Of a DNA stretch of 64,000 nucleotides, positions 1-64,000 are shown piece after piece (positions within the stretch are counted from its first letter, which is position 1; the number at the start of each line of letters is the position of its first letter). The notes under the pieces are model-generated. The model searched no databases. It saw nothing but the letters and a program-made list of their open reading frames with translations, and was not told the origin of the DNA. This DNA comes from an uncultured beta proteobacterium. Its GTDB lineage: Bacteria > Pseudomonadota > Gammaproteobacteria > Burkholderiales > SG8-41. The translations under genes were made by a program, and so were the position numbers. The stretch is from the NCBI GenBank assembly GCA_903905655.1, contig CAIVHG010000060.1, positions 7,034-71,033 of the forward strand, read 5' to 3'.

Positions 1-761
1 ATAATCAACCGGGCATTCCGCTTGTCATCGGCGGGAACGACGTGCCACGGTGCGTGATGGGTGCTGGTTGCGGAAAGACACGCCTCGTAGGCCTTCATGT
101 AATCCTTCCAGAACTTTCGTTCCTCGATGTCGGCAAGACTGAATTTCCAGTTCTTGTCCGGCGTATCGATGCGTTGCAGAAAGCGCTTCCGTTGTTCCTC
201 CTTCGATAGGTGCAGGAAGAACTTGATGATTCGTGTTCCGTTGCGGTAGAGATGGTCTTCGAGGTCCACGATCGAGCGATACCTTCCCTGCCAGACTGTT
301 TCCTCGTCGAGCAACTCGACCGGCAGTCCCTCGGTGCGCAGGATCTCCGGATGCGCCCGCACGATCAGCACTTCCTCGTAATAGGAACGGTTGAAGATGC
401 CGATGCGGCCGCGTTCCGGCAGGGATTGAGTGGTGCGCCACAAAAAGTCGTGCTCCAGTTCGCTGGCGCTCGGGTGTTTGAAGCTGAACACCTGGCAGCC
501 TTGTGGATTGACGCCGGACATCACGTGCCGGATGGCGCCGTCCTTGCCGGCCGTGTCCATCGCCTGGAAGATCAGCAGCACCGAATGCGAGTTGGCCGCG
601 TAGTGCAGGCGCTGCAGCGAACTCAGCTCTTCCACGTGCTTTTGTAGAAGTTTGTTGTAATCTTTCGTCGACTTGTAAACAGGTTCGACGAGCGTCGGCC
701 ACTTCTTGAGGTTGACCGTCTTCCCCGTCGGCACGCGAAAGTCTTTTGAATTGATTTTCAT
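1..761 (-). CDS. ppk2: polyphosphate kinase 2 (PPK2); C-terminus runs off the left edge of the window
   Basis: My own minus-strand translation from the ATG at 761..759 gives [27 protein letters not shown]...[76 protein letters not shown] (P-loop) and FNRSYYE are PPK2 hallmarks. It is absent from the ORF track because no stop lies inside the window. Confidence 0.85.
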
Positions 762-809
762 CTCTATGCCTTTGGTAGGTGCTCGTGCGTTTACGTGATA
801 AACAGTAAA

Positions 810-913
810 CAGGGTCAGTGTAACTTAATGGTTCGGTCTGCGGGGTCGACTTGCGAGCCGGTTTAATTCGTTAAAAGAATAGCCGTGGGAATGGTACACC
901 GACCCCCATTATT
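810..913. repeat. Intergenic inverted-repeat element, copy 1: arms CAGGGTCAGTGTAACTTAA (810..828) and GGTACACCGACCCCCATTATT (893..913), separated by about 64 nt
   Basis: The arm cores GGGTCAGTGTA and TACACCGACCC are reverse complements with one mismatch. The same two arms recur at 3504..3549. Confidence 0.6.
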
Positions 914-1070
914 CCAATTTTTCAGTTTCTTCCGCGGCACGCAAAGTGCATAATTACTACCGCAGGAACGGTTGGACGCACTAAGGCATCCGTGCTCAGG
1001 TGCAAATCCAATTCGCAGTCGTTCACGCTTATCCGCTTCACTACGAGAAACCTGTGCTGAAGGAGGACCT

Positions 1071-2021
1071 ATGACGTTTGCGCGTTTTGCCATCATATTG
1101 TCGGCTTGCATCGCTGCACTCACCGCCGGCCCGGCGTCTGGGCAAGCTTATCCCAACAAAGTAGTGCGGATCATCACCGCTGAACCCGGTGGCGGCTATG
1201 ATTTCGCGGCGCGCCTGGTTGCGCAAGGACTGTCAGGACCTTTGGGGCAGCAGATCATCATCGAGAACCGAGGCGGCATATTGGCGGAACTCGTTAGCAA
1301 GGCGCCTCCCGATGGCTATACGTTCCTGGTTTCCGGCAACGACATGTGGCTGCAGCCGTTTTTTCACACCACGAACTACGATCCGGTCCGTGATTTCGCT
1401 CCCATCTCGTTGTTGAATTCATCGCCGACGGTTTTGGTCGTGCATCCTTCTCTGCCGGTGCAATCCGTCGCGGAATTGATCGCCCTGGCCAAGTCGAAGC
1501 CCGGCAAGCTCAATTACGGGACCGGCAATGCAGGTTCGATCGGCCATCTGACCACTGAGAAATTCGCCGCTGCGACTGGCATCAAGATCGTGCGCATCCC
1601 GTACAAGGGCGGCGGGCCGGCGATGAATGCGCTGGTGGGCGCGCAAGTGGACTTGATCTTTGGCACGGGTGGAACCGTCGCGCCGCACCTGGCAGCGGGG
1701 CGCCTGAAACCGTTGGCGGTGACCAGCGCGGCGCCTTCTGCGCTATTTCCCGGAGTGCCTGCCGTGGCGGCGACTCTGCCCGGATTCGAATCGGTGGGGC
1801 TCGTGGGCATACTCGCCCCGGCGCAAACGCCGGCTCCGATCATCGAACGTTGGAGTCAGGAGATCGGGCGCCTGCTCGCGCGATCGGATGTCAAAGAGCG
1901 GTTCTTCACTTCGGGAGTGGAAGCTGGCGGCTCTACGCCCGAACAGTTTGCCGGCATCATCAGAGCCGATATGGCGAGCACGGGCAAGTTGATCAAGGAA
2001 GCCGGGTTGAACACGCAATAG
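1071..2021 (+). CDS. Bug family / TctC-type tripartite tricarboxylate transporter periplasmic substrate-binding protein
   Basis: Track ORF 972..2021. I prefer the ATG at 1071, preceded by AGGAGG at 1061..1066. It has a signal peptide (MTFARFAIILSACIAALTAGPASGQA) followed by YPNKVVRIIT, PDGYT and IPYKGGGPAMNALVG, all typical Bug motifs. Confidence 0.9.
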   Translation: MTFARFAIILSACIAALTAGPASGQAYPNKVVRIITAEPGGGYDFAARLVAQGLSGPLGQQIIIENRGGILAELVSKAPPDGYTFLVSGNDMWLQPFFHTTNYDPVRDFAPISLLNSSPTVLVVHPSLPVQSVAELIALAKSKPGKLNYGTGNAGSIGHLTTEKFAAATGIKIVRIPYKGGGPAMNALVGAQVDLIFGTGGTVAPHLAAGRLKPLAVTSAAPSALFPGVPAVAATLPGFESVGLVGILAPAQTPAPIIERWSQEIGRLLARSDVKERFFTSGVEAGGSTPEQFAGIIRADMASTGKLIKEAGLNTQ

Positions 2022-2024
2022 AAT

Positions 2025-3461
2025 TTGCCGTCCCAGGCGCGGCGGCGAGGAGAAACTTTGGACAAGCAGGGAAAGAACGGCGCGGGCAGGCAGGTGGACA
2101 GCATCCAGCACGCGCTCACCCGCTACGCGTGCGAGCTCGATTTTGAGGGCATCGCGCCTGAAGCCATTCGCGCCGCCAAGTCGAGCGTGGTCGATACGCT
2201 GGGCGCGCTGGTCGCCGGATTTTCTGGCGAGCCATGCCGCATTGCGCGCGAACTGGCAGCGCAGATGCCCAATGCCGAAGGTGCGACCATCATCGGCACC
2301 CGCATGAAGAGCGCGCCGGACATCGCGGCGTTCGTCAACGGCACGACCGCACGCTATGCGGAGATGACGGATATCTACCACTGGCCGGGCAGTTCGGTGG
2401 CGCATCCCAGCGACGTCATCGCTCCCATCCTCTGCGCTGCGGAGCATGCGCACGCCAGCGGGCGTGAGTTCATCACAGCCGTCGTGCTGGCGTACGAGGT
2501 GTGCCTGCGCATCTCGCATGTATTCAAGAATGAAGGTTACGACAACACGAACCTGTGCTGCATCGGCAGCGCAGTGGGAGCGGGGAAGGTGTTGCGGCTG
2601 TCCCCGGAGCAACTGTCGCATTGCATCTCGATGGCGGTCGTGCCCAACAACATACTCAAGCAGGCACGGCGCGGGCAGAAGTCGATGTACAAGGCCGTGG
2701 CCGCCGGCGAGGCCGGCCGCGGCGGAGTGTTTGCCGCACTGCTTGCGCGGGTGGGGATGGAGGGGCCGCACCTGCCGTTCGAGGGCAAGGAGGGCTGGTG
2801 CGCCCATGTGGCCGGCGGGCCGTTTTCATTGGGCCCCATGGGCGGGAATGGCGTCCCGTTCAAGATATTGGATGTGCGCACCAAGAATCGTCCGGCGGCC
2901 GGCCCGGCGATTGCGGCGATCCTGGCTGCCGAGAAACTGGCGCCTCTGAGCATTAAAGACATAAAGCAAGTCATCATCGAGGTGCACAAGGACGCCAAGG
3001 AAAGAACCTGCATCGGCGAACCTCCCTGGAACCTGGAGTCGCGTGAGGACGCGGATCACAGCACTCCGTTTCTGGTCGCCATCACGCTGCGCGATGGAAC
3101 GGTCACGCTGCATTCATTCGACGACGTGCACCTCTGGAACCCGGAACTGCGGGCGCTGATGAAAAAGATCGAGGTGGTCGAGAATGCGGGGTTCACCAAA
3201 GCCTATAAGCAAGTGCCACAAGAGCATCGCGCGCGCGTCGTCGTGATAACCAACAGCGGTGAGCGCCTGGTGGCAGATGCGGGCGGCGACGCTGACGATT
3301 TGGCGGCGCCGAAAAGCGCTGCGCAGATCGAAGAAAAATTTCGCAGCCTTGCGCAGGAGTCGTTAAGTCAGAAGCGGGCGGATGCGCTGCTCGAGCAGCT
3401 GTGGAAGCTGGAGGATTTGAGGGACGTCGGTGTGATCCCGCCCGGTTTCCTGCTCGGCTAA
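2025..3461 (+). CDS. MmgE/PrpD family protein (2-methylcitrate dehydratase superfamily), paralog 1
   Basis: 478-aa ORF. The N-terminus (ALTRYACELDFEGIAPEAIRAAKSSVVDTLGALVAGF), the length and the overall pattern are typical of MmgE/PrpD. The start is uncertain: TTG at 2025, or TTG at 2058 after a GAGGAG-like site. Confidence 0.85.
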   Translation: MPSQARRRGETLDKQGKNGAGRQVDSIQHALTRYACELDFEGIAPEAIRAAKSSVVDTLGALVAGFSGEPCRIARELAAQMPNAEGATIIGTRMKSAPDIAAFVNGTTARYAEMTDIYHWPGSSVAHPSDVIAPILCAAEHAHASGREFITAVVLAYEVCLRISHVFKNEGYDNTNLCCIGSAVGAGKVLRLSPEQLSHCISMAVVPNNILKQARRGQKSMYKAVAAGEAGRGGVFAALLARVGMEGPHLPFEGKEGWCAHVAGGPFSLGPMGGNGVPFKILDVRTKNRPAAGPAIAAILAAEKLAPLSIKDIKQVIIEVHKDAKERTCIGEPPWNLESREDADHSTPFLVAITLRDGTVTLHSFDDVHLWNPELRALMKKIEVVENAGFTKAYKQVPQEHRARVVVITNSGERLVADAGGDADDLAAPKSAAQIEEKFRSLAQESLSQKRADALLEQLWKLEDLRDVGVIPPGFLLG

Positions 3462-3503
3462 CTTGCAAACTGCTGGTCCTTGTCCAAAGGAGCCTTCGAT
3501 ATA

Positions 3504-3549
3504 CAGGGTCAGTGTAACTTAAGGAAACAGTACACCGACCCCAATTATT
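3504..3549. repeat. Intergenic inverted-repeat element, copy 2 (compact: both arms only 7 nt apart, giving an 11-bp stem)
   Basis: CAGGGTCAGTGTAACTTAA (3504..3522) and GTACACCGACCCCAATTATT (3530..3549), the same arms as at 810..913. It lies 43 nt after the PrpD-like stop. Confidence 0.6.
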
Positions 3550-3550
3550 A

Positions 3551-3604
3551 GAAGTCATCAGGATGGGCAAGGTCATCAAAGAGACTGGCATTCATTTCGA
3601 ATGA
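3551..3604 (+). pseudogene. 3'-terminal remnant of a Bug/TctC gene (last ~17 codons plus stop)
   Basis: It translates to EVIRMGKVIKETGIHFE*. This matches the C-termini of intact paralogs in the window (EMVRMGKVIKDAGIHEE*, EITQMGKVIKDVGIRDE*). No upstream body remains, and the repeat arm abuts it. Confidence 0.55.
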
Positions 3605-3646
3605 CGCAATCGCCCACCAATTAGAGCGGCCAGGCTCGCTTAGGAA

Positions 3647-3670
3647 GTAAACAGGGGCGTTGTAACTTAA
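3647..3670. repeat. Half-copy (left-arm-like) of the same repeat family
   Basis: GTAAACAGGGGCGTTGTAACTTAA compared with GTAAACAGGGTCAGTGTAACTTAA at 805..828. I found no right arm nearby. Confidence 0.45.
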
Positions 3671-3716
3671 ACGCCGGCGCCGATTGTTCCGTGGGCTGCC
3701 GCGGAGTATTCCTTGT

Positions 3717-4487
3717 TCAGGGCAAGTTCAGGGCTTTGCGTATCGAGATAAGTTTCGCATGCGCAGCTTGATCCTCTGACGCTTCCATCAGGTTGGAAAT
3801 CTTGTCGGTCCCATACAAATGCCCATTGGTGTATGTGCTTACGCTGTCCTGAATGCGGCGCGGATATTGCGGGACATGGGCTTCATCTTTGATGAATACC
3901 GCTATGAAGTCATTCCAGATATCGGCTTTTCTGTTTCCTATGAATGATTCCAACAGTGCAACTGGATAACCGCTTCTCTTGCCCCAGTTTTGCAGAGCGA
4001 TTCCGCTGTCTGGGTAGAATCTCCAGCAATCTGCGGGATATCTGTGAAACGCCCCATTGGAAGGGGAGTTTATGTACAGGAGCCCTGCCGGCTTCAATAT
4101 TCTCAGCGTTTCATTGAACAGTAGCCAGAAGAACTCTGAATGCTCGAAGCACGATGAGCTCACTACCACATCGATGGTCTCGCTATCGAATGGCAATAAA
4201 TAGGGATTCGCGATAACGACATCAACGCCTTTGCCGGCAACGAAATCGAGGCCGAGGTAACTATTATTTGCGGGGGCCACGGATCTAAGGCTGCCCCTGA
4301 CATCTTTGGAGCCCACATCGACGATGGTCAATCCGGCGGAGTCCTTGAGGTATGTATCAAAGAAAGCTGCCGCATACTGCATAGCCGTGTCGTGCATTGT
4401 TAAAACGCCCCCTGCACCGAATTGGGCCGCCTCAAAACCGCTTTGGGCAGTCTGCCGTGATGTTACCGGCTTTGCAACAATAGTCAA
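3717..4487 (-). CDS. class I SAM-dependent methyltransferase (Methyltransf_11-like)
   Basis: The sequence LTIVDVGSKDVRG...YLGLDFVAGKGVDVV...ETIDVVVSSSCFEHSEFFWLLFNETLRILKPAGLLYINSP carries motif I (VDVGS) and post-I/II motifs. The start is either TTG at 4487 or ATG at 4397. The gene is visibly lower in GC than its surroundings. Confidence 0.75.
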   Translation of the reverse strand: MTIVAKPVTSRQTAQSGFEAAQFGAGGVLTMHDTAMQYAAAFFDTYLKDSAGLTIVDVGSKDVRGSLRSVAPANNSYLGLDFVAGKGVDVVIANPYLLPFDSETIDVVVSSSCFEHSEFFWLLFNETLRILKPAGLLYINSPSNGAFHRYPADCWRFYPDSGIALQNWGKRSGYPVALLESFIGNRKADIWNDFIAVFIKDEAHVPQYPRRIQDSVSTYTNGHLYGTDKISNLMEASEDQAAHAKLISIRKALNLP

Positions 4488-4552
4488 AGCCGTCGCTCGT
4501 TGATAGAATTTCGGCAGGTGCTGCCAAAAACGTGAATAAGAGGATTCATTTC

Positions 4553-5503
4553 ATGATCAAGACGTTTAAGGTCGTATTGCTGTGCTGCTTCGCCGCATTC
4601 GTTTCCGTCCCCGCGCACGCACAGCCGCTCAAGACGCTGCAGGTGAACGTGTTTCGCGAGGACCCCGGCCTGACGATCGGGCGGGTCAAGGGTTTCTTCG
4701 CGGCCGAGGGGTTGAACGTCAACGTGGTGCGCACCTCCAACTCCACCGACCAGATGTTCGGCCTGTCGAACGGCAGCTTTCAACTGGTTTCCACCGCGTT
4801 CGACAACGTGCTGGCGTGGTCGGGGCGCGAGGGCGCGGACCTGATCGCGGTGGCGGCGATCGGCGACAGCCAGGTGTTCAAGGTGTACGTGCGCCCCGAG
4901 ATCAAGACCTGGAGTGATTTGCGCGGAAAGAAGCTCGCGGTCGATGCGGTCAACACTGCCTATGCGCTGGTGCTGCGCCGCGTGTTGCTGGAGCAGGGGC
5001 TGGACCTGGCCAAGGGCGACTACGAGCTGCTGGCGCTGGGCAATGGAAATCTGCGCCTGCAGTCGATGCTCAAGGGCGAGACCTCTGCCGGAATCCTCAC
5101 GCCGCCTGATGATCAGCGCGCGCTCGACCAGGGCCTGGTGCTCATGGGAGATTCGGGCAAGGCGCTGCCGGACTTCCCCAACATCCTGTTCGCCGTCAAT
5201 CGCACCTGGGCAGAGAATGAGCGTTGGCAGCTCGTCGGATTTCTGCGCGCATGGGTCGCCGCGGGGCGCTGGATGCGCGCCAACGACGCCGAGGCAGCAC
5301 GCATCGTCGAAGCCGAGCTCAAGGTGGATACAAAGATTGCAAGGGGCTACATGATTGACCTGAGCCGCACCGGCGCGCTTATTCCCGCGGGGCTGGAGCG
5401 GGCGCTGAAGCTGCGCACGGGATTTGGGCTGACCCCGCCGATGGGGCCTGAGATCTCCAATTACTACGACCTGAAGTACTACAACGCAGCGACTGCCAGG
5501 TGA
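4553..5503 (+). CDS. periplasmic ABC-type substrate-binding protein, NMT1/THI5 (SsuA/TauA-like) fold; orphan
   Basis: Track ORF 4532..5503. I prefer the ATG at 4553, preceded by AAGAGGA. It has a signal peptide (MIKTFKVVLLCCFAAFVSVPAHA). GFFAAEGLNVNVV and LRGKKLAVDAVNTAYALVLRRVL resemble nitrate/sulfonate/bicarbonate-family binding proteins. No permease or ATPase gene is adjacent. Confidence 0.7.
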   Translation: MIKTFKVVLLCCFAAFVSVPAHAQPLKTLQVNVFREDPGLTIGRVKGFFAAEGLNVNVVRTSNSTDQMFGLSNGSFQLVSTAFDNVLAWSGREGADLIAVAAIGDSQVFKVYVRPEIKTWSDLRGKKLAVDAVNTAYALVLRRVLLEQGLDLAKGDYELLALGNGNLRLQSMLKGETSAGILTPPDDQRALDQGLVLMGDSGKALPDFPNILFAVNRTWAENERWQLVGFLRAWVAAGRWMRANDAEAARIVEAELKVDTKIARGYMIDLSRTGALIPAGLERALKLRTGFGLTPPMGPEISNYYDLKYYNAATAR

Positions 5504-5554
5504 CGCATAGCGTGCGCGTGGCACACGCTATGCCGTCCTCCGAAACGATCGCGA

Positions 5555-5926
5555 TCAGTTGCGGCCGTCATCCGCGCCGCGAGTCATGGCCGAAACGTAG
5601 GCGATGACCTGCTGTCCAGGCGGGAATGAGCCGGCCGGCGAGACTGCGCTCATGTCGACCACGGCAAAGCTGCGGGTGCCGAAATTCCAGGTGAAGCTTT
5701 TCCCGGTGGCCGGCACCACGAATTTCACGATTTCGTATTGGTTCACGTTCACCCACTTGGTGCCCGGTTGCACGACTATTTCTCTGGTGCCGCCCGGCAC
5801 TGGCGCCGTCTCCAGGACGCCGACCGCGTCCGGATCTTTGGAATCTGAAAATTGGGTTGCGCAGGAAGCCAGCGCCAATGCAACGATGCCCGCCATTAGC
5901 AACCTGATGATGGAATTGCTTTTCAT
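5555..5926 (-). CDS. small lipoprotein, tentatively CzcE-family periplasmic metal-binding protein
   Basis: It has a lipobox (LALASC). The mature part (TKWVNVNQYEIVKFVV..GKSFTWNF....AVVDMSAVSPAG......IAYVS) resembles my recollection of CzcE-like proteins. The family assignment is from memory only. Confidence 0.55.
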   Translation of the reverse strand: MKSNSIIRLLMAGIVALALASCATQFSDSKDPDAVGVLETAPVPGGTREIVVQPGTKWVNVNQYEIVKFVVPATGKSFTWNFGTRSFAVVDMSAVSPAGSFPPGQQVIAYVSAMTRGADDGRN

Positions 5927-6229
5927 GTTTTCTCCTGTTGAAGGAAGCTGCGGGTTCGGCCTGCCTGACTAACCATTCGTGCTGGGGACGTCCCCTAAGT
6001 TCACTTGTAGCGTAGCCGGCATCGCGTCAAAAAACCGGGGTACTATAATACATACGGGTTGTATCCCTGCTTTATTCCCTGACTGTGTCCGGAGCCGGGC
6101 GGCGGTACGGGCGGGCTCCCTCCCGAATAGCCGATATTCCGCTGATTGAAAAGGGTCCGGTTCGGGCTGATTTTGCGCGCCGGTGCCGGCGCCTTCGGCA
6201 AGCGCTACGGCTGAGATAAATGGGGGCTG

Positions 6230-6253
6230 GTTCCTGCAATATGGGGCAGGAAC
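6230..6253 (-). terminator. perfect 8-bp hairpin just downstream of pssA (weak intrinsic terminator candidate)
   Basis: GTTCCTGC-N8-GCAGGAAC lies 13 nt after the pssA stop. There is no clean U-tract (CAGCCCCCATTTATCTC follows on the minus strand). Confidence 0.3.
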
Positions 6254-6265
6254 GGTCGGGCGCCG

Positions 6266-6913
6266 TTACAGTTTGGGAACGCGCAAAGTCTTGCTGATCA
6301 TCAGGGTTCCCGACAACAGGAACAGCAAAGCGAGTGGATGCAAATCCCAAGGTCCGAGCGTCCATACGCCCCAGTAGAGATTTTCGCCCAGCCGCTCCTG
6401 CCACGCGAGCACAGCCAATAACGCGACCAACAGCACGCTGGTCGGGATCGGGGTGCCCTCGAAGTAGGCAACCTTGTCAGCACCTTCGGAAAGGCTTTCG
6501 GCAGTCACGTTATAGCGCGCTAGGCGGCTCACCCCGCAACACACGAAGTAAATCAGGATCACCGCGTCCCAACCGCCACGCAGGCCGGCGGCAAATGCGA
6601 GCGCCGCAGGGGCGACGCCAAATGAGATGACGTCAGCCAGCGAATCGAGCTCAAGTCCGAGCGCCGAATTGGTGTGCCGCCATCGTGCAATCCGGCCGTC
6701 GAGCACATCGAATATGAATGCCGCGGGTGCCATCGCCGCGGCGGCGAGGAAATGGGCGACCGACCCCTGCACGATGTAGAGCATCGCCAGGAAAATCGTC
6801 GCCACCCCGCAGGCTGCGTTGGCGAGCGTGAAAAAATCGGCGAGGTGAAAACCCCGCAGCATCGAGAAATGCTTGCGCTGCTTGATCACGGAGGGCGAGG
6901 ATGGAGGCATCAT
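6266..6913 (-). CDS. pssA: CDP-diacylglycerol--serine O-phosphatidyltransferase
   Basis: It carries the CDP-alcohol phosphatidyltransferase motif DVLDGRIARWRHTNSALGLELDSLADVISF (D-G-x2-A-R-x8-G-x3-D-x3-D). It is a multi-TM protein of 215 aa. Confidence 0.85.
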   Translation of the reverse strand: MMPPSSPSVIKQRKHFSMLRGFHLADFFTLANAACGVATIFLAMLYIVQGSVAHFLAAAAMAPAAFIFDVLDGRIARWRHTNSALGLELDSLADVISFGVAPAALAFAAGLRGGWDAVILIYFVCCGVSRLARYNVTAESLSEGADKVAYFEGTPIPTSVLLVALLAVLAWQERLGENLYWGVWTLGPWDLHPLALLFLLSGTLMISKTLRVPKL

Positions 6914-7260
6914 GTTTTTCAGTATGACTCACAAGAGATCACAAGAGCAGGGCTGATCAGTATGCAGCCCCGCACGGGATGGCATCGGTGCGATAGCGTA
7001 CGCTATTACACGGCCGCGCCTGCACTGCGAGCAGAACGCAGCTGCAGAACAGCTGTGCGGCCAGCGTAGACGATATCACCATTTTTCTCTCATCTAGGAC
7101 CGTTCAGCCGGCCCACCTGTGTGCGAAGCGCACGCAGCACGGAGTCGCCCAAGGCGCCTGAGTTGAGCACCCATCTTACACATTGCCGCCGCGCACCAAT
7201 GTTGCCTTCCATAGTAATATGCGGGCTACGCAAATTTCGCTGCCCCCGCGAGACCCTCTT

Positions 7261-8304
7261 ATGCTGATCCTCAACAACGCTGAAGTCACAAAACTGATCG
7301 ACATGCGCGAGTGCATCGCCGCGCTCGAAGACGCTTATCGCGAGCTGGCGCACGGCCGCTCGGTGAGCGCGGTGAACTCGGATGCCATCACTCCGGGATG
7401 CCTGCACGACACCATTTATCAGTTCAAGCTCAACGGCGGCGTGATTCCCAACGTGGGCATCGCGGCGCTGCGGCTCGATTCCGACATTATCAAGCGCGAG
7501 CCGCGCCGCCAGGTGAAGCTGGCGCTCGCGCCGGGCGGACGCTACACCGGGCTCATCATGTTGTTCAGCACCGAGACCAGCGAGCCGCTGGCGATTTTTC
7601 CCGACGGCATCGTGAATCCCATGCGCGTCGCCGCGGCCTCCGCGCTCGGCGCCAAATATCTGGCCCGCCCCGATTCGCACACGGTCGCGCTGATCGGCGC
7701 CGGCTGGCAGGCGCGCTCGCAGGTGATGGCGATCGTGGCGACGCACGAGGTGCGGGTGATCCGCTGCTACAGCCCGACGGCCGAGCGGCGCGACGCCTTC
7801 TGCCGCGAGATGCAGCATTTGACCGGCGTGAAGATGGAATCGTGCGATAGCGCCGAGCGCGCGGTGAGCGGCGCGGACATCGTGCTGTGCGCCACCAACA
7901 CCAACGAAACGTTGTTCTTCGCGCGCTGGCTCAAGCCCGGCATGCACGTCGGCACCATCCGCGGCGCGGAGCTCGAGCCGGCGGCGGTGATGCAGGCCGA
8001 TGTGCTCGCGGTGCACGAGCGCAAGCTGAGCGGCGCTTCCGCGGTTGCCAAGAGCGTGGTGCTCGCCAAGGACCGCATGGCGATCCCCGGAGTCGACATC
8101 GAGCGCCTGCCGACCCTGCCCGAGATCATCGCCGGCATGGTGCCCGGCCGCACCACGCCGCAACAGATCAGCTGCTTTCTCAACCTGCGCGGCATCGGGC
8201 TGCAGTTCGCGGCGGTCGGCGCCGTGATCTACCGCAAGGCACTCGCCAAAGGAATTGGGCGCGAGCTGCCCACCGAATGGTTTACCGAGGACGAGGTGTC
8301 CTGA
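7261..8304 (+). CDS. ornithine cyclodeaminase / mu-crystallin family protein
   Basis: Track ORF 7183..8304. I prefer the ATG at 7261 (MLILNNAEVTKLIDMRECIAALEDAYREL). It has a Rossmann motif (VALIGAGWQARSQV) and the typical CATNT segment. Confidence 0.85.
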   Translation: MLILNNAEVTKLIDMRECIAALEDAYRELAHGRSVSAVNSDAITPGCLHDTIYQFKLNGGVIPNVGIAALRLDSDIIKREPRRQVKLALAPGGRYTGLIMLFSTETSEPLAIFPDGIVNPMRVAAASALGAKYLARPDSHTVALIGAGWQARSQVMAIVATHEVRVIRCYSPTAERRDAFCREMQHLTGVKMESCDSAERAVSGADIVLCATNTNETLFFARWLKPGMHVGTIRGAELEPAAVMQADVLAVHERKLSGASAVAKSVVLAKDRMAIPGVDIERLPTLPEIIAGMVPGRTTPQQISCFLNLRGIGLQFAAVGAVIYRKALAKGIGRELPTEWFTEDEVS

Positions 8305-8333
8305 GGACCGAGCGCGTCGTCAGCTTTGCGCCG

Positions 8334-11300
8334 CTAGCGCGCAATCGATTCCCAGATCTTCTTTAGCCGTTTCACCGACACCGTATACGGTGTCTTGAGT
8401 TCTTGCGCGTAGAGCGACACGCGCAGCTCCTCGATCTGCCAACGAAAGCTCTCCAGCGCCGGCTCGGCAGCACCCGCCTTGCGTAGCTTGTCGCTGCGCT
8501 CCTGATAGAGCTTCCACAGCGCCGCGATATCGGCCGCGTGCTTGGCGTCGCGCGCCGGATTGCCCGGAAATTTGTCGAGCCGCATCGCGAGCGCCTTGAG
8601 ATAGCGCGGCACGTGCTGGAGCTGCTCCCACGGCGTGGCGCTGAAGTAGCCTTTGTAGACCAGATGCTGAAGTTGCGTGCGCAGCTCCGCGACGACGCGG
8701 TTCAGTGCCGGGGCTGCGCTCGTGAGCCGCAGATTCACGCGGTGATGCTCTTCGGCAATCGCAGCGTAGATGCGGCAGGCGGCATCGCGCACCGCCGGCA
8801 GGCGGGTGCGTGCGCGCTGCTTCTGCGCTTCGTATTCTTTTTCATTGCGCGGCAGCTCGTCCTCGCCGATAAAGGCGCGGTCGCAGATCGCGCTCAAGAT
8901 GTCGGCTTTGAGATCCTCGGCGTTCGCGATGCTGCGCAACTGCATGAGCGCCTGCGTCAGGCCCGGCAGGTTTTTGTCGAGCTGCTTCATCTGCTCTTTG
9001 AGCTCGAGGCGCAGCAGCCGGCACACGCCGGCACGCATCGACGCATCCGCGACAGCGCGGGTGTCCAGCAGCCGGATCGCCACGCTGTCGCCTTCGTCCA
9101 CCAGCGCCGGATAACCGGTGAGCTTGCGCCCGCCGCTCTCGAACGCGATCTGCACCGGCAGGTCGCCGCAATCCCATGCCGTGAGTCCGCTGCGCTCGAT
9201 GCCGGGCTCGGCCTTGGCGAAAGTGAGCTGCGCTGCCTGGCCGAGCTGGGCCTTGAGCGCGGCGAGGTCGCGCCCGCCTGCGAGTTCGCGCCCGGCGTCG
9301 TCGATGACGCGGTAGTTCATCCTCAAGTGCAGCGGAATATCCGCATCGTCAAGGATATCGGCGGAGACGATTTCACCAGTGCGCTTCCTCACGTACTGCG
9401 CAAGCGCTTGTGCGAGCGCGATGCCCGACGCGTTGCTGTCCTGCTCCTCGAGAAAGCGCGTCACGTGGTCCTGCAGGGGAAACAGAAGTTTGCGGATCGC
9501 CTTCGGCAGCGCCTTGAAGCAGGCCGCGATCTTTTCGCGGATCATCCCCGGCACCAGCCAGTCGAAGGGCGCGGCAGCAAGCTGGTTCAAGAGCGCGAGC
9601 GGCACGGTCACCGTCACCCCGTCCAGCGCATGGCCTGGCTCGAAACGGTAGCGCAGCTTGAGCGCGACGCCGTCGACCGTGAGGTGGTCCGGGAACTGTG
9701 CTTCGGTGACGCCGGCCGCGCTCTGCAGCATCAGGTATTCGCGGGTCATGAACAGCAGCTTGGGATTCGCGCGCTCCGCGTCCTCGCGCCACTTGTCGAA
9801 GCCGGCGCCGTTGTAGATATCCGGCGGCAGCAGCGCATCGTAGAAACGGAAGATCGTTTCGTCGTCGACCAGCACGTCGCGGCGGCGCGTCTTGTGCTCC
9901 AGGTCCTGCACTTCCTTGACCAGCCGCTGGTTGTGCGCAAAGAACGGGGCGCGCGTCGTGTAGAGCCCCGCGGTCAGCGCCTGGCGGATGAAGATCTCGC
10001 GCGCTTCCGGCGGATTGAGCGGGCCGTAATGCACGCGCCGCTTGGCGACGATGGTGAGTCCGTAAAGCGTGACGCGCTCGAATGCCGTCACCATCGCGCG
10101 CTCCTTCTCCCAATGCGGATCGAAATAGTGGCGGTTGACGAGGTGGCCGGACAGAGCCTCCAGCCATTCGGGCTCGATCTTCGCGACGCAGCGCGCATAG
10201 AGTCGCGTGGTTTCCGTGATCTCGGAGGCCACCACCCACTTGGGCTTCGCTTTCCTGAGCACCGAGCCCGGGAAGATCGCGAATTTGATGCCGCGCGCTC
10301 CCAGGTATTCGTCGCCTTCCTCGGCCTTGGTCCCGATGTTGCCGAGCAGTCCCGCGAGCAGCGCGCGGTGGATCTGCTCGTAAGTGGCCGGCGTCTCGTT
10401 GATATTGAATTTGAGATCGCCGACCAGCGCATGCAGTTGGGTATGGATGTCGCGCCATTCACGGAGGCGCCGGTGCGACAGGAAGCACGCGTGCAGTTCG
10501 TCGATCAGCTTGCGGTTCGATTTCTTGTGCAGCACCGCCTCTGCGAAAAACTCCCACAGCCTGAGGTACGCCATGAAGTCCGAGCGCTCGTCGGCGAAGC
10601 GCTCGTGCGCACGGTCGGCGGCGTCGGCGCGCTCGAAGGGGCGCTCGCGCGGATCCTGCACCGACAGCGCCGAGGCGATGATGAGTATCTCAGAGAGGCA
10701 GTTCTGCTGCTTGGCCGCGAGGATCATGCGCGCCACGCGCGGATCGATCGGAAATTTCGCGAGCTGCCAGCCGATCTCGGTGAGCGCGTTCTGATCGTTG
10801 ACCGCGCCGAGTTCCGCCAGCAGCTGGTAGCCGTCGGCGATCATGCGCGAGCCGGGCGCTTCGAGGAAGGGGAAGCGCTCGACCTCGCCGATCCTGAGCG
10901 ACTTCATGCGCAGGATCACTGCCGCGAGCGAAGTGCGCAGCACCTCCGGGTCGGTGAACTCGGGGCGCGCCGTGTAGTCGTCCTCTGCATAGAGCCGCAC
11001 GCAGATGCCGGCGGCGACGCGCCCGCAGCGACCGGCGCGCTGATTGGCGGAAGCGCGCGAAATCTTCTCTACCCGCAATTGCTCGACCTTGTTGCGGTAA
11101 CTGTAGCGGTTGAGGCGGGCGTAGCCGGTGTCGATCACGTAGCGGATGCCCGGCACCGTGAGCGAAGTCTCCGCGACGTTGGTCGCGAGCACGATTCGGC
11201 GCGCACCGTGCGGCTTGAACACGCGGTCCTGCTCCTCGAACGACAGCCGCGAATAGAGCGGCAGGATCTCCGCGCCCTTGGGATGATGCTTGCGCAGCAG

Positions 11301-12038
11301 CTCGGCGGTCTCGCGGATCTCGCGCTCGCCTGGCAGGAACACCAGCACGTCGCCGGAGCCGGCGCGCGCCAGCTCGTCCACTGCCTCGACGATCGCGTCC
11401 TCCATGTCCTGCTCTTCCTGGTCCTCGTCTTTGGATTTCAGCGGCCGGTAGCGCAGCTCGACCGGATACATGCGGCCCGACACTTCGATCACCGGCGCCG
11501 GCTTGCCATCGGCTGCGAAGTGCTGCGCGAAGCGCTCGGCGTCGATCGTCGCCGAGGTGACGATGACTTTTAGATCCGGGCGCTGCGGCAGTATCTGCTT
11601 GAGATAGCCGAGCAGGAAGTCGATGTTGAGGCTGCGCTCGTGCGCTTCATCGATGATCAGCGTGTCGTAGGCCTTGAGCAGCCGGTCGCCCTGGGTTTCG
11701 GCGAGCAGGATGCCGTCGGTCATGAGCTTGACGTAGGTATCGCGCGAGACGCGGTCCGAGAAGCGGATCTTGTAGCCGACCGCGTTGCCGACCGTGCTCT
11801 TGAGTTCCTGCGCGATGCGCGCCGCGACAGTGCGCGCCGCGATGCGCCGCGGCTGCGTGTGGCCGATCAGGCCGTGGACGCCGCGCTTGAGGTCGAGGCA
11901 GATCTTGGGCAGTTGCGTGGTCTTGCCGGATCCGGTCTCGCCGCACACGATGACCACCTGGTTGGCCGCGATGGCGCGCGCGATCTCCTCGCGCCGCGCC
12001 ACCACCGGCAGCTCGTCGGGATAATCCGGGCGCGGCAC
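8334..12038 (-). CDS. hrpA: ATP-dependent RNA helicase HrpA (DEAH-box)
   Basis: 1234 aa. It carries GETGSGKTTQLPK, DEAHERSLNIDFLLGYLK, VTSATID and QRAGRCGR, plus a long HA2/OB/C-terminal region. The start is a GTG at 12038. Confidence 0.95.
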   Translation of the reverse strand: MPRPDYPDELPVVARREEIARAIAANQVVIVCGETGSGKTTQLPKICLDLKRGVHGLIGHTQPRRIAARTVAARIAQELKSTVGNAVGYKIRFSDRVSRDTYVKLMTDGILLAETQGDRLLKAYDTLIIDEAHERSLNIDFLLGYLKQILPQRPDLKVIVTSATIDAERFAQHFAADGKPAPVIEVSGRMYPVELRYRPLKSKDEDQEEQDMEDAIVEAVDELARAGSGDVLVFLPGEREIRETAELLRKHHPKGAEILPLYSRLSFEEQDRVFKPHGARRIVLATNVAETSLTVPGIRYVIDTGYARLNRYSYRNKVEQLRVEKISRASANQRAGRCGRVAAGICVRLYAEDDYTARPEFTDPEVLRTSLAAVILRMKSLRIGEVERFPFLEAPGSRMIADGYQLLAELGAVNDQNALTEIGWQLAKFPIDPRVARMILAAKQQNCLSEILIIASALSVQDPRERPFERADAADRAHERFADERSDFMAYLRLWEFFAEAVLHKKSNRKLIDELHACFLSHRRLREWRDIHTQLHALVGDLKFNINETPATYEQIHRALLAGLLGNIGTKAEEGDEYLGARGIKFAIFPGSVLRKAKPKWVVASEITETTRLYARCVAKIEPEWLEALSGHLVNRHYFDPHWEKERAMVTAFERVTLYGLTIVAKRRVHYGPLNPPEAREIFIRQALTAGLYTTRAPFFAHNQRLVKEVQDLEHKTRRRDVLVDDETIFRFYDALLPPDIYNGAGFDKWREDAERANPKLLFMTREYLMLQSAAGVTEAQFPDHLTVDGVALKLRYRFEPGHALDGVTVTVPLALLNQLAAAPFDWLVPGMIREKIAACFKALPKAIRKLLFPLQDHVTRFLEEQDSNASGIALAQALAQYVRKRTGEIVSADILDDADIPLHLRMNYRVIDDAGRELAGGRDLAALKAQLGQAAQLTFAKAEPGIERSGLTAWDCGDLPVQIAFESGGRKLTGYPALVDEGDSVAIRLLDTRAVADASMRAGVCRLLRLELKEQMKQLDKNLPGLTQALMQLRSIANAEDLKADILSAICDRAFIGEDELPRNEKEYEAQKQRARTRLPAVRDAACRIYAAIAEEHHRVNLRLTSAAPALNRVVAELRTQLQHLVYKGYFSATPWEQLQHVPRYLKALAMRLDKFPGNPARDAKHAADIAALWKLYQERSDKLRKAGAAEPALESFRWQIEELRVSLYAQELKTPYTVSVKRLKKIWESIAR

Positions 12039-12140
12039 GTTGTCGAGGCGGCGCTGCAGGTCGGCAGGGTTCTTAGGCGGCAGAAAGATTATCCGTATGC
12101 AAGGGATGCTTGCTGGACGCGCCCTTGCCCGAGCGCGAAA

Positions 12141-12743
12141 TTAAAACGGCACCCGCACGCCATCCTTGCTGACCTGGATGGTGGTGGCGATCACTTTGCC
12201 GTCGTTGTCCATGCCGGCAAAGAGCAGCACGTACTCTCCGGGCTTGAGCAGCGTGCGATCGCCGCTCACCGGCATGACCACCGGAATGTTGTCGGGAACG
12301 ATTACGGTCTGCTGGCCGCCCTTGTAGGTGAGCGTGATCTCACGGTTGCGATTGACCAGGGCCACTGAGGAAACCGCGGCATTCGTCATCGTCGAGTTCG
12401 GCTCCAGGTCCCACGGGCGGTGACCTTCGCCGGGCACCGTGGGGCCGGGAGGAAACACGTGGATCTCGCGCGCCACTAGCCTGCCGCTGGAATCCGGCAC
12501 GGCCGTCGTGCCGATCGCCGTTCCCGGCTTGATGTCGGCAAGACTCATCAGCTTCATGTAGGAAACACGGGTATTCGGCCCGAGCTCGATTTTCAGCTCC
12601 CGGCCTTCGCGCGTCTTGACCATCATCAGGTCGCCGGCGACAGATTCGATCGTGCCGCGTGCGCGAATGGGAGTTTGTGCTGCGGCGAGCGTTGCCGCAA
12701 AGAACAGTGCGCCGCACAGCAAAGCTGCAAAAACTTTGTTCAC
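12141..12743 (-). CDS. secreted protein of unknown function with two internal ~70-aa repeats (DUF5666-like, tentative)
   Basis: It has a signal peptide (MNKVFAALLCGALFFAATLAAAQ). Two modules follow the pattern G.I.SV.G..(V)...(K)....NT.V......D.KPG......G...A..I.V. Confidence 0.7.
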   Translation of the reverse strand: MNKVFAALLCGALFFAATLAAAQTPIRARGTIESVAGDLMMVKTREGRELKIELGPNTRVSYMKLMSLADIKPGTAIGTTAVPDSSGRLVAREIHVFPPGPTVPGEGHRPWDLEPNSTMTNAAVSSVALVNRNREITLTYKGGQQTVIVPDNIPVVMPVSGDRTLLKPGEYVLLFAGMDNDGKVIATTIQVSKDGVRVPF

Positions 12744-12798
12744 GATACATCCTATTCAAAAAATTGCGGGGCGGCGAGGAGCGCTTCCTGCACAGCTA

Positions 12799-13098
12799 CT
12801 ATACGATGGATTCGAGCGGCACCACGAACAGCCGGGTGCGGTCGGACGGACGTTCAATCCTGGCGTTGTAGTCGGTAATCGCCTTCGTTAGATCCTGGAG
12901 CGGCTTCTCCTCCTGAAACGCGATCATGAGGACGGTGTTCGTGCTGGGGAAGGATCCTTTTCCGAGGTGCGGTTCCGTGCCGCGCCCCTTGCCTTTGGCG
13001 CGCTCCCAACTCGTGTAGTAATCGATGCCGGTGTCCTGGAGTATCTGCATCACGCTGTCGGTGTAGAAATCGTTGTAGACGACAAACGCCATTTTCAT
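12799..13098 (-). CDS. small PII-like protein, tentatively PG0541-family transporter-associated protein
   Basis: 99 aa: MKMAFVVYNDFYTDSVMQILQDTGIDYYTSWERAKGKGRGTEPHLGKGSFPSTNTVLMIAF. The (Y/F)T.W....G.G...PH.G...(W/F)P..N pattern matches my recollection of that family. Confidence 0.55.
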   Translation of the reverse strand: MKMAFVVYNDFYTDSVMQILQDTGIDYYTSWERAKGKGRGTEPHLGKGSFPSTNTVLMIAFQEEKPLQDLTKAITDYNARIERPSDRTRLFVVPLESIV

Positions 13099-13271
13099 TT
13101 TTCTTTTTCCTCAACGCATTTGATGGATAGTGCGATTATAGATGGAGTTTCATGACGTTTCGAGCGCATGCGCAACGAATGTGGCTGGACCGTGGCTATA
13201 GGACGATGGCATTTGCGACGACCATGATGCTGGTGTATTCTGCCATTGGCCCTGACTCAAGAGACATATAT

Positions 13272-14234
13272 ATGAAAAACCCGCTTAGCTCCGCACTGCT
13301 TGCGCTGACCGCGCTCACCGCGTTCACTGCCGATCCCGCAATCGCGCAGACCTTTCCAACCCGGCCCGTGCGCATCATCGCCGGCTCGCCGGGAGGAGGC
13401 AATGACATGTTGGCGCGCCTGCTCGCGCCGACCCTCACCACGAGCCTGAAACAGCAGGTGATCGTCGAGAACAAGCCGAGCGGCGTCATTCCGTTCGATA
13501 CCGTCGCGAAGGCGGAGCCGAACGGCTATACCGTGCTAGTCGCCGGCAACGATTTCTGGATCGGACCGCTGGTGCAGAATACGCCGTATGACCCGGTGCG
13601 CGATTTTGAGCCTGTGATACTGGCGGCCAGTGCGCCGAATGTGATGGTCGTGCCGCCGTCGCTGCCCGCGAACGACGTGAAGCAGTTCATCGCACTCGCC
13701 AAGTCCGAGAAGGGCGGACTCAGGTATGCATCGAGCGCCCGCGGCGGCGTGTCGCATCTTGCGGCTGAATTGTTCAAGAGCATGGCGGGTGTGGAGATCC
13801 TGCACGTGCCGTACAAAGGCACTGGCCCTGCGCTGACCGGGCTCATCTCGAACGAAGTGCAGCTGATGTTTCCGAATCTTGCGGGCGCCATGCCGCAGAT
13901 CAAATCGGGCCGGCTGAAAGCTTTGGCCGTCACGTCCGCGAAGCCTACGCAGCTCTTCCCCGAGCTGCCGACCGTCGCGGCATCGGGTCTGCCGGGATAC
14001 CAGTCGGTGACGGTGTATGGGTTTTTTGTTCCGCGCACGACGCCGGCGGCGATCGTGCAGTTGCTGAACCAGGAGTTAGGGCGGGCGCTGACCCGGCCGG
14101 ATGTGAAAGAGCGCCTGCAAGCCGCTGGTCTGGAGGCGGTTGCCGGGACAGGCGACGAGATGGGAGCGTTCTTGAAGGCCGAGATAGTGACGCTGGGGCG
14201 CGTCATCAAAGAGAACGGAATCCGCGCAGACTAA
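13272..14234 (+). CDS. Bug/TctC family periplasmic substrate-binding protein
   Basis: Track ORF 13152..14234. I prefer the ATG at 13272 (MKNPLSSALLALTALTAFTADPAIAQTFPTRPVRIIAGSPGGGND). PNGYT and VPYKGTGPALTGLISNEV are present. Confidence 0.9.
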   Translation: MKNPLSSALLALTALTAFTADPAIAQTFPTRPVRIIAGSPGGGNDMLARLLAPTLTTSLKQQVIVENKPSGVIPFDTVAKAEPNGYTVLVAGNDFWIGPLVQNTPYDPVRDFEPVILAASAPNVMVVPPSLPANDVKQFIALAKSEKGGLRYASSARGGVSHLAAELFKSMAGVEILHVPYKGTGPALTGLISNEVQLMFPNLAGAMPQIKSGRLKALAVTSAKPTQLFPELPTVAASGLPGYQSVTVYGFFVPRTTPAAIVQLLNQELGRALTRPDVKERLQAAGLEAVAGTGDEMGAFLKAEIVTLGRVIKENGIRAD

Positions 14235-14252
14235 AGCGCCCGGTATCGCACC

Positions 14253-15518
14253 ATGGGAATGACCACGCTTGAGAAGATCCTTGCGCGAGCCTCGGGCAAG
14301 GACAGCCTGCGCCCCGGGGACATTGCGGTGTGCCGCCCGGATATGGTGTTGCAGACTGATCTCGGATTGACGGCCACCGGCACCTGGTACCGGCCGAAGA
14401 AGGTATTCGATCCCGACCGCATCACGAATATCTTCGATCACGCCGTGCCGGCGCCGGCCATTGAGAATGCGTGGGCGATGCGCGAGGCGCGCCGCTTCAA
14501 CAAGCAATTCGGAATGAAGCACCTGTTCGATGTGGGCGCGCATGGCATCGTGCACGTGATCGCCGCGGAACACGGCCTGGCACGGCCGGGCGAATTGCTC
14601 GTGTGTTCCGATTCGCACACCTGCGCCTCGGGCGCCCTCAACTGCGCAGGACGTGGCATCGGGCTCACCGATCTGCTGCAGGCGCTGACCAAGGGATTGG
14701 TGTGGTACCCGGTCAGCCCTTCGGTGCGTTACGAATTCAAGGGCGAGCTGCCGCCGGTGGTGAGCGGCAAGGACGTGTTCTTTCACATTGCCCAGACCTA
14801 TGGCGCGCATACCGGCACCAGCATCGAGTTTGGCGGCGCCGGCATTCGCGCGCTGCCAATGTCGGCACGCCGCACCATCGCGACCATGTGCGCGGAGCTG
14901 GGCGCAGAATTCGCGATCTTCGACTGCGACGAGATCACCGAGCAGTTCCTCAAGGGCCGCACCGACCGTCCGTTCACGCCTGCGCTGGCGGACCGCGATG
15001 CAGACTACGAAGACGTGCGCGTCATCGATCTCGCGGACGTCGAGCCCTACGTGATCCTGCCGCATTCGGTGCCCAAGAACGGCATGCGGCTGTCGGCTTT
15101 CGATCAGAAGATACGCATCGACCAAGCGTTTGTCGGCTCCTGCGCGAATGGACAGATCGAGGATCTGCGTGTCGTCGCCGCTATTCTGCGCGGACGCAAG
15201 ATCGCGCCCGGCGTGCGCTTCATCGTGACTCCGGGTTCGCAGGCGATTTATCTGCAGTCGCTGAAGGAAGGGCTGGCCGCCGACTTCGTGGAAGCCGGGG
15301 CTGTCTTCACCAACTCCACCTGCGGCGCATGCTATGGCGGGCACATGGGCCTGATCGGGCCCGGCGAAGTGTGCATTACCGCGAGCACGCGCAATTTCAA
15401 GGGCCGCATGGGCAGCGCGCAGGCAGAGATCTACATGGGCTCACCCGCCACCGTCGCCGCTTCCGCGATCGCCGGCATCATCACCGATCCGCGCACGTTG
15501 ATGGCTGCGGCGGCATAG
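14253..15518 (+). CDS. aconitase-superfamily dehydratase large subunit (LeuC / homoaconitase-type, short 420-aa form)
   Basis: The Fe-S ligand contexts are present: VCSDSHTCASG, VGSCANGQIEDL and NSTCGACYGGHMG, followed by ASTRNFKGRMG. No small (LeuD-like) subunit lies anywhere in the window. Confidence 0.85.
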   Translation: MGMTTLEKILARASGKDSLRPGDIAVCRPDMVLQTDLGLTATGTWYRPKKVFDPDRITNIFDHAVPAPAIENAWAMREARRFNKQFGMKHLFDVGAHGIVHVIAAEHGLARPGELLVCSDSHTCASGALNCAGRGIGLTDLLQALTKGLVWYPVSPSVRYEFKGELPPVVSGKDVFFHIAQTYGAHTGTSIEFGGAGIRALPMSARRTIATMCAELGAEFAIFDCDEITEQFLKGRTDRPFTPALADRDADYEDVRVIDLADVEPYVILPHSVPKNGMRLSAFDQKIRIDQAFVGSCANGQIEDLRVVAAILRGRKIAPGVRFIVTPGSQAIYLQSLKEGLAADFVEAGAVFTNSTCGACYGGHMGLIGPGEVCITASTRNFKGRMGSAQAEIYMGSPATVAASAIAGIITDPRTLMAAAA

Positions 15519-15542
15519 CGCGCTCTGTCCCGATCGGTTTTG

Positions 15543-15569
15543 GCAGGGCAGGTCACACCCGTCGTCGCG
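15543..15569. repeat. REP-like palindromic element, copy A
   Basis: GCAGGGCAGGTCACACCCGTCGTCGCG. It is related to 41888..41916, and in inverted orientation to 15614..15635. Confidence 0.5.
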
Positions 15570-15613
15570 CAGCGAAAAATAGAATTAGAGTCTCCCTCTT
15601 GTAACATCTAAAT

Positions 15614-15635
15614 GGCGGGTGTGACCCGCCCTACG
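15614..15635. repeat. REP-like palindromic element, copy B (inverted relative to A)
   Basis: GGCGGGTGTGACCCGCCCTACG contains the perfect hairpin GGCGGGT-GTG-ACCCGCC. Its reverse complement matches copy C with one mismatch. Confidence 0.55.
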
Positions 15636-15639
15636 ATGG

Positions 15640-17040
15640 CTAATTGTCTTTGGTCAGCAGGTGCGCCAGCGACCTGGCGTCGCTCAGCTTTTCCAGCCCG
15701 AGCACCGCATCGCGGATGCGTTCGACGTGCGGCTGAGCAAATGCATGCCGCGCGAGGGTCTCGAATTTCTTCAGGACGGGTTGCGGTCCCGGGAATTCGA
15801 TCTCGTCGAAGCGCTTCTGCATGGTGGTCTTCAGCAGCGTGCCGTCCTTGAGCTTGACCGCGACGTGCATCTTGTGGCGGTAGGGACGGCCCAGCGCCGT
15901 GATTTCAGGATCGTGCCGGATGTCGATCTTCTCGATCAGCGCCAGGCGCCGCGGGTCGGCCACCATCGCTTCCGAAAACTGGTCGACGAAGCATTCGCCT
16001 TCGATGAGCATGGTGGCGAGGCAATAGCTCATGTTGAGCTGCGCCGAGGTCACGCCTTCCGGACGGTATTTCCAGCCCATGTGATCGAGCGTGGTGTGAG
16101 ACACATCGACTGTCACCTTTTCCACCTCGGCGGCGCTGAAGTCGCGCTGCCCGCGCAGTGCGCGGATTGCGTTCAGCGCCGGATGCACGCCTGCAACGCA
16201 GGAGTAAAACTTCAGAAAGATATCCATCGTGAGATAAGTTTCGCCCAGGCCGGCGGTCAGCTCGGTTAGATCGAAGCCGTCTGTCGAATGGGAGAACGCG
16301 GTGCAGAAGCCGCCGTACTTGCTCTCGAACACGTCGATGATGCCGGTGTAGCCGCGGGCGGCGAACAGCGCGCCATAGAGACCGCTTTGCGAGGCGCGGC
16401 CCGCATGAAAGCGTTTGACCATGGCGCCGTATTGCGCAGCCATCAGGCCTGAGGCCTGAGTGCCCGCAATGCCGAGCGCGTGCACTGCCTGCTCTACGTT
16501 GAGGCCGAGGCCGGCGGCGGCGCTGGCGGCGGCGCCGAACACGCCGGTGGTGGCGCCCGAATGCCAGCCCGCCGCAAGATGCTCGGGGCCCATGCACAAG
16601 GAGGCGCGGGTCGCGATTTCATAGCCGATTAGCGCAGCACGCAGCAGTTCGCGCCCGCTCATTTTCGGGCGGGTCTCGGCGACCGCGAACAGTGCGGGCA
16701 GCACCACCGCTCCCACGTGCGACGGCCCGCGGTAGAACGCGTCGTCGATTTCGTAGCCCTGTATCAGCGAGCCGTTCACCAGTGTTGCGTGCGGTGCGGA
16801 CAGCCGCTCTTTCGCGCCCCACACCACGCAGCCAGTGGAGGTGTCGACCGCTTTGAGGCTGTCGATCAGGATGCGGCTCCATTCCAGATCGGCGGCGTAG
16901 ATGCCGCAGCCGATCGAATCCAGTATCAGGAGCTTCAGCCGCTCAATGACTTCCGCAGGGATGTCTTCGTAGCGTGCATGCGCGATGTACGATGCAATGC
17001 CGCGGGTATAGGTGTTGTCGGTGGATGGTTCTTGTGTCAT
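15640..17040 (-). CDS. MmgE/PrpD family protein, paralog 2
   Basis: 466 aa. YIAHARYEDIPAEVIERLKLLILDSIGCGIYA plus the overall MmgE/PrpD pattern. Confidence 0.85.
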   Translation of the reverse strand: MTQEPSTDNTYTRGIASYIAHARYEDIPAEVIERLKLLILDSIGCGIYAADLEWSRILIDSLKAVDTSTGCVVWGAKERLSAPHATLVNGSLIQGYEIDDAFYRGPSHVGAVVLPALFAVAETRPKMSGRELLRAALIGYEIATRASLCMGPEHLAAGWHSGATTGVFGAAASAAAGLGLNVEQAVHALGIAGTQASGLMAAQYGAMVKRFHAGRASQSGLYGALFAARGYTGIIDVFESKYGGFCTAFSHSTDGFDLTELTAGLGETYLTMDIFLKFYSCVAGVHPALNAIRALRGQRDFSAAEVEKVTVDVSHTTLDHMGWKYRPEGVTSAQLNMSYCLATMLIEGECFVDQFSEAMVADPRRLALIEKIDIRHDPEITALGRPYRHKMHVAVKLKDGTLLKTTMQKRFDEIEFPGPQPVLKKFETLARHAFAQPHVERIRDAVLGLEKLSDARSLAHLLTKDN

Positions 17041-17161
17041 AGGTAAGCAAAAATTAGATGTTCAGAGATCATCGCATTGAAAGCGGCAGTGGTAAAGGGT
17101 AGCATCGCATTCGGGGTGCGGCCGCTTGATCACGAAGCGGCGAATTGGGGGAGGTGTCATC

Positions 17162-18109
17162 ATGTCGGTGAGGCGCTTCGGTTTTATAATGATGTTCCTG
17201 TGCGCGGTTGCGCATGCGCAGAACTACCCGACGCGCACGGTGCGTTTCGAGACCGCCGGCCTGGGCAGCGGCGTCGATATCGGCGCGCGCCTCATCGCGC
17301 AGGTGATGTCGCCCTCGCTCGGTCAGCAGATCGTGGTCGAGAACCGCGCGAGCGGCATCATTCTCGGCGACACGGTGGCGAAGGCGGCGCCCGACGGCCA
17401 TACGCTGCTGCTTACCGGCAGCTCGTTCTGGCTCACGCCGTTTCTTCAGCCCAGCGTGTCGTGGGATCCGGTGCGCGATTTCGTTTACATCGCGGAGCTC
17501 TGGACCTCGCCGAACCTCGTTGTCGTTCATCCTTCGGTGCCGGTGCGGAACGTGAAGGAGCTGATCGCATTTGCGAAGGCGCGTCCCGGACAGCTGAATT
17601 ACGGATCGGGCGCGCCTGGCTCGACTCCTCATCTCGCGGCAGAGCTCTTCAAAGAGATGGCGAAGGTCGACATCGTGCGCATCAACTACAAGGGCGTGGG
17701 CCCGGCAGTCACCGATCTGGTCGGCGGGCAGGTGCAGGTGATGTTTCCGAACGGCAGCGCCGTGGTCAGCTATCTCACGTCGGGACGGCTGCGTGCACTG
17801 GCAGTGGCGACCGCGAAGCCCAGCGCGCTGTTTCCGGATCTGCCGACAGTCGGCAGTTCCGGGTTGCCGGGCTATGAATCCGAGGTGCTGAGCGGGATGT
17901 TCGCGCCGGCGAAGACGCCGCCCGCGATCGTCTCGCGGATCGGCCAGGAGACGCTGCGCGCGCTGGCGCGTCCAGACATCAAAGAGAAGATGTTCAACGC
18001 CGGGCTGGAAATCCTCAGCGGATCGGCCGAGCAGCTCACGGCGACGGTGAAAAAGGAAATGGCGGTATGGGGCAAGTTGATCCGCGACCAGGGCATACGA
18101 ACGGAGTGA
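17162..18109 (+). CDS. Bug/TctC family periplasmic substrate-binding protein
   Basis: Track ORF 17126..18109. I prefer the ATG at 17162, preceded by GGGGGAGG. It has a signal peptide (MSVRRFGFIMMFLCAVAHAQ) followed by NYPTRTVRF. It is a close paralog of 19180..20130. Confidence 0.9.
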   Translation: MSVRRFGFIMMFLCAVAHAQNYPTRTVRFETAGLGSGVDIGARLIAQVMSPSLGQQIVVENRASGIILGDTVAKAAPDGHTLLLTGSSFWLTPFLQPSVSWDPVRDFVYIAELWTSPNLVVVHPSVPVRNVKELIAFAKARPGQLNYGSGAPGSTPHLAAELFKEMAKVDIVRINYKGVGPAVTDLVGGQVQVMFPNGSAVVSYLTSGRLRALAVATAKPSALFPDLPTVGSSGLPGYESEVLSGMFAPAKTPPAIVSRIGQETLRALARPDIKEKMFNAGLEILSGSAEQLTATVKKEMAVWGKLIRDQGIRTE

Positions 18110-18289
18110 GGCTGCGGCACCGCCTGCAAATTCGCGGTGAGCGGAGTATAAAGATGGTCGCGCCTTAAGCGACACGCCGTTTTACTTTGACATCCACTTT
18201 CTGCGGTTCACAGGAAACTACGCAAGTTCCGCGTCTAGAGCGGCCGGAGAGCGGCTTTAAGCAATCAATTCATTGGGGAGCGTTCGCGC

Positions 18290-19093
18290 ATGCTGATCGT
18301 CGATTCACATTGCCACACGGGCAGCAACTGGGAGGAGCCGATCGAAACGCTGCTCTATCAGATGAATGCCAATGGCGTCTCGCACATCGTGCTGATCCAG
18401 TACGAGGGCTACTACGACAATTCATATCTGATCGATTGCACCAAGCGCTACGGCAACCGCTTCAAAGCCGTCATCATGCTCAATCCGGCGGATAAGTCCA
18501 GGACGAAGACGCTTGAGCGCTTGCACAAGGAAGGCGCGTCCGGCTTCAGGGTGTTGATCCGGGAAGAATGGGATGCAAACGAGCCGGTCTACGAAGTGGC
18601 GGGCAAGCTCGGGATGGTCGTGAGCGTCATGGGGAACTCCGAGCACTTTGCGGACGCCAAATTCAAGAAGCTGCTCGACCGTTGCCCCGATACGAAATTT
18701 TGCCTGGAACACCTGTGTCGTGCGGCGAAGGCCGGAACTGATTATGCGAAGCCGCCGCATGACGGATTCAAGGCTGCGCTGGAATGCGGCAAGTGGCCGA
18801 ACACCACCGTCAAGGTCCCCGGCCTCGGTGAGATCATTCCGCGCCCGCGCCCGTTTCTTCCTGGCAATGACTGCCCGTGGACCAACATCCCGCCGCTCTA
18901 CGAAATGGCGATGGAGGCGTTCGGTGTGCAAAGGATGATGTGGGGCTCCAATTTTCCGCCGTGCGCACGGCTCGAGGGCTACCGCCACGCCCTGGAATGG
19001 GTGCGCGACTACCCGGCTTTTCAGAAGAGTGACGACGTCGAATGGATCATGGGGAAATCTGCCGCCAAGTTCTGGGGCTTCCCGTCGCAGTGA
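18290..19093 (+). CDS. amidohydrolase-2 (TIM-barrel metal-dependent hydrolase/decarboxylase) family protein
   Basis: MLIVDSHCHTG carries the N-terminal HxH metal motif. The 267-aa length and the ending WGSNFP...ILGKSAAKFWG are typical of PF04909-like proteins. Confidence 0.8.
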   Translation: MLIVDSHCHTGSNWEEPIETLLYQMNANGVSHIVLIQYEGYYDNSYLIDCTKRYGNRFKAVIMLNPADKSRTKTLERLHKEGASGFRVLIREEWDANEPVYEVAGKLGMVVSVMGNSEHFADAKFKKLLDRCPDTKFCLEHLCRAAKAGTDYAKPPHDGFKAALECGKWPNTTVKVPGLGEIIPRPRPFLPGNDCPWTNIPPLYEMAMEAFGVQRMMWGSNFPPCARLEGYRHALEWVRDYPAFQKSDDVEWIMGKSAAKFWGFPSQ

Positions 19094-19179
19094 CGCTACG
19101 CACGCGCGAGCCGTGTGATAAGGAGTAGTCAGTTCGCTGGGTGGTTGTTTTTTGATTTTCTCTTTAAGGAGGAGTCAGT

Positions 19180-20130
19180 ATGTCTGCGAGACGCCTGATC
19201 GTTGTGCTATTGATGTTCCTGTGCGCTGTTGCGCAGGCGCAGAACTATCCGACACGCCCCGTGCGTTTCGTGAACGGCAGCGTCGGCGCCGGCGGCGATA
19301 TCGCATCGCGCCTGCTGGCGCCGGTGATGTCGCCGGCGTTTGGTCAGCAGATACTGATCGAGAACCGCGCGAGCGGCGTGATTCTCGGCGACACCGTGGC
19401 CAATGCAGCGCCCGACGGGCATACGTTGCTCATTTCGGGCGCCTCGTTCTGGCTCACGCCACTGCTGCAGCCCGGCGTGTCGTGGGATCCACTGCGCGAT
19501 TTCGTTCCCATCGCGCTGCTCTTCACGTCGCCGAACCTGGTCGTCGTTCATCCTTCGCTGCCGGCGAAAAGCGTCAGGGAACTGATCGCGCTGGCGAAGG
19601 CGCGTCCCGGCCAGCTGAATTACGGATCCGGCGCTCCCGGTTCGACCCCGCATCTCGCGGGTGAGCTCTTCAAGGACATGGCGAAGGTCGACATCGTGCG
19701 CATCAACTACAAGGGCATCGGCCCGGCGGTCACCGATCTGGTCGGCGGGCAGGTGCATATGGTGTTCGCCAATGGCAGCGCAGCGGTCGCCCAGCTCAAG
19801 GCCGGACGGCTGCGCGCGCTGGCGGTGGCGGCGCTGAAACCGAGCGCGCTGTTTCCGGAACTGCCGACGGTCGACAGTAGCGGGCTGCCCGGCTACGAAG
19901 CCGAGGTGCTGAGCGGCATGTTCGCGCCGGCGAAAACGCCGCCAGCGATCGTCGCGCGGATCAATCAGGAGACGCTGCGCGCGCTGAATCGGCCGGACAT
20001 CAAGGAGAGGTTGTTCAACGCCGGGCTGGAAGTGATCGCCGGCTCTGCCGATCAGCTGTTGGCTGCAGTGAAACGCGAAACGACGGTATGGGGCAAGTTG
20101 ATCCGCGAGCAGGGCATACGGGCGGAATGA
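19180..20130 (+). CDS. Bug/TctC family periplasmic substrate-binding protein
   Basis: The ATG follows AAGGAGGAG. It has a signal peptide (MSARRLIVVLLMFLCAVAQAQ) followed by NYPTRPVRF. By eye it is about 80 % identical to 17162..18109 at both protein and DNA level. Confidence 0.9.
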   Translation: MSARRLIVVLLMFLCAVAQAQNYPTRPVRFVNGSVGAGGDIASRLLAPVMSPAFGQQILIENRASGVILGDTVANAAPDGHTLLISGASFWLTPLLQPGVSWDPLRDFVPIALLFTSPNLVVVHPSLPAKSVRELIALAKARPGQLNYGSGAPGSTPHLAGELFKDMAKVDIVRINYKGIGPAVTDLVGGQVHMVFANGSAAVAQLKAGRLRALAVAALKPSALFPELPTVDSSGLPGYEAEVLSGMFAPAKTPPAIVARINQETLRALNRPDIKERLFNAGLEVIAGSADQLLAAVKRETTVWGKLIREQGIRAE

Positions 20131-20250
20131 TGCTCCGGCACATTATTGGTGAGAGATTGTACTCTTTCCAATTGCCGCTCGATCCCCTGGACCACAAGCG
20201 ATAAAGATGGAGAGATCAGCGCATAATGACGCCTTAATGGACTGCTATTT

Positions 20251-21210
20251 ATGAATTTTACCGATCATCCCGATGACCCGGAAGACGCTGAACACAACCC
20301 TGCAGAGCGTGCAGCAGCGGCGTTGCGCAGCACGCTGGTCAGCGTGGGCGCCAATCTTTTCCTGACCGTCACCCAGATCGCGGTCGGCCTCCTGGCCAAG
20401 TCTCAAGGTCTGGTCGCGGATGGCGTCCATTCGCTGTCCGATCTGGTGGCGGACTTCGTCGTGTTGTTTGCAAATCATCACAGCAAGAAGGACGCCGACG
20501 AGGACCATGCCTATGGTCACCAACGGTTCGAGACCGCCGCTTCCCTGGTGCTGGGCGTGCTGCTGTTGGTCGTAGGCGTGGGCATGTTGTGGTCGGCGTT
20601 TCTCAAGCTCCAGGACCCTGACACCGTGCAAACGGTTCATATCATCGCGCTGTGGGTGGCAGGTGGCGCCCTGGTCATCAAGGAAAGCTTGTTCCGCTAC
20701 ATGCTATGGGTGGCCAAGCGCGTCAAGTCGAGCATGCTGGTGGCCAATGCCTGGCATGCGCGCTCCGACGCAGCGTCCTCGCTGGTCGTGGGTATCGGCA
20801 TCGTTGGCAACCTGGCGGGTTACAGGATACTGGATCCGATCGCCGCACTCATCGTGGGCTTCATGGTTGCCAAAATGGGCTGGGGATTTTCTTGGGATGC
20901 GCTTCACGATCTGATGGACCGCGCCGTGGACGAGAAGGAGGTCCAAGCTATTCATAGCACGCTCGTCGAAACCCCGGGCGTGCGCGGCGTCCACGACGTG
21001 CGCACGCGAAAAATGGGCGACATGATCGTTGTCGACGCGCACATCGAGGTGGATGCCACGATCAGCGTCGAAGCTGGCCACGACATTGCCGTCGAGGCGA
21101 GGCAGCGCGTGCTGCAACGCCATCGAGTGCTGAGCCTGATGACGCATGTGGACCCATGGCGACGTCCCGATCTGGACCATGCCGCGTCGATCCCGCCGCA
21201 GACGAGATAA
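20251..21210 (+). CDS. cation diffusion facilitator (CDF) family divalent-metal efflux transporter
   Basis: It carries DGVHSLSDLVADFV and HAYGHQRFE, six predicted TM segments and a C-terminal cytoplasmic domain (VHDVRTRKMGDMIVVDAHIEV). Confidence 0.85.
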   Translation: MNFTDHPDDPEDAEHNPAERAAAALRSTLVSVGANLFLTVTQIAVGLLAKSQGLVADGVHSLSDLVADFVVLFANHHSKKDADEDHAYGHQRFETAASLVLGVLLLVVGVGMLWSAFLKLQDPDTVQTVHIIALWVAGGALVIKESLFRYMLWVAKRVKSSMLVANAWHARSDAASSLVVGIGIVGNLAGYRILDPIAALIVGFMVAKMGWGFSWDALHDLMDRAVDEKEVQAIHSTLVETPGVRGVHDVRTRKMGDMIVVDAHIEVDATISVEAGHDIAVEARQRVLQRHRVLSLMTHVDPWRRPDLDHAASIPPQTR

Positions 21211-21437
21211 GCTGTGGCGCCGGATTTGGTCATGATCAATCCTCAGGACGTCATGGCTGCGGCAGCCAGCACTGGAGCATTTGTCGACCGCATGCTCGCT
21301 TTGGTATAACGCATCGAGACGCTGCCTGATGCGGTGGAAATCATGGATATCGCGCGCTGCGGGCGCAGCACCGCGTGATTCGCGCTGATAGGGGTATGAT
21401 CGGGGTTTCAGGCATTCTGTACGAGTCGGAAGTGAGT

Positions 21438-22202
21438 ATGTCAGCGCGCATCGTCGAACTGCTCTGCGTTCTCCTTATCGCGGGTTGCATCGGGGTGCAG
21501 CAACCGCCCTCGGGCGAGCGGCCGTCGGCCGCTAAAACCCAGACCGCTGCGACCCCGAGTAAGGCGCCTGTGGTCGAGGCGATAGTCCCTGCGGCCGCGC
21601 CGCCCGTCGCCCGCTCCACAGGCGAGCCCGCGGTTAACGCAGAGTCGTCGGCGCAACGGGCTTCTATACCACGCGCACAGCCGGGCGAATCGCCTCCGAG
21701 CGTTGCGGCGCCTGTAGCAATGGCTGCGGCCGAGCCGATCGTCGCGCCGGTTGCGCCGTCCGTCACACGCCCCACAGATCAGCCCGCAGCCAACGCTGCG
21801 TCGCCAGCCGCCAAGCCTGCGGCAAAAGTTGTCGCTACTCCCCCGCCTGCCAAGCCGGTCCCGCAGACGGAGATCATCGCTCAGGCACCGGCAAAGCCGG
21901 AGACGCCGCCGTTGGATCTGAAATCTCTGGAGACGCGCCTCAAAGAGACCAAGGCCATCGGCGTGTTCACCAAACTCGCGCTCAAGAATCAGGTCGATGA
22001 CCTTTTGAGTCAATTCCGGGCGTATTACCAGGGACAGCGCAAGACCAGCCTCGGCGAGCTACGGCGGCCTTACGATATGCTGCTGCTCAAGGTGCTCTCT
22101 CTCCTGCAAGACACCGACCCGCCGCTGGCTGGTGCAATCGTAGCCTCGCGCGAAGCGATCTGGAGCATCCTTGCAGATCCCGCCAAGTTTTCAGCTATCT
22201 AA
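21438..22202 (+). CDS. lipoprotein with a long Pro/Ala-rich linker and a conserved-looking C-terminal domain; function unknown
   Basis: Track ORF 21375..22202. I prefer the ATG at 21438, which gives MSARIVELLCVLLIAGC (lipobox). About 150 aa of P/A/S-rich low complexity is followed by a helical-looking ~100-aa domain. Confidence 0.6.
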   Translation: MSARIVELLCVLLIAGCIGVQQPPSGERPSAAKTQTAATPSKAPVVEAIVPAAAPPVARSTGEPAVNAESSAQRASIPRAQPGESPPSVAAPVAMAAAEPIVAPVAPSVTRPTDQPAANAASPAAKPAAKVVATPPPAKPVPQTEIIAQAPAKPETPPLDLKSLETRLKETKAIGVFTKLALKNQVDDLLSQFRAYYQGQRKTSLGELRRPYDMLLLKVLSLLQDTDPPLAGAIVASREAIWSILADPAKFSAI

Positions 22203-22223
22203 TTTACCGGCAGGAGAAATGCT

Positions 22224-22478
22224 GTGAACAAACGCATTAGGAGTTGGACCTCGATCGTTGTGATGTCTGCGTGCTACGCCGCATCGTCGTTCGCCGCGGA
22301 GGATGTATCGCTCCTCAAGGACCTGACGTCGGTCATCGCGCTGCTGGGTTTGCCCTGCGGCCAGGTCGTCAGCGCGACGGAGCCGAAGAGCAACGAGCAT
22401 ATTGCGACCTGCACGGACGGAAGCCGCTACCGCGTATTCGTAAATGATCAGGGCCGCGTGGTCGCGCAAAAGCAATAA
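22224..22478 (+). CDS. small secreted protein, function unknown
   Basis: 84 aa. It has a signal peptide (IVVMSACYAASSFAAED), two Cys in the mature part, and a GTG start 21 nt after the preceding stop (likely co-transcribed). Confidence 0.5.
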   Translation: MNKRIRSWTSIVVMSACYAASSFAAEDVSLLKDLTSVIALLGLPCGQVVSATEPKSNEHIATCTDGSRYRVFVNDQGRVVAQKQ

Positions 22479-22584
22479 GATCTCTGAGTATTGTGCAATC
22501 CGGTGCACTCTGTGCCGCCCTGCTTGGCTGATGCTGGCATCGCTGGTAGCATTTGTCGCGTTCAACGGCTGAAGGGGATGCCCA

Positions 22585-23622
22585 ATGTTTGCCATCGGAC
22601 TGCGGTGTGATGGAGTTCGAACGAATTTCTGGCATGCACGCGATGGCCGCCACGCACCCCTGTCATTTCCCAGATCTCTTGCGTCGATGGTGCTGCTCGC
22701 GGCTGCCGCGTTCGGTGCTGTGCCGGCACCAGCGCAGGAATATCCTGGCAAGCCCGTACATTTGATTACGGGCGAACCGGGCGGCCCGAACGACTTCGTT
22801 TCGCGGCTGATCGTTGCCGGCCTCTCCGTCAACCTGAAGCAAACGGTGACGGTGGACAATCTGGGTGGCGGTGTGGTCGCCGGAGCGCTGGTGGCGAAGG
22901 CCGCACCCGACGGCTACAGCCTGCTCGCCATCGGCAGCACGCTGTGGCTGCTGCCGTACTTGCGCGACAATGTGCCCTGGGATCCGATCAAGGATTTCGC
23001 GCCCGTCACGCTGACCTCGGCCGCGCCCAACGTGATGGCAGTGCATCCGTCGTTGCCGGTCAAGTCAGTCAAAGACTTTCTGGCGCTGGCGAAGGCGCGG
23101 CCCGGTCAACTGGTGTCCGCGACCGGGCCGGCGGGCTCCGCTACTTTTCTGGCAACCGAACTGATGAAGGCGATGTCCGGCGTCTACATCGTGCGCAGGA
23201 TATATAACGGCAACGGGCCGGCGATCAAGGCGCTGCGCGAGGGCGAGGCGCAGCTGATGTTCGCAACGGCGGGCCTAGTCAAGCCGCACGTGGCAGCGGG
23301 CAGGCTGCGGGCGCTCGCGGTCACCAGCGAGCGCGAGTCCGAGTTGATTCCCGGGTTGCCGACGGTGGCGGCATCGGGCCTGCCGGGATACGAGTCGGTC
23401 GCGATGACAGGCATATTCGCGCCGGCGCAAACGCCGGCTTTGATCATCGGCTACCTCAACCGCGAAATCGCGCGCGTGCTCCACCAAGCCGACGCCAAGC
23501 AACGGCTTCTGGACTCTGGCGTCGAAGTCGTCGCGAGCACGCCGGAATCCCTGACATCCAAAATGAAATCGGAAATGACGCGCCTGGGGAAGGTCATCAG
23601 GGCTGCCGGCATACGCGATTGA
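22585..23622 (+). CDS. Bug/TctC family periplasmic substrate-binding protein
   Basis: QEYPGKPVHLITGEPGGPNDF, PDGYS and YNGNGPAIKALREGE are present. The start is uncertain: ATG at 22585 or ATG at 22687. Confidence 0.85.
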   Translation: MFAIGLRCDGVRTNFWHARDGRHAPLSFPRSLASMVLLAAAAFGAVPAPAQEYPGKPVHLITGEPGGPNDFVSRLIVAGLSVNLKQTVTVDNLGGGVVAGALVAKAAPDGYSLLAIGSTLWLLPYLRDNVPWDPIKDFAPVTLTSAAPNVMAVHPSLPVKSVKDFLALAKARPGQLVSATGPAGSATFLATELMKAMSGVYIVRRIYNGNGPAIKALREGEAQLMFATAGLVKPHVAAGRLRALAVTSERESELIPGLPTVAASGLPGYESVAMTGIFAPAQTPALIIGYLNREIARVLHQADAKQRLLDSGVEVVASTPESLTSKMKSEMTRLGKVIRAAGIRD

Positions 23623-23704
23623 CGTACTGGCATCGATAAACGGCGTCGTCCTGGGCATTGCGCACTGTATTGAACCGTATTATCATCTTCGTGCTCAATT
23701 TTGC

Positions 23705-23710
23705 TATGAT
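23705..23710 (+). promoter_or_regulatory. candidate extended -10 (TGCTATGAT) upstream of the Ala/Lys-rich protein gene
   Basis: TG-n-TATGAT lies at 23702..23710, about 83 nt upstream of the ATG at 23793. The -35 is poor. This is sequence inspection only. Confidence 0.25.
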
Positions 23711-23792
23711 ATCCAGGACTGAGAAACAATAAGCGTACGCGGGGCATCGTTTTAAAATTTTGCTTTACTCACTTAATCAGTTAGGAACGAAG

Positions 23793-24239
23793 ATGAATAA
23801 ATTTTTTGCAGTTTTGATGGCTGGTGTGTTTGGTCTGGCTTCGGTATCTGTTTTTGCAGCCGATACCGCGAGCAAAGCTGCGCCGAAAGCAGAAGCAAAA
23901 GCCGCTGCAAAAGCAGCGGACGCTGTAAAAGCGGTGGAGACTGCAAATGCCGTGACCGATGCCAATGCTGAAAAGGAAAAAGCCCTGGCTGACGCCAAAG
24001 CCGTAAAGGCCAAAGCCGCAGCCGACGCCAAAGCCGAAAAGTCGAAAGCCCTGGCTGACGCCAAAGCCGCAAAGACTAAAGCCGCAGCCGATGCCAAAGC
24101 CGCAAAGGCCAAAGCCGCAGCGGACAAGAAGGCGGCAAGGGCCAAGGCAAGGGCTGACGCCAACGCTGACAAGGAAAAAACCGTCGCTGATACCAGGGCA
24201 GAAGTGACGAAGTCTGGCGGCGATCTGAAGAAGAAGTAA
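23793..24239 (+). CDS. secreted Ala/Lys-rich repeat protein (AlgP/histone-H1-like composition)
   Basis: Track ORF 23760..24239. I prefer the ATG at 23793 (MNKFFAVLMAGVFGLASVSVFA). The mature part is iterated EK.KALADAKA.K.KAAADAKA units. Confidence 0.7.
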   Translation: MNKFFAVLMAGVFGLASVSVFAADTASKAAPKAEAKAAAKAADAVKAVETANAVTDANAEKEKALADAKAVKAKAAADAKAEKSKALADAKAAKTKAAADAKAAKAKAAADKKAARAKARADANADKEKTVADTRAEVTKSGGDLKKK

Positions 24240-24263
24240 TCCTCTTCACGGTATTCGAGAAAG

Positions 24264-24288
24264 GCGGGGCTCAGGCCCCGCTTTTTTT
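24264..24288 (+). terminator. rho-independent terminator
   Basis: GCGGGGC-TCAG-GCCCCGC is followed by TTTTTTT, 25 nt after the stop at 24239. Confidence 0.85.
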
Positions 24289-24357
24289 GTATGCGCGGGA
24301 CCAAAGCGCGCAGCATCACAATCCTCATTTCATGACAGGCTGATCAGGAAGGGGCAA

Positions 24358-25761
24358 ATGATTGCTCAGAAGAAAGCGTTAACCAGCGTCGCGCAGGCGG
24401 CGACGATCAGCGGGAAGCTGGCCAGGTTCGCCGCGGAACTGAGATTCGAGGACCTGCCGCAAGACGTCATCGAGCGGGCGCGCCTGGTGCTGCTCGATGG
24501 GCTGGGTTGTGCCCTGGCAGGTTCTGCCACTGAAGATCTGCGCTTGATCCGGGAGTCGATGCTGGCTGCCGTCGGATGCGATGGGGATACCCTGTTATGG
24601 GGGACCAGCAGCCGGGCGCCGTTGCCGTTTGCAGCACTCGCCAATGCGGCGGCGGTGCATGCGCGCGAGATGGACGATTTCGAGGGCTGCCTGCATTCGG
24701 GTTCCGTCATCATTCCGGCGGCGTGTGGCGTGGCTGCCAGAGTGGGGGCCAGTGGCAAAGATCTCATCAGGGCCATCGTGGTCGGCTACGACATAGCGCG
24801 CCGGGTCCTCGAAGGCTGTGGCGGAAACGGCCCGCTCAAGGAGGCGGGTTGGCACTCGACCAGCATTTGCGGTGGGTTCGGCGCCGCAGCGGCTGCGGGC
24901 TGTCTGCTGGGGTTGGACGCTCAACGCCTGCAGTGGGCGTTGGGCTACGCGGGCAGCAATGCCGGCGGCACCTGGGCATTCATTGCGGACGGAGCAATGA
25001 GCAAGCGGGTGCATCCGGGATTTGCCGCACAGTCAGGCATCCAGGCCGCCTATCTTGCGGCCAGTGGCGTGACCGGACCCACGAGCATATTCGAAGCCGA
25101 ATGGGGCGGATTCTTCCCGGTCTATGCGGGAGAAAGTGCGCAACCCGCAAGGGCGATCGAAGATCTCGGGCAGGATTATCGCATCAGGATTGTCGGGTTC
25201 AAGCCCTACGCGGCCTGCCGCGGTACACATGGCAGCATAGATTCCGTCCTGGATTTGCGCAGCGAATTCGGACTCTCGCTGGATTCCGTCGAACGGGTCA
25301 CGGTGCGTGGCAGCGCTACGCATAAGAAGCAACTGGCGAAGCAGAAAGTGACGACCCTGCTGGACGCACAGTTCAGCATTCCGTACAGCATTGCGGTAGC
25401 GCTTGCGACGGGAGGTGCAATGCTGGACCAGTATTCAGAAAGCGCACTGCGCCGTCCGGAGATACTGGAGATGGCGGGGCGCGTCGACCTGGTCGTGGAT
25501 CCCAGCGTGGTCACTGGCGAGCAGCCTTTTATAGACGTGCACCTGAAAGACGGCAGAGTATTGACCAGGCGCACGTTGATACCCCGCGGGGATCGGCGAA
25601 ATCCGCTGAGTGAGGACGTGTTCCAGGCAAAATTCCGGGCGAATGCCCAGCTCGTGCTGAACGAGAAACAAATTGATAAACTGCAGAGCAGCATCCGCAA
25701 TATCGTCGATGTAGCGAATGTTGCCGACCTCGTCGCGTGTCTGCGGCCTGTGAGTGTATAG
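24358..25761 (+). CDS. MmgE/PrpD family protein, paralog 3
   Basis: 467 aa. LARFAAELRFEDLPQDVIERARLVLLDGLGCALAGS plus the typical family layout. Confidence 0.85.
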   Translation: MIAQKKALTSVAQAATISGKLARFAAELRFEDLPQDVIERARLVLLDGLGCALAGSATEDLRLIRESMLAAVGCDGDTLLWGTSSRAPLPFAALANAAAVHAREMDDFEGCLHSGSVIIPAACGVAARVGASGKDLIRAIVVGYDIARRVLEGCGGNGPLKEAGWHSTSICGGFGAAAAAGCLLGLDAQRLQWALGYAGSNAGGTWAFIADGAMSKRVHPGFAAQSGIQAAYLAASGVTGPTSIFEAEWGGFFPVYAGESAQPARAIEDLGQDYRIRIVGFKPYAACRGTHGSIDSVLDLRSEFGLSLDSVERVTVRGSATHKKQLAKQKVTTLLDAQFSIPYSIAVALATGGAMLDQYSESALRRPEILEMAGRVDLVVDPSVVTGEQPFIDVHLKDGRVLTRRTLIPRGDRRNPLSEDVFQAKFRANAQLVLNEKQIDKLQSSIRNIVDVANVADLVACLRPVSV

Positions 25762-25778
25762 ATTAACGGAGAATTATT

Positions 25779-26729
25779 TTGTTGTTCAACCATATTGGTC
25801 CGCTGGTGGCGATCCTGTTCTTTGCGTCCAGCGGCGCTGCGATGGCACAGGCTTACCCGAGCAAGCTGATCCGCATATTGGCGGCTGCTCCGGGCGGCGG
25901 CGGCGATCTTTCGGCTCGGGTCATTGCCCAGGAGTTGCGCAGAATCCTGGGCCAGGCGGTAGTCGTGGAGAACCGGACGGGCATACTCTCCGTGTCCGCT
26001 GTCGCGTCGGCGCCCGCGGACGGCTACACGCTGCTGTCCGCCGCATCGTCGCTGTGGATCGGGCCATTGTTCAACGAGATGCCCTATGACCCGATCAAGG
26101 ATTTCGCGCCGATATCGCTGGTGATCACGACTCCGACTGTACTCGTGGTGCATCCTTCACTGCCGGTGAGGACGGTGAAGGACCTGATCGCGTTGGCGAA
26201 GTCCAAGCCCGGCGTTCTGAATTACGGGTCAGGGGCGATCGGTTCTTCCAATCACCTGGCCGCGGAATTGTTCAATCAGATGGCCGGCGTGCGGATCGTC
26301 AACATACTGTACAAAGGCACGAGTGCTGCGCTGACAGACGTCATTGGCGGGCGCCTGGAGATCATGTTTGCGCCGGCCGAGGTTGCTGCGCAGCAGGTGA
26401 AGACGGGCAAGCTCAAGGCGCTTGCCGTCACCAGCCCACGGCCGTCCAAATTGGCTCCGGGACTGCCGACGATGGCGGCATCGGGCCTGCCTGGCTTCGA
26501 AGCTGAAGCGTTCTATGGTTTGTTGGCGCCCGCGGCTACGGATTCTGCAATCGTCAGTCGACTCAATCGCGAGGTGGTGCAGGCACTGAGCAGGCCGGAC
26601 GTCAAAGAAAAGCTGACGAATGGCGGCTTTGAGATACTCGGAAATAAGCCGGAGGAATTCGCGGGCGTGATGAAAGAGGATGTCGCGCGCTGGAAGAAAG
26701 TCGCCGACCGGCTCAAACTGACCAAATAG
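25779..26729 (+). CDS. Bug/TctC family periplasmic substrate-binding protein
   Basis: The start is a TTG 7 nt after ACGGAG. It has a signal peptide followed by QAYPSKLIRILAAAPGGGGD. ADGYT and LYKGTSAALTDVIGG are present. Confidence 0.9.
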   Translation: MLFNHIGPLVAILFFASSGAAMAQAYPSKLIRILAAAPGGGGDLSARVIAQELRRILGQAVVVENRTGILSVSAVASAPADGYTLLSAASSLWIGPLFNEMPYDPIKDFAPISLVITTPTVLVVHPSLPVRTVKDLIALAKSKPGVLNYGSGAIGSSNHLAAELFNQMAGVRIVNILYKGTSAALTDVIGGRLEIMFAPAEVAAQQVKTGKLKALAVTSPRPSKLAPGLPTMAASGLPGFEAEAFYGLLAPAATDSAIVSRLNREVVQALSRPDVKEKLTNGGFEILGNKPEEFAGVMKEDVARWKKVADRLKLTK

Positions 26730-27029
26730 AAAAGCGGGCTTTCCCGCGATGGCGAGTCAGCGAGCAAGTCCAGGGCATTCGGGGCGCTTGGTTATCCTGA
26801 GCTCTTCCCGTACAATTGCCGGGACACACGATCCTGCGAGCACGCCAACGCCGCTGCGGCTGAAGGTGCTATAGCCCAGCGCCTGAATTCGGCCAGACAA
26901 ACTCACGGCAATCTTCGATGCGGAGATTGCGCCATGCGCGAAATCCGTACCGGATTTCTCACGAATCATCAACCACGAACCGCGGAGCCGGATGGTCCGG
27001 CGCCGATCGTCCAGCAATAAGGATCTACC

Positions 27030-28394
27030 ATGCCATTCAGCAAGCTCATGCTTCACCCCAATCTGCTCAAGGCGGTGAAGGAACTTGGATTCACCCGTCC
27101 CACGCCCATCCAGGAAGCGACGATTCCGCCGGCGCTGGAAGGCCGCGACGTGCTCGCCTGCGCGATGACCGGCAGCGGCAAGACGGCGGCATTCATGCTG
27201 CCGATCATTCATCAGCTCATCGACCGGCCGCGCGGCGTTACGCGGGCCCTCGTGCTCACGCCGACGCGCGAACTCGCAGCGCAGATCAACGAGGATCTCA
27301 AGGAGCTTGCGGTGCACACGCCGATTTCCGGCGCTGCGGTCTTCGGGGGCGTCGGCATCGGGCCGCAGGAGCACGCGTTCCGCAGCGGCGTCGACGTGAT
27401 CGTCGCGACCCCGGGCCGGCTGCTCGATCACTTCCGCCAGCCCTACGCCAAGCTCGCAGGCGTCGAGTACCTGGTGCTCGACGAAGCCGACCGCATGCTG
27501 GACATGGGCTTTCTGCCGGACATCCGCAAGGTGCTGAAGCACCTGCCCGCCAAGCGCCAGACGCTGTTCTTCAGCGCCACCATGCCGGGCCCGATCGGCG
27601 TGCTCGCCAAAGAGATGTTGCGCCAGCCGTTCACCGTCAACGTCGAACGCAAGGCGGCGCCGGCGGTGGGCATTACCCAGGCTGTGTACCCGGTCGCGCA
27701 GGAACTCAAGGGCGCACTGTTCCTCGCCCTGCTCAAGGGCGGTGATATGAAGGAAGCGCTGGTGTTCACCCGCACCAAGCATCGCGCCAACCGGCTCGCT
27801 GATTACCTGGTGAAGCATGGCATCAATGCCGCGCGCATCCACGGCAATCGTTCCCAGGCGCAGCGTACCGAAGCGCTCGCCGGCTTCAAGGACGGGAAGT
27901 ATCGCGTGCTGGTGGCCACCGACATCGCAGCGCGCGGCATCGACATCTCGGAACTCGGCCATGTGATCAACTTCGACGTGCCATTGGCCTCTGAGGACTA
28001 TATCCACCGCGTCGGCCGCACGGCGCGCGCGGAAGCTACCGGGGATGCCTTCACCTTCGTCTCTCCACAGGAAGAAGGCGAATTGCAGAACATCGAGCGT
28101 GCAGTGGGCAAGCGCCTGCCGCGGGTCACGGTGCCCGACTTCGACTATTCCGCGAAACCTGAAGGGCAGCTCGAAATTCCGCTGGCCCAGCGCATTGCCG
28201 CTATCCGCGCCCAGAAGGCCGACTCCCGCGAGCGTGCCAAAGTGAACGCAGCGCGTCGTGCCGGGTCCGGTGCGCCTGCAGGTGCAAATCGCAGCGGCAG
28301 CGGCCGCCCTGGCGAAAGCAGGCGCAGCGGCGGTCCATCGCGCGGTGGCAACTCGGGCTCGCGTGGCGGCGGTGGTGGTCGCGGCGGGCGCTAG
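27030..28394 (+). CDS. rhlE: DEAD-box ATP-dependent RNA helicase (RhlE-like) with Gly/Arg-rich C-terminal tail
   Basis: It has a Q-motif (GFTRPTPIQ), AMTGSGKTAAF, LVLDEADRMLDMGF, SAT, HRVGRTARA and the tail ...GGNSGSRGGGGGRGGR. About 270 nt of untranslated leader lies upstream. Confidence 0.9.
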   Translation: MPFSKLMLHPNLLKAVKELGFTRPTPIQEATIPPALEGRDVLACAMTGSGKTAAFMLPIIHQLIDRPRGVTRALVLTPTRELAAQINEDLKELAVHTPISGAAVFGGVGIGPQEHAFRSGVDVIVATPGRLLDHFRQPYAKLAGVEYLVLDEADRMLDMGFLPDIRKVLKHLPAKRQTLFFSATMPGPIGVLAKEMLRQPFTVNVERKAAPAVGITQAVYPVAQELKGALFLALLKGGDMKEALVFTRTKHRANRLADYLVKHGINAARIHGNRSQAQRTEALAGFKDGKYRVLVATDIAARGIDISELGHVINFDVPLASEDYIHRVGRTARAEATGDAFTFVSPQEEGELQNIERAVGKRLPRVTVPDFDYSAKPEGQLEIPLAQRIAAIRAQKADSRERAKVNAARRAGSGAPAGANRSGSGRPGESRRSGGPSRGGNSGSRGGGGGRGGR

Positions 28395-28583
28395 TGTCCT
28401 GAGTCCTTAATTTGCTGAACAAAAGATGTCGAGAATTGACGCCATACTTTGTCGCAAATCCGCGCCGGGTGCCCAACCCGGCTGTGGTTTGCTTCGCGTC
28501 TGGCGCCAATTTCGCCACTTTTGTCCTGCGGACGGCCTCACTTAAGAATACTATCGTTCAACGAACTAAAGACTCAGGACACT
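28393..28583. mobile_element. MITE-like element (~190 bp) with terminal inverted repeats
   Basis: AGTGTCCTGAGTC at 28393..28405 has a perfect reverse complement, GACTCAGGACACT, at 28571..28583. The similarity extends imperfectly to about 33 bp (roughly 26/33). The interior is AT-richer and non-coding. The left arm overlaps the rhlE-like TAG stop. Confidence 0.45.
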
Positions 28584-28607
28584 CGCAGCGCTTGCGCTGC
28601 TGACGTT

Positions 28608-29726
28608 CTAAGACTCTGAGATCTTGGTAATGAGGATCCACATCGGCACCTTGCCCGCCTGGTAGCTCTCCAGTTCGGTCAAGGTCCCATCCTGCTGATC
28701 GATGCGGTAGCAGGTAAGCCGGCCGGTTTCGAAGCCGGCGCAGTAAAGGAAGTGGCCGGTGGGATCCAGCATGAAGGCGCGCGGGCGCGCATCGGCGCGA
28801 AACCAGCCGGTGCTCGTAAGTTCGCCGGTGCTTTGATCGACCGCATATGTGGCGATGGTGTTGTGCCCGCGATTGGGCGCATAGAGAAAGCGTCCATTCC
28901 TGTGGATTTGGATATCCGCACAGGTATTCTTCTTGCCTGCGTCCTGAGGAGGCAGGTTGCTGATCGAATTGCCCAGGGTGAGGGTGCCGGTGTCCCGGTT
29001 TAGCCGGTAGATCGTAACGCTCGACGATTGCTCGTTGCACACATAGAGCCAGGGCTGGGTCGGGTGGAAGACGGCATGGCGCGGACCCAGATGCTGCCCC
29101 GCGGGCGGTCCCGCTCTATCTGGATCGTTCGGCGCGAGCTTGCCTGTTTCCTGATCGAACCTGAACTGAAATATCGCATTCGCCGGCGTTTGGCGATCCG
29201 GCGCCAGGCGCGTCAGGCCGCCATTGCCGAGCGCAATGTGCGGCACGAAGGCGTAGCGGTTTTCCTGGTCGAGATGGATGGAATGTGCGCCGGGGTTTGT
29301 AGCGCGCCACTCGATGCCTGGTTCACTTATTGCGCCTGCTGCATCGAGCTTGTGGACCGCGCAGTGGCCTGCCTGAAAATAAGTGGAGAGCAGGAAGCGG
29401 CCGCGTGCATCGATCCTCATATAGCATGGTTCGCCGGGCATCTGAACGCGGTTGATCGGTTTGAGCTTGCCGGAGCCCGGCTCGATCGCGAAACTGCCGA
29501 GGCCGAATTCCTTTCTGGGTTTGCCGTCGCCTCCGGAATGAGTGCCGGTGCTGACACCGCGGAAGCCGACATAGATCTTGTCGCCGGCCGGGTTCAGCGT
29601 CATCGGACCCGGGCCGTCTAAGGCTTCGGATTCTCCGCGCGGGCTGAGCGCCCCGCTCCGTGGATCCATTTCGTACTGCTTGATGCAGGAATCGTTCTGC
29701 AGGGACATATATAGGCGGTACGACAT
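28608..29726 (-). CDS. lactonase family protein (7-bladed beta-propeller, 6-phosphogluconolactonase-like)
   Basis: 372 aa. There is a strong SD (GGAAGGAG). It has repeated propeller-like segments (..P..H..D..GRFLY..N.G.N.I..Y). Confidence 0.8.
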   Translation of the reverse strand: MSYRLYMSLQNDSCIKQYEMDPRSGALSPRGESEALDGPGPMTLNPAGDKIYVGFRGVSTGTHSGGDGKPRKEFGLGSFAIEPGSGKLKPINRVQMPGEPCYMRIDARGRFLLSTYFQAGHCAVHKLDAAGAISEPGIEWRATNPGAHSIHLDQENRYAFVPHIALGNGGLTRLAPDRQTPANAIFQFRFDQETGKLAPNDPDRAGPPAGQHLGPRHAVFHPTQPWLYVCNEQSSSVTIYRLNRDTGTLTLGNSISNLPPQDAGKKNTCADIQIHRNGRFLYAPNRGHNTIATYAVDQSTGELTSTGWFRADARPRAFMLDPTGHFLYCAGFETGRLTCYRIDQQDGTLTELESYQAGKVPMWILITKISES

Positions 29727-29934
29727 TTAGATGCTCCTTCCAATTGATCAATGCTTTTTGCTTGGCCTAGTAAGTTTACCAGCACTGCTCCGGCGCGGAT
29801 GGCGATGCGGTATAGGCAGGCTGCCAGTCAGAAGCACGAAACCTCGTGCGGTTCATCAGCGCGCCTTTGCTAATCCGATCGCACAGGCTTATCATCCAAA
29901 GCGTCTGCCTCGCGCACGAGCAGGGGAGTTCGCT

Positions 29935-30921
29935 ATGACACCGTGTAAGCCATTTCTGCTATCGCAACTGCTGTTGGCGGGACTCGCGATACTCTTCGCA
30001 CAATTCGTTTGCGCGCAGGATTATCCGACTCATCCAGTGCGTCTGGTTGTGAATTTTCCGGCGGGCGGGCCGGTGGACATCAATGCCAGGGCACTCACCG
30101 CGCAGTTGACGAGCGACCTGGGATGGAACTTCGTAATCGACATCCGCAGCGGGGCGAATGGGGGCATCGGAGCGGAACTCGTGGCGAAATCTCCGCCCGA
30201 CGGCTATACGATGCTGTTCGCTCCCAGCGCCATCGCGGTCAACCAGGCGCTCAGCAGCAAAGTCACCTATGATCTCCTCAGAGATCTGATCCCCGTCAGT
30301 AACGTCGCCTGGGCGGAGGGCTACCTGATCACCGTTCATCCATCCGTACCGGCGCGGACGCTGAAGGAATATATCGCCCTCGCGAACAAGAAGGACACGC
30401 GGATAAACAACGGCACCGCGGGCATAGGCAATCCTTCGCATCTGGTCGGCGAGCTATTCAGCCAGCGCACCGGGATTCACGTATTGAATGTGCCGTACCA
30501 GGGGCTCGCGCCTGCAGTGACGGCGTTGGTCGGTGGCGAGGTCGACGTGGTCTTCGTGCCGCCGACTGCGGTGCTGCCGTATTTGAAATCCGGGCGGTTG
30601 CGTGCCCTCGCGTACACCGGCGCAACCCGATTGGCAGCTTTGCCGGACGTTCCTACCGTCATGGAGTCCGGCGTGCCGGACTTTGAAATGCGCGCCGGCT
30701 GGCACGGCTGGTTTGCGCCTGCGAAGACGCCGGACAGAATCGTGACCAGGCTTGCAGCTGAGATTGCCAAGGCCGTGCAGACGCCGCGGCTGCGCCAGAC
30801 CTTCCTCGCTGGCGGCTACGAGCCCGTGCGCAGTTCGCCCGCAGAGTTCTACAAATTCATCGACTCCGAGATCAAGCGTTTCAGAGAAGTTGCGCGCATT
30901 GCAAAGATAAAGGTCGATTGA
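29935..30921 (+). CDS. Bug/TctC family periplasmic substrate-binding protein
   Basis: Track ORF 29731..30921. I prefer the ATG at 29935, preceded by GGGGAG. It has a signal peptide followed by QDYPTHPVRLVVNFPAGGPVD. PDGYT and VPYQGLAPAVTALVGGE are present. Confidence 0.85.
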   Translation: MTPCKPFLLSQLLLAGLAILFAQFVCAQDYPTHPVRLVVNFPAGGPVDINARALTAQLTSDLGWNFVIDIRSGANGGIGAELVAKSPPDGYTMLFAPSAIAVNQALSSKVTYDLLRDLIPVSNVAWAEGYLITVHPSVPARTLKEYIALANKKDTRINNGTAGIGNPSHLVGELFSQRTGIHVLNVPYQGLAPAVTALVGGEVDVVFVPPTAVLPYLKSGRLRALAYTGATRLAALPDVPTVMESGVPDFEMRAGWHGWFAPAKTPDRIVTRLAAEIAKAVQTPRLRQTFLAGGYEPVRSSPAEFYKFIDSEIKRFREVARIAKIKVD

Positions 30922-31039
30922 CGCTCAACGAGGCAGTTGCGGAAGCGTAGAGCCTGGTCCTGCCAATTACCGGCATCGCGCTGGATGGGAATCCAAAACG
31001 AAAGTGCGAGCGCTGGCCTGCCAGCGCTCCGATCCGCCA

Positions 31040-32002
31040 TCACTCTTCGTGGATGCCCGCATCCTTGATCACCTTGCCCATCCTGACCATCTCGGATTTC
31101 ATCAGGGCGCCGAATTCCGCCGGCGAGTTGCCCACGCCCTCGACCCCTGATTTGAACAGGCGTTCCTTGATGGCTGGCTTGTTCAGGTGCGCGACGATCG
31201 CCTTGTTCAACTGGTCGATGATCGCTGGCGGGGTCTGGGCCGGGGCATATACGCCCGAGGGCGCTGACGCTTCGTAGCCGGGCACACCCGAAGCCGCGAC
31301 CGTAGGAACACCGGGTGCGAATGCGGACGGCTTCGCGCTGGTCACCGCCAGCGCCCGCAATCTGCCGGAATTTACGTGCGGCATCGCGGTCGCGGCATTG
31401 GGAAACGACAACTGCACGGCGCCGGCAATCAGATCATTGAGTGCCGGCGCCGTGCCTTTGTACGGAACGCGCATGATATTGACGCCGGCCATCGCCTTGA
31501 ATAATTCGGCAGCGAGATGAATCGCCGAGCCTGCGCCCGCAGAAGAATAGTTGAGTTCTCCCGGCCGCGCCTTCGCGATGGTGATCAGTTCCTTGACGCT
31601 GTTGATCTGCGTGGACGGGTGGACGACGAGAATGTTGGGGGCGCTTGTCGCCATCGTGATCGCTGCGAAATCTCTGATCGGATCATAGGGCACGTCGGCG
31701 CGCATCAGCGGCAACAGCCAGACCGTGCTGCCATAGACCAATATCGTATATCCATCCGGCTTCGACTTCGCCACGGTCTCAGGCGGGATGACCCCGCTGG
31801 GCCGGTTTTCTATGACCACCTGCTGGCCCAGCGCGCTGGTGATTCCCTCGCCAACGAGGCGTGCCACGAAATCGGCGCCGCCTCCCACTTCGGCGCTCAC
31901 GATTCGAATCGGCCGGTTTGGATAGTTCTGACCCCATGCTGCTCCTGTGGCCAGAAGCGCGGTGGCGATCAACGACGTGCATACGACGAGGCGCGGCAGC
32001 AT
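31040..32002 (-). CDS. Bug/TctC family periplasmic substrate-binding protein
   Basis: There is an AAGGAG SD. It has a signal peptide followed by QNYPNRPIRIVSAEVGGGADF. PDGYT and VPYKGTAPALNDLIAG are present. Confidence 0.9.
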   Translation of the reverse strand: MLPRLVVCTSLIATALLATGAAWGQNYPNRPIRIVSAEVGGGADFVARLVGEGITSALGQQVVIENRPSGVIPPETVAKSKPDGYTILVYGSTVWLLPLMRADVPYDPIRDFAAITMATSAPNILVVHPSTQINSVKELITIAKARPGELNYSSAGAGSAIHLAAELFKAMAGVNIMRVPYKGTAPALNDLIAGAVQLSFPNAATAMPHVNSGRLRALAVTSAKPSAFAPGVPTVAASGVPGYEASAPSGVYAPAQTPPAIIDQLNKAIVAHLNKPAIKERLFKSGVEGVGNSPAEFGALMKSEMVRMGKVIKDAGIHEE

Positions 32003-32068
32003 GATGAGTCTCCTTTGTTTGCGAAAATTACTTCCACAGCACGGCAGAGCGGTAAAAGCCCTGCCTGG

Positions 32069-33043
32069 TCATTGCTCCAGCTTGATGTTGCCGGCCTTGA
32101 TGACTTTGGCCAGGATGGTCGTGTCCGATTTCATCAGCGCAGCGAACTTGTCAGGTGTGGAGACCAGGGGCGCCATGCCCAGCCCGTCGAGCGTTTGCCT
32201 GAAGTCGGGCAGCGCCAGCATTTTTGCGATGTCGGCCGACAGCTTGTCGATGACTTCTCTGGGAGTGGCGACCGGCACGAAGACTCCGAACCAGGTTTTC
32301 AAATCAAACGCCGGCAGCCCGGCCTCGCTGAAGGTGGGCAACTGGGGCAGCGCCGGAAAGCGGCTGCCACCGGTGATGGCGAGCGCCCTGAGTTTCCCGG
32401 TCTTGATATGGGGGGCGAGCGTGATCGGGGTGTTGAAGTGCAGCTGCACGTGGCCGCCGATGAGGTCGATGATGGCTGGACCCCCTCCCTTGTAGGGAAC
32501 GTGCTGCATCCTGATCCCGGCGAGGAGTTCAAATGACGCAGTCGCAAGATGACTCGGGCTCCCGGCGCCCGATGACGCGTAATTGATCTGTCCGGGCCTG
32601 GCTTTGGCCAGCGCAATGAACTGCCGCAGGTTGTAGGCCGGTAGCGAAGGATGGATCACCAGAATGTTCTCGCTGATCGCAAGCGTGGCGACGGGCCCGA
32701 AGTCCTTGAGCGCGTCATAAGGAGTGGGAATGAGCAGCGGGGTGATGACATGGGCGCTTGAGGTCAGCATCAGCGTATAGCCATCAGGCGGGGATTTGAT
32801 CAGGGCTTCGGAGCCGATGATGGTGTTGCCGCCGGGCCGGTTGTCGATGAGCACCTGCTGGCCCCAGATTTCGGTGAGCTTCTGGCTGACGAGGCGTGCG
32901 ACTACGTCGTTGGAGCCGCCTGGAGGGAAGGGCACGATGACGCGCACCTGCCTGGCAGGATACGCTTGCTGGGCGGCGGCATGGCCCGTGGCAAAAACCG
33001 CAAGCATGCCTGCGGCCAGTAATCGCAACACTCGTTCGATCAA
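32069..33043 (-). CDS. Bug/TctC family periplasmic substrate-binding protein
   Basis: Track ORF 32069..33112. I prefer the TTG at 33043, preceded by GAGGGGGG, which gives a normal signal peptide (..RVLRLLAAGMLAVFATGHAAAQ). QAYPARQVRVIVPFPPGGSND follows. Confidence 0.85.
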   Translation of the reverse strand: MIERVLRLLAAGMLAVFATGHAAAQQAYPARQVRVIVPFPPGGSNDVVARLVSQKLTEIWGQQVLIDNRPGGNTIIGSEALIKSPPDGYTLMLTSSAHVITPLLIPTPYDALKDFGPVATLAISENILVIHPSLPAYNLRQFIALAKARPGQINYASSGAGSPSHLATASFELLAGIRMQHVPYKGGGPAIIDLIGGHVQLHFNTPITLAPHIKTGKLRALAITGGSRFPALPQLPTFSEAGLPAFDLKTWFGVFVPVATPREVIDKLSADIAKMLALPDFRQTLDGLGMAPLVSTPDKFAALMKSDTTILAKVIKAGNIKLEQ

Positions 33044-33312
33044 GGGACCCCCCTCAGCGTAGAGACCAAAGACGCCCGCGATAGAAAGCCGGTACATGGG
33101 TAAGAAAATCACCCAAGCACTTCATCGCATCCATGTTTAGTTTTCGAGGAGCCCGCGCACGCTCCCTCATCCGATCCGCGCCGCTGGCGCACTACGCAAC
33201 GGGCGCTGCGATTATGCGGTTCCCTGGCGCGTCAAGTCAAACACGGGGCGCATTGCCCGGGGGCGCTTTCTGAGGATCAGGGCTGGAGATGATCCCGGTA
33301 TGAGCTCCCCGG

Positions 33313-33477
33313 TCAGTGAAAATCAACCCAAACGACCAGCACGGCGAAGAGCACTCCGAAGATGACGATCAGTTTCCAAAGACTCGTGTCTTTGGCTTCC
33401 GATTCGGTTGCGCGCTCTTCATCTGCCGGATTGAGTTCCGTCAGGATGTGATATTTCTGGGTTTGCTGCTGCGGCAT
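33313..33477 (-). CDS. candidate small (54 aa) single-TM membrane protein
   Basis: My own translation gives MPQQQTQKYHILTELNPADEERATESEAKDTSLWKLIVIFGVLFAVLVVWVDFH*. It is below the track length cut-off. It has an acidic N-terminal part, one C-terminal TM helix and a weak SD. It is unsupported by homology. Confidence 0.3.
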   Translation of the reverse strand: MPQQQTQKYHILTELNPADEERATESEAKDTSLWKLIVIFGVLFAVLVVWVDFH

Positions 33478-33671
33478 TTTTCAGTTGAGTTCCTGCCGAG
33501 TTTGCGCGTATCGCAGCTGTCTGCACTGAGCTCATGCCCATGTGCAGGCTTCGACTGCGGTCCATTTTATCGCAAATGTTGCGCTCGACGCGTGCGTGCC
33601 GTGGAGTGGCTGCCCGATTGCACGCACCCGTGTTGCGGCGCTGCTTGCCGCGCATGCGCGGCATTAAATGA

Positions 33672-34667
33672 TTACTCGCCTTTGATTCCAGCCGAGCGGA
33701 TCACCGTGCCCCAGCGCTGGTACTCGTCGCGCAGAAAGGCAACGGTCTGCTCCACCGTGCTCGTCGTGGGCTCACCGCCCATGGCGGCGAAGAAGTCGCG
33801 GGTTTCCGGCGTGCGCATGATCTTGCCTGCCTCCGCATTGAGGCGGTCGACGATGGCGCGCGGCGTGCCGGCGGGCGCCATAAGTATGTACCAATTGACG
33901 GCCAGCAGCTGCGGCAGGCCGGCTTCAGCGGAAGTCGGAACCTGCGCCATCGAAGCCACGCGCTTGGTGTCCAGCGTCAGCAGCGCCCGCATGCGGCCGT
34001 CCTTGACGTAGGGCAGCGCGCTGGAGGCGACGCCGATCACCATGTCCACCTCGCCGCCGATCATATAAGTGAGTGCGATGGTCGAGCCTTTGTAGGGCAC
34101 GTGCAGAATCTTGGTCTTGGTCAGCGTCTGCATCAGCTCCGCCGCCAAATGATTGGTCGAGCCGACGCCGCCGGAGCCGTATGAGAGCTTGCCGGGATTT
34201 TTGCGCGCGAGCTGTATCAGTTCGCCGAAAGTTTTCGCCGGCACCGAGGGATGCACGGTGAGCACGTTGGGAAAGGTCGCGAGCAGCGCGATCGGCGCGA
34301 AGTCGCGCAGCGTGTCGTAGTTCAGCTTGGGGTTGAGGTTGGGATTGATGACCACCGGCGGCGCCGCCATCAGCAGGGTGTAGCCGTCGGGTGCTGCTTT
34401 GGCGACCAGGTCATGACCGATGTTGCCCCCGGCGCCGATGTGCGGGTCGGCGAGGACCTGTTGCCCGAGCGCGGGCGGCAGATACTGCGCGAGCCAGCGG
34501 CCCACCAGCGCATTGCCGCCGGAGAAAGGCAGCACGATGCGCACCGGTTTGTTCGGATATGCGGCGGGCGTCTGCGCGTGCGCGGGCAAAAGCCATGCGG
34601 ACAATGCTGCCATCAGCACCAGTGCCATGGAAATCGTACGGCTGCGTCGGTATGTGACTGAACCCAT
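33672..34667 (-). CDS. Bug/TctC family periplasmic substrate-binding protein
   Basis: There is an AAGGAG SD. It has a signal peptide followed by AAYPNKPVRIVLPFSGGNAL. PDGYT and VPYKGSTIALTYMIGGE are present. Confidence 0.9.
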   Translation of the reverse strand: MGSVTYRRSRTISMALVLMAALSAWLLPAHAQTPAAYPNKPVRIVLPFSGGNALVGRWLAQYLPPALGQQVLADPHIGAGGNIGHDLVAKAAPDGYTLLMAAPPVVINPNLNPKLNYDTLRDFAPIALLATFPNVLTVHPSVPAKTFGELIQLARKNPGKLSYGSGGVGSTNHLAAELMQTLTKTKILHVPYKGSTIALTYMIGGEVDMVIGVASSALPYVKDGRMRALLTLDTKRVASMAQVPTSAEAGLPQLLAVNWYILMAPAGTPRAIVDRLNAEAGKIMRTPETRDFFAAMGGEPTTSTVEQTVAFLRDEYQRWGTVIRSAGIKGE

Positions 34668-34707
34668 GCTCTGCTCCTTGGGGAAGTCGGGCGCCCGCCG
34701 ACCCGGG

Positions 34708-35670
34708 TTATTCGGCGCGTATGCCTGCGTCCTGGATCACTTTCTGCCATTTTGCCATGTCCGCTTTGATCATGGCTGCGAACTGCTCCGGTGTATCGCC
34801 CACCGGTTCCACGCCGGCGACGAACAGCTTTTCGCGCACCGCCGGCGTATTGAGATAATTGACGATGGCCTGCCGCACGCGCGCGATGATCGCAGGCGAA
34901 GTTTTCGCGGGCGCGAATACGCCGGTGACCGCTGCATTTTCGTAGCCTTTGACGTTCGCGCCCACCGTCGGCAATCCGGGAAACAATGCCGACGGCTGAG
35001 CGCTCGTCACCGCGAGCGCACGCAGCCGGCCCGATTTGACGTTGGCTCCCGCGGAGGTCACGGACAGGAACGACACCTGCACTTGTCCGCTGACCAGGTC
35101 GATGGTGCTCGCCGCTGCGCTCTTATAGCTGATGCGCACGAGGTTGACTCCGGCCAGCGACTTGAACAATTCGGCCGCGAGGTGATTCGAAGAGCCCACG
35201 CCCAGAGAAGCGTAATTGAGTTCTCCTGGCTTGGCCTTGGCGAGCGCAACGAACTCGCCGACCGTCTTTGCCGCTACTCCCGGATAGACGACCATTACGT
35301 ACGGCGAAATCGCCGCCTGAGTGATCGGCTGGAAATCCTTCGCCGCATCATAAGGCACCTTCTCCATGAACTTTGCAATCCACAGATTGCCGCTGGAAAC
35401 GAGCAGCGTGTAGCCGTCCGGCGCCGCCGTGGCGACGAGCTCGCCCTGCAGCACTCCGCTGGCACGGTTGTCGACCACCACCGCCTGCCCGAGGGTCGCA
35501 GCCAATCCGTCCGCGACCACGCGTGCGACAAAATCGGTGCCGCCACCGGCAGCGCCCGACACGATGCGCAGCGGCCTGCTTGGATAATTGGACGGCGCGG
35601 CCGCCCATGCGCTGCAAGCCGTGAGTACCAACAGGCCCATGAAAAATTTCGTGACGCTGCGTTTCTGCAT
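34708..35670 (-). CDS. Bug/TctC family periplasmic substrate-binding protein
   Basis: It has a signal peptide followed by SNYPSRPLRIVSGAAGGGTDF. PDGYT and ISYKSAAASTIDLVSGQ are present. Confidence 0.9.
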   Translation of the reverse strand: MQKRSVTKFFMGLLVLTACSAWAAAPSNYPSRPLRIVSGAAGGGTDFVARVVADGLAATLGQAVVVDNRASGVLQGELVATAAPDGYTLLVSSGNLWIAKFMEKVPYDAAKDFQPITQAAISPYVMVVYPGVAAKTVGEFVALAKAKPGELNYASLGVGSSNHLAAELFKSLAGVNLVRISYKSAAASTIDLVSGQVQVSFLSVTSAGANVKSGRLRALAVTSAQPSALFPGLPTVGANVKGYENAAVTGVFAPAKTSPAIIARVRQAIVNYLNTPAVREKLFVAGVEPVGDTPEQFAAMIKADMAKWQKVIQDAGIRAE

Positions 35671-35801
35671 ATCCGCTCTGCTAAAACAAATTGGAATCGC
35701 TGCGATACTGCGACCTGTTAGGGGCTCTTAGTGTTGCGATATACTACCTCATCACAATGACAAAAGCTGGAGAGCGTCCGTTGTCGATTAAATGGAGGTT
35801 T

Positions 35802-36767
35802 ATGTTTGAGCAGATGCTGAGTGCCCGCGTACTGCTGTTTGTTTTGGCAGCGACGAGTTGGCAAGTGGCATGCGCCCAGGCGTTTCCCAGCAAGCCCATC
35901 CGCGTCATCACAACTGAAATCGGCAGCGGCAACGATTTTGTCGGCCGGCTGATGGCGCCGCTGCTCACGCAGCACCTAGGGCAGCAGGTCATCGTCGACA
36001 ATCGTGGCGGCGCGGTGATTTCCGGCAGACTCGCGGCCGAGGCACAGGCCGATGGCCATACGCTGATCCTGTATGGGAGCCCGCTGTGGCTGCTGCCCTT
36101 CATGCAGGACGATGTGCCCTATGATCCGCTCAGGGATTTCGCGCCGATTGCGTTGACGCACCGCTCTCCCAACCTGCTGGTGGTGCATCCGGCGGTGCCG
36201 GTGAATTCGGTGAAGGAGTTGATCGCCCTGGCAAAGGCAAAGCCCGGGGAACTCAACTACGGGTCTGGCACCAGCGGCTCTTCAACGCAGCTCGCAGCGG
36301 AACTGTTCAAGGCGATGGCCGGTGTCAATATCGTGCGCGTTCCCTACAAGGGCACCGGGCCGGCGCTCAGTGCGCTGCTCGGCGGGCAGGTGCAGGTGAT
36401 GTTTCCCAATGCGCCGGCCGCGACTCCGCAAGTCAAGGCGGGCAGACTTAGAGCGCTGGCGGTCACCAGCGTCGAGCCGTCCCCGCTGGTGCCAGGAGTG
36501 CCTACGGTCGCGGCTTCCGGCCTTGCCGGTTACGAATCCGTGTCGCCCTTTGGCATGCTCGCGCCGGCGAAAACGCCGGCCAGCATCGTGCGGCGATTGA
36601 ACCAGGAAATTACACTCGTCCTCAGTTCGAGCGAGATCAGAGACAAGCTGCTTGCTGCAGGAACTGAACCGGGCGGCGGTACTCCCGAGCAGTTTGCGGC
36701 CATCATCAAATCAGAAATGACGCGCTTGGGCAAATTGATTCGGGACGTCGGAATCCGCGAGAAATAG
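35802..36767 (+). CDS. Bug/TctC family periplasmic substrate-binding protein
   Basis: Track ORF 35691..36767. I prefer the ATG at 35802, preceded by GGAGG. It has a signal peptide followed by QAFPSKPIRVITTEIGSGNDF. Confidence 0.9.
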   Translation: MFEQMLSARVLLFVLAATSWQVACAQAFPSKPIRVITTEIGSGNDFVGRLMAPLLTQHLGQQVIVDNRGGAVISGRLAAEAQADGHTLILYGSPLWLLPFMQDDVPYDPLRDFAPIALTHRSPNLLVVHPAVPVNSVKELIALAKAKPGELNYGSGTSGSSTQLAAELFKAMAGVNIVRVPYKGTGPALSALLGGQVQVMFPNAPAATPQVKAGRLRALAVTSVEPSPLVPGVPTVAASGLAGYESVSPFGMLAPAKTPASIVRRLNQEITLVLSSSEIRDKLLAAGTEPGGGTPEQFAAIIKSEMTRLGKLIRDVGIREK

Positions 36768-36802
36768 CCGCACTGATTGCAAGGCGCCAGCGCGTCGCCT
36801 GC

Positions 36803-37474
36803 TTATTTCCCCGCTTCGGCCTCGACCATCGCCCACACGCGGCGATAGGGGTAGAGTTCGGCGGCGCACGCGGCGATCGTCGCCTCGTCCAGCCACTGCG
36901 GTTTGCCCATGCTGGCGCTGATCCAGGCGCGCTCGGCGTTCTGCTCGAACAGGAATGCGCCGCCCACCGTCTCCAGCAGGTTGGCGCCGGTGATGACCGT
37001 GCCGTGTGCCTTCAGCAGCATCGCGCGGTGCGGACCCAGCACCCTGGCCATTTCGGCGCCGCGCTCGTTGTCGTGCACCAGCCGCGGATCGGGGTAGACG
37101 GGGATGCCGGTATGGAACAGCGTGCCCATCAGATGTATAGGCTTGAGCGTGTGTTCGCTGGTGGTGAACGAAGTGGAATGCATGCCGTGATAGTGCAGCA
37201 CGCAGTTCACGTCGGGCCGCACCTTGTAGATCTCGAGGTGGATCGGATATTCGCCCGGCAGCGCGCCTTTGCCGTCGAGCTTTTTGCCGTCGATATTGAC
37301 CGTCAACAAGTCGTCCACGATGCCGCGGGCGCCCATCGAATGGCGCGTGATCAGGAAGCGGTCGGAATCCGGCAGCCGCACGCTCAGGTGCCCGAAGCCT
37401 TCGATGAAGCCGCGGTTGTAGAGGAAACTCCAGCCTTTGAGGCTGTCGGTGATCAGTTCGTCTGCGGTGGCCAT
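36803..37474 (-). CDS. class II aldolase / adducin-head family protein
   Basis: GHLSVRLPDSDRFLITRHS, EYPIHLEIYKVRPDVNCVLHYHG and LLKAHGTVITG carry the Zn-binding His pattern of FucA/AraD-like enzymes. Confidence 0.85.
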   Translation of the reverse strand: MATADELITDSLKGWSFLYNRGFIEGFGHLSVRLPDSDRFLITRHSMGARGIVDDLLTVNIDGKKLDGKGALPGEYPIHLEIYKVRPDVNCVLHYHGMHSTSFTTSEHTLKPIHLMGTLFHTGIPVYPDPRLVHDNERGAEMARVLGPHRAMLLKAHGTVITGANLLETVGGAFLFEQNAERAWISASMGKPQWLDEATIAACAAELYPYRRVWAMVEAEAGK

Positions 37475-37704
37475 CGGAGCGGATTCCTTTAGAGATATCG
37501 CGCGAACATACCGGAATTCATTCCCGGGTGCAAACTACGCCGCAGCGGGACTGCAGGCCGCTGGCACTCATCGTGATCACGCATGGTGCTGGTCGTTCTG
37601 GTTTGGGTCGAAGTGACGGGCACGCGATTGCGTTCCTTCATCTGCCCTGCTACGCTCGCCGCGCATCAGGAGTGCGGTACTCTGCTCATAGACAGGGGGG
37701 CAAC

Positions 37705-38751
37705 ATGACAGCAAAGAAACTGCGGGTAGGCGTTGCGGGCGTGGGATTCGGTGCGCTGGTTCACGTGCCGGGGTTCTTGTCGGAGGGGTGGGAGGTGCCG
37801 GTCATCTGCAGCCGCAGTAGGGAGCGCGTGGCGACGGCTGCCCGCGATCTCGGCGTGCCTGAGTACGTCACCGACTACCGCGAGATGCTGGCCCGCAAGG
37901 ATCTGGACGCCATCGCCGTCGCGACACCGGTCGACTCCCATCATGAGATCACGATGGCTGCATTACGCGCAGGCAAGCACGTGCTCTGCGAGAAGCCGTT
38001 TGCGGTGAATGTCGCCCAGGCCCGCGAGATGGAACGGGAAGCGGAGAAGCGCAACTTGGTGGGCATGGATGCGCACGAGTTCCGGTTCGCGCCCCAGCGC
38101 GCCTACATCGCCGAGCTCATCGGCCTGGGCTACCTCGGTCAACTGCGCTTCGCATCTGTCGACATCGACATGGCGGCCCGCGCACGGGGGCAGCAGCAGG
38201 CGCCGGCGCGGCTGGGCGGAGGACACGGCATGCTCGGCAGCCAGGGCTCGCATTTCATCGACTGCCTCATGACCTGGTTCGGTGGCGTGAAGAGCGTATC
38301 TGCGAACCTGCGCATGCTCACGCCGGGCGCGGCGTTCGAAGATATGTTCAGCATTACGCTCGACTTCGCACGCGGCGGCAGCGGCGTCGTGACGCTGACC
38401 AGCGTGGCCACGGTGGCGCAGGGCACGCGCATTGTGTTGCACGGCACCGATGGCACGCTGTCGGCATCACAGCCCGGTAACAATCCGCAGCCCGAGGGCG
38501 TTGTGTATGGCGGAAAGCGCGGCGAGACGGCGCTCAAGGAGCTGACGATGCCGGCGCACTACCGCCCGTTTGTCGACGGCCGCGATATCCGGCTCATGCC
38601 GTTTCGCCTGCTGGTGCGTCAGTTCGAGCGGGGCATCAGGGAAGGCTGCTCGCCCGCGCCGAACTTCACGGATGGGGTCCGCGTCCAAGAGGTTCTCGAC
38701 GCAGCGCGCGAATCAGCGGCGCAGGGTGGCAAGACAATCGCGCTGATGTAG
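37705..38751 (+). CDS. Gfo/Idh/MocA family NAD(P)-dependent oxidoreductase
   Basis: Track ORF 37528..38751. I prefer the ATG at 37705 (MTAKKLRVGVAGVGFGALVHVPGF). The EKP motif is present (HVLCEKPFAV). Confidence 0.85.
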   Translation: MTAKKLRVGVAGVGFGALVHVPGFLSEGWEVPVICSRSRERVATAARDLGVPEYVTDYREMLARKDLDAIAVATPVDSHHEITMAALRAGKHVLCEKPFAVNVAQAREMEREAEKRNLVGMDAHEFRFAPQRAYIAELIGLGYLGQLRFASVDIDMAARARGQQQAPARLGGGHGMLGSQGSHFIDCLMTWFGGVKSVSANLRMLTPGAAFEDMFSITLDFARGGSGVVTLTSVATVAQGTRIVLHGTDGTLSASQPGNNPQPEGVVYGGKRGETALKELTMPAHYRPFVDGRDIRLMPFRLLVRQFERGIREGCSPAPNFTDGVRVQEVLDAARESAAQGGKTIALM

Positions 38752-38818
38752 GTATCTGCGCGGCAAGACGATCGCGCGAGTGCAACGCTGATGAATGACT
38801 TACCGAAGAGGAACACGA

Positions 38819-39904
38819 ATGGGTAATGCCGTAACAGGATTGAAGCGGGCACGCGCCAAAGTGCGCGCGGCTTATTTTGTGCTCTGCTTGAGCACTCTAA
38901 ATTTTGCGGCAGCAACCGCATGGGCGCAGGTGCCGGGGATCATCGATACGCATGGACATATACAAAACGGCGGGCCGCGCGGCACAGATTTTCGTGGAGC
39001 CCTCGATGCCGCTGTTCATCGGATGGATCAGTCCGGGTTCAGTAAAAGCATAATCATCCCTCCCCCCATGGCTACAGGAACAGCAGGCGCTTTCGAAATG
39101 GAGTCATATCTTTTTGCCAAGCAGGCGTATGCGGGCCGCATCCTCCCTGGAGGCGGCGGTGGCAGCCTGAATGGCATCATTCAATCCACCGCGCCTGATG
39201 CGGTCACCGACGATGTCAGGAAGGCATTCCGGGCGAGTGCTGAAAAGATTGCCGCGGCGGGCGCCGTGGTCTTCGGGGAAATCGCACTGCATCACCTGTC
39301 GCTGCGGATCATGGGGCCGCGGCATCCTTATGAATGGACGCCGCCGGATCATCCGCTGCTGATGCTGCTCGCCGATATCGCCGCCGAAAAAGACATTCCG
39401 CTGGACCTGCATATGGATCTGGTCGCCGAGGACATGAGTCTCCCGGAGCGGCCGGTTTTCAATCCGACCAATCCGGCCGTGCTGAAGGCGAATATGGCCG
39501 CCTTCGAGCGCCTGCTGGCGCACAACCGCAAGGCGCGGATCGTCTGGGCGCATGCTGGCACCGATCCTCTGGGCACGCGCATACCGCAAATCCAACGCGA
39601 GTTGCTCACGCGCAACCCGAACCTGTACATGAGCCTGAGGCTGGGCGCCACCGCGCCGCCGCCCTTCGTCGCGCTCGACTCCGACAAGAAGCTGAAGCCG
39701 GTCTGGCTGGCGTTGCTGAGCGATTTTCCGGATCGATTTGTCATCGGAACGGATTTCTTCCATGCGCCAGGGGCGGGGGCGGTGCGCGGGCCTACCGAGG
39801 AAGCGCTGGAAAATTACCGGACGGCGCTGTCGCAGATGCCTCCGGAGCTGGCCGCAGCGATTGCGCACGGCAACGCAGAAAGAATCTATCGACTCGGAAA
39901 CTGA
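38819..39904 (+). CDS. secreted amidohydrolase-type metal-dependent hydrolase
   Basis: Track ORF 38795..39904. I prefer the ATG at 38819, preceded by AAGAGGA. It has a signal peptide (...LNFAAATAWAQ) followed by GIIDTHGHIQ (HxH). WAHAG and GTDF elements come later. Confidence 0.7.
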   Translation: MGNAVTGLKRARAKVRAAYFVLCLSTLNFAAATAWAQVPGIIDTHGHIQNGGPRGTDFRGALDAAVHRMDQSGFSKSIIIPPPMATGTAGAFEMESYLFAKQAYAGRILPGGGGGSLNGIIQSTAPDAVTDDVRKAFRASAEKIAAAGAVVFGEIALHHLSLRIMGPRHPYEWTPPDHPLLMLLADIAAEKDIPLDLHMDLVAEDMSLPERPVFNPTNPAVLKANMAAFERLLAHNRKARIVWAHAGTDPLGTRIPQIQRELLTRNPNLYMSLRLGATAPPPFVALDSDKKLKPVWLALLSDFPDRFVIGTDFFHAPGAGAVRGPTEEALENYRTALSQMPPELAAAIAHGNAERIYRLGN

Positions 39905-40103
39905 TGAACGCAGCGGTTACTCATTCTTTATCTGGATGCGGCCGCCGCCCCGATTCTCCGTCGGCGTTGTTTTCAGGAATCAGCATTGCGCCGCCGCTGA
40001 TCTCGTCGTAGACTTTCCCCAAGCGCGGGCCAGACCCATCGACTCACCGATTCAGCAGGTGAGTTGCAGAGCGCAGTGACAGTCTGCAGCCAAAGGGGAA
40101 TTC

Positions 40104-40856
40104 GTGGACAAAGCAATCTGGATGAGCTGGTACGACCTGCCGGAACAGGGGCGCGACGCCTATTTCTCGTGGCTGCATGAGACCTACATACCGAAGCTTC
40201 TAAAAAATCCCGGCGTCATGTGGGCGGCGCACTATGAGTCCAAGAAAGTGCCGCCTGCTCCGCGCCTGACGCACGTGAGCGATCCTGCGGTCGGGATTGG
40301 CAGCGATTACATGCTGCTGTTCGGTGGCGAAAGCTCTTACACCTTCACCAAGGGCGCGGATTTTTACATGCATCCGGCCGCGTGCAAGCCGGGACGCATG
40401 CATGAAAATCTCACCGACCTGGACCGCCAGATGCTGGCGCTGCGCAGCGGCGAGCGTGTGACCATCATGATCGAGGAAGCGCGCATCGACGGCCCCGAGG
40501 CCGCAAACCGCGAAGGCCCGATGGTTCCGGGAGCGAGCATACAGTTGGGCAACTTCTGCACGAACTCCGTTGCGGCGGAAGATGAACTGCTGTCCTGGTT
40601 CGGTGACTGGCGCCTGGAAGCATTGCAGAAGCTGCCCGGCATCGTGGGAGCGCGCAAGCTGGTGGGGACCGTAGGCTGGGCGCGCCACGGCTGCATGTAC
40701 GAGTTCGTGTCCGAGCAGGCGCGTATCGAGAATTACCCAAAGATCCGCACTCTCTATCCCGATGCCGCGGTATGGACCGAGCGCTTTACGCGCAACCTCA
40801 TACACGCCAAAGGTTCGCCGATGGTGGCCAATCGGATCTGGCCGCCCGTGAAATAG
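40104..40856 (+). CDS. hypothetical protein with two tandem ~115-aa halves (possible dimeric alpha+beta-barrel / EthD-like duplication)
   Basis: GTG start. The first half has SWYDLPEQGRDAYFSWLHETYIPKLLKNPGVMWAAHY. The second half has AEDELLSWFGDWRLEALQKLPGIVGARKLV. No family is recognised with confidence. Confidence 0.6.
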   Translation: MDKAIWMSWYDLPEQGRDAYFSWLHETYIPKLLKNPGVMWAAHYESKKVPPAPRLTHVSDPAVGIGSDYMLLFGGESSYTFTKGADFYMHPAACKPGRMHENLTDLDRQMLALRSGERVTIMIEEARIDGPEAANREGPMVPGASIQLGNFCTNSVAAEDELLSWFGDWRLEALQKLPGIVGARKLVGTVGWARHGCMYEFVSEQARIENYPKIRTLYPDAAVWTERFTRNLIHAKGSPMVANRIWPPVK

Positions 40857-40894
40857 ATCAGAAGCGGATGCACCCACTTTATAGGGGGACTGCT

Positions 40895-41851
40895 ATGCGA
40901 AAAATTGTCACGGTCGCGTGTGTGCTCGCGACGATGGGGCTCGCCGAATGCGTGTTGGCGGCCGACGACTATCCGGTGAAGCCGGTGCGCATCATCACCT
41001 CGGCGCCCGGAGGCGGCAGCGATTTTGCGGCGCGCCTGATCGCGGCGAATCTGCCGCAGGGTCTGGGGCAGCAGGTGATCGTGGAAAATCGCGGCGGCGG
41101 CATCATCGCGCCGGAAGTGTCTGTCAAAGCGCCGCCGGACGGCTACAGCCTGCTCTATTACGGCAGCACGCTGTGGCTGCTGCCGCTGATGCGCGACAAG
41201 GTGCCGTGGGATGCGCTGCGGGATTTCATCCCGGTCATTCTGACCGTCACCACTCCCACCATATTGACGGTGCATCCGTCGCTGCCGGTGAAGACGGTCA
41301 AAGACTTGATCGCGCTGGCGAAGGCGCGGCCGGGAGAGATGAATTATTCTTCGGGGGCGTCGGGGTCCGCCAACCATCTTTCGGCCGAACTCTTCAAGTC
41401 CATGGCCAAGGTCAACATCGTGCGCATCGTCTACAACGGTCAGGGGCCGGGGGTGCTCGCGCTCATGTCGGGCGAGGTGCAGACCTCGTTCGCGGTCGCC
41501 GCCTCCGTGCAGCCGCACGTGAAATCCGGACGGCTGAAAGCGCTGGCGGTCAGCAGCGCCACGCCGTCGGCGCTGTTTCCCGGATTGCCGACCATCGCAG
41601 CTACCTTGCCCGGCTACGAAGCGGTGTCTCCGTCCGGTATCTTCGCGCCGGCGAAGACGCCGGATGCGGTGGTCAACCGGCTCAATCAGGAAGTCAGCAA
41701 GGTGCTTGCGCGCAGCGACGTCAAGGATAAGTTCTTCAGTTCGGGCGTGGAAGTCGTCGGCGGATCGCCCCAGGAATTCGCCGCCAGGATCCGTACCGAG
41801 ATCACTCAGATGGGCAAGGTCATCAAGGACGTCGGCATCCGCGACGAATAG
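40895..41851 (+). CDS. Bug/TctC family periplasmic substrate-binding protein
   Basis: Track ORF 40772..41851. I prefer the ATG at 40895, preceded by AGGGGGA. It has a signal peptide followed by DDYPVKPVRIITSAPGGGSDF. Confidence 0.9.
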   Translation: MRKIVTVACVLATMGLAECVLAADDYPVKPVRIITSAPGGGSDFAARLIAANLPQGLGQQVIVENRGGGIIAPEVSVKAPPDGYSLLYYGSTLWLLPLMRDKVPWDALRDFIPVILTVTTPTILTVHPSLPVKTVKDLIALAKARPGEMNYSSGASGSANHLSAELFKSMAKVNIVRIVYNGQGPGVLALMSGEVQTSFAVAASVQPHVKSGRLKALAVSSATPSALFPGLPTIAATLPGYEAVSPSGIFAPAKTPDAVVNRLNQEVSKVLARSDVKDKFFSSGVEVVGGSPQEFAARIRTEITQMGKVIKDVGIRDE

Positions 41852-41887
41852 CAGCGATCTGTAGAACAGTTAAAGGTCCGCAGCCGG

Positions 41888-41916
41888 CGTAGGGCGGGTC
41901 ACATCCGCCGTCGCGG
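41888..41916. repeat. REP-like palindromic element, copy C
   Basis: CGTAGGGCGGGTCACATCCGCCGTCGCGG belongs to the same family as 15543..15569 and 15614..15635. It sits between convergent genes. Confidence 0.5.
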
Positions 41917-42135
41917 TCGTATCGAGTGCGGGTGCTCGAATACATTGGATTATTTATCCTCCGAAGAGGAAGTGCGATGAAGGCTGAACGCTATTTGCGA
42001 ACGCTGATGGGTTGCATCCATTGATAGGAAGCGCAGCATAGCTATTGGTGTGAAAGCCAAGGGCGCGGTGGTGTTCCCGCTGCTCGCTGAAGCAACTACC
42101 CAAATTGCCAACATCGATGTGCTGGTCGATTTTGA

Positions 42136-43140
42136 CTATTCGTCTCCGGCCTTAATATTGTTTTCCCGGGCCACCTTTCCCCATCGCGCAATTTCACTCT
42201 CGATGAACTTGCCCAGTGCCTCGGGGGTACTGCTCTCCAACTCGTAACCTTCGTGGATGGCCCGCGCCGAAGCATCCGGTGAGCGGGTATAGGCGGCAAT
42301 CGCTGCGGCGAGCTTGTTCACGATGGGTGCCGGTGTGCCGCCGGTGGCAAGTATGGCCCCCCAGCCGCTGTAGTCGTAGCCCGCCACACCAAGTTCGGCG
42401 ACGCTTGGAAGATTGGGCAAGGCTCTGGAGCGGCTGGCGGTCAGGTGAGCGATGGGCCGGACCTTTCCAGACTTGATGTAGGGTAGCGCAGCGAAGGTCG
42501 TCATCGGGCTAACTTGCGTACGTCCGGCGAAGAGGTCGAGAAAGCCCTGCGCGTTGCCTTTGTAGTGGATGAAGGTTACCTTGGTTCCGGTGGCGGCAGC
42601 GAGGTAGGCTCCGGCCATGTGAAAGATGCTGCCGACGCCGCTGGTGCCCCAGTTGAGCTTTTCGGGATTTGCCTTGGCGTAGGCCAGGTATTCGGCGAAG
42701 TTATTTACGGGCAAGGAAGGCGTCACCACCAGAATCACGGGGCGCCTGCTGAGCAGCGAAATCGGGGCGAACTCCTTGTACGAGTAGGGCATGTTTTCGC
42801 GTAGCTGAAAATTGGTAGCGAAGCTGGTGGTTACGATGAGCAGGGTGTGGCCGTCGGGCTTGGCTTTGGCGACGTAATTGTTTCCCGTTATGCCGCCTGC
42901 GCCGGGCTTGTAGTCGAGGATAAAAGACTTGCCGAAGGTCGCGGTAAGGTATTGCAGCATCGGCCGCGCGTCGCTGTCCGTGGTGCTTCCGGCCACGAAT
43001 GGGTTGATCAGCGTGACCACTCTCGAGGGGTAGGTATCGGCGGGGCTTTGGGCCAGGGCTGGCTTGCCGCCGGCGGTGAGAAGGGTGGCGACGAGCAGGC
43101 TGGAAAGAATTGCAGACTGTTTCCGCTTCGATTTCGACAT
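42136..43140 (-). CDS. Bug/TctC family periplasmic substrate-binding protein (more divergent member)
   Basis: It has a signal peptide followed by DTYPSRVVTLINPFVAGSTTD. PDGHT and IHYKGNAQGFLDLFAGR are present. Confidence 0.85.
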   Translation of the reverse strand: MSKSKRKQSAILSSLLVATLLTAGGKPALAQSPADTYPSRVVTLINPFVAGSTTDSDARPMLQYLTATFGKSFILDYKPGAGGITGNNYVAKAKPDGHTLLIVTTSFATNFQLRENMPYSYKEFAPISLLSRRPVILVVTPSLPVNNFAEYLAYAKANPEKLNWGTSGVGSIFHMAGAYLAAATGTKVTFIHYKGNAQGFLDLFAGRTQVSPMTTFAALPYIKSGKVRPIAHLTASRSRALPNLPSVAELGVAGYDYSGWGAILATGGTPAPIVNKLAAAIAAYTRSPDASARAIHEGYELESSTPEALGKFIESEIARWGKVARENNIKAGDE

Positions 43141-43280
43141 GGCTGTTTTCCTTGGGTGGTGGCGGTAGATACGGCGGGGAAATTTATGGGAGCGACCGCA
43201 TTCAGGGTGTTGCGCTGAGCAAAATAGCAGAACTCATCTCGAGATCAATTGGCGTAGTTGTAATCTTGCAGCCGCCTGCG

Positions 43281-44558
43281 CTATCGCGGATGAACGCGCG
43301 AGGCCAGCGGTCTGGGCACGTAATCGGCCACGAAACCGCGGGGCGGCAGTGCCGCCGGGGTCAGCGCTCTACAGCGATCGGCGATCTGATGCGGCGTGGG
43401 TTTGTCGCCGTTCTCGATCCAGCGTAGCAGTGCTTCGAACAGCGGAGGGTAAATCTCGTCGCCCAGATAGCTGTGCTGATCCGAATCGACGAACGTTTGC
43501 ACCAGATTGTGCTCATTGCCTGCGGCGTTCATCCGGGATCGCAGGACGTCGTGAACCTCGACGAAACAGGTTGGGTCCTGAATGCCGTGCACGGTCAACA
43601 CAGGCATCGGAAACCGTCCGCTGTATTCAATTTCGGCGGCGAAGCGCGCCCTGGCGGCAGAGTCAGCGCGGTAACGCAAAGCGGTCGCGTTCAGCGCGGC
43701 GTCATCGTCCGCTCCGCTGTAGCGCACGGTGTCGTTGTCCAGTGGGCTACCGCCGTGCTTCTCGACCACGTCCTGTAGCGCCCATGTGCCCCATCTCAAT
43801 TGATCGATCACCCCTGCTTCCGGGATCTTCAGCAGATCGACGAGAGTTCGAAGCCTGCGCGCCTGCTCCGGACTGCGTTGTGCTGCTGGTCTTAGCAGGC
43901 CTAAGGCTTCGTCTGCCCGGGCGGCAAGATCTTCCTCGGTGAGCGTGCTGCCTTTGGGCAAACCAATGGATAGTGGATAAGCGCTTTCATCGGGCTTAGG
44001 GTGATTGTTGCAGAGGTACTGATAAATCACCCGCAAGTCGAGCCTGAACTCATAGGCCAACAGCCCGCCCACGGCGCCGCTGGTCAGCAACATGCCATCC
44101 CACGATTTCGGGTAAAGCTCAGCGGCCTTGGTTGCGACTAACGCTCCCCAGGATTGACCATGTATTACGGTGCGCGTGGGCGTGGCGACGTGCTCGACAA
44201 AAATTCTGCGCAGACGCTCGGTGTCCTGCGCTGCCGAAGTCACCGCAAAACCACCTTGGCGAAACACGGACCCCGCCCAAGCGTGGCCCAAGCGCACGGT
44301 CGCCGACCAGCGCTTGATGTCCTCCTCCGCTCGCGAGGTTTTGGGCTCGCCCAGCGGCGGTCCTCCATGGGCGTGCACTACGAGGACGCCGCTCCAGTGG
44401 CGGGGTATGACGATCAGGTAATGCGCACCCATGGAATCCCGACCGCGCAGGCAGCGAGCGTCTGCGGGCACGCCGCTCGGGCAGGCTGCCTCCACCGGCG
44501 GTTTTTCGGGCGGACCAGTTTGCGCCGATGCGTGCGCAACGAGCAAATCGTCAGACAT
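43281..44558 (-). CDS. alpha/beta hydrolase
   Basis: Track ORF 43281..45077 is over-extended into the divergent regulator gene. I prefer the ATG at 44558 (MSDDLLVAH...), preceded by AAGGA. The nucleophile elbow is GQSWG. HGIQDP and DQHSY are candidate Asp and His. Confidence 0.75.
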   Translation of the reverse strand: MSDDLLVAHASAQTGPPEKPPVEAACPSGVPADARCLRGRDSMGAHYLIVIPRHWSGVLVVHAHGGPPLGEPKTSRAEEDIKRWSATVRLGHAWAGSVFRQGGFAVTSAAQDTERLRRIFVEHVATPTRTVIHGQSWGALVATKAAELYPKSWDGMLLTSGAVGGLLAYEFRLDLRVIYQYLCNNHPKPDESAYPLSIGLPKGSTLTEEDLAARADEALGLLRPAAQRSPEQARRLRTLVDLLKIPEAGVIDQLRWGTWALQDVVEKHGGSPLDNDTVRYSGADDDAALNATALRYRADSAARARFAAEIEYSGRFPMPVLTVHGIQDPTCFVEVHDVLRSRMNAAGNEHNLVQTFVDSDQHSYLGDEIYPPLFEALLRWIENGDKPTPHQIADRCRALTPAALPPRGFVADYVPRPLASRVHPR

Positions 44559-44611
44559 GGCAGGAGTCCTTGACCAACTATTGATCATTCGTAATTCATG
44601 ACAACCAATCT

Positions 44612-44652
44612 TTGACAGCATAGCACTGTAGTAGTAGCATTCGCAACTACTA
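44612..44652 (+). promoter_or_regulatory. candidate sigma70 promoter (TTGACA-17-TAGCAT) with an overlapping 7-bp inverted repeat, for the TrmB-like gene
   Basis: TTGACA lies at 44612..44617 and TAGCAT at 44635..44640. The IR is TAGTAGT (44629..44635)-N10-ACTACTA (44646..44652). The predicted TSS is only a few nt before the ATG at 44652, so the mRNA would be leaderless or nearly so. Confidence 0.35.
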
Positions 44653-45518
44653 TGCAGCCGCGCGCTACCGCCCCCCGCTCCCCCGCCCAACCGCTTGCCG
44701 CGACCCTGCGCGAACTGGGCTTTTCCGAATACGAGGCCAAGTGCTACGCTGCGCTCGCCACCCGCCAGCCCGCCACCGCCTACGAAATCGCCAAGGTAAC
44801 CGGTCTGCCTCGTCCCAATGTCTATGGCGCACTGCGCAACCTCGAAGCCAAGGGCGCGGTCCAGCCGGTCACCGAACACCCCGTGCGCTACGTGCCGGTC
44901 GATCCCGAACAGTTTTTTCGGCGACTGCAGCGCAACACGGCCGTGCTCTGCGAGGATGTCGTGCGGGCGGTCAGACGCGACACCAAGGCCGAAGAAAGCG
45001 CCTACGTCTGGCTTTACCGCGGCGCCAATGAAGTAGGCGACAAGTTCACTGAACTGATCGAAGGTGCACGCGAGCATATCTGGATCAAGGCGCCTGCCGC
45101 GCTGATCGAACCGTACCGGGATGCTCTCGTGAAAGCGGCCCGCCGGCGCGTCACCATCCGGCTTATCGTATTCGGCGACGATCTTGCGGCGCTACGCGAC
45201 CACCCGCGCATCCAGGTGTTCCCGCACGAAGGCGACGGCCAGGCGCACGGCACCGCCGCCGACCTCATGCTCACCGCCACCTTCGACAGCGACGGCATGA
45301 TGATCGTCACGCATACCGGCAAGGTAGTGGGCTCTTACGCCCGCGATCAGTCGATCATCTACGTGATCCAGACCCTGCTGCTGCACGAAATCTATTTTGC
45401 CGAGATGTATGCGGCGCTCGGTCCGCAACTGGAAGCGCACTTCGGCAAACGTCTCGACAAGCTGCGCCGCAAATACCGGCCGGCCGGGCGGGAGCGCCCG
45501 GTCCTTGACGGCGATTGA
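44652..45518 (+). CDS. TrmB family transcriptional regulator
   Basis: The N-terminal wHTH is LGFSEYEAKCYAALATRQPATAYEIAKVTGLPRPNVYGALRNLEAKGAV. A C-terminal effector-like domain follows. Confidence 0.8.
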   Translation: MQPRATAPRSPAQPLAATLRELGFSEYEAKCYAALATRQPATAYEIAKVTGLPRPNVYGALRNLEAKGAVQPVTEHPVRYVPVDPEQFFRRLQRNTAVLCEDVVRAVRRDTKAEESAYVWLYRGANEVGDKFTELIEGAREHIWIKAPAALIEPYRDALVKAARRRVTIRLIVFGDDLAALRDHPRIQVFPHEGDGQAHGTAADLMLTATFDSDGMMIVTHTGKVVGSYARDQSIIYVIQTLLLHEIYFAEMYAALGPQLEAHFGKRLDKLRRKYRPAGRERPVLDGD

Positions 45519-45553
45519 ATTGTTTTTACCGATATTCCACTGGAGCCCGCCGC

Positions 45554-46912
45554 ATGAACGCCACCACCACCGCCCCGCCCAATATCGTCCTGATCCTCGC
45601 TGACAATCTCGGCTGGGGTGAACTCGGCTGCTACGGCGGCGGCGCGCTGCGCGGCGCGCCCACGCCGCGCATCGATGCGCTGGCACAAGAGGGGCTCAAG
45701 TTTCTCAACTTCAACGTCGAGTCGGATTGCGTGCCCACGCGCTCCGCACTGATGACGGGACGCCAGCCCATCCGCACCGGCGCGCTGCAGTCGGTGCCGG
45801 CCGGACTGCCGCAGGGCATCGTTCCCTGGGAAATCACGCTCGGGCAACTGATCGCAGGCAGGGGCTACGCCACCGCCTGCTTCGGCAAGTGGCATCTGGG
45901 CGACAAGGAAGGCCGCTATCCAAAGGACCGTGGCTTCGACGAGTGGTACGGCATCCCGCGCACCACCAACGAGAGCATGTTCACGGCTTCGCCGGGTTTC
46001 GATCCGCAGGTCGTGCCGCTGCCCTATGTCATGGAAGGCGTGAAGGGGCAGCCGGCCAAGAACGTGCACGTCTACGACCTGGAAGCGCGCCGCAGCATCG
46101 ATTCCGAACTGACCGCAAAGACCATCGACTTCATGACGCGGCAGGCGAAAGCGAAGAAGCCGTTCTTCACCTACGTGCCGCTCACCCACCTGCACTACCC
46201 GACGCTCCCGCACCGCGACTTCGCGGGCAAGACCGGCGCGGGCGACTTCGCGGATTCCATGCACGAGATGGACCACCGCGTCGGCCAGATCCTCGACGCT
46301 GTGGATGCACTGGGCCTGCGCGAGAACACGTTATTCCTTTTCGGCAGCGACAACGGTCCCGAATTCCGACAGCCCTGGCGCGGCACCGCGGGCCCGTGGA
46401 CCGGCACCTATCACACCGCGATGGAAGGCGCGCTGCGCGTGCCCTTCATGCTGCGCTGGCCCGGCAAGGTCAAACCCGGCGGCGTCACCAATGAAATCGT
46501 GCACATCACCGATCTCTACGCCACGCTCGCGCGCGTGGTCGGCGCCGAGTTGCCCAAGGACCGCGCGATCGACGGCGTCGACCAGCTCGATTTCTTTACG
46601 GGCCAGCAACTGAAATCGAACCGCGAGGGCTTCGTCTATTACATCAAGCAGGAATTGCGCGCAGCCAAGTGGCGCGACTGGAAGATGCACATCGTGCTGG
46701 AACGCGAGCCGAACGCGGGCGCCAACCACCTGGAGACGCCCTACATCTTCAACCTGACGCGCGACCCCAAGGAGGAATGCGACGTCGGCAATGAATTCAG
46801 CTGGGTGCGTACACCGCTGCGGCACATGATCCATGCGTTCCAGGATAGCCTGAAGGCGCATCCGCCGATCCCGCCTGGGGCGCCGGATGATTACGTGCCC
46901 GCGAAAAAGTAG
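45554..46912 (+). CDS. arylsulfatase-type (Cys-type, formylglycine-dependent) sulfatase, apparently cytoplasmic
   Basis: Track ORF 45515..46912. I prefer the ATG at 45554. NIVLILADNLGWGELGCYGG is followed by the signature CVPTRSALMTGR (C-x-P-x-R). GKWHLG and SDNGPE are present. No signal peptide is visible. Confidence 0.85.
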   Translation: MNATTTAPPNIVLILADNLGWGELGCYGGGALRGAPTPRIDALAQEGLKFLNFNVESDCVPTRSALMTGRQPIRTGALQSVPAGLPQGIVPWEITLGQLIAGRGYATACFGKWHLGDKEGRYPKDRGFDEWYGIPRTTNESMFTASPGFDPQVVPLPYVMEGVKGQPAKNVHVYDLEARRSIDSELTAKTIDFMTRQAKAKKPFFTYVPLTHLHYPTLPHRDFAGKTGAGDFADSMHEMDHRVGQILDAVDALGLRENTLFLFGSDNGPEFRQPWRGTAGPWTGTYHTAMEGALRVPFMLRWPGKVKPGGVTNEIVHITDLYATLARVVGAELPKDRAIDGVDQLDFFTGQQLKSNREGFVYYIKQELRAAKWRDWKMHIVLEREPNAGANHLETPYIFNLTRDPKEECDVGNEFSWVRTPLRHMIHAFQDSLKAHPPIPPGAPDDYVPAKK

Positions 46913-47191
46913 ATACAGTTAAACCACAAAGGCGCAGAGAAATACCAAAAAAGATTGCAATTTCAGGTCAGCATATGACCGGTACGGGGCGATAGCGAAC
47001 ACGCGATTCTCTGGCGCTTAGAGCTTTTCTCCTCTACGCAGACAGAGTTATGTAACGGGCCACGTAATCAGAAATATCGGGTCGATCCGGCAGCGCTGGC
47101 GGATCGCTGGCATTACTGCCGGTCACTCGATGCGTTGAAGCAGACTCGGTTGCGTCTGAGGGCGGGCAATGTTGTGCGTCGCCCCCAGGTG

Positions 47192-48157
47192 CTAATTAGC
47201 GCGTATGCCGGCGTCCTTGATCACCTTGCCCCAGCGTACCATGTTCGCTTTGATGGAGGCGCTGAGTTCTGCAGACGAGCTGCCGACCACGTCGGCGCCC
47301 GCGACGAAAAACTTCTGCTTGATCTCGGGCTGGTTCAGCACCTTGACGATGTCTGCGTTCAATCGGGCGATGAGCTTGGCGTCGGTCCTGGCCGGCGCAA
47401 ATGCAGCGATCTCAGTGCCCGACTCGTAACCGGGCAGCGTTTCCGCTACCGTAGGCAGGCTCGGCGCAAGCTCGGTGCGTTTCGCGGAGGTCACGGCCAG
47501 CGCCTTCAGGCGGCCCGTCTTGACCAGTGATGACACCGAACTCGCGAATGCGAACATCAGATGCACGCGGCCGCTGACCAGATCGTTATAGGCCGGCGTG
47601 GCGCCCTTGTAGGGGATGTGCACGATCTTGGTGCCGGTCATGGCCAGAAATAATTCTGCGGCCAGGTGGTTCGATGCGCCGGTCGCGCCTTCCGCATAAT
47701 TCAGTTCGCCCGGCTTGGACTTGGCCAGAGCGATCAGGTCCTTGACCGAACTAACGGGCAGCGCAGGATAGACGACGAGTATATTCGGCGCCGTCGTCAG
47801 CAGCGTGATATGCGCGAAATCCTTCATCGGGTCGTAGCGCACCTCGCTGCCGAGGAACGGCAGCAGCCAGATGCTGCTGCTATAGATCATCAGCGTATAG
47901 CCATCCGGATTCGCCCTGGCCAGCGTTTCACCTGCAATCAGGCCGCCCCCGCCACCGCGATTCTCCACCACGACCGACTGCTTCCAGAGATCCGCAAGGC
48001 CCTGTGAGACGACGCGCGCCGTGAAGTCTACGCCGCCTGCCGGATCTGCGGTCAACACCCGCACCGGCTTGATCGGATAATTCTGGCTGTACGCTGCGCC
48101 TGCAGCGAGTGCGATCGTGCAAACCGCAAGCAATCCCGGTAGACCCTTCTGCGCCAT
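47192..48157 (-). CDS. Bug/TctC family periplasmic substrate-binding protein
   Basis: It has a signal peptide followed by QNYPIKPVRVLTADPAGGVDF. PDGYT and IPYKGATPAYNDLVSGR are present. Confidence 0.9.
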   Translation of the reverse strand: MAQKGLPGLLAVCTIALAAGAAYSQNYPIKPVRVLTADPAGGVDFTARVVSQGLADLWKQSVVVENRGGGGGLIAGETLARANPDGYTLMIYSSSIWLLPFLGSEVRYDPMKDFAHITLLTTAPNILVVYPALPVSSVKDLIALAKSKPGELNYAEGATGASNHLAAELFLAMTGTKIVHIPYKGATPAYNDLVSGRVHLMFAFASSVSSLVKTGRLKALAVTSAKRTELAPSLPTVAETLPGYESGTEIAAFAPARTDAKLIARLNADIVKVLNQPEIKQKFFVAGADVVGSSSAELSASIKANMVRWGKVIKDAGIRAN

Positions 48158-48399
48158 CTTGAATTTCCTTTCTGCTGCCTGTCAAAAAACGAACGCGCTG
48201 CGTGCCGTCTGCCTCTAACATATGCGCCCGTCGCATTGCCGGCATCATGTGTCATGCGAAAATATACGCGAATTTCCCGCTGCCTGCGCAGCGAGACCGG
48301 CATATTGCCTGCAGTCGGCGCTTGCGGCAAGCTGGCGGCCGGCACCCGTCCGGTTTACCATGCGCTTCCTGGACCGAGATTTTGAAGGCAGAAAGAACA

Positions 48400-50688
48400 A
48401 TGGAAGCACACGCTACACCTAAGCACAGCGAAAACCGGGTGGAGGATCTGCGCCTGATCACCGGCGCCGGCTGCTACGCATCCGACTGGAATGCGCCGGG
48501 GCAGTTGTATGGCTTTTTTGTGCGCGCCGATCGCGCGCACGCGGCAATTTTGTCGGTGAATACGGCCGCCGCGCTCGCGCATCCCGGGGTAAAGCAAGTT
48601 CTTACCGGCGCCGATGCGGTGAGCGCGGGCTATACGAAGGCGCCGCACAACATGCAGATGCCCGGCCGCAACGGCACGAAGACGCTGGCGCCGTTGCGGC
48701 CGGCGCTGGCTCACGGCAAGGTGCACTTCGTCGGCGAAGCGCTCGCGTTGGTGGTGGCGGAGAGCGCTGCCATCGCGCGCGACGCTGCCGACCTCGTGGA
48801 AATTGAGTATCGCGATTTGCCGTGCGCGACCCGGGCGGAGCAGGCGCTGGCTGCGGGCGCGCCGCAGATACACGCTGAAGTGCCTGGCAATCTGGCGCTC
48901 GAATTCGAAGCCGGCGACGAACCGGCAGTCGCCGCTGCGTTTGCCAAAGCCGCGCACGTGATCCGGCTCAAAGTGGAGACCACCAAGGTATCCCCCAGCC
49001 CGATGGAGCCGCGCGCCTGCCTGGTTGCCTATGATGCAGCGAGCGACGAGTACACCTTCAACTTGTGCATGCAGGGCGTGACCACGCTGCGCAAGCAGCT
49101 CTCGTCCTATACCCAAGTGCCGGAAGAGAAGCTCAAGTTCGAAGTGCGCGACGTGGGCGGCGGCTTCGGCCAGCGCACCGTCGTGTATCCCGAGTATTGC
49201 GCGCTGATGCTGGCGGCAAAGGCATTGGGCAGACCCGTCAAATGGACTTCGACGCGGTTGGAGGGCTTTTTGTCCGACAACCACGGGCGCGGCAACGTCA
49301 TAGCCGGCGCGCTTGCGCTCGACCGCGACGGAAAATTCCTGGCGATGCGCATGGACTGGATCGTCGACGTCGGCGCCTATCTGTCTCCCGGGCCGCAGGG
49401 TCATATACGCAACACGCGCATGGCGATGACCGGCGTCTATCGCATACCCGCGCTTTACGCGAGCTATCGCGTCGCAGTGACCAACAGCGCGCCCATCGGC
49501 TCGTACCGCGGCGCGGGCCGACCGGACATCGCGTATGCGGTTGAGCGCATCGTCAATCATGCGGCGGCCGAACTCGGCATCGATGCCGTGGAACTCAAGC
49601 GGCGCAACTTCATTCCGCCGGAGGCCTTTCCTTACTCGACCTCGACCGGCACCAGCTACGAGATTGCGGATTTCCCGGGCCTGCTGCTGCAGGCGCTGGC
49701 GCAGGCCGACTGGGACGGCTTTCCAAAGCGCCGCGCGCAGTCGGAGGCGGCGGGCAAGCTGCGCGGCCGCGGCATCTCGACCGTCATCGAGAACACCGGC
49801 ATCGGCCCGCAGGAAGAGGTGGAACTCAGGCTGGCCGCGAGCGGAGTGGTAGAGGTGCATACCGTCACCAAATCCCAGGGGCAGGGGCACGAGACGACGC
49901 TGGCGATGATCGTCGCCAAGACGCTCGGCATTCCCCGCGCGCAGGTCAAGGTAGTGCAGTGCGAGGCGGGCACCAAGCTGCGCGGCAGCCACACCGGAGG
50001 CTCGCGCAGCATGGTGGGCGCGGGCGGCCTCAGTCACGTTGCAGCAGAGAAGCTGATCGAGCAGGGCAAGACGCTGGCCGCCCTCGAGTTCAAGGTCGAG
50101 CCCTCGCAGGTCACGTACTCACAGGGCGAATTCCGCTCGAGCGAGAGCCAGCGGGTGATCACGCTCGGCGAGCTGGCCAAAGCAGGCACGATCAGCGCCA
50201 TCGCCGAAGGCCAGTTCAACTCGACTTATCCGAACAGCTGCCACATCGTCGAGATCGAAATCGATCCCGACACCGGCGCGCCTAAAGTCGTTTCCTATAA
50301 CGCGGTGGACGACTGCGGCGTCATCATCAACCACACCATCGTCGAGGGTCAGTTGCACGGCGGCGTGGTGCAGGGCGCGGGCCAGGTGTTCGGCGAGCAC
50401 ATCGTCTACGACGAGCAGTCGGGACAGATGCTCTCCGCGAGCTTCATGGATTATCCGATGCCGCGCGCCGGCGTAATACCGAGCCTGCGATTCGTGCCAC
50501 GTCCGACCCCGAGCAAGGTGAGCCCGATCGGCGTCAAGGGCATGGGCGAGACCGGCTGTACGGCTTCGCTGCCGGCGCTGGTCGACGGCGTGCTCGATGC
50601 GCTGCGGCCGCTGGGCGTGAAGCACCTCGACATGCCGCTCACGCCTTCGAAGATCTGGCACGCGCTGCAGGCGGCGAAGCAAAGCTAG
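48400..50688 (+). CDS. xanthine dehydrogenase / aldehyde oxidase / CoxL-type molybdopterin-binding subunit
   Basis: Track ORF 48202..50688. I prefer the ATG at 48400 (MEAHATPKHSENRVEDLRLITGAGCYASD). It carries an SYRGAGRP loop (AYRGAGR-like) and a GMGE motif near the C-terminus. No FeS or FAD subunit genes are nearby. Confidence 0.85.
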   Translation: MEAHATPKHSENRVEDLRLITGAGCYASDWNAPGQLYGFFVRADRAHAAILSVNTAAALAHPGVKQVLTGADAVSAGYTKAPHNMQMPGRNGTKTLAPLRPALAHGKVHFVGEALALVVAESAAIARDAADLVEIEYRDLPCATRAEQALAAGAPQIHAEVPGNLALEFEAGDEPAVAAAFAKAAHVIRLKVETTKVSPSPMEPRACLVAYDAASDEYTFNLCMQGVTTLRKQLSSYTQVPEEKLKFEVRDVGGGFGQRTVVYPEYCALMLAAKALGRPVKWTSTRLEGFLSDNHGRGNVIAGALALDRDGKFLAMRMDWIVDVGAYLSPGPQGHIRNTRMAMTGVYRIPALYASYRVAVTNSAPIGSYRGAGRPDIAYAVERIVNHAAAELGIDAVELKRRNFIPPEAFPYSTSTGTSYEIADFPGLLLQALAQADWDGFPKRRAQSEAAGKLRGRGISTVIENTGIGPQEEVELRLAASGVVEVHTVTKSQGQGHETTLAMIVAKTLGIPRAQVKVVQCEAGTKLRGSHTGGSRSMVGAGGLSHVAAEKLIEQGKTLAALEFKVEPSQVTYSQGEFRSSESQRVITLGELAKAGTISAIAEGQFNSTYPNSCHIVEIEIDPDTGAPKVVSYNAVDDCGVIINHTIVEGQLHGGVVQGAGQVFGEHIVYDEQSGQMLSASFMDYPMPRAGVIPSLRFVPRPTPSKVSPIGVKGMGETGCTASLPALVDGVLDALRPLGVKHLDMPLTPSKIWHALQAAKQS

Positions 50689-50731
50689 CTGAGGTGTGGC
50701 TCGGTGCGTGCGCCTGAAGGCGCCGTCAAAA

Positions 50732-51871
50732 TCATTTCCAGAGACGCGCCGAGGCGAGCTTCGCCCCTGCGACCAGCGACTGCAGCTTCGCCCACGCGAT
50801 CGTCGGATGCACGCGCGGCCTGGATCTCACGCGGGTGGAAAATCCGCAGTCCGTGCCCGCGATCACGTTCTCTTTGCCGACGATGCCGGCGTAGCGCTCG
50901 ATGCGCTCGGCCACCAGCTCCGGATGCTCGACGAAATTGGTCAGCGTGTCGACGGTGCCGGGGATGATCATCTTGCCGTCCGGCAGCGGATGGTCCCGAA
51001 AAATCTTCCACTCGTGCGCGTGCCGCGGGTTCGCGCCCTCGAAGGAGTAGGCACCCACGTTCGCGCGGTAGACCACGTCGATGATCTCGGCAATCGGCAC
51101 GTCGCGCACGTGCGGCCGCTCGGCATTGCCCCAGCACATGTGCAGGCGCACGCGGTCCGCGGGTATGCCTTCCAGCGCGTGGTTGATGGCAGCGATATGC
51201 TGCTCGACCAGCTTGCGGTAATCGCCGTAGGTCTTGTCGGCAAACTCGTGGCGGCCCCAGCAGATTGCGAGGTCCGGGCTGTCGAGCTGCAGCAGAAAAC
51301 CCGCGGCTACGATCTTGCGGTACTCGTGCTTCATGGCATCGGCCACGGCGAAGATGAACTTTTCTTCGTTGGGGTAGTAATCGTTCGGGAAATTGAAGCA
51401 CACCTGTCCGGGCGACACCGCCGGCATGAACACCCCCACCGGGGAGACGCCCTGCAGCGCAGTTTTGAGCGTAGCGATGTCGCGATCTATGTATGCATCG
51501 CCGCGCCAGGCGACCGGTCCGTTGCATGCAGGGTGGATCTGCGGTTCGCCTTGCGCATAGTACTCGGGGAACATGTCCGCTTCGACCGACGGCGGCTGGG
51601 CGCGCTCGGCGCCGTCGAAGCCGGTGACGCGCTCGGTGATGTACGTCGAAAAGCCGCTCTTGCTCATCTCGCCGTCGCTGATGACGTCGAGGCCGGTGGC
51701 GAGCTGCTGGCGCACGATGCCTGAGACTGCCTCCCGTACTTGCTTGTCGAAGTCGGGGTTGACGGCGAATCTGCGCTGATCGCCGCCTTCGACGTTGTGT
51801 TCAACGATGGCCGCAGGGCGCGGCAGGCTGCCGGTGTGGGTGGTCAGTATACGTTCGGTGCTGTGCTTCAT
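50732..51871 (-). CDS. cobalamin-independent methionine synthase (MetE C-terminal domain)-like family protein
   Basis: 379 aa. ILTTHTGSLPRP and DVISDGEMSK are present. HMCWGN and AGTDCGF provide the Zn-ligand-type His/Cys pattern of Meth_synt_2. Confidence 0.8.
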   Translation of the reverse strand: MKHSTERILTTHTGSLPRPAAIVEHNVEGGDQRRFAVNPDFDKQVREAVSGIVRQQLATGLDVISDGEMSKSGFSTYITERVTGFDGAERAQPPSVEADMFPEYYAQGEPQIHPACNGPVAWRGDAYIDRDIATLKTALQGVSPVGVFMPAVSPGQVCFNFPNDYYPNEEKFIFAVADAMKHEYRKIVAAGFLLQLDSPDLAICWGRHEFADKTYGDYRKLVEQHIAAINHALEGIPADRVRLHMCWGNAERPHVRDVPIAEIIDVVYRANVGAYSFEGANPRHAHEWKIFRDHPLPDGKMIIPGTVDTLTNFVEHPELVAERIERYAGIVGKENVIAGTDCGFSTRVRSRPRVHPTIAWAKLQSLVAGAKLASARLWK

Positions 51872-51958
51872 CGTGTCCTCTGCTCTGGGGTGGTGCCTTT
51901 AGTGGCGGCATCCTCGTTCATCATGGCGGCAATGCATTGAAACGTGGCATTGCTTAGC

Positions 51959-51967
51959 ATTCTACCA
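51959..51967 (-). promoter_or_regulatory. candidate extended -10 (TGGTAGAAT) upstream of the MetE-like gene
   Basis: The minus strand reads ...CATTTGGTAGAATGCT... about 85 nt upstream of the ATG at 51871. A 7-bp hairpin (GCAATGC...GCATTGC) lies in the leader. This is inspection only. Confidence 0.25.
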
Positions 51968-52107
51968 AATGAAGGTCTGCTACGCGGAGTACACTTCGTC
52001 GAGTCGGGCTGACGTAGCGCATTCGTCAATTCATGAGGGATGGATTTTCTGGAAAGCGCAAGGCAAAGTCGGGCTTGCGGCGCGCCGGACGCGCGCGGAC
52101 TCTCAAC

Positions 52108-52896
52108 TCACTGTGGTTTGAAGAGTGGAGCGAAGTCCTTATCCATGGTCAACAGGTGGTGGGAAACGACGTTGACTGTGAAATCCATGAGGTCGCCCAA
52201 CGTCGACAGGCCGAGTTGAGCGCTGGCATGGAGGGCGTCTCCTTTGATAAGTATCTCGCTGTGGGCGGCCTTATGCGCCTTGAGGCGTGCATAGTGGTGC
52301 TGTTCGAGGAGCGCCTCTTCGTGGGCGAAGTGCAGCTTGATGTGCACGAGCAGGTCATTGAAAGCGGCGTGGAACGCATCCCGATTTGCTGGCGTCCCAA
52401 AGGATGCGTCCATCACTGCGTTGGCGAGCGCGTAGAGTTCTTTGTGCTCGCCATCGATGACGGCATTTCCGCACTCATTGGGGCTGTCCCAGATGAGATG
52501 CAGATTGTTTTGGTTCGCTTCTATCTCCCATTGGCCGGTGACGCCGCTGGCGCGGTGATCGATGTCAGCTTTGTTGACGAGGTGTTTCAAAGACTGCTCG
52601 GCGCTGGCCTGGTGCAGCGATTCGTCGAAGCGGTGACGGGGATTGAGGCGTCGTTCGACGAACCCAGAGTCGGGTACTGCATTCGCGGCTGGATGAGCGG
52701 CTTGATCGGGGTGCGGGACGATTGGGTCAGTGCTCTTGGGGGCCGTGCTTTGCGCGGGGGTGTCGCTGCCGCGATAGCGGCATCCTACACAGGCGGTGAC
52801 GGTGCGACGCAGTCCCGACCAATGCGTTTTCACCTGTGCCGTGTATTCGGCATAGGTGAGCCGGCAATGGTGACATTCCAGGACCAGCTTTGCCAT
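52108..52896 (-). CDS. fusion protein: N-terminal 4-Cys zinc-ribbon-like segment, linker, and C-terminal hemerythrin-like metal-binding domain
   Basis: The N-terminus has ECHHC...(22 aa)...CVGC. The C-terminus has WDSPNECGNAVIDGEHKELYALANAV...HIKLHFAHEEALLEQHHYARLKAHKAAHSEIL...VVSHHLLTMDKDF, which is the bacteriohemerythrin H/E/D ligand pattern. Confidence 0.7.
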   Translation of the reverse strand: MAKLVLECHHCRLTYAEYTAQVKTHWSGLRRTVTACVGCRYRGSDTPAQSTAPKSTDPIVPHPDQAAHPAANAVPDSGFVERRLNPRHRFDESLHQASAEQSLKHLVNKADIDHRASGVTGQWEIEANQNNLHLIWDSPNECGNAVIDGEHKELYALANAVMDASFGTPANRDAFHAAFNDLLVHIKLHFAHEEALLEQHHYARLKAHKAAHSEILIKGDALHASAQLGLSTLGDLMDFTVNVVSHHLLTMDKDFAPLFKPQ

Positions 52897-53131
52897 TTCG
52901 AATCCTTCGCTGCCGGCGCTTAGTGGCGATTTGCTGTGAGCAATGTTACGCCACTAACGTATGAAGAATGTCAGGGTTTTGAGCTATCGCTGCTAAATAG
53001 TGCAAAATTCCCGGCTTGCCCAATCGAGCAGGGGGCAGCGATTGCAGCCTGATTGCGAGCGTGGCTGATCCCGGTGGGTGTGCCGTAAACGCAAGGGCTT
53101 CCTGGTCCGGCAACGCAGCGACAGGCGCTTT

Positions 53132-54340
53132 TTACTTTGGCAACTCGAGCATCACTGCACGCGGCACCAGCGAGTTTTGGCACAGCCTCTGCAGCGATGC
53201 GTCCGTGCTGGCGAGGCAATCCTTATGCAGCGCAAGAAACGCGCGGCCGCCTGCGGTCTCGTGCCAGAACCAGCGCTGGATCCCGCTGGCGTCCGGTGCG
53301 CCGGGGCGCGCTGCGGCCGCTTCGTAGTAATAGGTGCGTATGTCTTCACACATAAGCTTAAGCGTTTCGCCTGCGCTGAGATTGTCGATGCTGTCGACCT
53401 TGTGCTCGCGCAGAAAGCGCGTGATCTGATCTGCGGCTGCGGCGACGGTCAGCTTGCTCAGGCCAACCATGCTGCGGCCGCGGCGCTCGATTGCGCGCTC
53501 GTGCCAGGGCCGCAGCTCTTCGACTTCGCGCACGAACGCAGTGCCAATGTCCTCGTTCTTCGCGGCTGCGAAGCTTGCCGGACAGGCGGCGCCCTGCATA
53601 TCATCCGGCGTCGCCGGCGCATCCTCAGGATAATCTGCAAGCACCGGACCCGACGGTGCATCGAGCAGCTTCAGTGCGGCAAGCAGCACGCGCTCCTGAA
53701 ACGCGGCATCGTTCGGCACGCCGAACGGGCGCCCCAGCATGAACGGTACCCAGAGTGCGCGCGGCGGGTTGATCGCCGCCGTGTGCTCGCGGATTAACGA
53801 TATCTGCGTGGTCGCCACACCGGAGGCCTCGATGTAATGCGCTAGTGCGCCGACGGCGCACGTGCAGTTTGGTCATATCGGGGTCAGCAGCACCGCATCG
53901 ACGTGGTCGCCTTTGAGCAGCGCTGCCATTTCGCGCGCCTTCGCCTCGAGCTGGCGGATCTGCGTTGCGCCCATGAACGAATAGTGCAGGTCAGCCACCG
54001 ATCCGATGACTTTGCGCTGCGCTAGCTCGTTAAGGCGGTCGATCGGAAACGCGACGTTGTAATCTTCCTGAAATCCGGTGCGGTCAAAATTGACCGATTG
54101 GTGGCTCATCACGAGCTCTGAGGCCTTGGTGTCGCCCGGAATAATCCGATAGTCAGTGGCGCTGGGGCCGAACGGGCGATCGGTCTTTCGGTGCACGCCG
54201 GCGGTGGTGACGATCGCGACGCGGCATTGCGCAAGCGGCGGCGGCTGGACCCATGGCCGGCCGTCGAAGCCGCCGAGCTCCTTTATCTTATCGAGCTTGT
54301 TCTTGCGGTCCCACTCCGGCAAATCAGCCAATCGAACCAT
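53132..54340 (-). CDS. GrdB/PrdB-family (glycine/sarcosine/betaine/D-proline reductase selenoprotein B-like) protein with an in-frame TGA read as selenocysteine (402 aa, U at codon 156)
   Basis: Track ORFs 53873..54340 and 53132..53818 are in the same frame, and the only stop between them is the TGA at 53873..53875. The continuous translation is ...KGDHVDAVLLTPI-U-PNCTCAVGALAHYIEASGVATTQISLIREHTAAINPPRALWVPFMLGRPFGVPND... The N-terminal part (RVAIVTTAGVH...DYRIIPGD...LVMSHQSVNFDRTGFQEDYNVAFPIDRL) matches my recollection of the GRDB family. A SECIS-like hairpin follows the TGA. Confidence 0.7.
53845..53861 (-). promoter_or_regulatory. candidate bacterial SECIS stem-loop
   Basis: The mRNA reads UGA-CCAAACUGCAC(11 nt)-GUGCGCC-GUC-GGCGCAC. 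This is a perfect 7-bp stem (17 nt in total) with G-U in the apical loop, starting exactly 11 nt after the UGA. That is comparable to the minimal E. coli fdhF SECIS geometry. Confidence 0.5.
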
Positions 54341-54388
54341 TTTCGATCGTCCTTATTATCTTGTACTGCTGATGGGTAAACAGCGCTC

Positions 54389-55255
54389 TCAGCGGATCTC
54401 GCGATGCACGAACTCGATGATCTTTTCGATCGCCGCCTTGGCCTGGGGTGAGTCCGGATGTAGGGGGATGAAAGTCTGGCCCATGCCCTCGAACCAGTGC
54501 AGCTCCACAAGGCCGCCGGCCTTGCGATAGGCTTCGACGAAGCGTTCGAGATGGGGGCGCGGATGCGCGCTGTCGTTGGTTCCCTGTAGGTAGAGTACCG
54601 GCGGCATCTGCACGGATTCGCCGCGTTCGAGCGCGCGCGTGGGATTGCCCTCGGCCATCGCCGCTTCGTCACCCCAATAGCTGATGTGGTCCGGTCCTAC
54701 CGATTCGAAAAGCCTTGAATTTCCCTCCGCCTTGAGCTTTTGCGCATGTTGATAGCGGCCCAGCGGATCGATCACCGGCCAGCACAGCACTGCGCAGCGC
54801 ACCGTGGCATCGACCGCTGCGGGTTCGGGTAATGCGATGGCTGCGTAGCGCGGATCGGCGGGGCGCATCGCGGCCAGCATGGCCTGGTGGCCGCCGCTCG
54901 AAAATCCGATGATGCCGACCAGGTCGGGGCGGCTGTTGAACTTTGCCGCATTTGCCTTGAACCAGCGGATCGCGTAATTGATATCGACGAGGGAAGCGGG
55001 ATATCCCGCATCGGGCGGCATGCGGAAATCGGGCGATACGACCACCACGCCGCTTTTTGCCAGCGGCACCTCGGTGTGTGTATTGGCGGTGCGGTCCTTC
55101 CTGCACCAGGCGCCGCCATGCAAGGCGATCATCAGAGGGTAAGGACCGTCGCCGCGCGGCCTGGATACGCGCGCGAGCAGGGGCTTGCCGCCATGGCGCA
55201 GGAATTCCACGTCGGAGACTTCGATTTCGTGGTTCGACAAGCTGGAACTCGTCAT
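54389..55255 (-). CDS. alpha/beta hydrolase fold-3 (HSL-type carboxylesterase/lipase) protein
   Basis: Track ORF 54389..55438. I prefer the ATG at 55255, preceded by GAGGAG. It has the HGGAW oxyanion motif and the GFSSGG nucleophile elbow. Its stop lies 48 nt upstream of the GrdB-like start on the same strand. Confidence 0.8.
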   Translation of the reverse strand: MTSSSLSNHEIEVSDVEFLRHGGKPLLARVSRPRGDGPYPLMIALHGGAWCRKDRTANTHTEVPLAKSGVVVVSPDFRMPPDAGYPASLVDINYAIRWFKANAAKFNSRPDLVGIIGFSSGGHQAMLAAMRPADPRYAAIALPEPAAVDATVRCAVLCWPVIDPLGRYQHAQKLKAEGNSRLFESVGPDHISYWGDEAAMAEGNPTRALERGESVQMPPVLYLQGTNDSAHPRPHLERFVEAYRKAGGLVELHWFEGMGQTFIPLHPDSPQAKAAIEKIIEFVHREIR

Positions 55256-55500
55256 GCCTTGCTCCTCTGAGGATGCGCTGAAAATTAGCTCCGCATTGTG
55301 CCCTATGCGAGCGCATCGGCGCAACCCGCACAGAGAGTGCAATCGCAGAGCGGTGCGCGCCGCGCCGCCATTGCCTGGCGGGGGCCATGGTAAGATCATC
55401 TCTTGTCGATTTGCGCGTGCGTCCATAGGAGCGCGCATGAGGCACCCGGACTGCGCCGGGTAGCTGTCCCGCGCGGGCTATACACGGACAGAGATCCAAC

Positions 55501-57189
55501 ATGCAATTGAGGTTTCGGTTCTTCCTGCTGATGACGGCGCTATTTGTCGGCTTCGTGCTGATCGTCTGGTTTTTTTCCCTGCGCTGGCAGAATGAAATCA
55601 ACTATACCTGGGGGCAGCAGTTCGCCCAGCGCCAGGTCGCCTTCGACAAGTACCGCACCCTCTCGCCATTGATCCGCGAAATCGGGCTTGCCAAACAGAT
55701 GGCGGCCGACCCGGACATCGTGGCGATGGCCTCGCATGAGGACGACCCGGCGGCGAAGGCGCGCGGCATCGCGGCCATGGAAAACTACCGCTTCAATTTT
55801 CGCGACCACACTTATTTTTCGGCGATGGCACGGTCCGGAAATTACTATTTCAACGACGCGAGCAACCAATATCAGGGCCGGCAACTGCGCTACGTCCTGT
55901 CCGAGAACAACTCGAACGACAAGTGGTTCTATGCCACAATCAAAAGCGGCAAGCTCGCCCAGATCAATGTCGATCCCGACGTGCACCTGGGCGTGACCAA
56001 GGTCTGGATCAACGTGCTCATCAAAAGCGGCGACCAGACTTTAGGGGTAATCGGCACCGGCATCGATCTCACGAGCTTTTTGAAGGAGACGGTCAGCTTT
56101 CAGCAGTCGGGGGTGCACAACCTGTTCGTCGACGAGAGCAGGGCGATTCAGCTCAACAATAACCCGGACCTCATCGACTACATGAGCATCGGCAAGGACG
56201 TGAGCCAGCGCATCAAGGTCGATCGGCTGTTCACGAGCGCCTCCGATGTCGAAAATCTCAGGGTCGCGATGGAGGAGCTGGAGCGCAATCCCGACCAAAG
56301 CCGCACGCTGTGGGTGGACTATGCGGGAAGGAAGGAACTGCTGGGCGTGGCATACCTGCCCGAAATCGGCTGGTTCGACCTTACTCTGATGGATGCGCAC
56401 GGCCTGATTCCGATCCAGGAGGCATGGAGGATACCCGCATTGTTTGTCGCCGCGCTGCTGATCGCTTTGCTGAGCATGGGCTATGCGTTGAGCCGCTGGG
56501 TGATCAGGCCGATCGCTGCATTGCAGAACGCCACCGAAAGGATGCAGCGCGGCGAATTCGACGTCGAGCATCCGGTCCAGGGGACGGGCGAGATCGAGCG
56601 CCTGTCGTGGTCCTTCGCGCAGATGGCGAAATACGTGGGCGATACGAATCGCGAACTGGAAAACAAGGTGCGCGAACGCACCGATGAACTGAATCGCATG
56701 GCGGAGACGGACCTGCTGACCGGACTGCTCAACCGGCGCGGCATGACGGACCGGTTGGAGAAGGAGATCGCACGCCAGGTGCGTCAGGACGGAATGCTCG
56801 GCCTGCTGATGCTCGACCTCGACCGCTTCAAATCGATCAACGACAGCTACGGGCATGCGGCCGGCGACGCGGCGCTGCGCGAGGCGGCGGCAGTTATCCA
56901 GTCGTTAAAACGCGAATACGACCACGCGGCCCGTTGGGGAGGCGAGGAGTTCCTGATACTGCTGCCGGTATGCGACAAGACCAATCTGCTCACGGTCGCG
57001 GAGCGCATCCGTGACGCCATCAGGAACCTGAATATCCGTGCGGCGGGGCAATCGTTTTCGCTCACCGTCAGCATCGGCGCCTATCATGCCGCCACCCCGC
57101 AACCACTGGAAACGCTGCTGCAGAAGGTCGACCAGGCGCTGTATGCCGCCAAGGGCGAGGAGCGGGACTGCGTGCGGCTTTTCTCATAG
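55501..57189 (+). CDS. membrane-bound diguanylate cyclase (periplasmic sensor domain, HAMP, GGDEF)
   Basis: It has two TM segments flanking a ~280-aa periplasmic domain, a HAMP domain (RWVIRPIAALQNATERMQRGEF), the GGEEF active site, and an RxxD I-site (REYD) 5 residues upstream. Confidence 0.9.
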   Translation: MQLRFRFFLLMTALFVGFVLIVWFFSLRWQNEINYTWGQQFAQRQVAFDKYRTLSPLIREIGLAKQMAADPDIVAMASHEDDPAAKARGIAAMENYRFNFRDHTYFSAMARSGNYYFNDASNQYQGRQLRYVLSENNSNDKWFYATIKSGKLAQINVDPDVHLGVTKVWINVLIKSGDQTLGVIGTGIDLTSFLKETVSFQQSGVHNLFVDESRAIQLNNNPDLIDYMSIGKDVSQRIKVDRLFTSASDVENLRVAMEELERNPDQSRTLWVDYAGRKELLGVAYLPEIGWFDLTLMDAHGLIPIQEAWRIPALFVAALLIALLSMGYALSRWVIRPIAALQNATERMQRGEFDVEHPVQGTGEIERLSWSFAQMAKYVGDTNRELENKVRERTDELNRMAETDLLTGLLNRRGMTDRLEKEIARQVRQDGMLGLLMLDLDRFKSINDSYGHAAGDAALREAAAVIQSLKREYDHAARWGGEEFLILLPVCDKTNLLTVAERIRDAIRNLNIRAAGQSFSLTVSIGAYHAATPQPLETLLQKVDQALYAAKGEERDCVRLFS

Positions 57190-57346
57190 ACTTAGGCGGT
57201 CCGGTTCGCACTGCACTGTTTCATGCGCGTTGCGGTGGCGGTGGACGCTTGATGCACAAATCGAGATGAATGTGTAACATAGCGGCAGTTCAACGGCTGC
57301 ATTGCAAGGAGTCATTAGCGGGCGTGGTGCATTTCCAGTGAGAAGA

Positions 57347-58021
57347 ATGAAGCGGCTTGCCCTCCCAGCGCTGGCCTGTGCACTCCTGATACTCCCCGGC
57401 GGCTGCGCCGTGGTCACCGTTCCCTATCACGCTGTCAAAAACGTGGTGAACGGCAGCGTGTGGGTGGTGAAGAAAACCTATTCCGTCGTCGCCGGCACCA
57501 CCAAGATCATCTACCAGATCGGCGAATACACCTACGAAGTCGTCAAAGCCCCCATCGACTGGGCGCTTGCCCACGACGAGATCCAGAGCATCGACGGACT
57601 GCCGGTCAAGGACGCGATCCGGCAGGGTAAGGTGAAGGCCTCCCCGTACGTCGTCGGCGGAAAGAGATACGTGCCGATGTCAGCGAGCAAGGCCCAGAGC
57701 TACCAGGAAGAAGGCCTCGCTTCGTGGTACGGCTATGAAAGCGGCAAGCAGACCGCGAACGGCGAAGTGTTCAATCCCAACGGCCTGTCGGCGGCGCACA
57801 AATATCTGCCGATCCCGGCCTTCGTCAAGGTCACGAACCTCGAGAACAGCAAATCCGTGATCGTCCGCGTGAACGACCGCGGGCCATTTCCGAGCGTGCA
57901 CAACGCAAAATCAGGCGACCGCATCATCGATCTCAGCGCGGGCGCTGCGAAGAAGCTCGACTTCTACGGCAAGGGCGTGGCGCGCGTCCGGGTCGAGGCC
58001 ATCAAGACTCGCGAAGAATAA
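57347..58021 (+). CDS. rlpA: septal ring lytic transglycosylase RlpA family lipoprotein
   Basis: Track ORF 57302..58021. I prefer the ATG at 57347 (MKRLALPALACALLILPGGC, lipobox). The DPBB domain reads GLASWYGYESGKQTANGEVFNPNGLSAAHKYLPIPAFVKVTNLENSKSVIVRVNDRGPF. Confidence 0.85.
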   Translation: MKRLALPALACALLILPGGCAVVTVPYHAVKNVVNGSVWVVKKTYSVVAGTTKIIYQIGEYTYEVVKAPIDWALAHDEIQSIDGLPVKDAIRQGKVKASPYVVGGKRYVPMSASKAQSYQEEGLASWYGYESGKQTANGEVFNPNGLSAAHKYLPIPAFVKVTNLENSKSVIVRVNDRGPFPSVHNAKSGDRIIDLSAGAAKKLDFYGKGVARVRVEAIKTREE

Positions 58022-58044
58022 GACCGGCTGCGCCTATGCGCAGA

Positions 58045-59508
58045 TCACGGTGCAGCCACCGCTTCCTGCTCGCGATACCACAGGCTGCTCAGCGGCCCGA
58101 ATTCGATCAGGTTCACGCCTTTGTTTCCTTTGCTGCGCAGCTGGCGCAGCGCCTTGAGCAGTATCTTGTAGATGTCGAGGTCGAACACCGGCGCGCCGCG
58201 CACTTCGAGCTTGTCGTAGATATCCGCCTCGCTGCACGCTGTGCCGAGGAAGCACCAGCGGTCGAAGACATGCACTTCGTTGCGCTCGCCGGCGCGTTCG
58301 CGCAGGCCGATCGCACCCTTGAAAGGCCATTGCGCGAGGCGCAGCGACTGCAGCGCTTCCAGCAGCCGCAGATTGTGCGCGCGCAGGCTTTCCATGCCGC
58401 AGCAGGCGCCGCGGCAGCGCTTGAGCTGGTGCGCAAAGCACGGCGCGTCCTTCCTGCGTGTGGGTTCCAGCCCCAATAGCATCGGGCACAAGCTCTGTTC
58501 CTCGGCGATGCCGGTGAGCGCCGCCACCGCCGCATGCCTGGCGCGGAAGGTGCCGTAGAGATTTTCCAGGCGCGCCATCTGCGCATCGCCCGCGGTGACG
58601 AGCTTAAGCGGCGCAGCGCTGTCGAGCGAGCCGTCCCATTCCCAGGAATAGAAATTGGAGATGCGGCGCGCGCGGCGGTTGTGCACCGGCAGCAGCTCCT
58701 TGATCAGGCGCGATTCGTTGATCAGCGCACCGAGCTCGCCGGCGGTTTCGATCCACTCTACACGTGCGACCTGCTCGGTGATGCGCATGTCCTTGGCGAC
58801 GCGATGGTCGCCGGAAAAATGCGACCACACGCGCGAGCGCAGGTTCACGCTCTTGCCGACGTAGAGCGGCGCGCTTTTCTCGTCGTAGAACAGGTAGACG
58901 CCGGGCGACTCCGGCAGGCCTTCCAGGGTTTCGAGCGCAACGCCGGCGGGCAGGCTAGGCGTGGCAAGCTGCGTCTTGAGCGCGCTGTCGATCAGCGCGC
59001 CATCCACCTGCGCGCTGAGCTTCTGCATGAATTCCCACAGCACTTCGGCATCCCCCAGCGCGCGGTGGCGCGCCGTGCACGTGAGCTGCCAGCGTTCGAT
59101 CAGGCTGTCGAGGTTGTGGCGGCGGTGTTCCGGGAACAGCTTGCGCGAAAGCTTCGCCGTGCACAGCACCCGCGAGCGATAGGGCAGGCCGACACGCGCA
59201 AATTCGTTCTTGAGAAAGCCGTAATCGAAGCGCACGTTGTGCGCGATCAGCAGCTTGCCCTGCAGTCGCTCGTAGAGCGCCGGCGCGAGTTCGTCGAAGG
59301 TAGGCGCATCGCGCACCATGTCATTGCTGATGCCGGTGAGCGACTGAATGAACGGCGGGATGCTCTCCTCGGGATTGACCAGCTGGCTCCACTTGCCGAC
59401 GAGCTTGCCATCGGCGACTTCTACGAGACCGATCTCGGTGATGCGGTCGTGTGTCGCCGTCGCGCCGGTGGTTTCGAGGTCGAGAAAGATCAGGGGCTGA
59501 TTGAGCAT
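58045..59508 (-). CDS. DEDDh 3'-5' exonuclease (DnaQ-like) fused to a GIY-YIG / UvrC-like (Cho-type) nuclease
   Basis: Track ORF 58045..59634. I prefer the ATG at 59508 (MLNQPLIFLDLETTGATATHDRITEIGLV). HNVRFDYGFL and HRALGDAEV carry the exo motifs. GVYLFYDEKSAPLYVGKSVNLRSRV is the GIY-YIG part. Confidence 0.8.
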   Translation of the reverse strand: MLNQPLIFLDLETTGATATHDRITEIGLVEVADGKLVGKWSQLVNPEESIPPFIQSLTGISNDMVRDAPTFDELAPALYERLQGKLLIAHNVRFDYGFLKNEFARVGLPYRSRVLCTAKLSRKLFPEHRRHNLDSLIERWQLTCTARHRALGDAEVLWEFMQKLSAQVDGALIDSALKTQLATPSLPAGVALETLEGLPESPGVYLFYDEKSAPLYVGKSVNLRSRVWSHFSGDHRVAKDMRITEQVARVEWIETAGELGALINESRLIKELLPVHNRRARRISNFYSWEWDGSLDSAAPLKLVTAGDAQMARLENLYGTFRARHAAVAALTGIAEEQSLCPMLLGLEPTRRKDAPCFAHQLKRCRGACCGMESLRAHNLRLLEALQSLRLAQWPFKGAIGLRERAGERNEVHVFDRWCFLGTACSEADIYDKLEVRGAPVFDLDIYKILLKALRQLRSKGNKGVNLIEFGPLSSLWYREQEAVAAP

Positions 59509-59704
59509 GGTGGATGCGGAGTGATTCGCGGCCGGCGCGCTGCGCTGCAGACGCGCATTGGACAATATCCCGGCGCCAGATGTGGTGTCAAATGCATGGC
59601 GCCGCAGCGGTTCGTGTGTGACTGCGGGCGGCACTTGTCACGGTGGCGCGCGCGGTATAGCCTTTCGGGCGCAAGCTGTGCGGAGGAGGAGAGGACTCAA
59701 TTAC

Positions 59705-60673
59705 ATGCTGAGTATAGCCTGTCACATGGATATCCGCGTGATGCGCGCTGCGCTGCTGCTGTTTTGCATTGGCGAGTGCAGCGCCGCGACCTCCGGCGTG
59801 GCGATCGCCACGGGCACTGACCAGGGCGCTGCCGAGGAAATTCCCGCCACGCTGCTGAAGCCGGAGGGCGCCGGGCCATTTCCCGCGGTCGTCATCATGC
59901 ACGACTGCAGCGGCGTAGGTCCGCGCGCCAGCGGCGCTCCCGCACGTTGGGCGGAGCAGCTGGTGCAGCGCGGATTCGTCGCCGTGATTCCGGACAGCTT
60001 CACGACGCGCGGTTTCGCGGATGGCGTGTGCACGGCCGATACCGCACCGCGCCGGGTGCAGGTCAACGAGCTGCGCCGCGCCCGCGATGCCTATGCGGCG
60101 CTCGCCTATCTGCGCAGCCTGCCCTATGTGGACGGCGCGCGCGTCGGGATCATGGGCGGTTCTCACGGCGGATCGGCGACGCTGTCGGCGATGGTCGCGC
60201 CGCAGAGTGGGGGCGAGCCGCTTGCGCGCGAGAAGCGCAGCGGTTTTGCCGCGGCCGTCGCGCTCTATCCCGGCTGCGGCGCGCGCTACGGAGCATGGCG
60301 CGTAACGCGCTCAGGGGGTGCGTACGGGACGATCACGGACTATAGCGGTGTCTACCAGCCGATCGCCCCGCTCTACATCCTCATCGGCGAGAGCGACGAC
60401 TGGACGCCGGCGGAGCAGTGCCGGAAGCTCACTGCGACCGCACAGCAGGCCGGGTATCAGGTTGCGATCAAGACCTACCCGGGAGCACACCACGCCTTCG
60501 ACAGCAGCAATCCGGTGCGCTATGTCGCAGCGCGCACCAATGCCAATGCGACTAGCGGCCGCGGTGCGACGACGGGCGGCAATGCCGAGGCCTGGAAGGA
60601 CAGCCTCGCCGAGGTGACGGCGTATTTCGCGAAACACCTCGCGCAGCCGCGCCACGCCGATCCTCAGAACTAA
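59705..60673 (+). CDS. dienelactone hydrolase family / alpha/beta hydrolase, secreted
   Basis: Track ORF 59558..60673. The ATG at 59705 follows GGAGGAGGAGAGG; alternatives are 59726 and 59741. GPFPAVVIMHDCSGVG, MGGSHGG and YPGAHHAF are present. Confidence 0.8.
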   Translation: MLSIACHMDIRVMRAALLLFCIGECSAATSGVAIATGTDQGAAEEIPATLLKPEGAGPFPAVVIMHDCSGVGPRASGAPARWAEQLVQRGFVAVIPDSFTTRGFADGVCTADTAPRRVQVNELRRARDAYAALAYLRSLPYVDGARVGIMGGSHGGSATLSAMVAPQSGGEPLAREKRSGFAAAVALYPGCGARYGAWRVTRSGGAYGTITDYSGVYQPIAPLYILIGESDDWTPAEQCRKLTATAQQAGYQVAIKTYPGAHHAFDSSNPVRYVAARTNANATSGRGATTGGNAEAWKDSLAEVTAYFAKHLAQPRHADPQN

Positions 60674-60738
60674 GTGCGATCGCGGCAACGGCCGTGGCAT
60701 TCTCCGCGCTGCAGATAGTCCATCGGCCCTCGCCCGTC

Positions 60739-61437
60739 TCAGGCGAGATCGAACACCATGACCTCGGCATTCCTGCCTGATTCGATCACGATCTGCTGCG
60801 GATCGACTGCTTTGAGCGCGTCTCCGGCCGTGAGCGAATTGCCGTTGACGGTGACGTCTCCGCGTGCGATATGCACATAAGCACGGCGCCCCGGCGCGAT
60901 ATCGAGCACGGCGCGTTCCGCGCCGTCGAACAGCCCCGCGTAGAGGGCGGCGTCCTGAGCGATGGTGACGGATCCGTCGCGGCCGTCCTCGGATGCGATC
61001 AGCACGAGGCGTCCGCGCTTGGCTGCCTCGGAGTAGTGCTTCTGCTCGTAGCTCGGCGGCAGCCCCGGCGCCCGCGGCGTGATCCAGATCTGCAGAAAAT
61101 GCACGGGCTCGGTGGCCGACGGGTTTTTCTCACTATGCAGCACGCCGCTTCCGGCGCTCATGCGCTGCACGTCGCCCGGACGGATGATCGAGCCGGTGCC
61201 CATGCTGTCTTTATGCTCGAGCGCGCCTTCCAGCACATAGCTCACGATCTCCATGTCGCGATGGCCGTGCGTGCCGAAGCCGGTCCCGGCCTGCACGCGG
61301 TCTTCGTTGATCACGCGCAGCGCGCCGAAGCTCGTGTGCTTGCGGTCGTAATAGTCGGCGAACGAGAACGAGTGAAAGCTGTTGAGCCAGCCGTGATCGG
61401 CATGGCCGCGTTCATTGCTCCTGCGTATCTCCAGCAT
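60739..61437 (-). CDS. pirin family protein (YhhW-type quercetinase-like bicupin)
   Basis: RGHADHGWLNSFHSFSFADYYD and GFGTHGHRDMEIVSYVLEGALEHKDSMG carry the cupin His/Glu metal ligands. Confidence 0.9.
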   Translation of the reverse strand: MLEIRRSNERGHADHGWLNSFHSFSFADYYDRKHTSFGALRVINEDRVQAGTGFGTHGHRDMEIVSYVLEGALEHKDSMGTGSIIRPGDVQRMSAGSGVLHSEKNPSATEPVHFLQIWITPRAPGLPPSYEQKHYSEAAKRGRLVLIASEDGRDGSVTIAQDAALYAGLFDGAERAVLDIAPGRRAYVHIARGDVTVNGNSLTAGDALKAVDPQQIVIESGRNAEVMVFDLA

Positions 61438-61534
61438 TTCCGTTTCCTTTCATATCCACGGAGGCCACGTAGCCGCGCTTCCGATGCAGACGCTATCCTA
61501 CCGATACATTCCCGGTTGATAAACAGGCGCCCCG

Positions 61535-61564
61535 TTGATATATTGAACACGCGCCGTACATAAT
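61535..61564 (+). promoter_or_regulatory. candidate promoter (TTGATA-18-CATAAT) and direct GTTGATA repeats in the pirin/LysR divergent region
   Basis: TTGATA lies at 61535..61540 and CATAAT at 61559..61564. GTTGATA occurs twice (61515..61521 and 61534..61540). This is inspection only. Confidence 0.3.
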
Positions 61565-61579
61565 CGAGAGACTCCCCCC

Positions 61580-62563
61580 ATGGATACGCTGATCAGCTTC
61601 AAGGTGTTTCTCGCGGTGGCCGGCGCTGGCAGCTTCGCCGCGGCGGCTGACCGCCTCGAGCTCTCGCGCGCGGTGGTGAGCAAGCACATCAAGCACCTCG
61701 AGGAGCGCGTCGGCACGCGGCTGCTGGAACGCACCACGCGGCGCGTCGCGCTGACCGAACTGGGGCGCGCGTTCTACGAGCGCGCGCAGCGCGCGGTGGG
61801 CGAGCTGGACGAGGCGATGCTGGAGGCCGGGCAGTCGACTGCCGCGCCGCGCGGAAGGATCCGCATCACGTCGGCGCTGTCGTTCGGGCTGCGCCACCTG
61901 TCGCACGCGATCAGCGCTTATCTCTCGCGTTATCCCGAAGTGAAGATCGAGCTCGAGCTGAGCGACCGTTTTATCGACATCGGCGAAGAGGGCTTCGATC
62001 TGGCGATCCGCATCGGCACGCTCGATGAGAGCTCGCTGATCGCACGCAAGCTCGCCACCACGCGCCTGGTGGCTTGCGCGTCGCCGGCCTATATCAAGCA
62101 GCACGGCGCGCCGCGCACGCCGCAGGAGTTGCGTGAGCACAATTGCCTCACCTACTCCTACAATCCGCGTCCCAAGTTCTGGAGCTTCAGGCGCGGCGGG
62201 CAGGAGCAGACGGTGCAGGTCGAAGGCTGCGTGCAGGTCAACAACGGAGACCTGCTGCAGCAGCTGGTGCGGGATGGACACGGCATCGCGCTGCTGCCGG
62301 CGTTTCTGGCCGGTGCGGATCTGGAGGCGGGCCGGCTCGTCGACGTGCTGCGCGAATACGACGAGGGCGAGCTGGGAATCTACGCGGTGTACACGAACCG
62401 CAAGTACATGCCGGCGAAAGTCCGCTCGTTCCTGAATTTTCTGGTCGAGCGTTTCGGCGACAGCGCGTACTGGGAGGATTGGTCGGCCAAGACCAAGGTT
62501 GCGGCGCCGCCGCGCGCACGTGTAGCGAAGGCCGCGCGAACCTCGACCGCTCGCAAACGCTAA
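61580..62563 (+). CDS. LysR family transcriptional regulator
   Basis: The N-terminal HTH is FKVFLAVAGAGSFAAAADRLELSRAVVSKHIKHLEERVGTRLLERTTRRVALTELG. A LysR substrate-binding domain follows. The gene is divergent from the pirin gene. Confidence 0.9.
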   Translation: MDTLISFKVFLAVAGAGSFAAAADRLELSRAVVSKHIKHLEERVGTRLLERTTRRVALTELGRAFYERAQRAVGELDEAMLEAGQSTAAPRGRIRITSALSFGLRHLSHAISAYLSRYPEVKIELELSDRFIDIGEEGFDLAIRIGTLDESSLIARKLATTRLVACASPAYIKQHGAPRTPQELREHNCLTYSYNPRPKFWSFRRGGQEQTVQVEGCVQVNNGDLLQQLVRDGHGIALLPAFLAGADLEAGRLVDVLREYDEGELGIYAVYTNRKYMPAKVRSFLNFLVERFGDSAYWEDWSAKTKVAAPPRARVAKAARTSTARKR

Positions 62564-62714
62564 GATCTTACGGATGGATGCCATACGGGCGTACGGATAT
62601 GATCTTCGCGGCAAGCAGGCTCAACGAAATTCACGATTAGAAATGCAATAAGCGATCACGGAGAGTGTATTGAATAATATTTTTAATGGGAAGTCGTCTG
62701 CTTTTGCGCTGTGA

Positions 62715-63551
62715 TTGATAGGCATGGTGTGCGCGCTGCACAGCGCGCATGCGGCTTATCCCGAGCGCCCGATCCGCATGCTGGTGCCGTTCGCACCCGG
62801 CGTGCTGGCTGCAGAACTCGTGGCGAATGCATTGCCGAACTGCCATACGCTGCTCGTGGGTTCCAGCGGCATCCTTGCCATCGCGCCCGGCATGAACGAC
62901 AAGCTTCCCTATTACCCGATCAAGAGTTTCGAGACCATCGCGCTCATCTCCAACGTGTCGCTGGTGCTGGTGGTGCGCACCGAGTCTGCAGTGCGCAGCG
63001 TGCGCGAACTGATCGCGCTTTCCAAGTCCAAGCCGGACCCGCTCAATATGGCTTCTTCCGGCAATTTCTCCACCGGCCAGCTCGCCGGCGTGCTGTTCCA
63101 GAATCGCACCGGCACCCATTTCACCCACATCCCGTACAAGGGCGCCAGCCTCGCGGCAACGGATATCATCGGCGGACACGTGGACTTGATGTTCGATCAG
63201 ATTTCCTCGGCCATCGGCAACCTACGCAGCGGTCGCCTGCGGCCGCGTGCCGTGACCTCGGTCGCGCGCGAGCCCGACCTGCCTGATGTGCCGACCATGA
63301 AAGAGGCGGGCGCGGAGGGCGTGGACGCCGGCACTTTCACCGCCATGCTCGCGCCGCTGCACACGCCGCGCGACATCGTCGTCAAGCTCAACCAGACGGT
63401 GAACGCAGTGCTGAAGCTGCAGGCCACTCATGCCGCGTTTGCGCGACTCGGCGCTTCGACCATGGACGGCACGCCCGATCAGGCGCGCAAGTATATCCAG
63501 GGCGAGTTCGACAAGTGGAGCGCGGTCCTGCGCACGATCAAGGACAAATAA
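62715..63551 (+). pseudogene. decayed Bug/TctC paralog (internal ~30-aa deletion in the N-lobe; signal-peptide region out of frame)
   Basis: AYPERPIRMLVPFAPG is followed directly by VLAAELVANALPNCHTLLVGSSG. Intact paralogs have about 30 more residues here (GG..D..AR.....L....GQ.VVVENR.G.GG). The upstream ATG at 62686 (MGSRLLLRCD*) is in another frame, and a TGA sits immediately before 62715. Confidence 0.5.
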
Positions 63552-63572
63552 GCCCCATCCTATTGAGAATTA

Positions 63573-63598
63573 CGAAACCGGGTGACAAGCCGGTTTCG
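63573..63598 (+). terminator. 9-bp hairpin after the decayed Bug gene (terminator-like, no U-tract)
   Basis: CGAAACCGG-GTGACAAG-CCGGTTTCG lies 22 nt after the stop at 63551. Confidence 0.3.
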
Positions 63599-63814
63599 CT
63601 CAACGTTCCCCTCGCGCGCGGACTCGTTACCGCCGAAGGTGGCCGTTTGCGGGTAGCGCACCTTGGCCACCGCTCCCGCAAGCGGGCGCTTCGCGCTAAC
63701 GTGTCGCGGGGGCTCTCTGGGAGAGGGGATAGGGGTGAGGGTTAGCGCTGCCTCGGAATTGGATTTCTCGCCGCCGACTCGGGTAAACTGGCGTCCACTT
63801 TCGATGGGGGCGCG

Positions 63815-64000
63815 ATGAGCAAGCCGGCAGTGACGTGGACGGGGGGCAGGGAACACTGGACCAACAAGGGTGAGGTGCGGCTATTCCTGTGGCAGAAGCC
63901 CGCCCAGCCAGGCATCCCGCATGCGGGCACAGTACTGTTCGTGCACGGCTCGTCGATGGCTTCGCAGCCGACCTTCGATCTCACGGTGGCGGGACGGCCG
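63815..64000 (+). CDS. alpha/beta hydrolase, N-terminal part only (runs off the right edge)
   Basis: My own translation from the ATG at 63815 gives MSKPAVTWTGGREHWTNKGEVRLFLWQKPAQPGIPHAGTVLFVHGSSMASQPTFDLTVAGRP. LFVHGSS is a typical beta-strand 3/oxyanion region of alpha/beta hydrolases. No stop lies in the window. Confidence 0.55.
   Translation, partial: MSKPAVTWTGGREHWTNKGEVRLFLWQKPAQPGIPHAGTVLFVHGSSMASQPTFDLTVAGRP

Follow-up and report, generated by a model that had tools for sequence, protein, structure and literature searches.

Translation of the minus strand from 54340 to 53132 of the 64-kb stretch of DNA that was analysed (the window) gives 402 codons and a TAA stop with only one internal stop, a TGA at 53875..53873 in codon 156. 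The ORFs on either side of it, 53873..54340 (155 aa) and 53132..53818 (228 aa, GTG start), have a common frame; the original prediction of two ORFs in one frame with nothing but a TGA between them is borne out by this translation. (The minus-strand location of the 53132..54340 feature had been left unstated there.) The features of the locus, all on the minus strand, are as follows:

54389..55258, minus: alpha/beta-hydrolase gene (Abhydrolase_3 / BD-FAE), upstream and co-directional
54350..54354, minus: Shine-Dalgarno-like AAGGA, 9 nt 5' of the ATG, read directly from the sequence
53132..54340, minus: predicted complete selenoprotein gene, with ATG at 54340..54338, 155 aa, Sec156 and 246 aa, then TAA
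53663..54238, minus: PrdB/GRDB-like domain, aa 35-226, running across the UGA (NCBIfam TIGR04483 and Pfam PF07355)
53873..53875, minus: in-frame UGA, codon 156, predicted to be read as selenocysteine; TGA in orthologues, Cys in homologues
53864..53866, minus: codon for Cys159, the putative resolving Cys of U-P-x-C-T
53845..53861, minus: SECIS-type hairpin GUGCGCC-GUC-GGCGCAC, 7-bp stem, starting 11 nt after the UGA
53135..53662, minus: family-specific C-terminal domain, aa 227-402, mostly helical in the secondary structure of an AF2 model

Public gene callers, both here and in the orthologues, give two products, one of 155 aa with PF07355 and one of 228 aa called a "hypothetical protein". The region 54340..53132 is very probably one gene, encoding a selenoprotein of 402 residues that belongs to the GRDB (PrdB/GrdB-like) superfamily and has selenocysteine at position 156, and ordinary gene callers would split it into these GRDB-fragment and "hypothetical" pieces because UGA 156 is recoded. 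For annotation, the two fragments call for merging into a single selenoprotein gene, codon 156 being entered as a translation exception, and hundreds of MAG fragments labelled "hypothetical protein" call for the same.

The protein and its conserved motif

Using tblastn, orthologues were collected at 80 loci from 80 species-representative genome assemblies (GTDB set), whose hosts are Beta-, Alpha-, Gamma- and Deltaproteobacteria along with Myxococcota MAGs. The matches run from query residue 1 to about 400 in a single frame, and the homologues open with the same MVRL[ASTI][DE]L as the product of this gene.

The best-scoring characterised family is PrdB of Clostridioides difficile and Acetoanaerobium sticklandii. 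Its NCBIfam profile, TIGR04483, matches aa 35-226 (profile positions 26-218 of 238, E 4.6e-31) in one stretch across the TGA, while that of Pfam PF07355 (GRDB) covers aa 36-153 (E 7.8e-10; 39 bits, gathering score 22), its alignment taking up profile positions 223-345 of 347 with aa 153 at position 345, directly before the TGA. The full-length (~435 aa), two-half architecture of GrdB is absent, the profile being matched from about position 221 onward only. The trusted cut-off was missed for PrdB (108.1 bits against 300), and the cut-offs likewise for GrdB (37.8 against 602), GrdF (46.7 against 800), GrdH (52.4 against 775) and the subfamily TIGR01918, various_sel_PB (46 against 65.45). The protein had originally been described as GrdB/PrdB-like, which holds in that GRDB scores above its gathering threshold but does not extend to membership of true PrdB or GrdB, whose trusted cut-offs are missed. 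It had also been suggested that both halves are GRDB-like; the PrdB model does span aa 35-226 across the TGA, but this takes in only the ~70 first residues of the second ORF.

For the remaining residues, aa 227-402, no significant Pfam or NCBIfam match was detected, the nearest being a sub-threshold DUF2164 (E 0.005, 17.3 bits against a cut-off of 27). This domain contains an invariant Cys253-Pro254, with the Cys codon at 53584..53582 on the minus strand. A PDB sequence search of the protein gave no match at E up to 1, and neither did Foldseek give any PDB match below E 1e-3 with an AF2 model of moderate quality (pLDDT 73), made from the joined sequence with X at position 156.

The residues around the TGA read ...DAVLLTPI*PNCTCAVGALAHYIEASG, and the peptide predicted across Sec156 is ...GDHVDAVLLTPI-U-PNCTCAVGALAHYIEASGVATTQISLIR. 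The conserved motif of the family is U-P-x-C-T, represented here by U156-P-N-C159, with Cys159 100% conserved in 76 full-length translations. Of the U-x-x-C-x-C motif put forward earlier, the Sec and Cys159 are thus conserved, but the third Cys is not, being Arg in 64% of the orthologues.

The hairpin downstream of the UGA

The hairpin at 53861..53845 has its GUC loop at 53854..53852 on the minus strand (3 nt, or 5 nt with the closing C-G opened), a UGA-to-loop distance of 18 nt and a folding energy of -15.1 kcal/mol. The published bSECIS consensus (PMC13188914) calls for a loop of 3-9 nt, a stem of 4-16 bp, a G in the first two loop positions, a UGA-to-loop distance of 16-37 nt and an MFE of at most -7.5 kcal/mol, and the hairpin agrees with every one of these. 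The proposed likeness of its geometry -- a 7-bp stem beginning 11 nt after the UGA -- to that of E. coli fdhF was confirmed on the fdhF sequence itself, which was fetched and folded: the upper stem-loop there lies at nucleotides 15-31 from the U of the UGA, with the same 11-nt spacer, the same 17-nt element and G then U in the apical loop. The fdhF element has a bulged U, a GGUC loop and a longer lower helix of its own, whereas the one here is a perfect 7 bp with a C-GUC-G loop and lacks a conserved lower helix.

Taken in this single sequence the hairpin is no more than suggestive, and its significance comes from the comparative data. The 59-nt segment folds no better than its shuffles (z = 0.23) in DNA of 62% G+C, perfect 7-bp hairpins with loops of 3-8 nt begin at 56 positions on each strand of the 64 kb, and only 7 of the 892 minus-strand TGA triplets have such a hairpin starting 8-16 nt downstream. 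Over 81 distinct sequences, 89.9% of the hairpin cells are paired, as against 29-58% when the partner columns are slid, and double-sided changes number 38, compared with 9.8 in shuffles. Compensatory pairs are seen at 16-30 (CG 52, UA 17, GC 3, AU 2) and at 15-31 (GC 54, CG 10). At Ala codon 10 the synonymous base changes in step with the first base of codon 6 (T-A 17, C-G 35), and the entropy at synonymous third positions is 0.28-0.45 bit within the stem, compared with 1.3-2.0 bit at comparable sites outside it. The G of the loop is invariant, and the base after it is U or G. In the genes that have Cys in place of Sec, only 3-6 of the 7 stem pairs are left, and the A-V-G-A peptide that encodes the hairpin is absent. 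The hairpin written into this peptide is a clean case of an RNA signal constraining protein sequence.

Reading of the UGA codon

At 79 of the 80 orthologous loci a TGA occupies the position of codon 156 and the frame continues beyond it, the exception being L071, which has CGA; TGA is also found at this site in all of the tandem paralogues. Nine full-length homologues of 371-436 aa have a Cys aligned with the TGA, in the context TPVCPNCT and encoded by TGT or TGC. The expectation that Cys or Sec would align here is thereby borne out, and these homologues continue straight through the site rather than ending or leaving a gap at it. The TGA and the hairpin are also unchanged in two contigs of 99.8-99.9% and one of 88.7% nucleotide identity, where the earlier analysis had allowed that close relatives might have some other sense codon. 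Against the 88.7%-identical relative, dN/dS comes to 0.118 over codons 1-155 and to 0.125 over codons 157-402. It is the comparative evidence that decides for the predicted reading of UGA 156 as selenocysteine.

As to the Sec machinery, the orthologue in L029 and L058 has selA and selB at a distance of 2-5 kb (Pfam SelA E 1.8e-154; SelB domains), and the locus L030 has a selD-like gene. No tblastn match to E. coli SelA, SelB or SelD was seen within the 64-kb window, and ARAGORN detected no tRNA in that window and no tRNA-Sec in 60 loci; a 98-nt "tRNA-???" that it reported in L030 was not confirmed by Rfam. Rfam at gathering thresholds, applied to the whole window and to L029, L030 and L058, gave no match to any of its families, whatever tRNA-Sec or SECIS models are among them included.

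Downstream hairpins are in general able to stimulate read-through. Together with the finding that sel genes are seen nowhere in the 64-kb window of the source genome, this leaves it conceivable, though improbable, that the host lacks the Sec machinery and that the UGA is read without Sec, either by near-cognate Trp or Cys insertion or with the hairpin acting as a SelB-independent stimulator; the site, however, aligns with a catalytic Cys and with the Sec known from PrdB/GrdB family proteins, the hairpin conforms to the SelB-type consensus with its loop G followed by U or G, and selA and selB adjoin the orthologue in two genomes. It is still less probable that there are two genuine genes, with the TGA ending a 155-aa GRDB-fragment protein and a 228-aa protein starting at the GTG at 53818. 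Such an arrangement would agree with the two products that public gene callers annotate at this locus and its orthologues, but the stretch from the TGA to the supposed GTG start, 18 codons long, is conserved at the protein level in this same frame throughout the 80 genomes and has a dN/dS of 0.16 against the 88.7%-identical relative, the PrdB profile is continuous over the TGA, and the Cys-containing homologues are single proteins. A pseudogene or a sequencing or assembly error, in which a Cys codon (TGC or TGT) has recently become TGA, would take just one base change, and the CGA of L071 indicates that point changes at the site occur, but this highly improbable reading is effectively refuted by the comparative data: TGA in 79 of 80 species-representative genomes, which span several classes, and likewise in near-identical strains assembled independently from metagenomes, equal purifying selection on either side, and a co-conserved hairpin after it.

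A reassigned genetic code is ruled out, since TGA acts as an ordinary stop at other places in the window, such as the ends of two complete TctC genes and of the upstream hydrolase gene. (The TGA at 32069..32071, considered as the site of a second selenoprotein, is the ordinary stop between the two TctC genes.)

With selenocysteine as the preferred reading, the comparative data and the established bacterial mechanism suggest that UGA codon 156 would be recoded during translation, the hairpin, with its G-C-rich stem and apical C-GUN-G loop, serving as a bacterial SECIS that brings SelB-GTP-Sec-tRNA(Sec) to the ribosome. The gene marks its source organism as a likely selenocysteine user.

Relatives, neighbours and possible function

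The protein resembles PrdB in placing its predicted Sec, within a UxxC motif, at a similar point in the chain (156 here, U151 in C. difficile PrdB) and in that a SECIS directly 3' of the UGA would do the recoding. It differs in length, with 402 aa compared with about 240 aa, the difference lying in the extra 175-aa C-terminal domain with its invariant Cys253, and in its hosts, PrdB being found in Stickland-fermenting clostridia and the 80-locus family in Proteobacteria and Myxococcota MAGs. The GrdB, GrdF and GrdH proteins (PF07355, TIGR01917/TIGR01918) likewise have a Sec-x-x-Cys centre, and the GRDB match here ends immediately ahead of the Sec, where the profile ends too; the N-terminal half of GrdB, about 220 aa, is absent from this protein, and the GrdB motif is UxxCxxC rather than UxxCxC with a non-conserved last Cys.

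The family is already known, having appeared in marine selenoproteome surveys since 2005, and the selenocysteine call made for this locus, though correct, is routine for specialists. A family listed as "proline reductase PrdB" (pfam07355, UxxC) was represented by 42 Sec forms and 1 Cys form in the Sargasso Sea (Zhang, Fomenko & Gladyshev 2005) and by 235 Sec and 110 Cys forms in the GOS data (Zhang & Gladyshev 2008). The gene described here appears to belong to it, an assignment made by descriptors (motif and Pfam domain) rather than by sequence alignment; the two share pfam07355, the UxxC Sec motif, a large excess of Sec over Cys forms and abundance in metagenomes of presumably aerobic bacteria from surface water. 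The long-form PrdB-like family would thus be among the most frequent selenoproteins of ocean metagenomes. The member here comes from a Burkholderiales-like betaproteobacterium, and many of the 80 loci are from marine Alphaproteobacteria MAGs, whose surface-water hosts presumably have an aerobic lifestyle. A functional study of the long-form family was sought in the literature, which yielded catalogue entries only. The marine survey papers give the family the clostridial proline reductase function, but gene context here lends this no support. Besides the alpha/beta hydrolase, the neighbours of the gene in the window are a hemerythrin, a MetE-like and a GGDEF protein; the 64-kb window contains no neighbour of PrdA (pyruvoyl proprotein), PrdC or PrdH type, nor is grdA, grdE or grdC found nearby. 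Clustering of all ORFs within 7 kb at the 80 loci yielded no conserved partner of PrdA, GrdE or GrdA type, and the Pfam lists for four Cys-form loci include neither Gly_reductase nor GRDA. The neighbours that do recur are TauD and hydantoinase, with no family present at more than about 20% of the 80 loci, and the catabolic neighbourhoods are variable, including TauD-type dioxygenases, hydantoinase/oxoprolinase and a dipeptidase-DUF5943 pair, the last of these beside selA-selB in two genomes.

The enzymology of the selenoprotein can be proposed by analogy alone, because every characterised equivalog cut-off was missed and there is no PrdA-, GrdE- or GrdA-like conserved neighbour. By homology with the B subunits of D-proline and glycine reductase, Sec156 would be the nucleophile of the U-P-x-C-T redox centre and Cys159 would resolve the intermediate as a selenenylsulfide, and electrons from a thiol reductant may be passed on by the invariant Cys253, in the additional C-terminal domain. 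The substrate is probably not D-proline, because the pyruvoyl partner is absent and the catabolic neighbourhoods are variable.

The long form combines a PrdB-type U-P-x-C-T centre with an uncharacterised helical C-terminal domain that carries the invariant Cys-Pro. A tentative suggestion, and on balance a doubtful one, is that proteins of this ~400-aa form are self-contained selenoenzymes with a new substrate and are not subunits of a proline or glycine reductase; one possibility is that they cleave C-N or C-S bonds reductively when betaine-like or sulfonated osmolytes are broken down aerobically. Were this true, the "proline reductase" label of a very abundant marine selenoprotein family would be a misnomer.

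The stop of the upstream hydrolase gene is an ordinary TGA, 48 nt ahead of the start of the selenoprotein gene, and the same upstream position also holds a gene in the near-identical contigs. This neighbour is not conserved across the family, and it is at most a possible operon partner within this lineage. The Cys-form relatives are named [quoted passage not shown] by NCBI.

The interrupted gene and its relatives

Translation of the minus strand gives a PrdB/GrdB-like gene whose sole internal stop is the TGA at 53875..53873, codon 156, in the setting ...DAVLLTPI*PNCTCAVGALAHYIEASG. The original prediction had described two ORFs in one frame with only this TGA between them, and translation confirms it.

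54340..53132, minus strand: predicted selenoprotein gene, 402 sense codons closed by TAA
53873..54340, minus strand: mechanical ORF 1, 155 aa, sharing its frame with ORF 2
53132..53818, minus strand: mechanical ORF 2, 228 aa, GTG start, sharing its frame with ORF 1
31040-33112, minus strand: two TctC/Bug-family solute-binding protein genes, ORFs of 347 and 320 aa in the same frame
47192-48157: third TctC gene

A reassigned genetic code is excluded, since at other places in the window TGA ends genes in the normal way: two complete TctC genes and the upstream hydrolase gene stop at it. The TGA at 32069..32071, considered as a second Sec codon, was likewise rejected as an ordinary stop between two complete TctC/Bug-family genes; the abundance of TctC genes fits a Burkholderiales-type genome.

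The protein search returned 1227 relatives, of which full-length proteins (371-436 aa) are a minority. The close ones are mostly 222-256-aa fragments that start just after the same site and are therefore relatives split in the same way as the gene under study. Cys or Sec had been expected opposite the TGA, and Cys, within TPVCPNCT, was found in all nine aligned full-length proteins; the codon is TGT or TGC in the DNA of four full-length homologs (loci L083-L086). One genome per GTDB species was scanned for orthologous loci, here numbered with an L and given their own coordinates. Among the best 80 of 278 relatives, the aligned codon is TGA, with the frame continuing, in 79; the loci come from MAGs that include Burkholderiales and other Betaproteobacteria, a large number of Alphaproteobacteria, and also Gamma- and Deltaproteobacteria and Myxococcota. 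The lone exception, with neither TGA nor Cys, has CGA (Arg) at L071 1264-1266, one base off TGA and with the hairpin intact; an error in sequencing or a copy that has been inactivated may account for it. Tandem paralogs about 1.2 kb apart, both with an in-frame TGA and a SECIS-like hairpin, occur in eight of the 80 loci (L020, L021, L022, L032, L042, L047, L052, L054).

Close relatives carry no other sense codon at the site: metagenome contigs of 99.8-99.9% and 88.7% identity retain both TGA and hairpin. Comparison with the 88.7% relative puts dN/dS at 0.118 over codons 1-155 and at 0.125 over codons 157-402; for the 18 codons that separate the TGA from the supposed GTG start it is 0.16. This retention, together with the constraint on both sides of the TGA, excludes an assembly error, a recent nonsense mutation and two separate genes.

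Among the database matches P0001-P0120, public annotation (NCBI, JGI) consistently breaks the Sec forms, those with the in-frame TGA, in two: a GRDB fragment of 155 aa and a "hypothetical protein" of 222-256 aa. One fragment is labelled "YoaH (UPF0181 family)"; only Cys forms bear the selenoprotein-B family name.

The hairpin downstream of the TGA

53861..53845, minus strand: hairpin GTGCGCC-GTC-GGCGCAC, beginning 11 nt past the TGA

When the 54 nt from Sec codon 140 of E. coli fdhF are folded, the upper stem-loop occupies columns 15-31, exactly as in the window, so the "textbook spacing" claimed for this hairpin is correct. With its 3-nt loop (5 nt with the closing C-G opened), 7-bp stem, UGA-to-loop distance of 18 nt and MFE of -15.1 kcal/mol, it matches the published bacterial SECIS consensus of a 3-9 nt loop starting with G and then G/U (N1-G-[G|U]-N-N2), a 4-16 bp stem, a UGA-to-loop distance of 16-37 nt, and an MFE not above -7.5 kcal/mol (quoted in PMC13188914). 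By itself the hairpin counts for little: G+C makes up 62% of the window, and dinucleotide shuffles of the segment fold equally well (z = 0.23). Yet of the 892 minus-strand TGA triplets in the window, only 7 are followed at 8-16 nt by the start of a perfect 7-bp hairpin.

A gapless alignment of the 54 nt from the TGA was made from 87 copies, 81 of them distinct. Pairing holds for 89.9% of cells of the 7-bp stem, a share that drops to 29-58% once the 3' partners are shifted by 1-3 columns, and double-sided changes number 38 cells, as against 9.8 in shuffles. At pair 16-30, 52 sequences have C-G, 17 U-A, 3 G-C and 2 A-U; at pair 15-31, 54 have G-C and 10 have C-G. The covarying pairs link a synonymous third position with an amino-acid-determining first position, as in codon 10 (Ala), whose third base tracks the first base of codon 6 (T-A 17, C-G 35). 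Entropy at four-fold synonymous sites is 0.28-0.45 bit within the stem and 1.3-2.0 bit at comparable loop or outside sites, and the loop consensus is C-G-[U/G]-N-[G/A/U], with the G invariant. In Cys-form genes no more than 3-6 of the 7 stem pairs are present, a modest control given four such DNAs, and their proteins lack the A-V-G-A peptide whose codons form the hairpin in Sec forms. The covarying hairpin, the TGA in 79 of 80 loci and the Cys in homologs support, with minor corrections, the interpretation as a Sec-containing PrdB/GrdB-like protein split by its TGA.

Domains, family and putative active site

Profile searches were run on the joined protein with Cys substituted at codon 156.

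aa 36-153: Pfam GRDB (PF07355), 39 bits against a gathering score of 22
aa 35-226, one stretch spanning the TGA: NCBIfam PrdB (TIGR04483), E 4.6e-31, 108 bits

By aa 153 the GRDB alignment has reached position 345 of 347, so that profile stops immediately before the TGA. The PrdB match falls short of its trusted cut-off of 300, and the NCBIfam GrdB, GrdF, GrdH and selenoprotein-B subfamily models all score under theirs. Pfam and NCBIfam gave nothing significant for aa 227-402, the sole match being a sub-threshold DUF2164 (E 0.005, 17.3 bits against 27). Hence the suggestion that both halves form one GRDB domain is only partly right: the first ~70 residues of ORF 2 complete the PrdB-like domain, and the remainder is a family-specific C-terminal domain. 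In the AF2 model (pLDDT 73) the N-terminal part is Rossmann-like alpha/beta and the C-terminal part helical; no PDB relatives were found by this fold or by sequence.

The protein lacks the N-terminal half of GrdB, and unlike PrdB, GrdB, GrdF and GrdH it has an architecture of its own, a PrdB-like domain plus a 175-aa C-terminal domain. With cut-offs failed and partner subunits absent, it lies outside those characterized equivalogs. It agrees in motif, domain and host range with the "proline reductase PrdB" family of the marine surveys (pfam07355, UxxC), which counts 235 Sec genes in GOS and 42 in the Sargasso Sea, where it ranks third in abundance among the families (Zhang, Fomenko & Gladyshev 2005; Zhang & Gladyshev 2008), and which is listed as one of the most widespread bacterial selenoprotein families. 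Sequence comparison thus supports a mis-annotated member of a known selenoprotein family, one that works like typical bacterial selenoprotein genes. The remaining interest lies in the function of these long-form, partner-less proteins; that they are a functionally new type of selenoenzyme is possible, if rather unlikely.

Of 76 full-length translations, 72 have Sec at position 156, 3 have Cys and 1 has Arg; Cys159 and, in the C-terminal domain, Cys253-Pro254 are invariant. Cys161 is replaced by Arg in 64%, so of the U-x-x-C-x-C motif first proposed U156 and Cys159 stand and the third Cys does not, the conserved form being U-P-x-C-T. D-proline reductase works by attack of the PrdB Sec on the alpha-carbon of the substrate, which is bound to the PrdA pyruvoyl group; PrdC, an electron-transfer protein, regenerates the complex (PMC11229817; PMC13188914). 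By analogy with such enzymes and with thiol/selenol redox centres in general, Sec156 could be the nucleophile and Cys159 the resolving thiol, forming a selenenylsulfide with it, and Cys253 might possibly act as a relay.

Sec machinery and gene neighborhood

No tRNA, selA, selB or selD was found within the 64-kb window. In two Gammaproteobacteria MAGs (L029, L058), selA and selB lie 2-5 kb from the ortholog.

L029 1091-7677 and L058 1741-11194: selB and selA, divergent, upstream of the PrdB-like gene; Pfam-confirmed in L029 (SelA E 1.8e-154)
L030 6582-7475: selD-like gene, 2.5 kb upstream of the ortholog
L028, L039, L040, L041, L049, L050, L060, L064, L065, L074: TauD/TfdA gene ~90-150 nt past the PrdB-like gene
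L083 4281-5132 and L084 7306-8160: TauD/TfdA gene directly downstream, Cys-form loci
52108-52896, minus strand: hemerythrin-domain gene downstream of the predicted selenoprotein gene

The locus with the selD-like gene also has a 98-nt ARAGORN "tRNA-???" with an odd anticodon call (L030 816-913, minus strand), for which Rfam gave no confirmation as tRNA-Sec.

Neighbors in the window are the hemerythrin, a GGDEF protein, a MetE-like protein and, 48 nt upstream on the same strand, an alpha/beta hydrolase, with no pyruvoyl partner among them; near-identical metagenome contigs have the same order of 155-aa fragment, 228-aa fragment and 262-aa hemerythrin. The hemerythrin may have a functional link with the gene, in redox or oxygen sensing. 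Clustering of all ORFs within 7 kb in the 80 loci gave no family-wide conserved partner. A TauD/TfdA dioxygenase lies directly downstream in about 15 Sec-form loci and two of Cys form; a third Cys-form locus, L085, has one close by on the other strand. Hydantoinase/oxoprolinase A and B recur around the gene in marine alphaproteobacterial loci, and such loci, L040 for example, have both together with four TauD paralogs, an FAD oxidoreductase and an AMP-binding enzyme. Between selA and the selenoprotein gene, L029 has a Peptidase_M19 (dipeptidase)-DUF5943 pair; in Pseudomonas, such a pair is found with genes of dimethylglycine catabolism. In L002 (6406-7374, minus strand) and six other Burkholderiales loci, a protein with radical SAM and DUF3641 domains, resembling the ArsS / rSAM_SeCys type, is encoded ~3.5 kb upstream of the gene; some members of that family are themselves selenoproteins.

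Follow-up and report, generated by a model that had tools for sequence, protein, structure and literature searches.

The window analyzed here, a 64-kb stretch of DNA, carries on its minus strand a PrdB/GrdB-like selenoprotein gene (positions 53132 to 54340; 402 codons plus stop), recognized from its translation and from matches to the Pfam GRDB and NCBIfam PrdB models. Codon 156 is a UGA selenocysteine codon (53873 to 53875, minus strand) within a U-P-N-C redox motif (context PIUPNCTC), and a predicted SECIS hairpin, GUGCGCC-GUC-GGCGCAC (53845 to 53861, minus strand; defined by folding and comparative analysis), has a stem that begins 11 nt past the UGA. Immediately upstream on the same strand, as initially annotated, is a gene for an HSL-like alpha/beta hydrolase (Abhydrolase_3 / BD-FAE; 54389 to 55255) with HGGAW and GFSSGG motifs. 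This esterase is a lineage-specific neighbor, and its stop codon is separated from the selenoprotein ATG by a 48-nt spacer (54341 to 54388, minus strand) that contains an AAGGA Shine-Dalgarno sequence. Where alignment would place the catalytic histidine of the C-terminal HGF-type motif of HSL-type (family IV) esterases, the residue is Q260 in the window esterase and E or Q in 12 homologues.

Divergent from the esterase gene is a HAMP-GGDEF diguanylate cyclase gene (55501 to 57189, plus strand; Pfam), which forms the boundary of the unit; a near-identical contig (L087) has the same GGDEF/esterase arrangement. The initial annotation described the esterase as the only co-oriented neighbor, but the minus strand also codes downstream for a Zn-ribbon-like and hemerythrin protein (52108 to 52896; Pfam), 235 nt beyond the selenoprotein gene, and further downstream for a MetE-like (Meth_synt_2) protein (50732 to 51871; Pfam) that is probably unrelated. 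Together with the hemerythrin, 14 TctC/Bug receptors and a Mo-hydroxylase large subunit bear out the earlier description of the surroundings as those of an aerobic heterotroph, and they fit a lake-water member of the Burkholderiales.

The selenoprotein is predicted to comprise a Rossmann-like alpha/beta domain (residues 36 to 236; AF2 model, pLDDT 91.3), a flexible loop (residues 247 to 254) bearing the invariant Cys253 (50-sequence alignment and AF2 model), and an all-helical C-terminal domain of 147 residues (256 to 402) that is conserved across the family. Pfam gave no consistent match to the C-terminal domain, which is assigned to no known family; DUF2164 was dismissed as its identity, being a weak match in only one of 42 members. 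Foldseek comparisons with the PDB gave no structure at E ≤ 1e-3 for the full model and none for the C-terminal domain, whose best match had an E of 1.5; a PDB sequence-profile search with the selenoprotein gave 0 matches.

Gene neighbors in the window and in related loci

It is conceivable that, in this lineage, the hemerythrin-domain protein coded downstream is a partner of the selenoprotein, with a sensing (O2 or iron) or protecting role. The two genes are co-oriented, and the hemerythrin gene is downstream also in 99%-identical contigs and in an 89%-identical locus (L083), where the first 56 residues of its product are 93% identical to the window copy even though the gene upstream of the selenoprotein gene differs. 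Such short-range synteny of close relatives is, however, expected from descent alone, the 235-nt gap suggests that the hemerythrin gene has its own promoter, and the gene is absent both from relatives of 72 to 79% identity and from all 80 homologous species loci. We consider the partnership very improbable in this lineage, and as a family-level partner the hemerythrin was rejected. Two further window genes were set aside as partners: the MetE-like gene, homologues of which are near only 4 of the 80 loci (judged close to chance), and the GGDEF gene, which is found at none of them.

The upstream esterase lends itself to a two-step pathway, in which an ester is cleaved to an acid or alcohol that is then reduced by the selenoprotein. 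Both genes point the same way and are 48 nt apart, no terminator-like site was found in this spacer (the promoter/terminator scan being no richer than that of shuffled sequence), and the two may thus be co-transcribed in the window species. The esterase gene also adjoins the selenoprotein gene in 99%-identical contigs and in one relative at ~94% nucleotide identity, but this arrangement is limited to relatives of at least ~94% identity. When neighborhoods were compared for conserved esterase pairing, an esterase homologue was present within 10 kb in just one of the 80 homologous species loci, and there it is 5 kb away. Absence of the pairing from homologous loci was the very outcome that the initial annotation had set as refuting its proposal. 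At the L083 locus the upstream gene, 519 nt away, codes for a YfhO-like membrane protein and not for an esterase, and in the alignment of L083 with the window, homology is lost immediately upstream of the selenoprotein ATG. The upstream gene in relatives of 72 to 79% identity codes for a GFA protein, a TctC receptor, or an M24 peptidase. The selenoprotein gene and the esterase orthologue of a sister MAG are on different contigs, the latter adjoining TctC, SGL, and MmgE/PrpD genes, and esterase homologues number >6,500, far beyond the extent of the pairing.

Because an esterase homologue occurs at only 1 of 80 loci, the L083 break falls at the ATG, and the sister-MAG genes are unlinked, we conclude that the esterase is incidental. 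These comparisons show it to be a recent chance neighbor, brought in by a rearrangement ending exactly at the ATG, and it is uninformative as to the substrate. The two-step pathway is very improbable, and at the family level it is refuted already. The initial annotation pointed to an uncharacterized reductive reaction, possibly on an ester-derived substrate; a reductive role outside Stickland metabolism is still the most reasonable one, but the link to an ester is not supported.

The gene neighbors of the family vary by clade, and a non-canonical context is ordinary for PrdB-like genes. Eight Burkholderiales loci have an AhpD-like selenoprotein gene (C-H-Y-U) 29 to 40 nt upstream, with a Cys form in locus L006; a marine clade has a TauD-family dioxygenase gene directly downstream; and close relatives have thioredoxin, AhpC, rhodanese, CMD, and GFA genes nearby. 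AhpD-like (COG2128/CMD) CxxU selenoproteins differ from the PrdB-like protein in fold and family, but they are likewise abundant in aerobic waters, and in the Burkholderiales clade they are linked to the PrdB-like family as a two-selenoprotein gene pair. This physical linkage suggests that the two may share a thiol/selenol redox pathway. Homologues of the CMD (AhpD-like), TauD, radical-SAM, TetR, hydantoinase, and GATase neighbors of other clades were not found in the window.

Relation to PrdB and GrdB

The top NCBIfam match of the selenoprotein is PrdB (TIGR04483), at 108.1 bits against an equivalog cut-off of 300. The alpha/beta core is homologous to that of D-proline reductase PrdB of the Clostridium sticklandii / Clostridioides difficile type, with residues 35 to 226 corresponding to positions 26 to 218 of the 238-position model, and selenocysteine is at the equivalent position, followed by cysteine in a UxxC arrangement (U156-P-N-C159) within the matched region. 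However, PrdB is a single-domain protein of ~240 residues, whereas the window protein has 402 and is ~165 residues longer, with an added novel helical domain. The window gene also differs in having no prdA (coding for the pyruvoyl proprotein), prdC, prdD, prdE, or prdF nearby, and in that its hosts are aerobic.

The Pfam GRDB model (PF07355) matches residues 36 to 153 at 39 bits, above its gathering threshold of 22, which places the protein in the superfamily, and the GrdB models TIGR01917 and TIGR01918 score 37.8 bits (cut-off, 602) and 46 bits (cut-off, 65.45), respectively. The redox motif of GrdB is described as UxxCxxC (PMC13188914), in contrast to UxxCxC in the window protein. Relative to GrdB, GrdF, and GrdH (selenoprotein B of glycine, sarcosine, and betaine reductase), the alignment covers only the C-terminal half of the models, in which Sec is situated (positions ~221 to 399 of ~431), the N-terminal half being absent. 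In contrast to glycine reductase selenoprotein B, the window gene has no grdA, grdE, grdC, or grdD that could be found nearby.

Canonical grd and prd genes are operon linked. By Pfam, neither GRDA, Gly_reductase, nor any other Grd or Prd component is present among the scanned genes of the 64-kb window, and Grd/Prd families are missing from the 25 top nearest-neighbor families on each side at ~70 homologous loci, and from the recurrent neighbor clusters identified across 80 loci. The context thus proves as non-canonical as the initial annotation proposed, and these surveys support the view that the selenoprotein probably belongs to no gene set for glycine or proline reductase. It could nonetheless be a true PrdB or GrdB acting in trans, with Prd or Grd subunits encoded elsewhere in a cryptic Stickland-type metabolism, as might be suggested by PrdB being the top NCBIfam match. 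We regard this as highly improbable: the scores are far under the equivalog cut-offs, the protein has 402 residues and an extra domain, Grd/Prd genes are not among the recurrent or nearest neighbors despite their usual operon linkage, and the hosts are from oxic lake or ocean water, with some loci pairing the gene with O2-dependent TauD-family enzymes. The explanation that we consider likely, taken as a whole, is that the selenoprotein is a member of a large orphan family, akin to PrdB and GrdB but outside both, and that the esterase beside it is incidental.

The selenocysteine codon and its hairpin

TGA is at the same alignment column in 79 of the 80 related species' loci as well as in the window copy, and full-length homologues with cysteine at this column (PVCPNCT) are also found. 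Both Sec and Cys forms therefore exist, with the Sec form nearly universal in the family. The stretch is recovered in lake-water metagenomes of several studies, and contigs of three lake metagenome studies (X1, X2, and X6) that span the TGA have no differing base there. The halves of the protein before and after the TGA are both conserved, with 80% identity to the L001 homologue over the full length, and they fold together as a single confident AF2 model (pLDDT 91.3).

The hairpin has the features of a bacterial SECIS element, with a stem-loop shortly past the UGA, a G(U) in the loop, and compensatory changes. Its apical loop opens with a conserved G-U, G28 and U29 being invariant or nearly so, and across 74 distinct sequences 88.8% of the stem cells are paired, compared with 29 to 59% in slid controls. 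Pair 22-36 is CG in 47 of these sequences, UA in 17, GC in 3, and AU in 2, and the covariation score was reached by none of 500 shuffles. When a single sequence is folded, the hairpin alone is not significant (z = -0.9), and it is thus the comparative analysis only that settles it; scanning the window at the Rfam gathering thresholds revealed neither a SECIS nor any other RNA family.

A real stop at the TGA, arising by pseudogenization or assembly error and leaving two unrelated short ORFs, would agree with the gene callers, which predict separate products of 155 and 228 aa, and with the weak single-sequence fold and the lack of an Rfam match, but is essentially refuted by the retention of the TGA column, the cysteine at that column in full-length homologues, the covariation of the hairpin, the conservation and confident folding of both halves as one protein, and the agreement of base calls across independent metagenomes. 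Retention of the TGA in 79 of 80 loci, covariation in the hairpin, and the existence of Cys forms together show this to be a genuine selenoprotein gene, with recoding of the UGA evidently aided by the conserved, covarying SECIS hairpin. No other gene of the 64-kb window has a plausible in-frame TGA, and neither the SelA, SelB, and SelD families nor a tRNA were found within it.

Candidate mechanism and extent of the family

The most likely role of the window protein is that of a stand-alone selenol/thiol reductase. To our knowledge, PrdB and GrdB are its only characterized homologues, and since both require a pyruvoyl subunit, the stand-alone activity is one that we infer. The AF2 model places Sec156 at the start of a helix that follows a beta-strand, within the U-x-x-C motif, and Sec156 would be the nucleophile of a two-electron reduction. 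Conservation and the predicted model suggest that Cys159 would resolve the intermediate to form a selenenylsulfide, and that the invariant Cys253 in the disordered loop may return the electrons; alternatively, these could come from an external dithiol. Candidate electron donors are thioredoxin and an AhpD-like protein, the latter being a selenoprotein coded beside the family gene in a sister clade. The conserved R65, D86, R87, D101, R102, H119, and R194 of the Rossmann-like domain would bind a small, probably anionic substrate.

A broader proposal, which we hold only tentatively and would not favor in full, is that the family as a whole is a self-contained, pyruvoyl-independent selenoenzyme of aerobic bacteria, in which the novel C-terminal domain replaces PrdA/GrdE and which, in some lineages, is joined by an AhpD-like CxxU protein to make a redox relay of two selenoproteins. 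Its substrate would be a small compound from the environment that it reduces, perhaps an organo-sulfur, organo-selenium, or organo-arsenic compound or an amine-type osmolyte product. If this is true, the reaction class is one not yet described for GrdB/PrdB relatives.

The family is large, with 4,117 cluster representatives at E ≤ 1e-3, mostly post-TGA fragments, and it is found in MAGs of the Beta-, Alpha-, Gamma-, and Deltaproteobacteria type that derive from oxic waters and soils. A Sargasso Sea survey listed 42 Sec genes as "Proline reductase PrdB" (Zhang, Fomenko and Gladyshev 2005, PMC1088965), and the GOS survey listed 235 Sec and 110 Cys PrdB genes, with a UxxC motif and assigned to pfam07355 (Zhang and Gladyshev 2008, PMC2398784); in these surveys of oxic surface waters, few selenoprotein families are as abundant as PrdB (PMC1088965, PMC2398784). 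The window protein shares with these the pfam07355 membership, the UxxC Sec motif, the predominance of Sec over Cys forms, and the association with aerobic surface waters, although the window copy comes from a freshwater Burkholderiales-type genome. Compared through the survey tables and descriptions, the two are almost certainly the same family. The surveys gave it the proline-reductase name and left the gene context, the extra C-terminal domain, and the missing PrdA undescribed. The context is accordingly less novel than first supposed, the orphan family having been catalogued in 2005 and 2008 in aerobic surface-ocean selenoproteomes (PMC1088965, PMC2398784).

For the window itself, the outcome is mostly a clarification, in that its selenoprotein belongs to a known orphan family and has a context that is usual for that family. 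The PrdB-like family has been known since the 2005 and 2008 surveys, but it is mislabelled as "proline reductase" and routinely split by gene callers. Recognizing the esterase as a chance neighbor spares the annotation a misleading functional clue, and the AhpD-like selenoprotein and the TauD-family partners of other clades are better starting points for assays.

Selenocysteine and family assignment

The PrdB-like gene is a real selenoprotein gene, as several lines of evidence show. It runs from 54340 to 53132 on the minus strand as one 402-codon reading frame, interrupted solely by a TGA at codon 156 (53873-53875), and reading this codon as selenocysteine (Sec) gives the motif P-I-U-P-N-C-T-C. 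Scanning one genome per species yielded 80 homologous loci, all in MAGs of Burkholderiales and of alpha-, gamma-, and deltaproteobacterial types, encoding relatives with 44 to 79% identity. Both Sec and Cys forms exist, with TGA at the Sec column in 79 of the 80 loci (one CGN, one broken) and Cys (PVCPNCT) in full-length database homologues. A 17-nt hairpin, GUGCGCC-GUC-GGCGCAC (53861 to 53845, minus strand), begins 11 nt past the UGA; 88.8% of its helix cells are paired among 74 distinct sequences, the second pair varies (C-G 47, U-A 17, G-C 3, and A-U 2), and the covariation score was matched by 0 of 500 shuffles. Sliding the partner by 1 to 3 columns leaves only 29 to 59% pairing, and loop bases 1 and 2 (G and U) are invariant or nearly so. 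The GrdB-like selenoprotein proposed in the initial annotation is thus borne out by the conserved TGA, the Cys homologues, and the covarying hairpin; no credible in-frame TGA was found in any other window gene.

The window stretch is found in lake-water metagenomes of several studies, and contigs of three lake-metagenome studies cover the TGA with zero differing bases. We note that several lake-metagenome Logan contigs start or end within 53844-53881, where summed depth spikes; we read this as a SECIS region that is near-identical among several co-occurring strains or species. Only one family member, at locus L071 (802-2010), has Arg (CGN) in place of Sec (PVRPNCT); the difference may be a TGA-to-CGA mutation or an artefact of sequencing.

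Residues 36-153 match the Pfam GRDB family (39 bits, threshold 22), and the top NCBIfam match is PrdB TIGR04483 (residues 35-226), although at 108 bits this is well short of the 300-bit cut-off. The GrdB, GrdF, and GrdH models score below cut-off, with only their C-terminal halves aligned, and the final 147 residues have no consistent family match. The proposal of an uncharacterised, non-Stickland reaction is reasonable, and the literature searched in full text contained no functional work on the orphan PrdB-like family, but the family itself is already catalogued, being almost certainly the one listed in the Sargasso Sea and GOS surveys. In the former, a UxxC family labelled 'Proline reductase (PrdB)' ranks third in abundance among selenoprotein families, with 42 Sec genes versus 1 Cys homologue (PMC1088965), and pfam07355 has 235 Sec and 110 Cys members in the GOS survey (PMC2398784); the PrdB label persists in later reviews (PMC9312934, PMC13188914). 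Searching 1.84 billion representatives with a profile gave 4,117 matches at E<=1e-3, most of them fragments of about 245 residues that start just past the Sec codon, and the gene is therefore commonly split.

Genomic context in the window and across the family

Among the scanned window ORFs, namely the neighbours of the selenoprotein gene plus 28 of the larger ORFs among the rest, no Grd, Prd, or Sel family was found; the families identified were PPK2, MmgE/PrpD, HrpA-type helicase, aconitase, sulfatase, lactonase, pirin, Mo-hydroxylase, and others, and BLAST identifies 14 TctC receptors in the window. The non-canonical context noted in the initial annotation therefore stands, but not as a peculiarity of this locus, since it is the rule for the PrdB-like family. 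Among all ORFs clustered within 7 kb at the 80 loci, the most frequent neighbour family is present at no more than 15, and the nearest genes match 58 Pfam families upstream and 53 downstream, with neither a Grd/Prd family nor an alpha/beta hydrolase in the top 25 of either list.

Several partners recur within individual clades, and none of these partner families has a homologue in the window. In a maximum-likelihood tree the window and L001 group within a well-supported 23-member Burkholderiales clade, in eight loci of which an AhpD-like/CMD selenoprotein gene (C-H-Y-U) lies 29 to 40 nt directly upstream, forming a two-selenoprotein gene pair. The AhpD-like genes with in-frame TGA are at 9358-9969 in L002, L003, and L011, 2915-3526 in L008, 9369-9968 in L009, 9347-9952 in L010, and 6234-6842 and 8092-8673 in L043; L006 has a Cys form (C-R-Y-C) in the same position. 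TetR and radical-SAM/DUF3641 (ArsS-like) genes are usually near this pair, and thioredoxin, AhpC, rhodanese, and CMD genes are near the family gene in close relatives of the window. In a separate marine clade, made up of Alphaproteobacteria-type and Delta/Myxococcota-type MAGs, the gene immediately downstream of the PrdB-like gene, in the same orientation, encodes a TauD/TfdA-family dioxygenase of about 328 aa at 15 loci (L028, L039-L041, L049, L050, L060, L064, L065, L067, L072-L075, and L078), several of which also carry more TauD paralogues and hydantoinase A/B genes. Nine alphaproteobacterial loci (L020, L021, L022, L032, L042, L047, L052, L054, and L062) have tandem PrdB-like genes about 30 nt apart, flanked, where identified, by murJ and trpS; both copies have TGA in eight of the nine, and one copy is degraded in L062.

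The adjacent esterase

An Abhydrolase_3/BD-FAE esterase with HGGAW and GFSSGG motifs (54389-55255, minus strand), divergent from a HAMP-GGDEF gene, ends 48 nt upstream of the selenoprotein gene and had been proposed as its functional partner and only co-oriented neighbour. The latter is incorrect, as hemerythrin-domain (52108-52896) and MetE-like (50732-51871) genes lie downstream on the same strand. The partnership is refuted by the criterion set in the initial annotation, absence of the pairing from homologous loci: a tblastn search with the esterase, a member of a family of >6,500 proteins, against the 80 loci (10 kb each side) gave one match, 5 kb from the family gene. The esterase and hemerythrin genes are both retained in contigs 99% identical to the window, and the esterase in one with about 94% nucleotide identity. 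In L083 (89% identical) hemerythrin is retained, a YfhO-like membrane protein is encoded upstream at a distance of 519 nt, and nucleotide homology with the window ends exactly at the selenoprotein ATG. In three relatives with 72 to 74% identity, the gene 76 nt upstream is divergent and belongs to the GFA family (PF04828; glutathione-dependent formaldehyde-activating enzyme-like) (L084, 3992-4402; L085, 3993-4403), of which L001 (79% identity) retains a remnant (3252-3467); this gene is lost from the window and present in sister lineages. Another relative has an M24 peptidase upstream, and the L001 MAG encodes an esterase orthologue (67% identity) on a separate contig from the PrdB-like gene, flanked by TctC receptor and SGL plus MmgE/PrpD genes. 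Because the pairing is missing from these relatives, the adjacency is a recent rearrangement, and it is uninformative on substrate. The spacer has no terminator-like site, so the two genes may still be co-transcribed in the window species.

We note that an N-terminal CHHC...CVGC segment of the hemerythrin protein is 93% identical in L083, so its adjacency to the selenoprotein gene is older than that of the esterase. In the esterase, residue 260, where the HSL-type 'HGF' catalytic His would be expected, is Gln, and Glu or Gln occupies this position in 12 homologues (65 to 71% identity). His is invariant at 123, 190, and 231 and almost invariant at 253. This subfamily may have a non-canonical catalytic triad.

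Predicted structure and reaction

An AlphaFold2 model from a 50-sequence alignment (pLDDT 91.3, pTM 0.88) has a Rossmann-like alpha/beta domain, a disordered loop (residues 247-254; 53576-53599; pLDDT below 50), and an all-helical C-terminal domain (pLDDT 94.4 when modelled alone). No PDB structure matches the whole model or the isolated C-terminal domain at E<=1e-3, and a sequence-profile search found no solved relative. Sec156 is predicted to lie between strand 149-153 and helix 157-172, resembling the strand-CxxC-helix arrangement of thiol oxidoreductases. Invariant residues in the alignment include R65, D86, R87, D101, R102, H119, D145, U156, P157, C159, T160, R194, and C253. The last of these (codon 53579-53581) falls within the one segment modelled as disordered and may serve as a mobile cysteine for resolving or electron relay.

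We infer that the protein is most likely a stand-alone two-electron reductase, in which the U156 selenolate would attack the substrate, C159 would then form a selenenylsulfide, and either C253 or a separate dithiol protein would restore the reducing equivalents. Given the homology to PrdB/GrdB, the reaction may be a reductive cleavage of a C-heteroatom bond beside a carboxylate; thiol/selenol redox chemistry is favoured by the AhpD-like, thioredoxin-type, and GFA genes that recur as neighbours.
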